A stretch of DNA of 37,865 bases from Sphaeroforma arctica JP610. Its lineage: Eukaryota. A model generated the notes under the pieces. The model saw only the letters and a list, made by a program, of their open reading frames with translations. It was not told the DNA's origin and made no database searches. The DNA is taken from contig NW_014040535.1 in the NCBI RefSeq assembly GCF_001186125.1, positions 158,588 to 196,452 on the forward strand, in the 5' to 3' direction. The translations under genes and the position numbers were made by a program. Positions 1 to 37,865 of the stretch are shown piece after piece. Position 1 is the first letter of the stretch; each line of letters starts with the position of its first letter.

Positions 1-123
1 TTATATATATATATATATCTATATATATATATATATGTATGTATATAGTATATATCTTATTATATTATTATATTATTGTATTATTATATTATTATATTAT
101 TATATTATTATTATATATATATA
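1..123. repeat. AT-rich microsatellite (TA)n/(TAT)n
   Basis: Direct reading of the sequence. Confidence 0.95.
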
Positions 124-1401
124 GTATATCCTTATCTGCACTTGTACATGCGAATACGGAATTATAATAAAAAAAATTATAGCGTTTGCGTGTGCGTGCA
201 ATACATTTTGTTCTGCATATATGTGTAAGTATGGATTAATATCTGTTATACATACACATGTTTAATACTGTATTTCTACAGAGATTTGAATTCTGTATGA
301 TTTTATGCCATTTCTTATTTCATATGCTGTTTGGCCGATATAATCCTGTGTTGAATGTGTTAATTTGAATCACATGCATATACTTACAATTTTGTCAGAT
401 GATTATTGGGTTTTGGTATTAATTTACATATACAAGGTGAAAAAGATTCTTGTCTCGGCGATACCAAGCAGATTCCCCACTAAAAATTCATTATCAATCA
501 ACGCTGATACATGATCGAGAACAGTCAGTCAGCTCGCAAAGATCAGGATTACGATCACAGTATGATCACAAACACCTATCACTCGATAAGCTCAGACTCA
601 GCCTGAATCCTCAGAGTGTGGTGGTAATGAGCGCAATTGAGCTAACATTTATAGTCTCTCTGATGGTCGTCCAGATGCAAACTTACCAGACGATGATACC
701 TTCTACGCGAGCTTTTCCGCCTCCGCGTCCATCGTGCGGAAACCCACTCCGCCCAGGCAGCAGTATGAGAATAAGTTGATTGACTACTCACTGACAGAAT
801 TTATTCGAGGTAAGTACTTGTAGGTGTAGGATGTTGCATTAATGCAAGCAATAGACACGAGATGGTGAATCACAGTACGGTACCATGTGCTTGCCGTATG
901 CACGCTTAGTGGTGGGAAGTTAGAAAACAACAGTTGTCTGACTTACCATTGAGGGTTCGTATAATGTAGTGCCGAATTAGGGGGTGATTTGTACCACTGT
1001 GAACGTGTTGGGCAGATTGGCCGCATCCATGTGTGCATGCTAGATCCGGTCAGTTCTAGAGATACTAGCAGTATTAGCACATGTTTATAATTAGGATTGC
1101 ATGGGAGCACTTCTATTTTTAGCACGCGTTAACCTCAACAATCGCACGAAAACACTCGTCCTCTAGAATTTGCGATGGGTACACGTATGGCTCCCTGCTA
1201 CCACGCGAACATCAGCGGCTGTTTGAGAGGTTCATACTAGTATATACCAATATGGGCTCATATACGTGCGCTTGTTGTGTGCTCAGCACTTCGTCGATAA
1301 TACTTCGCCTGCGTGTAGCCTTGTGTGATGCCGCGGGTGTATTCATAGTCTGAAGCGGATGTGAGCCGCCATCCGTGTGGCCACACATGTACATCGCGCA
1401 G

Positions 1402-4400
1402 CAAAATCAATTCATTCGCATGTCAGCTTATTCGCACGACAAACCTTCTCATGCATATGCCTCGCCCGCACACAGCAACGAGCGAAGAGACCGTGGGAGA
1501 GGAGGACCTGATTGGAGCGTAAGTGTCGCGTTTTTATAGTCGTGAAGTGCTTTTCACCTATAACCCCGTTGTTATGTTATAGGCACGTGTATCGTGACTG
1601 TCTATGGAATCTTGCTATCGTACACTGAATTGAAATATATGTTTCTGCGCTTGTCTATGAAATCTTGGTATCGTACACTGAATTAATGCTTGTTTCTGCG
1701 CATGCGCAACTACATCTCGACGTCTGACAACTGCACACGCCGTTATCAAAGTGCTGCTGCAAGTAAACCCCATAGCTTTAAAACCCTAAAACCCTACATT
1801 CGGACATACCAAGTACATCATATCACAGATATAAACGCGTAACGCAGTTAGTTCACATTGAGTGCACCTGGCATTCACTGTCAATCATCTAGAACCAGCA
1901 CCGAAGATCTATCGCGCTAGAGTATGACACCAGGGCGGCTTCAGTGATGCTAAATAAATTCCGTTCACGTTCTTGGCAGCTATATTTCTATGTTGCACGT
2001 TTCTAGCCAGCGTTCATCAGTGTGCCTTTTGCCTGCAAAGACACTACGATTTTGCGTGACACTAGGTTGGCGTTACTACAAATAGCTGAAATTGTCAACA
2101 GCTCTATTTTCCCTTCCAATCTGCCCGTCGAAATAGTCCGATTGCCCAAAATCATAAGTTGGAGTACTTTTCCATCAGCGGTTTTGCAATCGCATAGGTC
2201 AACTATGCAGAGTATATTACTCATAGTACTCCAACTGCAACAGGCCCGATAGCACTTCGTAAATTAAATTGAAAAATATTTTTGCTTTTTTGTTTTTTTT
2301 GAGGTTTTGTACCAACTCTGCCCCTCTCCTTGTTGTGTGGGAATTTCAACGGCTTTTGCATCGATCCTCATAGACAGGAATATTAAGTATCAATCGCGTA
2401 CCACCTGCAACTGTTCGTGAGTGTGGTAGCGGGGTTGTCATCAAACGCTCGTAGAGTCGTTGAGTCGATCTTGCTATTCTCATATCCGAAATTCGGTGGC
2501 TTGTAGGTTGTCAATACTTGTATGACGTTCCTTCTCTCGTGGGGAAGTGTCGAGTGTATCCCAAGTACCCGAATTAAGGACTCGGAATGTATTCACACCA
2601 ATCCGACAGGGTGGAGCAACAGATAGCTAGGAGGTATAGCGATGCGAACTTCCCGCGGACGGGCTCGAAACTCAGTATTGCCGGCGAGTTACAGCCAACG
2701 ATCAAGGAACAAGCAGTAGACGAGACGCAATTCAGGAACACACCGATGGTGGATATAATAGCGGCATTAAAAGCAGGTGAGGCCGTGTGGGGCTAGACCA
2801 GACGGCAACCGCAAGTACTATTGTGGATAGTGCAGTACACGACGTAGTAGGGTACGGTTCGATATCGGCAGACCTATTGTGTGAAGGGTGTGCGTGAGTG
2901 TGTGCGTGCGATCTAAGCTCGTTTTTGTTGTCGCAAGCTACGAATAGGTTGACTCGAGTGAATTGGTTCAATACCGTCAACCGGTGCATAGCAGACGATA
3001 GAACGACAGTGAATTACACTGTTAGTCAATGTCCATCTGTACTTTCTGCTGGTTTGTTGTTCGACTCTCAGTCGTGATAAATCTACTCTATACATACAGG
3101 TGTCAACATACGCGACAGGAAAAAGAAGTTCCGAACTTACAGGAGCTGTTTCTCCGGCGTCAACGCAGTAAATACTATGATGGACCTGAAGTTTGCTAGA
3201 GATAAAGAAGTATGTGATGTCCGCCTATTTCCGGATCTCTTTATTCATTTCCTCAAGATCAGCTGACATGCACATAGGAGGGTATCTATTAAATATGTAC
3301 ATGCTCTGCCCAGATACAATCTGAATGTACGCATGCACAATGTCACAGCTACAAATCAGTGTGATTCTGAGTTGGGGCTACAATTTGTACTTATTGCATA
3401 CTTATTAAGACTTAGACTATGACAATCATCTACTAAAAATATCTTAGTAGAACGAGATACTAGGTTTTATTGACGCATTTTGCGAGTATGTACATGATAC
3501 AATGTGAATTCTTGCATGCACTCCTAATGACATGCGATAGACATGTGATATAGGCAGATCTGATTCCGCACTGACTTAGTATGAAAAACCTCTTTCGCAC
3601 AGTAGCTTCGTATACTAAACAAATAGCCCACTTGGTCTGTAACAACTCATATAGAGGTGAATAAATGTGAGATGTGTAATTGCACGCGCTATAACCACAT
3701 AGTCTAGGCATATACTTCACATACCTCACACGGGCGCCCTCCAACATTAGTGTGTATTATAAGAGCGAATGATACATAGCACAATACGGTGCGTACTTCC
3801 CTACGTGTGGCATGCACGTGCATCCATGCATTCCAAGGTCCTACCTACTATGTTGTTCCGCTTCTCGCAAAAGTATATGAAGAACCGAAGATTGTCGGCG
3901 TATGTTGTGTTACATCTAAGATCGCTGCTATAAAATCACCATGTAGTCATGCTATATTTCGGATGAGACGAACCTGTATGCCTCATCTGAGGCTGGTTTC
4001 CTTAGGATTTGCGATAGCAGCTCCTTACGGCTCAAATAGGACTCGAAGTGTAGACCTGAGTGATAGTTTGACAGTTACCCTCGAACCAAACACTCCTCGA
4101 TAGTCGATAACGCTGAAGATGTTTTGCGTTCACTCATTCTATGCAGGAGGCCGTGGTGCTGGGCAATCTGCTGATGAAAATGAATTATATCCGACACGTT
4201 ACCGGGAATCGTCTGTTTAAGAATAGCAACGATGTTTACTTTCAATTTGTGAGTCGCCTTTATAGGGCAACGTCAGCTGGGTATGTGAAATACTCTTTCT
4301 TCTGTGTGCGATTTGCCAAACACCTCCCATTTTAAAACAAAGACCAGACGTTAGAATGCTTGGCTTGAAGTGTTTGTCGTGTTTATAAAGTAGATTAGGA

Positions 4401-5012
4401 TACCTCGTTGGCGACGCAGGCGATTTTCGACATGTAAAGTTGAGAATTGTTTTGTAAACCTAATCGTCTATTTATATACTTACTTCATCATTCCGAATGA
4501 GTGTCGTCTTAGTGAATTAATACATACCACAATCTCAACAGTTCAGTTCAATTATGCTCATAACTCACTGATTGCCAGTTTAGTGCTGCGGCAATACGCT
4601 CACTCGTTTTTGATCTTCTTAAAGACTACCCTGAACCTGCACCTGTTTTGATCGATTGCCTTCTCTGATTTTGCGCGGACACTCTGGCTACTCAACACTC
4701 CAGATTTGGCGATTTAGATATGACCGAGTGTCAATTACAAATGGGAGACTTTGATCTGTCGACAATTGATGAGGCAATGCAAATGGTCATAAACGGTGTG
4801 CAAGGCATCAGTCTCGAATGGTTTCGGGCGAGATATGCGCCGTACTACATCGGCATAACTGGCTCAGAGCGCATGCTGGAGCAAGGTACGTCTGTTCTGT
4901 ATTCTGCTTGCACGGGTGGTGAGATGCCGTTCAAGCGAGCGAATGACCATGTACATCATTCTTCGTGATGGTCGGAAATAGCTTGTGAACCATATATATA
5001 TATATATATATC

Positions 5013-5044
<32 letters not shown>

Positions 5045-5353
5045 TATATATATATATAGTGTGTGTGTGTGTGTGTGTGTNNNNNNNNNNNNNNNNNNNN
5101 TAGTACTATATATATATATAATATATATATATATATATAGTATATATATATATATATATATATCTATATCTATATATATATCTATATATACATATATATA
5201 TATATACATACATATATATATATATATATATGCACATATTTATGTATATATATAAATATATGTATATATATGTATATGTATATGTATATATGTATATATA
5301 TAGAGAGATATATATATATATATATAAATATATATGCATATATATATATATAT

Positions 5354-5387
<34 letters not shown>

Positions 5388-7170
5388 ATATAAATATATA
5401 TATATATAGATATATATATAGATACAGATTGTGTGTATGTGTGTATGTGTGTTGTGTGTGCGCGTGTGTTGTGTGTGTCTGTGTGTATGTGTGTATGTGT
5501 GTTGTGTGTTGTGTGTTGTGTGTGCGCGTGTGTTGTGTGTGTCTGTGTGTCTGTGTAACTATCTGTGTGTCTGTGCGTTTGTTCGTTTGTGTGTGCATGT
5601 ATATAGTTTTCTATCCGAAGATGCTCTGTGTGCTCTGACAACCTGCACAAATACGCGATTGCGAAGACATATCTTCTTCTGCATGTGTACGTGTGCCTCG
5701 TGTTTACTATGCTATTCGTGGATGCTAATTCGTGAGATGAGATTAGGATTCTGCATGAGGATGAAGCGAGCCTGGGAATCGACACCTAACGAATGAAGGC
5801 ATGAGTCGACATTGATTTAAAGCGCTTCACACATATTTGAGCTCATCTTTATTTGACATGAACTCGTCGTCCACACAGTTGCTTCGCCCTGTGGGCATAT
5901 TCGTACAGTGCACGTACATCAGGTAGCCACATTTATCGGCGTTTACGCCAACATGTACCTCATTAATAGAGAACTGTCGGTTTAATCTCTCTGATCGCAT
6001 GCAGGCTACGCGTTGGACGAGGCGGAGGCTCAGGCTGTTGGAGAGAAAGCGTTTCAGAATGTGCTAAGCAATCTGACACGATTTCCACGTTTAAAGTATG
6101 TGAAGGCGATGCGTTATGGTGTTTCTAGTCGATACGCTGCTATCTGAAAAATGTTGGTTCTCATGAATCTTGGTAACTTAACCGATGTGTACATATGAGC
6201 ATGTGATTGAATTGTGTGGACTGTGAAACACGTTCACCGGTACACTACTGTGCGTTCTCGTCTGTGCGCGTGTGCAGACGTACTCTCGCTACGTCACTTG
6301 GTCGAACTCGGAATTATAATTTTCTGTGGTTCTAGTAACCCTTAGTAGAACCATTTTGGATCTGACAAGTCTATTACAATACCCTGCAAAGCACACAGAA
6401 GAATACGTTCTGGCACTTTATATCGTACGCTACAAGTGAGACAATTGCTCAATATTAAATATATAGGAAAATGATCATATCATACACGTATTCATGCACA
6501 CGCTCGCAATCGCGCTGATTGTGTTGGGTTGGACAGTTCTGAAAGATACGCTGCTTGTATGAATAATCACTACGCTTTATCTCGTATTGGTGTTTCACAT
6601 GACAACCCCGTGTAGAGTATCTGCACAATTATCTTAAACATCCGCCCCCTAATAAACGTTGCAGAGGAACTGTCTCAGACAAGCCGCGAGTAAAAATCAG
6701 TCGCGAATGGGTTGATTCGCTGGAAGAGTGTGGGACTATGGCGAAGCGCGTCGTGAAGGTCAAGGAGAAAATAAAGGTGTGTAGAGTGAAATGAGCACTT
6801 CCGCGTGAGAGGGACCTTTTGCTCATGTAGGCCCACTCACAACCACTAAAATTTAATCATCGCAGGGGGTTGAAGGCGTACTAGGCTTATTTTGTTTTGT
6901 GTTTTTATCCAATGTGCTTGAACGAATATTTCATAATTTACTCTCGGTCTGTTCACGACCATTTCATTTTAGCAAGAGTCGTGTTTAGTACTCCTGACAT
7001 AGAGTGGTATGTCGGATCCGAAACTGATTTGTGATCACATTATCATCCTTGATTAAAACAGAATCGAAAGATGCGCAGGGCGTTGAACAATGAGGCGGTC
7101 TTGCGGGCGAATCGACACTTCTACACGCATTACCATTGAGTACTAAATATTTCTTTAGCAATATCTGTAT
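1402..7170 (+). pseudogene. Multi-exon DEP-domain protein gene, probably decaying; ends uncertain
   Basis: AG/GT-bounded, phase-compatible exons 1402-1518, 2610-2776, 3100-3209, 4147-4248, 4399-4433 and 4704-4885 splice into ...IIAALKA-GVNIRDRKKKFRTYRSCFSGVNAVNTMMDLKFARDKE-EAVVLGNLLMKMNYIRHVTGNRLFKNSNDVYFQF..., which matches the DEP consensus (IRDR..rtY..CFsG....reEAv.lG..Ll....I.HV....F.d....Y.F). Further compatible exons lie at 6005-6095 (GYALDEAEAQAVGEKAF, a second DEP-like helix) and 6665-6776. Candidate exons near 5750-5800 and 6975-7170 contain in-frame stops. Confidence 0.75.
4992..5596. repeat. Compound microsatellite (TA)n/(TATG)n/(GT)n containing a 20-N gap at 5081-5100; intronic
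   Basis: Direct reading; it produces the YI- and CV-repeat ORFs in the track. Confidence 0.95.
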
Positions 7171-8946
7171 ATCGTACATATGCCGATTGAACGCAGCGAA
7201 ACATATCTACAATGGCCAAAAAATGTACTGGCCGCCATATATAGTCTCGATTTGCCGAGCTATGTGATAATATCACGGGCTTGCTCTACCGGTAGCAGCT
7301 ATCCCGTGAAGTTACCCTGGACCTATTCTGTTGGATAGTTTGCGATCGTCATTGAAAGTATTTCACCAGGGTTGCCGGTAAATCACTGTTCAAGCTCGGT
7401 TGACGCCGATTTGAAATTTAAGCACACTCAAAGCACTACATATTTTGTAGATCTATTATCAGTCAAGCGCTGTAGAGTGCTCATGGTACTACACACGCGG
7501 ATATAGGCCAATTCACAAGCACGACATGAGCCAAACATCATCTACGCGTAGGACTCGGCTTAATACTTGAACTAGTGGGCATTGCCACTGGGTAAATATC
7601 ACGAACCAGATCGAATGATTAGTACCATAGTGAAGGTAATAAACGCTCTCAAGAGGCCAAATCTAGTCAAGCGACTTGTTGTCAGCAGTATCAAAGTTTA
7701 ATTGTATCTTCACACGTTACAATTTATGTTGCACGCGAACATTTAGCAGTTGCTGGAATTACATGAGAATGGTTTCAAGTCATTTTTTACGCCTTAGTTT
7801 AATAGAACGAAAGATCAGAAGTAGTGGCGGCTGTAACGCACTGTCCCGATAATTTGGCAATACGAAGCGAACAAAAATGGAGGAAACCCGCCCCAGATCA
7901 GCACGAACGTTATATATTTATTTAGCACAAATTTGATAATAAATTTGGGCGATATTCCCTGCCAGCGCAATGAGGAAACAGGTACGCAATTGTCGGTACC
8001 TTTTGGGACCAATAAACTCGCGACTAAGGTGGTAGGCGCTTGCTTGGGCGCCGGTTTTCAAATGTAAGTTGGCTTATAGCTAAGTGCACGAGGACCTCGT
8101 GCCAAGGTTCATGAATGTTGAAGTACGTGGAAAATACTATAAATTCTCGATATATCCGAGGCTGATCCAGGGGGGTTAAGAAAATAGGATAGACTCGTTA
8201 CTTGCTGAGTGCAATGTAGTGAACGCGAACATTGGACCGAGTGGTCTCAGTACTCTCCGCGTGTACTTGTCTGGTAAAACTGGAATATCTCAGTGTTTTT
8301 ACGTTGCGGCCGTTGTACTTTTTTTTATTCTTCTTCAGCATGCTGTCATTATTTCATTCATATATGTATATGTCCTCTACAGTTAGAGTTAAACGGGTTT
8401 GGTTCGGTACGCCTATTGTACAGTACTGTCTACTGTGCGAAAGAATAAATAAAGAAACCTGTGATGTTTAAAAATTATCCAGGAAATGTCCACCTATGGG
8501 TTGGTATCCGCTCAAAATATTTATTGCATGACAGGTTTTCCATTTATTTAAGTACTATCGGTGTCAAAATCAACTGCAAAATATAAGTAAAGGCTCCACT
8601 TGACATACCTTCTCTAAACAAGTTTAGTTATTGTTCCCCGAAGCACCCTTCCGTGTGTGCAGTATAATTGTTTGTCTTCCTTGATATTGTTTTATAGTTG
8701 CATATGTGTGTGTTACATGTGCAAGAGGAAGCTATATACGTAATGATGACGGGCAATGTATCATCGATGTTCAGTTTTTGCTAGGTGGGGTTCACCAAAG
8801 GATATATTCCCTAAAAACTTCCAAATTTATAGCGTTGTATATCTACGTAGCTCTTAAATTTAGCGTCTCTTACGCCTAATAAGTCGGAAAGAAAACTTGG
8901 CTGATGCTTCGAGACGTAAAGTTACTTATATCAACGAGAAAAAAAA

Positions 8947-9266
8947 TTGACACCTTTAAGGCAGATTTTATTCGTGTCTGATAAAACTAGAATGTCCCTG
9001 TGCCTTTCACTGCTTTCGCTGACATGTGAGTGGACTTTAAAAGAATTGTGTCATTCATGGGATCATATAGGAGATACACCTAAAATCAATATAGGAGATG
9101 TACTATTTTTGACACCTTCATGGCAGATTTTATTCGCGTCTGATAAACAAAAATATCCCTGTACTTTTCACTGCTTTCGCTGATATGTGAATGGACTTTT
9201 AAAAAATTGTGTCGTTCATGGGATCATATAGGAGATGCACTTAAAACCAATATAGGAGATGCACTA
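8947..9266. repeat. Two diverged tandem copies of a ~160-bp unit
   Basis: ttgacacctt..ggcagattttattcg.gtctgataaa...catgggatcatataggagat...aatataggagatg.acta starts at ~8947 and again at ~9109. Confidence 0.85.
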
Positions 9267-10238
9267 CAGATATAGGTAGATACGGTTGTGAGCTGATTAG
9301 TGGTACGTTTATTGAACTGCCTATTGTGTGCAAATGAGATACTTGAACAGCTTGTCAATGTCAATAATGATCCGTCAGACTGGAATACCTGGACCGCCCT
9401 TCGCAACACTTGGAATACTTCCTCGATTTAGTATCTGTCTGTGAGCTTGTCATGTGATTGTCGGTCTAAAATCTATTACGGAGCATACTAAGGATTGCCA
9501 TTATTTGACACCCATTGTCCATCAATTTTAAATAAGAGGCTATATACGATACGAGATATATTCGCTCCCTGTGTGCACTTCCATCATCTGTCATCATTAT
9601 TATCTATATTCGTATGTGTGTATATTTGTGTGTAAAAGTAATATTTAGATGTATACATGATGCCGGGCCGTGTGTGTGCATTTCTATGTAGTTGTAGGGA
9701 GTCCAACTTGTTATTAGAAGGTATAAATGTATTTGGGATAGGTCATATTTGTAGTAAATAGATGTTATTTATTAAGTTGTGACCTTTGCATTTGTATACA
9801 TCAGAGACCTGATACTCACACTTGAGCTGTTAAAAAAACACGTACATGTCCAATCCGAGCTTGGCACCGTCACACATTCAACCGAACGTGGCGGTAGTGC
9901 AAATAAATTGCCAATCTCGTTTTAAAGTATGCTGTACCCAAAATATGCTTCCTTTTTGGCAGGCTCGTGTGATTCCTAGTCTTATTCCTAAATCAAATTT
10001 TTTTTCTGCATACAACATCCATTTCCTTCTCTCGTCAGGTTGCTGTTAACCGACGATACCCAGGAATACAACATAGTAAATACCCTATAGGTTTAATTAG
10101 GTTAACAAAACGACTCTTATAATTGTGTATCTACTTTTGCGTCAAAATACATTTAGCCTCTTAATTGACTGAACTAGGTCAAATTTAGTCAGAGGTTTCA
10201 ATGTTGAAGCTTCATGAATGCGCGATTATTGTAAGCGT

Positions 10239-11096
10239 GCGACACTTTTTTTATTGTGCTTGAATTTCATTTCTCTGTAGTGCAATCGTATCCTTTAATT
10301 GTCTGAACTAGATTAAAATCCGTGATTTTCAAAAACGGACGACACCCCTAGTTTTGCTTAAAATGTCTTTCAACTGTAGTGTAAGTTTGTCCTCTGTCAA
10401 CAGTGCGTAACACATACCACGGAGTTTATTATAACGACAGATATTAGTTAATCTACTGTTCTTCGTTACTCCGGAAATCGCCATCTAGGAATTCTGTATT
10501 CATCGCCGTGAACTAACACACCGTATGTTTTCCATCATTGCATCACTCGCCCCGAGCTTCTCGCGGCAGTTCGATAATCTCAACTGCCCTTGAATTTTCC
10601 CAGAACCTCCTACGAATATGAAGACTGATGTACATGTAGATATGTAAAACTTTATCCAAATTGAAATAAATAATATTATCCCTATTTATACAAGTCTCTA
10701 TTCCGAGTTTGCTTAAAAGGCCGCTCTCAAACATGGCAACTTGGTGGTCATATTTCTACATGGATTGAGTGCTGGGCTTCCTTGGCCCAAATTTATTTTT
10801 GTCCTCGAAGCGTCGTTATACTTTAAACAGATAAGTCGTTATTATTACAAGCGTGCGTCATTTTATTTTTTTACTTTGCTCGATTATTACTTTACTTAAC
10901 CAAATGAGACTTGGCCAGAAGCTTTTAAAACGTTTGTGACACACTTTTGCTGTGCTTGAATAACTTTAAACTGTAGTGTAAGTTTATCTTTTGTCAACAG
11001 ATCCCACGAAGTTTATTATAACGACAGATATTATCTGTCTACTGATCTTCGTTACTATCGGGGATCAGCATTCTATTTATATAAGTCTCTATTCCA
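10239..11096. repeat. Degenerate direct duplication with internal deletions
   Basis: Colinear shared blocks: tgtgcttgaat (~10255/~10951); aactgtagtgtaagttt...gtttattataacgacagatatta...tcttcgttact (~10372/~10969); ctatttata.aagtctctattcc (~10682/~11073). Confidence 0.7.
10492..10687 (-). repeat. Dispersed repeat, inverted homolog of 37039-37224
   Basis: The reverse complement aligns by eye. Translations: NRDNIIYFNLDKVLHIYMYISLHIR versus NRDNIIYFNLGKFLYVYMHIRLHIR. Confidence 0.85.
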
Positions 11097-14000
11097 AGTT
11101 TGAATGAATACATCAACACGATACAAAATAACCGGAAGATTAGTGCATTTGATATCTCGTCCTTTTCGCTCCATAAAAGAACCCAGTCCATGTATTGTAT
11201 TCTGACGTACATGGTCGATGTAAAGATAGATTATGAGCATAAAATATAAAGTAAAACTACAAATCGCCACCTGGCGTCTGTCCTATATCAAGATCCCGCA
11301 ATGGTATAAAAAGTGGGCCGGGAAAGGTTAACGACAACTCCCTACATCACCACTTGTAGTTGTGATACCAGATCAAGAAGAGCCCTGTTTGTGGACCATT
11401 TATATTTTATTTTTTAGGTGTGATTAAGATTTTGATATCTGCACATCCGTAAGTAGCGATATCGTCTAAATGACTTCTTTCATTGACAGTGTGCTTACTC
11501 TTCACCACGCTCAGCTGCCAACAATCGACACTTATATTCAATATCTTGCCGCGAAAAATTAAACACACATAGTCCTGATGCATCGCTGGGCTCATCGGTA
11601 CATCAGTTGGCGTGAGAGCTACGAACTCCAATATCTTTTTGTCTTTTTGGACATTTTTGAGAAATCACAATCTGGAACTACATCACAAGCCAATATGACT
11701 ACAACGTATGCCAGTTGAAAGTATCGAGAACTTTTCTACGGACAATTGCCTAGTTATCACAATTATCTATTACACACACTTTCACTCTCTGCTTCCTCGC
11801 CGCAAGTAGTGTTGTTTATTTGCATCTACGAACTCCAAGATCTTTTTGTCATTTTGGTCATTTTGAGAAATTACAATCTCTTACAAACACTTTTTCTTCT
11901 CTGCTTTCTCGTCGCAAGTAGTGCTGTTTGTTTGCTGGCAAATTCAACAATGAGGGGAGAGAAAAAAACCATGAACACCGTTTCGCCTTTATAAACATTA
12001 TTAATGCTTACTTCTTTCCTTCCAACGAGCAGGGGACATTTGAATTCCTTGATCTAGTTCATTTGCGTACTTCAGTACAGCAACCTTGATGATATAAAAA
12101 GGCTAGACACAGTGCATTAAAAATCTTACTCATTTGTATACTGTAGCATATCAGTTTTCATGATAACATGATGAGCCTTGACACAGTGCCTCATAAACTA
12201 TGCACAGTGAGTTTTGGCCTTCATCCCCCACGTTTATATGACTTGCATAGATATAGAGCTAAGCTCAACTCACAGGGTGTCAATTAATTTAGTGTTATGT
12301 TTCTAGGACCCCTGTTTGCTATTGAGTTTGATCAACTGATACTGATCTCTGACAGGTGTATACTTTATAGCGTAAACATCAATTCTAATTGGTAAGCCAC
12401 ACGGATTATGCTCATTGAACTATCATTTCGCTACTTGTGTACAAGTCACGGACCGAGAGTAGTGGCCACCGAGTATGATCCGTGCAACAACGTGCAGTGT
12501 AGGTTTGAGGAGAGCCATTGCGAACATGATACTTCTAAAACCCAATGGACATTTTTGTTGAGAATCACAGTGCTTCTTGATTTAGTCTGCATCTATATTT
12601 AGAGTGTTGCAAGCGGAATTTGCATTGCTAATGATGAGCGGACATGATATTATTTTTATACGGAGTTGGGAGTACTTTGGAAGCTGGAGGTCTGGACAAA
12701 GCATTTATGAACCTAATATGCTCGATCTAAAGTGACATAATTTCCAACACGCACCTTTCATTGACCGTGAGAGCTGGCTTCCCAGAGGAATGCCATTTTA
12801 ACACATGCGTATGAATGCGTGCAAGCAAGTAGGTTTATCGCTAAGAAAACGGTGTATCTCTTTAAACCTCATCATTCATAATGGTCTAAGTTTCCGGCAA
12901 ACCCTGTTTTATTCGTTGGCTTGATGAAGCATGATTTATGCTTCAGTGTTATGTATCACTGACCAGTTCAACCGATCGAGTATCCAGACACATTCTGTTT
13001 TGGTTGCATTGTGTTGCGCATTCCGACTTTTTTATGTGCAGTATCTCATCATGCCAGACTCCCTAATACGATTTTCTGATACGATACGCAAGCACATCCA
13101 CACCAGTACTGGCTTCGGAGGTCTATCAGGCATATTTTTACGCATCTTCTGTCAGGTGTACTGAGTATGAACGCGTCTTGTTCCAGGTTCGCGATAGGGT
13201 TTTAGGTGATTCACAATATAGAGTTCCGGTGGGAGTCAATGAAGATCGCGCCATGTAAAGCGATTTGATGTCGTCGTGGCGTCCCAGAAAAAAATTGATT
13301 GGTTTAGATTACATACAAGCGTATTGAAAACGGTGTGTGGACCATTCAACCCGAGGTGCTAATGTGGCATCGGAGCCGAGATAGAAGAGGTCTTAATGCT
13401 TCGCTTGATTATTTTTGGTACAATTCAATGATGAATCCACACGAGAACTTACAAAATTGGTGCTCAAGTTTTAAAAATAGCGAATCACCCTCTCAGTTGT
13501 GTAAAATACGCACGCGCCACGACAACTTGAGCGACTACGGGATATGACCAACAATATGGTGAATCAATAAAAGCAGTGTCAAATTTGAGTTTACCCTTAT
13601 TTTGGTGATATCAATTAAAGGCCTGGTGGAAGATCATGAAATATTTTACCTTGTTATTAGCCCATTCCTGGGTCTTGCTTTGCCTTTACAGGGTAGTAGT
13701 AAACCCGTCATAGTAAGATTCAAAACCGCATAATTAATATATAAAAAAGGGGTTGTGGCGCAGGTCGGGGCATCAAATATATTGTGCACACATTCGTTCT
13801 CCAACGGCGAATTCGTCTGTTTGTGTTAAACCTAGAGAGACTGGCATTTTTTCACGCCAATCTCCTATTCAAAGGCGATAGGAAATGCTTTTAGACCGTA
13901 TTGCGCTGAACCTCATCAGCTTTCAGGGCTGAATTTGACTGCGCAAGGAAATTATAGTAGCACTCGAAAGCCATAATGGTAATTTAAGGATTCACCCTAA

Positions 14001-14945
14001 ATCGTAACCGTTGTCGACTTCAAATGAATATAAGACTTCTTTGACCAATTTTGCCTGGTTGTTCGCGCGTACCCAAAAATGGTATGGATATTTATTCTTG
14101 CGCCACCTACCGGTATCGTCTTTCATCATATGGAAACCGATGTGTCGTCAGCTGCCGTGGTGGTGCGTTTTAGCATTGCAAACGAAAATTGACATTTAGT
14201 TGTAATGTTTGTACTTTTTGACTTCAACTTTATAAAATCTTACACCTTGCCAGCAAATATGGACTCTGTGTGAGTAAGCTATGAACCCGGCTGTGTAGCA
14301 CAGGCAGCAAGAGCGATGTAGACGTTTGTACGCTGGGTACGCCCAATGTACAGGAAATGTCTGTGTCCGACGAGCTATGGAAAATATCCTTACTGTACGC
14401 AGCGCATAGATGATTCAACTTTGGAATTTGTGAAGTAGGGTAAGGCCTTTACTGTCTATTTCCAGGTATGTCGCCGATGTGATCGCAATTGATAGTGAAA
14501 GTATAGTTGTTAGCGGCGTGATATCGAGATTAAATTTTATGACTATTTGGCTAGACCACCTTCTTATTTATACCCAATGTAGGCTACAGCCGGCTCTTTG
14601 GTACTTGTATTTCATATAGACAAACAGTCTATACATAGTGGTGTGACTTTTAGAGTAGTGCGAACAGTAATTTTGATTATTGTAATACACGATTGAGCAT
14701 GCTAAATATACGAAAAACGTCACTGAACTCGTACTCATTGCGGAATATTCGATCGCTATATACAGATATTCGATCTTCGGCAACTTTGATTCTATACCGT
14801 ACCCGCGATCCGTTTAAGGGAGAAAAAAAAATACTCCCGCTTCAACCAGGCTCTCTATTTGACTTTGCTTCTACCCGATTCTTGTAGTGAAAGCGAAGTA
14901 AATCCACTTGGACCAGGTATCTCAAATTGTTGAGTAGAGGTCATT

Positions 14946-17470
14946 ATGGGTTTATTACAGAATTTTAGTAATTCTGCATTTGCTAGGATTTTTGAGATAC
15001 ATCTTTTTGGCGACCTGGTAATCATGTGGTCATATTGTGTTCATGGCCCTAACTCAAACAAATCCGAGACACTGACAGACTCATAGGGCATAGTTGTACA
15101 GCGATCGTATACTAATAGGTCATGGAGAGAATCAGTTGTTCTATTCTTATCTTTGTAGCTTGCAAACTTATGCTGGTCGAAATACGAGGGGATCAATTCA
15201 CGTTTTGCTCCAACAAACAATCAAGTACGACAATCAGGGAGTACCAAACCAAATAGTCGAATGTTTCGTATCGATTTATTGATGCCAGGAAAAACCTGCT
15301 GAGCTCTCCAAGGGTCCAAATCATAGCGAAAGACTGTGTGTCGTTCCTGGCATCAATATGATTAAGTAGTAATACACCTATTAATATTAATGTTTTTAGA
15401 TCAAACTCGCGGCTTGGAGACAAGTCGTTGTTCTACCCCAGACCATATCAAAAAAAAAGAGCGTATGTATAGTAAATTTTCTACCCGCGCTTACATCAAT
15501 TCCTCGCATCTAGTACGCAAGATGGGTGTCACTAGATTCTTAGAGTACTTAACGGTCGATGGCTTGTCTAGTACGAAACAGAAGACGGCTTCCACACACA
15601 TAAATCACCTGGGGCCACTTGTAGAAAATAAACACTATTTTATTGATGCTTAATCACTGTTACATCTTGCGTTGACACGCTGCACACGTAATAGTTTTTT
15701 GAATGCATATGAGCTTGCTGGTGGAATACACAACTTAACACCCGAGAAAATCAAGACATGTAAGCTGTGCGCTAATACCTGTACGAATATCCTTGGATAT
15801 TCGCATCTTCTCTTAGATAGAAATATGCCGCTAGCTAAAGCAAATGAACGAAATGAACATCTTAGAGATGAACGCCTTAGAGCTGCGTGCAAGGAACAGT
15901 TGCTACAAAGAAATGTACCAAGTGTTGGTCTAGTGCGTGTAATACAACTTAGGACTAAACAAAGGTTGCAATCGGTTTTTGTAAAACATTGAAGTGCGAA
16001 TATTGGGTTGCACCGTACGAAGCAGATGCACAGCTCGTACATATTTGTCGAGAATCAGAGGTGAACAGTTTTGGTGCAGCTGTCGACTCCAATTTTTCTG
16101 TGTATGAAGGTGGTGTACATATTTGTTTCTCACTAGCCACTGAGACCGCGAAAGATTCACCATCATTCAAGGTGCCCATACTTACTGGTGAACAGCCAAA
16201 TATATTTCTAGAGAATAACAAAGGATTGACTGATACATTATTTATGGCGCGTACGCCACTTGCATAGTGCTAGAGGGCCGTTGCATAGATTAAGAATCGA
16301 CACTGCGGTGGAGATTGTGAAATTGCATCTTGATGAGTATGGCACGGCAACTCAGAATGAGGATGTTCTAGTAGCGTTGCGCGTTCGAGCTTAGGCGACA
16401 TTGAATTCGAGAAGTGCGAATACGCTGTCATACAGGCATTGCATGCATATAAATACGCATGGGTATTCGACAAGGTAGGAACCATTTGCATATCACTAGG
16501 CATGTGTTGATGAGTCTTCTAATACGGATGTCAATATATCTGTTGTCAAGATAGTTTAGCTATTGCATATTGTTCAGGAGAGATTAAACCCCTCACTCAT
16601 ACTCGAAAGGGCAATAATTGCCCTTTATGGTATATGTCCATTTCCAGAAAGCGTTAAAAATACACAAACAACAATAGAAAAGAAAAGATGGTATTCCAAA
16701 GAATGTTATGCTTGATTATTTAGGTATTCCCACTTACGAAAAAAGTCAGAACCGTACTGCCGTGCACATTCCAAAAACTGATAAAAACTACACTACCCAC
16801 GGATGCTAAGAATGCTTGTAAATACAAGTGGATGGATATCACAGTATTGACTGCCTGCGCTCAAGCAACCGGCGATGTGACAGCTACAGCACGCGTGCCT
16901 CGTACTCAGAATACAACTCTGATGGAAGCGTATGCAATATTAAAGGTCGGTGAGGACAAGCAAGTTTATAGATGGAAAAGATTTTGAATTTGTCAGTTAG
17001 ATTTGTAAGAGACTGTGTACACGCGGCGGCACTAATATGGATCGTGTCTCAGCAAGCTGTATGGGCACGTGTGAACGAATTGAAGCGCTTATAATTCGAT
17101 TCTAAGGTGCAGCGTAGACAATGCACAAACAAGGGTCATCCGGAATTGAGCTGTGCACAAAACAATATGTGTAAGTGGATAGTGCCAACCGGTATTTTGG
17201 CTGAAGATATTTGTACGACACCCACACTCCTTGTGATTGAAGCCCCTCACACTATCGCATAGGGATAGTATTATTTATTTCAATTCGCATAGCGCCAAGA
17301 AAATCTAATTGCGTGAGTTAAGTCATGCGTATATCTTCGCAAATAAAGCAAGTTCGGGATAGCCTAAAGCCAAAACAACCACGCCGTGTACGCCTAGAAT
17401 CATTGTCTACAGTAAGTATACAGATGCTACTATTCACTGACACGACAGCCGAGTTTTGGAGTGCACGTAT
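14946..17470 (+). pseudogene. Accessory gene of element A: EXO1/XPG(FEN1)-like nuclease plus SWIM-type region; last codons at 25561-25615, beyond the LTR element
   Basis: XPG-I motif EYWVAPYEADAQLVHI...AVDSNFSVY (VAPYEADAQL at 16007-16036). Weaker EXO1-like segments are LQTYAGR (~15160) and ALHAYKYAWVFD (~16437-16472). These are followed by MLDYLGIPTYEK..RTAVHI, KWMDI, MEAYAIL, CVHAAALIW (17014), SCAQNNMCKW and TTAEFW, all matching the accessory protein of element B. Frameshifts and stops are present, and the start at 14946 is tentative. Confidence 0.7.
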
Positions 17471-18019
17471 TGTAGAAATACGGCCTCCGGTCAGTTTAAA
17501 ATATCAAGATCAAATGAGATAACACGTTGGTTTTTATTCCAATATTTCTAAAGTGTTCTAAATTCACTTTGATGGCTCCAATAGCCTGAGTCTGGTATGA
17601 CTCATTTACTTGGACCTATTTGAGACGATAATAGATGTAGGAACTAAATTTCATAATCTCTGAACTACTACTTACAGGTTTTGGTCTTCCCGCCAATCTC
17701 CAAAATCCAACAAGAATTTTTCTTTTTTTACTTTTCTTCAGATGGAACTTTATTTATATTAGCTAATGTATTAACTTGACTTACGTTCTTATGTCTATCT
17801 ACAAATTAGACATGTGGTCATGAACACTTAGTACTTCTAGTGAAGATTATTCAATAAAGAACAGCTAGAGGTACGTCCTGTGTGATCGAGTATATTAAGG
17901 CTCTTACCAAGAGGCAGTCCCGATCATTCTTATACCACTGCTAAATCCTAACTGACTTACATTATATCTTAGTTTGTATAACATAGTTTAAAACATAGAA
18001 ATATCCATCGAAGTTTACA
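17471..18019 (+). repeat. 5' LTR (549 bp)
   Basis: tgtagaaatacggcc...gaagtttaca, a direct repeat of 24957-25556; AATAAA at ~17853. Confidence 0.97.
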
Positions 18020-18207
18020 TATATTTCAGTTATTTAGTAGTTACCGTAGTGTACTGCTTCTAGACTGTCTAACAATTGCTTACTATCCAGCGCCAGGACT
18101 GTAAATATTCTATACTACCTCATAGTGGCTAGTACTACCCTAAAGTTAGCTACACGCTAGTTACTATACCTAGACTTTATTATTTTTCCTATTCTTGAGC
18201 TATTACT

Positions 18208-20608
18208 ATGCCTAAATGAAATTCAAAAGGCAAGGGACCCGCCAGCTCTAAGCCTGCTAAGCCTGTTGAGGTTCCTGAGGTTACTGGGGACGCTGGTCCG
18301 TCTGGTACTGAGCCTGCCGTTGAAGCTGTAGTGGAAGCCGTTGAAGCTGTAGAGGAAGCCGTTTCTGAGCTTGGTTCTGAGGCAAACTCTGAGGATGACT
18401 CGTCGGACCCTAAAGCCTTGGAAGTGGAGGTCTCAACTGCCGCGGAAAGGCTCACCAGCGTCCGTGTGTCTCTTAGTAGTGCAGCCCAGGGCCTTAGCTC
18501 GCCATCTGACCGCGAAAAGTCAGATATTGGAAAGGCTATGTCTCCTGAACAAGTGGAGGAATCGTCTCGAGATCGACGGTTTATTACTACTAAAAATCAG
18601 CCCAATCCACTTGTTAACAAAGATGGTGGCGTTCCATTTCGTGAAATTTCATTGAATGCCTCGCCACTGAATACCTCGCCACTGAATGCCTCGCCACTGA
18701 ATGTTGGGGCGGAAGACGCAAATGTTGGGGACGCCATAACTAGACAACGAGTGGTTGGATCTTTTCAATCTCGACGCCCTTTGAACCGCAAAGATGTGGA
18801 AGTGGAGGTCGAAGTGGAGGTCTCAACTGCCGCGGAAAGGCTCACCAGCGTCCGTGTGTCTCCTAGTAGTGCAGCCCAGGGCCTCAGCTCGCCATCTGAC
18901 CGCGAAAAGTCAGATATTGGAAAAGCTATATCTCCTGAACAAGTGGAGGAATCGTCTCGAGATCGACGGTTTATTACTACTAAAAATCAGCCCAATCCAC
19001 TTGTTAACAAAGATGGTGGCGTTCCATTTCGTGAAATTTCATTGAATGCCTCGCCACTGAATGCCTCGCCACTGAATGTTGGAGCGGAAGACGCAAATGT
19101 TGGGGACGCCATAACTCGACAACGAGTGGTTGGATCTTCTCAATCTCGACGCCATTTGAACCGCAAAGATGAGCTTTTAAAGGAGCAAGCTGCTGCCGCA
19201 GCTGCTGACCCTTAGATCATATCCCACGTGGCTGATATTCTTCCTATACCGAATATATATATATATATTCCTAGCCGGGTTTCAAATCTGGGACCCACTG
19301 GTTTACCAGCCAGCAGGGTTACCACTGAGCCAGTTACCGCTGGTGAAGTGGGTAAAACTTCAACATCTAATCTCTATAGCTCGGAAGCTACAATCGACCA
19401 TCCTCTCGACAACCCTAACCCTGTCAGAGGCTATGATCGTATGGAAATCGGTGAGGCTTACCACCCTCATAACATCGATCCTCATTTATCGTCTAACCAT
19501 GGTAATCACGACTTTGGTAATCGTTATACCAGTACCTCACTAGAGAGTACCCACTCTAGCTCTGAAGACGAGGAAGTGAGAACCAGACACCATCGTCTCA
19601 GGCTATTACGTTCTGGTATGCAAGTCATTGAGGGCAGTCTATTGAATGACTCTGACCTTGACGATAAGAAGCGGATAACATTTGCTATCTAATCGATAAC
19701 AAGAGAAAGGAGATAGACTCCATCTTGGCACTAGCAACCCGTAGCACTGAGCGTGAGCCTCGTGAACGCTTCGAACCAAGCTTTATAAAGCAGCTAGGTA
19801 ACGCGAAGGCTGAAGTCGATTCTCTACTAATGAGAGTACAGTGGGGACACTGAAGGTCTTTGACCAGCTTAAGGAGTCTGCCAGCCTTAAGGATAAGCAG
19901 ATAATGAATGCCTTTATTCATTTCTATGAGACAGAGGAATGGATAACTATCTTGAAGGCCTATGAGCCCAACTGGAAATCCCTACCCTGGCGCCAGTTGC
20001 GTGAGAATATACGTAACGCCTTCTTTGAATATGCACGTGACCGTGAACTTCTAGAATCTCGCAAGTCCTTTGCGAATGATACTACTATTCGAGGTACTCT
20101 AGCTCGTATGACACATATGAACACTCGGATGGGAGGTCGTACATATACTGCGAATATTTATTAATTTGTCAGATGATGGAGACTCTGGGGGCTAACCTTT
20201 TTAGGAAGGTCAATGATGATATTATCGCCGATGGTGATTTGCGATCTATGCCTTGGTCTGTCTTTGAGATGATAGTTCAAAAGCATACCAACCCATCTAC
20301 TAGAGTACTTAGTACCTCGAAATTTACCCAGCCCGCTAAGCGTACCGCGATAGAAACCTCGCACTACTGCTGGAGGTGGTAAAGGCGCTACATCTACTGA
20401 ACCAAAGGGTGAAAGGAAGGAGAGAGCACCTTGCAAGAAGTGTGGTTACAACCTCACTAAACGTGGTGGCAAGTGGAATGGTAAACACGACTCTGTTAAG
20501 TGTGCACCAGGCAAGCCAAACTTTGGACATTGTATGAAAGAGTGTAATACTTGCAAGGGTACTAACGGTTGGCACAAAGATGATTGCAAGGACATACCGG
20601 ACGTCTAA
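18208..20608 (+). pseudogene. gag: gag-like ORF, disrupted
   Basis: ATG at 18208 (MPK*NSKGKGP) is in frame with ORFs 18331-19215 and 19228-19692. A helical region follows at 19841-20330, then C-terminal Zn-knuckle-like motifs CKKC-x14-H-x4-C and CNTC-x6-H-x3-C (~20432-20587). Several stops and frameshifts are present. Confidence 0.8.
18421..19170 (+). repeat. In-frame ~390-bp tandem duplication in gag with nested 15-bp LNASP repeats
   Basis: EVEVSTAAERLTSVRVS...LNRKD occurs twice (starts 18421 and 18811); there are 3 versus 2 LN(A/T)SP units. Confidence 0.95.
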
Positions 20609-22535
20609 GTTAAGCACTGACAGTTTTATATGTGTGCACTAGAGCAAGATTATGAGAAAAAGTTCAATAAAATCTATACCAAAGGAGATGAACGTATATT
20701 TCAAACCGTTTATGTAAATGGAGAAAAAGTTATAGCACTTTTTGATCCAGGGGCTGAAGTCTCTGTTATCTCGCGCCGAGTAGCCTACGCTACAGATATG
20801 GCTATCCATAACGAAACAACTAATTTAATCTTGGGAAATGGCAAAGTTACCACTTGCGAAGAAGCCATTGACTATGCACACATAATGTTGTCAGATAGAA
20901 GAGAAGTGAAGACTCACCTAATCGTTACTGACATGTCTCAGAAATACGATTTAATTATAGGTATGACTGGTCTTCTCAGTTTAGGTATAACTCTCACTGG
21001 TCTGCCTAATGGACTAGACCCAAATAAAGATCAGTCAGATGATAACATGTTAAAGATACCCAAACCTCCGGAAGGTGAAGCAAAGGATATGATTCCGCAC
21101 TTTACCTATTTAGTTATGGACTTAATTATACAAAACAGGAAGATTGCAATAACTGACTGGTGTATGTTTAAGTTCTCTAACGGGCACGTGAAGCTTGACT
21201 TAACAAACGTCGACTTCTCTAAGTTAAAGTGTCCTTCACATAATTACGTGGGTTGGAGACACAAAGACGTTGTCAAAACCCAAATTGAAGATTGGTTAAA
21301 ACATGGTCTAATTGAAATCAATTATGATGCAATCCCAGTTGACTTAGCTCTGTTAGCGGTTGATCAATATAAATCTGATGGAACGTTTAGTAAAACAAGA
21401 GTAGTACTAGACCTGTCGCCTATCAACAAACTAATTCCGCAACATAGTTTTCCCTTACCAAAGATAAGCGAGATACTACGCAAAATGAAAGGTACGACTA
21501 TCTTTTCCAAGGTATACTTAAAAAGCTGCATTCCATCAATTACAAATATATGAGCCGCATAGGAAATACTATACCTTTACTTGGCAAGGTAAGAAGTACC
21601 AGTTTAAATGTGCACCTGAAGGCTTACACATGTTACCTTCTTTCTTCCAACAAGTTACGATGGAACTATGGACCTGTCGGATAACGTATCACTATATTTA
21701 GATGATATAGTTATCTTTACAAAGACAGCACATGAACATGCTAAACTCGTTAAGGAAGTCTTAAAGCGACTAAACCATGTCAAACTTAAGATTAACGAGG
21801 ACAAGTGTTCTTTTGCTAAAGATACTATACACTTAGTTGATTACAAGGTATCTGCAGCAGGGGTAGAAATTGATACCGGCACGAAACAATTTCTGTTGGA
21901 TTTATGAACACCGATTACTGGAAGAGATGTGAACTCTGTGTGTGTGTTTGTTAACTTCTTCTCAGATTCGGTACCTCATCTTTCTCATTACTTAAAGCCT
22001 TTCAGTCACCTACGGCTGCACAAAGGACCTTTGGGAAAGCTCTGGACTAAAGAATGTGATGATACATTTAAGCTAGTCAAAAGTAAAGTAATGGACGCAT
22101 CCATCATGAAATACCCCGTGGATGGCGTTCCATTCTAAGTAACAACCGACGCTTCAGATCGAGCGGTATGTGGAATGCTATACCAAACGATAAATGGTAA
22201 AGCACGCTACATACAATTCTTTAGCAAGAGTTATAATAAGAGTCAACGGAATTACCCTACCGTTAAACAAGAGCTCCTTGCTATTGTTACTGCGCTAAGA
22301 CAATTTTAAAGACTACCTTTATGGAAGTTACTTCGCTGTCGCCTGTGATCAAAAGTCTTTAACATATTTAAAGGACATGAACCCTGATTCACAGTTGGTG
22401 AGCCGCTGGCATGACATTATTGCTAGCTTCGCTTTTAACATTACACACATACCAGGAATACATAATCATCTTCCTGACATGCTCTCTCGACTTGTCCCTG
22501 ACTACCAGAAAACAGTTATAGAGTTATTAACAACC

Positions 22536-22934
22536 GATTGGAAGCTTAATAAGAAATGGTTTAACCTCGCTCAATCAAGATGGGGTCCATTTACTATTGA
22601 TATGTTCGCCGCAGAACACAACAAACAGGTTTCTGATTATAGGTCGTTGACTTATCCTAATGGTGATGCCTTTCAACTTGACTTATCAAAGCATACTGCG
22701 TGGGCTAACCCACCTCGGCAACTTATCGCACAGTTGTTAAATTATGTTAATATTACTAGATCTACCATTACGCTGTGTTGTCCCTTACGTAGCTCCGACC
22801 CATGGATATGTGATTTAGTTAATATGATACAAGACGAGGCTATCTATGTCGACCGTGAAACCGACACGTTCTTGTATCAGGGATCCTATTCTATTAAGAA
22901 GACACCTTGGAAACACACCACCGTTTGTCGCATC
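22536..22934 (+). other. Dam-like N6-adenine DNA methyltransferase domain within pol
   Basis: DWKLNKKWF...WGPFTIDMFAAEHN (SAM-binding motif), DAFQLD, WANPPR (catalytic NPP[FYW] motif) and LCCPLRSSDPW, in frame directly after the RNase H DMLSR end. Confidence 0.88.
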
Positions 22935-24407
22935 GGTCCTGCTGGTATCACTAAGTGGAAACCCTCAACCGAGTTCTTAGCTAAACTAGAGGAGTCTAAG
23001 GAGTTTGAACAAAAGCTCAAGACTCTTACAACACATGCACCCAACAAGAATGCAGTCGAGGTAATGCCGATTGAGACTGCATTAGATCGTAAAAACATGG
23101 AACTAGCTAAGGCCATGGGTCAAAGACTCAAAGCTCTAAGAGAGCCTGAAGCTCGCACTCAACTACTTAAAGGGCTGCTTAAAGAACAGCCAGGAGTTGC
23201 GAAACAACTGAAGAAGATACTTCAACAATATAGTGTTGTTAATTACGTATCTCAGGAGTCTACCCCTCCTGATACCGAAGTTGCCATATCTAACGGGACT
23301 ATGGTTCATCCAGCCAGCGTTACACAGAATCTGACTGACTTAGAAGAGCTCGAGAGTAGAGTTAAAATATTACATAATTGAACTCATCGAGCATATGAGC
23401 ATACTTATAAGATGGCTATTCGTGCAGGGCTTGATCACCCTGCGCTGAAAGAAACCATACGTGAAGTATACCAACGCTGTGCTGATTGTGAAAAGAATCA
23501 GATCAAGCGCTACGGTTGGGAACCCCTAAAAAGTGTGACAGAAGACCAACCGATGGGCCGAGTCTTGTCGATTTGGTCAAACTCCCTCAATCCAAGCATA
23601 CTGGCGATGCATATATCTGTCATTTCTTATGTGTGGCTTCGGGCTATAACTTGCTTTGTGCAGTACCGAACATACGCCCGCAAACAGTGGCTGAGTTATG
23701 CTATCACGTCTTTAATGACTTCGATTTCCCCCGAGTACTATGTTCTGATAACGGTATTGAGTTTTGTACCGACGTAATGGAGGCACTTATACTCGAATCA
23801 GGCATGACCCATAGGCGTGGTGTTCCTTATAAACCTCAAACGCAGGGTGCAAATGAGACACGTCTTAGAGAACTAAAGAAGCTATTGCATACCACACTAG
23901 ATGACGTTGAGGATATGTGGCCTTATCATTTGAAATGGGTTCAGACTCAAATGAATAACTGCATGAATAACACTCCCGCTTCACTATTTCTTTGGCCGCT
24001 ATAGTGAATTACAAGCAACGTTTGACAAACCTGCGCCTGAGAAACACGATACTCCGTGGCTACAAAAAGATCGAGCATATGCAGAACGTTGTTTACCCCT
24101 ATTTACTCGAGCACAAGAATCGTGTCCTACTTAAAGCGTATGACCGATGAAATAACACTTAAAAAACATTGTTAAGTTCAAAGTTGGCGATTATGTTAAC
24201 ATTATAAATCGCAATGCCAACGTTACCGAACTCTCTTCTAAGACAATTGTACCTTTTGTTATTTCCTACCATGATGAGAAGAGTGATACTTACGAAGTGA
24301 ATAACATAGATGGTACTAACGCAACTAGTTTAGGCACTCACCGTATCCATACCTCCGAACTCTCATTCGCTCGCTCATTTGATTCTGATGACCCAGTTAT
24401 AGAGTCA

Positions 24408-24551
24408 CAAGTCAAAGATATAATTGTCAAAACATCCGAAGACGGTTACACTTACTACAAGACCCGTTTTATGGATGGGACAGTAGCTTGGCTAACCTCC
24501 TATGCGTTTCGCGAATCTCGCGACTTCCTTCGTATTTTTAATAAGAAATGG
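24408..24551 (+). other. Chromodomain-like module at the integrase C-terminus
   Basis: QVKDIIV...GYTYYKTRFMDGTVAWL...FLRIFNKKW resembles the chromo pattern V..Il.......Y.vkW.....tW and sits where chromoviruses carry it; it is divergent. Confidence 0.55.
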
Positions 24552-24956
24552 AATAAGCGTTTACATAAGAATATACGTGATAAACGGAACGTGTTTCCTC
24601 AGGTGACTACAAACCCGGATGGATCTGAAATTCCCTATTTGCCACCTACTTCCTATGTGACTAAACTTTCTGATCTGCTTACCAACAGAGCAGAAAATTC
24701 TTTGAATTTACATACTAATGAAGAACAACTTTTGGCTATTACCTTACCAGGTAATAAACGTAAGGCGCCTACATCGAAAATGGTTACTGGACCAAATACT
24801 AAACGACATAGAGTACAACATGAGTCTTGAACTCGTACATGTAGGCACATACTTACTCGATATGCCATGAACAAAACCGTTTTACTTTGGGTTTCGCTTT
24901 ACGAACTAGATCGTACCTTCACGTACGTCCATAGTCCTAAAAGCCACTGGGGGCTA

Positions 24957-25556
24957 TGTAGAAATACGGCCTCCGGTCAATCTAAAATATCAAGATCAAA
25001 TGAGATAATACATTGGTTTTTATTTGTATTTAAAATAATTTAATACAATTGTTTTTCCCCAATATTTCCAAAGTGTTCTAAATTCACTTTGATGGCTCCA
25101 ATAGCCTGAGTATTTGGTATGACTCATTTACTTGGACCTATTTGAGACGATAGTAGATGTAGAATATTATAAACTAGATTTTATAATCTCTGAACTACTA
25201 CTTACAGGTTTTGGTCTTCCCGCCAATCTCCAAAATCCAATAAGTCTTTCTCTTTTTTAACTTTTCTTCAGATGGAACTTTATTTATATTAGCTAATGTA
25301 TTAACTTGACTTACGTTCTTATGTCTATCTACTAATTAGATATGTGGTCATGAACACTTAGTACTTCTAGTGAAGATTATTCAATAAAGAACAGCTAGAG
25401 GTACGTCCTGTGTGATCGAGGATATTAAGACCCTTACCAAGAGGCAGTCCCGATCATTCTTACACAAGCTACCACTGCTAAATCCTAACTGACTTACATT
25501 GTATCTTAGTTTATATAACATAGTTTAAAACATACAACTATCCATCGAAGTTTACA
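24957..25556 (+). repeat. 3' LTR (600 bp)
   Basis: Direct repeat of the 5' LTR, preceded only by a weak G-run polypurine-tract candidate (ctgggggcta). Confidence 0.97.
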
Positions 25557-25660
25557 GTATGAGACATTGGGTATCGATTACCCATATGACTGCATTTTCC
25601 TCTCTTGATCAATAAAATATTTTGAAATTGATATCGGTGTACACTTTTGTAATATAAAAA

Positions 25661-26420
25661 TCATACTTTAGATGCCACATCACGGCGTACTATTAGAGAA
25701 ATAGTAAAAGTTAGGTAGAAGAAAGTCTGAACAGCAATGATGAAGAAGTGAAGATTCAACTCTTTTACTTCATCAGCCAGCATCTCAAAAATCTTCACTC
25801 GGTGAAATACTTGCTCTATGTGTATGCGCGAAAACGCGGAGGTACATTATACTTGAACGCAGGTTTAAACATATGCTGTATGAGGAATCCCTTATCGCCC
25901 AAAATGGATTCGCCATCCCATAAATCATTGGATAACGCTTCCTTGTAACATCCTCCATAAACTGGAGAGGCAAATACACAATGGCCAGCTTCCAGACATT
26001 GCAAGCAGTTGTTTTGCGATATTATGATACTTGTATGTGCTCCATGTTGATTATTGTATATCGAGGTTCGATAATGTCTCAATGTAAAACTCGGTGCAAT
26101 CTATTACTATCATAGTTGTAAGATATTCTTCTTTTAAACACGGAAGCAACAATACTTGATTATGGGAAAATACTCTACATATACATGGCCTACATGGGAA
26201 AGTCACTAAATGTAGATACAAATTTACGCGTACATTTCTCATTACTCAATCAAATTCTCTGAATGTGATTTTCATTTCCTGTCTCAAATTTATTTTAAAT
26301 AATTATGTAAGGTGCCTTTTTAAGGACTCCTTATCACATTTAGAAACTTTTGAGTGCAAAATGTTTAATGACAACAGGGTTCGAAACCAGTTCGGTAGTT
26401 TATATGGCTGCGTGTTATAT
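25661..26420 (-). pseudogene. DDE_Tnp_4 (ISL2EU/Harbinger-type) transposase of element A; 5' end unresolved
   Basis: YRTGFE, IVIDCTEFYIETLSNLDIQ, FASPVYGG, ILGDKGFLI...YNVPP and RIHIEQVFHRVKIFEML; frameshifted. Confidence 0.85.
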
Positions 26421-29297
26421 AGTGAATTTGACAATACAAACCCAGTCTGTAAAATATCTTGTACATTGAAGTGCAATCATACGGAAAGCTATCTGCGCAC
26501 CATTATACAGTCAAATACTTTCACACTGTATTATAGCTCTATGTAGATATACTTTGAGTGGTGACAAGAGACAATCTAAGCATAGCACACTAATATATAA
26601 ACTGTACAGCGTCAAGCGAAATACTGCTGACGAGCAATTACTAACAGTAGACTAACTGTAGACAGACAACGAAGATAGCTGATTCAAGAACCAGCACTCG
26701 ATTGAATACCGGACAAAAAGATCAATAAAACCATCTGCAAGGAAGCTTGGATGTGTATGTGAAAAATAAAGTCCATTTAAGAAGTATGTGTTGTCGCTAT
26801 TTAAATTTTTTTTATTATGGAATCAGGAAGTAAGAGCCTCACAGACCACGTGAGCTGCGCGCCAGATAGTGAGAGAAGCTTGAATGAAGTAGCATATACC
26901 AATACCAGCTACATAATAGAGAAGAGTCCCTTCCTGTTCGATCTATGGAGATGACGAACTTCTCGATAGACTGAAATCCAGTCTAGGATCTAACAGATCC
27001 GTTCGACACAAATACCCGCAAAAAAAAGCCTAAATACGCGTCTCGTACATAGTCTCAGACAGAGATTTAAGCCTAGCATGAAGTGCGTCAGCCTTTCTAG
27101 TCAATATTGCAGTCTCTTCTTCAGTTCCTTTTCTCTAAGTTCAAGATTTTCAATAGATGATGTTAGTTCTACCTTCAGATGAGCTTGGTTCAGATCTTTT
27201 ACAGCTTCCTGTAGTACTTGAGTCTAAGTAGCACACCTTGGGCATTTGTATGTTGTGTGGGGTGTAGCAGTAATTCGCATCAATTTCCATTAGTGGTTGG
27301 TGATTTTAGTCGCTTCTGCATGAAATACAGCTGTTCTATTTCTTGTAATTCGTCAAGAACAATCTATTCTCGTACAGCGTCTTCTCTTCTCGTGCTTGCT
27401 CTTCTTCTATCATCATTTGTATTGTCACATGCGCCCGGTATAATCGATGAGCTTCCTGCGAACTTTGATTCTTTTACGATCTCTGACTCGATAAATGATT
27501 TATACATATTCTTTTTGCTCCTCACTCGGTTGTATTCTGCTTTGTAGTTAGATCACTGCACTATTCCGCGCAGCATCTACTCATCTCTGCGATTACTGCA
27601 ATAGCTTGCTGTACACACTGAATACACTCTCTCCGCACACTTCAGTCATTTGATTCTTGAGTCAAAAGCAACTAATGTTATGTGCACTTAGCATCTCTTT
27701 ACGTTACGCACGATACACAATCTATATTCGTTATCCTTAAGTAGCTGTAGTAGGAGCGAGGATATTCAGATGCGTGTGGTTGATATAGTATTATTGTCAG
27801 ACACGAAATGGGGTACAGGTACAACCCTAGAATATGCTTGTCCCCCGAAATATCCAAGAATAGGTTTATATATAGGTGTATTGTAGTGGAGACAATAATT
27901 TATTACCAGTACTCAACCTATCTATTGCGAGTAAACAAAATTCGATCGCGTCATCGCGTTTCATTCGAGAGGACACGCTAGGAAATAATTTGGTTCTTCC
28001 CAGGTCTGGATTAACTGTGCAATCTAATGTCACATATAGTGCTGTACTATGCGAGCGTTGTTTTGTATCTGTGTACAACGGGCCAATCTTGCGAACTCCA
28101 TGTAGGCTGTTGTATAGTCGTCGCCTTATGATACTATGATACTATTTGAGACGTCAAATCACATGTCGGTAGCATATTAGATAACTGATAAACGCTGGTC
28201 ATTCCTCTCTTACATTTGAATTACTATAGCGACGGGACATGAATCATATGGTGCAGAATTCAATCTAAACATAATTCCGAGGTGAAGCAGACGGCTCGAT
28301 TCAACTTGCGCTTTTCGTTAGAAACCACTCAGATTATGGCTTTGTTGCATCTCAATACTAGAGAACAGATTATTCCTAACTTAAAACAGGTGGTAGGACA
28401 TCACAGCCCACATAGACGGCAGATTCTGTCCATCACTAGCCATGGAGACTTACGATACTCGCTAGCCAAGCGATTAGCCTCGGCAGCATATTGCCCCGCG
28501 GTTCCTCATACAGCACCTCCATCATTTTACATGTTTTGCCAGCACCAAAAAATCTTTCAGCCTCATGTCCATCAATCCATCGTCTAACATTGTGCGAATC
28601 AACTGGCCTGATCCGCGGTGCTGAATCCATGTCTCAAGTATTCCTCAGCACAAGGAAGTTGCTTCGCCTCTGCCCCCGTGATGTTGAAAATCTCGGTTCG
28701 CTCCAGCCAGGAATTTACACAATACCCGTTATTTTTTTTGTGCAAATTGCCCGAGGTTTTACATAGTTTAGCTTTCTGTTGGGACAAAAATAAGTGTAGG
28801 GCAAAAGAAGTGTGAATTAGTGCTCCTATACATGGTGTATACATATCCTGGACCAAACATCATGGGACATAAACAAACACATATAGTAAAGATGGCAGAT
28901 ACAGCTAAGCTGATATGTAATATGATAACTTCCCACGAAATAATAACATCTGATGCTTTTATTTCTCCCTTCAACTTATTCGCTGTATTTGATTGTTCAC
29001 CCAGCTCGTCTTCGTGCGCACTGCTTTGCACGTAATCTTGATGTGCATCTATAATATCCGAGTTTGCTGTATGTGGGAGACAAATAGTCATTTTTGAGCA
29101 TACATCAGGCCGGAAAACTACTGCAGTATATCAAACACACTTCGAAGGCGTACGTAGCTGTGAATAAATGTCATTCCCATCACGGCCTCGTGCAATGAAG
29201 TAGCTATCTGCAAATTGTGCCCAATTGCAATAGCGAACAACGTACCGATGTATGTTTGTAAAATCATAATACCCTATATAAGAAAAAGCGGCTAAAA

Positions 29298-29609
29298 NNN
29301 NNNNNNNNNNNNNNNNNNNNNNNNNNNNNNNNNNNNNNNNNNNNNNNNNNNNNNNNNNNNNNNNNNNNNNNNNNNNNNNNNNNNNNNNNNNNNNNNNNNN
29401 NNNNNNNNNNNNNNNNNNNNNNNNNNNNNNNNNNNNNNNNNNNNNNNNNNNNNNNNNNNNNNNNNNNNNNNNNNNNNNNNNNNNNNNNNNNNNNNNNNNN
29501 NNNNNNNNNNNNNNNNNNNNNNNNNNNNNNNNNNNNNNNNNNNNNNNNNNNNNNNNNNNNNNNNNNNNNNNNNNNNNNNNNNNNNNNNNNNNNNNNNNNN
29601 NNNNNNNNN
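29298..29609. other. Assembly gap
   Basis: Run of N. Confidence 1.
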
Positions 29610-30121
29610 AATTCGAAGCCCTTTGCACACTAGGGAATTGAATATTTGTAATAGAGCGACAGCAATAGTGCGACAAAACTAAACTAAAAAGTGCTTAACC
29701 AGTTAATACGGGTTCTTAGAATTTTTCATACATGTGGTGGTATTTCTCACACCCATATTAATTTTTCAGAATCAAAATTAACCAAACATCTGTTTGGAAG
29801 AGTTGGAAGTTGACAAATGGACATTCAAGGGAGCAGGTACTCGTGATAGTATTATGGCTAATATGCCCCCACGTGTTCTGCTTTGCAGGCGCTAGTTCTC
29901 ACTAGGAAACGAAAATCTAGATTAGACATATGGGGTATTTTTCTGTATCGAATCATATGATGGAGAAAAAATAATAGATTGCTTAGCCCGGAACTCATAC
30001 TGAATGAGAGCCACTCAATAAATACTTTTTACAAGCTTTCCTTTGGATATAGATATGCGTATGATGCAACATCGATAATGCGCGAGATGCGCACAATAAC
30101 TCAAATAGATACGAAAAGTTA

Positions 30122-30515
30122 TTTCCACCGGATATACCAAATGTTTACCATCGAATCAATTTACTATCAGTGTAGCGAATTAAAGTACCTGATTCACACA
30201 AATTACATACCCAAACACTTTCTCGATAAAACAATTTATACACTGCTCCGCTCGTTATGTATACATTACAGGAAGATAAGTATAGTTTTTGACGCTGATG
30301 CAAATTTTTGGCATAAGGTTTCCACCGGATATACCAAATGTTTACCATCGAATCGATTTACAATCAGTGTAGCGAATCAAAGTACCTGATTCACACAAAT
30401 TACATACCCAAACACTTTCTCGATAAAACAATTGATACACTGCTCCGCTCGTTATGTATACATTACAGGAAGATAAGTATAGTTTTTGACGCTGATGCAG
30501 ATTTTTGGCAAAGGG
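30122..30515. repeat. Near-identical 197-bp tandem duplication
   Basis: tttccaccggatataccaaatg... starts at 30122 and 30319. Confidence 0.92.
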
Positions 30516-30539
30516 TCCACTCCTTTGTGAGTCTTAGGG

Positions 30540-32160
30540 ATAATAAAGCAGCCTCGCTAAGAAGAGACGCACTAAGGATCCTGCAAAGGACATGCAGCAT
30601 GAAGCTCATGCGGCCGCAATATCTAATGCCGCTGGCCAATTGTGCGATTTTCAGAAAGAGCTTGATGCACTGCGAATAAAAGTTCATAATACAGAGACCA
30701 AGTCTGCACTTCTAGGAGTTGAACACAAAACTGAAATCGATCGAATGCAGAGGAGCTTAAATGAGAAACAACATAGGTTTGACAATATGGCAATAATTTT
30801 CAAAACAACTCGCGTGTACAAGATTTCATATGAATATATCTTCGGCGATAAAAAGAAGGCACGTTTCTGGACTGGGTTCCAGACTCCGAGAAAATTCCTG
30901 GCCTTGATGCTTTAGAATAGTATTGTAAACCAATTCGCGCAGGAAGAAATTATGTTCCTTTCAGAAATGCAATACTGATGTGTTTTGGAAGAGTTCGTCG
31001 AAATCTTGATTTAGGCGTGGTCGGACATTTATTTGGGCTCGACTGGACACAAAGCGTATTTAATGTTTTAAATGATATGAACGCCATACTCCTTGGTTAC
31101 TTCCGTCATCCCGCAAATGCTCCCGATGAATTTATTTACACCGGAAATTGACAACAAGTTACGTTCACCTTGTTTCGAAAAGAAACATTCGACGACGGCA
31201 CTGGGAATTGATTGCACAGGTTTATATACACTTTGATATTAATCTTAGTTTATAACACAGATTATACAGCAGGTTATGTGCATCATGGTATATTCGGGTT
31301 GGATTGAATACTAATGTACAATGCCTTGATTTTGACCCATTCACATAATTCTTTATCTAGACACCATCAAATCTAGATTTCCAATAAAAAACGTCCAGTT
31401 TAAACAAACATCACAGTAATGTTTTAAATGATATGAACGCCATAATCCTTGGTTACTTCCGTCATCCCGCAAATGCTCCCGATGAATTTATTTACACCGG
31501 GAATTGACAACAAGTTACGTTCACCTTGTTTCGAAAAGAAACATTCGACGACGGCGCTGGTAATTGATTGCACAGGTTTATATACATTTTGATATTAATC
31601 TTAGTTTATAACACAGATTATACAGCAGGTTATGTGCATCATGGTATGTTTGGGTTGGATTGAATACTAATGTACAATGCCTTGATTTTGACCCATTCAC
31701 AAAATTCTTTATCTAGACACCATCAAATCTAGATTTCCAATAAAAAACGTCCAGTTCAAACAAACATCACAGTACACTTAAAATGCTGACATTGTGTATA
31801 TGTGTCGCCGTTATATCTTGGGCGGTTAAGTGATCGAGAAATTTCGGAATTGTGCAAAGAGGCATTGTACGAAAAACTGTGGCTTGGTTCTTCTGCGATG
31901 GGCGACAAAGGTTTTCATATCGCAGATTTATTGCCTGAGGGATGCACGTACAACGTACCACCAATGCTTCGAAAGGACAATCAGTTTACTGGCAGACCGA
32001 TAAAACAATCCAAATAGAGCGAGTTATTTGTAGAGCGAAGCTTTTCGAAATGGTTGCTCAAGAAATGCATACTTTAGATATACATTTCTTTATAATCGCT
32101 GCCGAAATGTGCTTCTATTTGAAGGACATTGTCTCACCTTTTATGAGACAAGACGCCTAA
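30540..32160 (+). pseudogene. DDE_Tnp_4 (ISL2EU-type) transposase of element B, apparently intron-containing; 5' end unresolved
   Basis: A coiled coil, then RFWTGFQT, LGIDCT|gt...ag|TPSNLDFQ, SPLYLGRLSDREI, AMGDKGFHIADLL...YNVPP and IQIERVICRAKLFEMV. Confidence 0.88.
31061..31772. repeat. Near-identical 356-bp tandem duplication inside transposase B
   Basis: taatgttttaaatgatatgaacgccat... starts at 31061 and 31417. Confidence 0.92.
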
Positions 32161-32169
32161 TTATAAATA

Positions 32170-33510
32170 AGATCGAAAACAAACGCACGCATAACATTTC
32201 TTTATTTTCAATTTATTATTTAAATCCTTGCAATCGTCACTATCTATAATCTCATCTATATCACTCACATCACTATCTATATGAAATTTTGCATCATTAT
32301 CTAGATCACTCAAACCACTTACGCCACTGTCTTGATCGATTCTATATTTAACTTATAAAGCATAACAACATCATCGTACAAAGCCCAGTGACTTTTTTCC
32401 ATCTCCCACAATTTCCTGGTAGTTCCAGAAAAGACGGGTTGTTGCTGGCTCACGAAATTACTCAATTCTTTCATTGCCGGACATATGTACACCTTTGGAG
32501 CGAGACTTGTGCATGGTTTGTCTCTCATTAGTCCCATTACCATGTCCAGAGTGAACATTATCAGTAAAATTATCCTGTCTTTCCGCTATGGTTCGCGAAT
32601 TTGAGATGATTGTGAGATGTATTGGGCGTATGACGTCAAGAGCCAAATTTCCGCTGAAGAAACTGGATACATCCCAGCCACACGGTTTACTAGTGCATAG
32701 TGTCGTGTCGACTTCAGGTATTTCGGAAATTAGTGCGTCATATTTATATATTTCCATATTATTGGTAGCGGCCCAAGTGGATTGTTGCACTGTAGTCCAT
32801 ACTAAAGATGCAACGTGTACACACTTGCCACCTAAACCAAGTGGGCATATAAAATATTCCTTGATCACAATATATTCGCTTTCTTCTCCGAGTAAAAGCT
32901 GTGCATATGCTTCCATGAATGATGCTCTTTGAGAGTGTGGGATGTTTGCACATATATGTAATTTTTTCAGTGCATTACCGATGAAGTCAGCGCCAACTTT
33001 GATGTTCATCCATTTTATTGACACAAGACTTTCGCCTCGTTCACAAAATTCATAGATGCTGTATTTTCTATATGGGTGGATGTTCGCGAACATTCCTTGA
33101 AATACGTTGCAACCCCCAAAAGATCTATCATTGCCTCAAATTTAAAAAAATGGGAATCTGTGCCACATACTACTCTTGACAACAATATACGTACATTTTC
33201 AAGCTTCGGAAACATCGCATACACTGTAAGCTTGCAACGGACTCTGTTCACGCGTGAAAGGACTATATTCGCCTAAACAATAAACAGTAATAAGCTCCTT
33301 ACTTAATGCGATTGATTTTTCTTCTGCAGGACTCTGATCCTCAACCCGCAAGTGTGATGCACTTAGTTTTAGTGACATCAAATACCCAACTATTTCTATA
33401 TGCATGCACGCTTCTTTGAAGGCCTGTTCTCACTCGTCTTATTTCGTCTGACCAAGTCCCATTTGCAATGACTTTAATTTCTTGTTAGCGCTTAAATCTT
33501 CATTCATCAG
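32170..33510 (-). pseudogene. SWIM zinc-finger accessory gene of element B, convergent with its transposase
   Basis: FICPLGLGGKCVHVASL (SWIM CxC..CxH with the first Cys lost, ~32815-32853) followed by CTSKPCGW, then an acidic tail. It is frameshifted and homologous to 16700-17470. Confidence 0.8.
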
Positions 33511-33851
33511 CAGATGATCACGTACAAATGTAATTATCTTATACAAACGTAAACCACATAAAGCCCTTTTTGCGCTATGCAAGTGTTTGGTATAATGAGG
33601 GGCCAGTAAAAATTGGAAATCAAAGATACACTGGAAATTGTTACTCTTGTGATTTTGCTTCTAGAAAAGACAAAAAAACTCGTCAGTACTCTATCATATG
33701 GTGCCATCTGACACCAACACGCACACAAGCACGTACAGCAAATAATATCAATTTAGTCTCTATCGTGTTTGCGAACATAATTTATTTGCGTTCGTGTGGA
33801 TACATTCAACGTATAATATGGTTGTAATATTGAGCTCATATAAACAAAATC

Positions 33852-36020
33852 TCAAGTATATGTCGCAGTCTGAGTGAAGATCGCTTCAATCTTTCCCACC
33901 AGTTCTTTCAGTTTCATCTCTGTCTCAGTGTTCAGCGCAGTCTCTCCTACGTTCTTCTGCAGATCTTTGAGTCGGCTGGTCATATTCATTCTTTTCTCAT
34001 CAGCTTTCTTACATTTTTTTTCTTGATTCATTGTCTGCATCCGTCATTTGAACCATTATGTGGCTATACTCCTGCTGACAACTTGCATGCTGTATTGATT
34101 GTTCTAAACTAGTATACTTCATTGCTGCAGAATTTGCTGTTTCGTAAAGCTTGTAAAAATGCTCTTCGTCGCTGTACATGAGTTCCACCTTTCGCTTAGC
34201 CATATCCTTTTTGTCAGCTGATTGTTTCTGAAGAGCAGATTCATGCTCCTCCTGTTCCGCTCTGAGGTTTTCGAGGTCTATTTCGTTTCTATATTGAAAT
34301 TTATCGATCTTCTCTTGTACTGTCTTCTCCCTTTTTCTTTTGCTCAATGTTGCTATGGTAATATCGGCAATTGCCATAGACGCCGTCAGTGGCACGTAAT
34401 GAGAAATTGTTTCAAACTGCTGCTGTAAAGCCTCATGTGTAGCAGCTGATAATTGAGCTCCAACCGCTACACCATCTTCATCAGGCGATCATATTAGCAC
34501 AGTATGTTTAACTACACTTTTCCCTGCTATTTTCACTGCCAGTTCTTGCTTCTTTTCTGTACTTTTAATATCTTTTTGTTGAAGTATATTGCTTTTTACG
34601 AGACTTTGTTTGAGTACTTGTGAACTGTCGAGTCTTATGCCTGAAGGGGAGAGGTAGTCTGTGTACACGCCAACCATCTGCCACGATGTCTCTAGCACTT
34701 CGGATGGAACACTCGCGAAATGGTTGGAGCCAAAAGATGCATAACTCGAGCTTCAGAGTATGGCTGACTATGAGTAGCACATATAGCATTGATGGTCTGT
34801 GTAAACTGGGTGTCTGCCCAATCGCTGTTGTCTAGGTCCGACCAACCCCCAAATTGCCGAAGAGTACGATTCAATGTACAGAGCTCAGCCTTGGTTTGAG
34901 GCTTTCGAGCCCGTACCCTTGAGCAGGCGAAAGAGATGTCTGTCAAGCATTTGTGTTAAATTGGTAGCGTGCATGACTTGTACAAGCCAATGAACATGTC
35001 TCTCAGCCGACTGGATTCTAAGACGACGATCTTTACCCATTTCGTGCATAGATGCCACGTCCATGCACACAATGTACTTCTTGCTTGGCTTGGGTACGGG
35101 GTCTGATAAAAGAAATCGGTTGCATGTTGATCCGCCTTCATATCATAGCAGTCGAAGCAGCAAAATGTATTTCGTGATATATTCAAAACTGTCCAGAGTC
35201 TGATAACCGTTCTCAGTTGGCACGACTTCTGTCACAATGGCAAGTTGAGTAGGTATGACCCGTAATATTGCATTTTTCTTGGCCTGATTTGTAGCTTCAG
35301 TAGCTGCTTTCTTGAACAGCACTACCAATACAAGTAAGCTACAGCCAAGGGTGATCGGAAAAAGAGTCATACCAGGCCATCCTCTGGGTCCTGGACCTAG
35401 TGTTTGACTACGCTTTCGATCACACAGACCAACTCCAGTTATCGACCGCTCGGCCTTCTCTAGCTCCGCACCGAAGCGACACTCGTCCATCTGAAGTATC
35501 TGGTTCATTCCTTTGATATTCAGTTTGTCTATTAATTTTTGAAAAGTATCAAAATACAGTTGCAACAACAATGGGTCGGCTGCAGACTGGCGATGAGGTA
35601 GCATCACTTCTGCTTTTCGAGTTGTCCAGTTGTTTCGTTCCATGTAGTACCTCAATCTACGCACTGAAGGAAATTCCTTTTCTTTCTTCGTTAGGAGCGT
35701 AGTGAATCTGCCATCTGCATTAATAAGACATTGCGTCGACCATTATGTGAGTCGCATAACATCTTTTAATTGAGATTCAGTTAAGGATCTTCCAGCTTCA
35801 TTTTGAGCCATCACAACTTCAGTTATCCTGTCCTGTGTACGCTGACTCAGAATTGTATTGCGGCCTTATCCAACTTTGAGCGGTATACCTGCCTTGTACT
35901 TTTTATACTTCTTGCAAAAGTTTGAAGGCTTAGCATTTGTATTGTTTTTATCATTGAACTCCGATATAATGGTTTTATGTTTGATTTTAGGGTGATCGCG
36001 TGTTAGCTATAGATGCATAT
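33852..36020 (-). mobile_element. pogo/Fot1-like (DDE_1, Tc1/mariner superfamily) transposase remnant; TIRs not identified
   Basis: CENP-B-like HTH region (GRNTILS...RLRYYMERN), YFDTF...QILQMDE, TENGY and CMDVASMH...TNLTQMLDRHLFRLLK, followed by a coiled-coil tail; stops and frameshifts present. Confidence 0.8.
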
Positions 36021-37038
36021 TTGATGCTACGTTGTTGATGTTAGCCTTTCAACATTGCGTACGCAATGAATGATGCGTTCTTGAGACTTTCATTTTTAAA
36101 GATTATATTTCGACCTCCAGCAGAAAACATACACACTTTAAATGTTGTTGGATTTTGCCGTGCCAGATGCGTGATAAGATTGAAGAATAAATTAACACTT
36201 GAATACATCAGAAAATCGGAGTCGCTAGCCGCGATGAAAGCACTATCGCCAAATAAACGAAACAAGTAAGCAATCTGGGAATTAGCTTCATAAGGTGCAA
36301 TATAATATTACGATCTCATGGTCATGCATGTGCCTACACTTACACGGGTGTGTTCTCACGTACGCACACATGTCATGGACAATAGCTTTATACCTTGCGC
36401 TGAGGAGCCCAGGCGTGGTTTGTCAAGCTTTTGCTAATCAGCGTGCGCATTTGACTTCTCGTTTCCTTCTCATGGCGTTTTGCTAAAGGTACGTCCCTAT
36501 CGAGCACAAATATAGATGTGCATTCTAAAGTTGTGGTGCAATTTTAGGAATGCAGCGTTTTTGTGAACATGTAGCGATCTTGCTAGTTCTAAAGCGCTCA
36601 AGAAATTATTGCTTGTACAATGTCTGATCGCATAGTGTATGATCGCTGACGCGTCGATATAGCATAATTTATTTCCAACTTGAGCTCTGAGGGCTGAAAT
36701 ATGTGATACTTATTTTTTGATCTGCGTGATCCTAACAGCATCTTTCTGCACACATGTGAGTAGTTGTTGGACATCCATATGGCGAATAAAATGTATTGTA
36801 TGTTTCGAGGAAGTGCACTACTGTGTATGTCAAATACAATATTTATCCATTAAAAATCAAACCATGTGCGAAAATCAGTTGTCCCCACTTTTTTCTTGAA
36901 ATTGATTTTTCTCAGGTCTATTGAACAGATCACTCATTGTATACGCGAGACAGGCAGATAGATTCCGATGTTACATTTGTTTCTCGATATGCAACATACC
37001 ACGACCGCTGGGGAGAATATTTTGCATTGGAAAGGACA

Positions 37039-37224
37039 AAATAGGGACAATATTATTTATTTCAATTTGGGCAAATTTTTATATGTCTACATGCACATCA
37101 GGCTTCATATTCGTTTGTGTGGTTTTGGTAAATTGAAGGGGAAGAACTGCCGTGAGAAGCTCGGGGCGAGTGATGCAATGATGGAGAGCATGCGGTGCGT
37201 TAATTCACGACGATGGATACAGAA
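37039..37224 (+). repeat. Dispersed repeat, inverted homolog of 10492-10687, inside unidentified ORF 36968-37393
   Basis: Nucleotide and translated similarity seen by eye. Confidence 0.85.
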
Positions 37225-37865
37225 CACCTCTACAATTAAAAATGACCTTCACCGCTTTTTGGAAGGTACAGAGCCTCGTCAATGGTTTTCCAAAACTTAT
37301 CTGCTGAGATACATGGAATTTCGTAAATATGAGTGGCAATATCGCTGTGGATGTTCTGCTGTTAGACCGCCATCTATACGTATTTGTTTCTGATTTCTAA
37401 TCCATTAGGTTTTCAGATAATGAATCATATTATATGTATCTGAAAGAGAAAAAGAAAAAAAATATATGATAGCTGATTAGTGGGCTTCCAAATGAACAAA
37501 TAAACTCGCACAGTGCGCAAATAAGACTCCTGTGCTTGTCAGATAAGTTCAGCTGTTACATTTAGTTTCCTATAAAGGCACTATTTCACGATTATCGGGA
37601 AGAACATTTCGTATCAGGCAGGTCGTATCTATGGTCATCATTGATCACCGTAATTTTGAGTACATAACACTCTTGGGATACTGTTCCAAACCATACCTGC
37701 TGAAGCGAATGCAATCTTTGTATTTAAGATAAACAAAATCACGTTATGTCTGTCTGGAAACGATGAAAGCATTGAACTAATATGCTCGCAAAGTACAGTG
37801 AAGACATTTAGTGTTTTTGGCAAACTGAAAGCATTCTTTGATATTGTTCGAAACCTTTTCTGCTA

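What the first reader, a model, noticed from the sequence alone, without database searches (positions are those of the whole stretch)
22536..22934. Ty3/Gypsy LTR retrotransposon carrying a Dam-like adenine methyltransferase between RNase H and a DDE integrase
Seen: in one open frame the RNase H end (HIPGIHNHLPDMLSR) runs into DWKL...F...WGPFTIDMFA..N...DAF..D....WANPP..LI..LL....LCCP.....PW, then a linker and the start of the integrase zinc finger. The element has true TG..CA LTRs and a 4-bp TSD. Established: this Dam-like domain directly after RNase H is characteristic of DIRS1-type tyrosine-recombinase retrotransposons, and it is not part of canonical Gypsy pol. Inference: a Gypsy lineage captured the domain, possibly from a DIRS element, and could 6mA-mark its own cDNA or insertion site. 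I cannot confirm that this arrangement is unreported.
Basis: partly seen in the sequence, partly recalled or inferred. Interest (0 to 1): 0.92.

Follow-up and report, generated by a model that had tools for sequence, protein, structure and literature searches.

The report
Decayed Gypsy retrotransposon with adenine methyltransferase
This is a broken copy of a Gypsy-type jumping gene that carries an adenine-methyltransferase domain between two of its normal enzyme parts; the design is real, but a 2026 preprint already described it, likely in this same protist lineage, and what the domain methylates is still untested.

Summary
Window 17471-25556 is a decayed Ty3/Gypsy element (TG..CA LTRs, 4-bp TSD). 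At 22533-22937 it has a Dam-type (PF05869) N6-adenine methyltransferase domain in frame between RNase H and integrase. The domain is family-wide: 12 of 151 relatives examined have RT-RH-MTase-IN in one ORF, and it is as conserved as RT. Its closest named relatives are Sphaeroforma arctica (88%) and Abeoforma whisleri proteins. That fits the 'Ichthyosporean DAM-LTR lineage' of bioRxiv 10.64898/2026.05.21.726589 (main text read in full). This scan also noted the same design before in other genomes. This copy is dead: pol has many stops and frame changes, and the aromatic residue after NPP is lost. Two small additions: (1) the integrase tail holds a degenerate chromodomain-like fold, although the preprint says this lineage lacks chromodomains; (2) the closest solved structure is the RNA cap methyltransferase PCIF1, a link noted in 2015, which suggests single-stranded or hybrid substrates. 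No enzyme activity has been shown; the preprint's E. coli assay was negative.

The parts
17467..17470 (.). left target-site duplication (4 bp)
   Evidence: same 4-mer at 25557-25560
17471..18019 (+). 5' LTR, 549 bp, TG..CA
18193..20610 (+). broken gag-like region with an internal tandem duplication of about 375-390 bp (18421-18796 / 18811-19171) and a Cys/His-rich stretch near its end
   Evidence: position and translation, repeat; no Pfam gag hit, so the assignment is inferred from position
20708..20983 (+). aspartic protease
   Evidence: Pfam Asp_protease_2 above cut-off; 82% to P0001
21242..21856 (+). reverse transcriptase, broken
   Evidence: tblastn to P0001 RT, which has Pfam RVT_1; stops in the aligned piece
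22043..22430 (+). Ty3-type RNase H, split by a frame change near 22304
22533..22937 (+). Dam-type (PF05869) N6-adenine methyltransferase domain; motif I-like DMFA..N at 22599-22622, motif IV-like NPP at 22707-22715 with the following aromatic residue lost in this copy
   Evidence: motif numbering is my recalled labelling
22995..23369 (+). variable linker
   Evidence: 28% identity P0001 vs P0002 against 67% in the MTase domain
23370..24017 (+). integrase HHCC zinc finger and DDE core, broken by a stop and two frame changes
   Evidence: Pfam rve E 4.6e-7, under the cut-off in this copy; above it in P0001; pieces
24183..24365 (+). SH3-like (GPY/F-type) integrase C-terminal module
   Evidence: model residues 1-73 match SH3/Tudor-like folds; Ty3 integrase 7q5b among Foldseek rows, E 0.008
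24402..24551 (+). degenerate chromodomain-like segment
   Evidence: top three VIA rows are chromodomains, Z 7.3-7.7; profile bridge through relatives; no Pfam Chromo hit
24957..25556 (+). 3' LTR, 600 bp, TG..CA
25557..25560 (.). right target-site duplication (4 bp)

Best explanation
This is a dead copy of a multi-copy Ty3/Gypsy retrotransposon whose Pol carries a Dam-type adenine methyltransferase domain between RNase H and integrase; it likely belongs to the published ichthyosporean DAM-LTR lineage, and in intact copies the domain would likely put 6mA on the element's own reverse-transcription intermediate. Shown: the architecture, the fold, its presence across the family, its constraint, and kinship with Sphaeroforma and Abeoforma elements (about 0.9-0.95 for identity). 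Inferred: the domain is packaged with Pol, binds SAM, and methylates adenine in the RNA:DNA hybrid or single-stranded cDNA inside the particle. Host AMT1 would then maintain the mark after integration and keep new insertions transcribed. This is the preprint's model; I give the mechanism about 0.45.
For: Pfam Dam above cut-off. Fold matches phage N6A-MTases, TM up to 0.79, and amino-MTases in the PDB. 12 of 151 proteins examined have RT-RH-MTase-IN in one ORF. MTase identity matches that of RT/RH: 67% vs 61/70% for P0001-P0002, and 41% vs 47/40% for P0001-P0006, with the linker at 28% and 10%. Motif residues in the 16-member clade: D 15/16 (one gap), A 16/16, N 16/16, NPP-Asn 15/16, PP 16/16, aromatic 15/16. 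Subfamily-level variants: 7 synonymous to 6 non-synonymous, where 79% non-synonymous is the neutral share (p 0.01). The same LTR clade appears in the MTase tree (99/99) and the RT tree (97), with Abeoforma members. A Sphaeroforma arctica protein is 88% identical over 139 aa. The preprint reports more 6mA and more transcription on DAM-LTRs in S. arctica and A. whisleri. The structural relative PCIF1 prefers ssRNA > hybrid > ssDNA > dsDNA (PMC9178792 abstract), which would fit a non-dsDNA substrate.
Against: The preprint's heterologous E. coli assay found no 6mA gain. Iyer et al. (PMC4738411, passage) judged all DIRS1 MTase domains likely inactive. Motif IV is eroded in close kin: P0001 has Cys for the catalytic Asn yet keeps an intact 1400-aa ORF, and about 80% of laid depth in 2 of 4 runs has Cys at the aromatic position. 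The 6mA enrichment in the preprint is a correlation and could come from host AMT1 on transcribed copies. The host is inferred from named homologs only; no genome was held. The syn/non-syn count is small and not corrected for transition bias.
Confidence: 0.5

Rival explanations
1. The domain is a catalytically weak or dead module kept for binding the element's RNA or for Pol folding and spacing; any 6mA on the elements comes from host AMT1.
For: Negative E. coli assay. Iyer et al.'s reading of DIRS1 MTases. Intact Pol P0001 lacks the motif IV Asn. A common subfamily variant lacks the aromatic residue. Earlier scan notes report loss of the motif in a fungal lineage (unchecked).
Against: Motif I-like and IV-like residues are kept in 15-16 of 16 clade members across deep divergence, which a pure spacer would not need.
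Confidence: 0.27
2. The domain works like PCIF1/CAPAM: it methylates adenine in the element's RNA (cap-adjacent or internal m6A), affecting RNA stability, translation or packaging rather than DNA.
For: The best solved-structure match is PCIF1 (6irx): Z 10.8, rmsd 3.0 over 133 residues of the 140-aa model, against T4 Dam Z 8.2 and E. coli Dam Z 8.1. Pfam PCIF1_WW hits 15 of 86 aligned relatives. Iyer et al. place DIRS MTases in the PCIF1 clade. An RNA substrate would explain the negative dsDNA assay.
Against: Among predicted viral structures, phage DNA N6A-MTases (TM 0.70-0.79 in the named top rows) rank above PCIF1-like proteins (TM 0.61-0.70 in the rows under E 0.001). Pfam Dam hits 83 of 86 members. 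The PCIF1 lead in the PDB may only reflect the lack of a solved PF05869-type protein. The 140-aa domain is much smaller than PCIF1's 482-aa chain.
Confidence: 0.2
3. A one-off insertion or neutral passenger in this copy.
For: Private changes in this copy are neutral-like, 1 synonymous to 8 non-synonymous, but that reflects decay after insertion.
Against: Contigs cover the domain in 4 of 4 runs and bridge it to RNase H and to the linker. Intact distant relatives carry it in the same place.
Confidence: 0.02

Closest known systems
Ichthyosporean DAM-LTR lineage (Fernandez-Moreno et al., bioRxiv 10.64898/2026.05.21.726589; Pirum, Abeoforma, Sphaeroforma arctica)
   Same: Ty3/Gypsy organisation with a DAM domain in Pol and an Asn-Pro-Pro motif; nearest named relatives are A. 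whisleri and S. arctica proteins.
   Different: The preprint says the lineage lacks chromodomains; here the integrase tail has a degenerate chromodomain-like fold, clearer in the Abeoforma relative P0006. This copy is broken and has lost the aromatic residue after NPP. I could not see the preprint's figures or supplements, so family-level identity is not checked sequence by sequence.
DIRS1-type retrotransposon MT domain
   Same: Same domain directly after RNase H; dozens of RT-containing proteins that end shortly after the domain are among the hits.
   Different: Here it is followed by a DDE integrase, with direct LTRs and a TSD; the RT falls with LTR elements.
Phage Dam, Pfam PF05869
   Same: Profile hit above cut-off and best structural match.
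   Different: 17-24% identity in the best rows; embedded in a eukaryotic polyprotein; activity not shown.
PCIF1/CAPAM cap adenosine N6-methyltransferase
   Same: Best solved-structure match, Z 10.8; same clade according to Iyer et al..
   Different: 15% identity; only the catalytic core aligns.
KnitGypsy-Dnmt3 and SymbioDIRS-Dnmt3 (PMC5890265)
   Same: A DNA methyltransferase captured into a retrotransposon Pol and kept under purifying selection (passages).
   Different: Those are cytosine C5 enzymes of another family.

Membership tests
Ty3/Gypsy LTR retrotransposon | direct LTRs with TG..CA ends and a TSD | tested here: met
Ty3/Gypsy LTR retrotransposon | domain order PR-RT-RH-IN with DDE integrase | tested here: met
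Ty3/Gypsy LTR retrotransposon | recognisable primer-binding site and polypurine tract | tested here: inconclusive
   no TGG-type start after the 5' LTR, no self-priming match over 7 nt, only a short G run before the 3' LTR
DAM-LTR (2026 preprint) | DAM (PF05869) domain in the Pol of a non-DIRS LTR element | tested here: met
DAM-LTR (2026 preprint) | Asn-Pro-Pro motif followed by an aromatic residue | tested here: inconclusive
   NPP is present; the aromatic residue is lost in this copy but kept in 15 of 16 clade members; variable among subfamilies
Ichthyosporean DAM-LTR lineage | DAM and RT group with Abeoforma/Sphaeroforma elements | tested here: met
   MTase clade 99/99 with three Abeoforma rows (the group was defined from the first tree); RT clade 97 with one Abeoforma row; S. 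arctica protein 88%.
Ichthyosporean DAM-LTR lineage | no chromodomain (as the preprint describes it) | tested here: inconclusive
   no Pfam Chromo hit, but a degenerate chromodomain-like fold is indicated
Ichthyosporean DAM-LTR lineage | raised 6mA and transcription on insertions; host encodes AMT1 | not testable with these tools
   no genome held, no modified-base data
DIRS1-type YR retrotransposon | tyrosine recombinase in place of DDE integrase; inverted or split repeats, no TSD | tested here: not met
   DDE integrase, direct LTRs and TSD found
Chromovirus | chromodomain at the integrase C-terminus | tested here: inconclusive
   VIA Z 7.7, rmsd 2.2 over 59 residues to the SUV39H1 chromodomain, with a model built on an alignment that held true chromodomains; direct hhalign to Pfam-positive chromodomains only 1.2%, bridged 94.5% and 97.1% through relatives
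Active N6-adenine methyltransferase | SAM-dependent methyl transfer to adenine N6 | not testable with these tools
   fold and motifs only; the preprint's assay was negative

The most novel reading that the evidence does not exclude
Ichthyosporean DAM-LTRs are cryptic chromoviruses that pair a degenerate chromodomain with a PCIF1-like methyltransferase acting on single-stranded or hybrid nucleic acid inside the particle (element RNA, RNA:DNA hybrid or nascent cDNA). This would explain why dsDNA assays in E. coli failed and would make the first test of any retroelement adenine methyltransferase straightforward.
Probability: 0.2. Interest if true: 0.6.

Novelty: already known. Interest (0 to 1): 0.27.

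Why it matters
Retrotransposons that write their own activating mark would be a neat way to exploit host 6mA chromatin, but that idea and this lineage are already in a 2026 preprint. What remains open is the substrate. The PCIF1-like fold points to RNA, hybrid or single-stranded assays in place of dsDNA. The hidden chromodomain-like tail, if real, corrects the preprint's description of this lineage. Natural motif IV variants within one family offer a built-in test of whether catalysis matters for 6mA on insertions.

Tried and rejected
No whole genome was held, so genomic copies could not be counted and AMT1 could not be sought. Sequence search of the PDB with the domain gave nothing useful; with alignment A3 it found only RT/RNase H. 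A near-length homolog search found no stand-alone relative, which is no evidence either way. Foldseek on the PDB gave no match at E <= 0.001 for either model. The metagenome scan used RNase H patterns and gave 4 loci, none with an MTase-profile hit, so no DNA of intact relatives and no codon-alignment dN/dS. No RNA holder was listed; runs guessed to be RNA were laid but say nothing on expression. Summed contig depth was not used as copy number. Self-priming and PBS searches were inconclusive. A direct profile match of the window's tail to Pfam-positive chromodomains failed (1.2%), and an HMM built from relatives scored it only E 0.91, below a decoy ORF. The ESM Atlas gave unnamed eukaryotic clusters and one with Dam on 14% of members. 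The DIRS donor was not resolved: trees are unrooted and no test_one_clade was run. Search by sequence of earlier scan notes was blank. Literature searches. One search listed 10 of 134 papers; no title or abstract start there reports a chromodomain in ichthyosporean DAM-LTRs, but I did not read them.

Full report
Observation. The frame 22299-23381 holds the quoted motifs in order. Pfam places RT_RNaseH at its start and Dam (PF05869) next; on 22533-22937 alone Dam scores 28.8 bits against a cut-off of 28.1. Protease lies upstream and an rve integrase core downstream. Two LTRs, 17471-18019 and 24957-25556, begin TG and end CA, share 525 of 549 aligned columns (K2P 0.045), and are flanked by the same 4-mer (chance 0.0055). 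The frame stops just after the first His of the integrase zinc finger. Against the intact relative P0001, pol aligns in four pieces in alternating frames with 11 stops inside them, so this copy is dead.

The domain is a methyltransferase fold. An AlphaFold model from 86 sequences has pLDDT 95. Among predicted viral structures its best matches are phage DNA N6-adenine methyltransferases (TM 0.75-0.79, E about 1e-8), with PCIF1-like proteins next. Among solved structures the best is PCIF1/CAPAM (Z 10.8, rmsd 3.0, 133 residues), then Erm/KsgA-type RNA m6A enzymes, T4 Dam (8.2) and E. coli Dam (8.1). Foldseek on the PDB gave no match at E <= 0.001, though its top rows were methyltransferases.

It is not a one-off. 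Two intact Pol proteins, P0001 (81% in the domain) and P0002 (66%), have RT-RH-Dam-IN in one ORF. A search of 1.84 billion representatives found 620 relatives at E <= 0.001 and listed 150. Of the 151 proteins then examined, 12 have RT-RH-MTase-IN in one ORF and 16 have the domain followed by integrase; many others are RT proteins that end soon after the domain, as DIRS Pol does (I labelled these DIRS-like by architecture only). Contigs from 4 of 4 public runs cover the domain and bridge it to RNase H and to the linker.

It is under constraint. Identity in the domain equals that in RT and RNase H and far exceeds the linker (P0001-P0002: 67% vs 61, 70 and 28%; P0001-P0006: 41% vs 47, 40 and 10%). 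Of 29 variant rows I used 22 and dropped 7 seen at a notable share only in the shallow run X17. Nine are private to this copy (1 synonymous, 8 not; neutral decay). Thirteen differ between subfamilies (7 synonymous, 6 not; neutral share of non-synonymous 79%, p 0.01, uncorrected for transition bias). Against this, motif IV is eroded in close kin: this copy has Arg after NPP, P0001 has Cys for Asn, and a common subfamily in two runs has Cys at the aromatic position.

Lineage. The nearest named relatives are three Abeoforma whisleri proteins and a Sphaeroforma arctica protein that is 88% identical over 139 aa spanning the end of the domain and the linker. The window's domain falls in a 16-member LTR clade with the Abeoforma rows (98 in a quick tree of 68 rows; 99/99 in a careful tree of 38 rows whose bootstrap had not fully settled; the group was defined from the first tree). 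RT gives the matching 9-member clade (97, 35 rows; P0001 stood in for the broken window RT). This suggests one capture at the base of the clade. The trees are unrooted and name no DIRS donor. The host is inferred to be Sphaeroforma or a close relative; no genome was held.

Prior art. bioRxiv 10.64898/2026.05.21.726589 (main text read in full; figures and supplements not seen, and these may list this family) claims the first report of DAM domains in non-DIRS LTR retrotransposons. It defines five lineages, one of them ichthyosporean (Pirum, Abeoforma, S. arctica), reports more 6mA and expression on these elements, found no activity in E. coli, and proposes methylation of RNA-DNA intermediates followed by host AMT1 maintenance. 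Iyer et al. (PMC4738411, passages) place DIRS MTases in the PCIF1 clade and call them likely inactive; the preprint does not mention PCIF1. De Mendoza et al. (PMC5890265, passages) give the cytosine parallel. Yu et al. (PMC9178792, abstract and passages) give PCIF1's substrate order. Earlier notes of this scan reached the same preprint for other genomes; I had found it on my own.

Small addition. The preprint says this lineage lacks chromodomains, and Pfam finds none here. But the integrase tail aligns with Pfam-positive chromodomains of other DAM-LTRs. Relatives' tails match them by hhalign at 97.1%, and the window family's tail matches those relatives at 94.5%, though its direct match is only 1.2%. 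A model of the tail (pLDDT 79.5) has three chromodomains as top rows (Z 7.3-7.7). The model was built with true chromodomains in its alignment and Z under 8 is modest, so I call this a likely degenerate chromodomain (about 0.75), function unknown.

Mechanism. Shown: architecture, fold, family-wide presence, constraint. Inferred: packaging with Pol, SAM binding, 6mA on the hybrid or single-stranded cDNA, upkeep by host AMT1 (about 0.45-0.5). Rivals: dead binding module (0.27), PCIF1-like RNA methylation (0.2), neutral insertion (0.02).

Verdict. Real and well supported, but already known: a decayed copy of a published kind, likely of the published lineage. Interest 0.27.

Noticed in passing
window 24402-24551: Degenerate chromodomain-like segment at the end of integrase, much clearer in relatives such as P0006 and P0014; the aromatic cage positions (recalled labelling) look altered in this family.
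   Followed up: partly
window 22716-22718; runs X1 and X7: About 80% of laid depth in 2 of 4 runs has Cys at the aromatic position after NPP, and intact P0001 has CPPW: motif IV varies among amplified subfamilies.
   Followed up: partly
proteins P0064, P0072: 2.1-2.4 kaa polyproteins with the order AP-type endonuclease (Exo_endo_phos), Dam, RT, RNase H, integrase zinc finger (P0072 also with an upstream protease): an odd LINE/LTR-like mosaic with Dam before RT.
   Followed up: no
protein P0048 with P0085: A chromodomain LTR element whose Dam domain pairs with a DIRS-like row (97/90): a candidate separate capture from DIRS.
   Followed up: no
window 18421-19171: Tandem duplication of about 375-390 bp in the gag-like region, 94% identical.
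   Followed up: no
window 15959-16264 and 36044-36307: Two XPG_I (FEN1/Exo1-like) nuclease fragments in a gene-poor, repeat-rich window; possibly parts of a decayed DNA transposon.
   Followed up: no
window 31790-32014 and 25819-26100: Harbinger-like DDE_Tnp_4 transposase fragment and a similar-looking fragment on the minus strand without a Pfam hit.
   Followed up: no
window 18020-18045: No recognisable tRNA primer-binding site or self-priming match after the 5' LTR; priming mode unexplained.
   Followed up: partly
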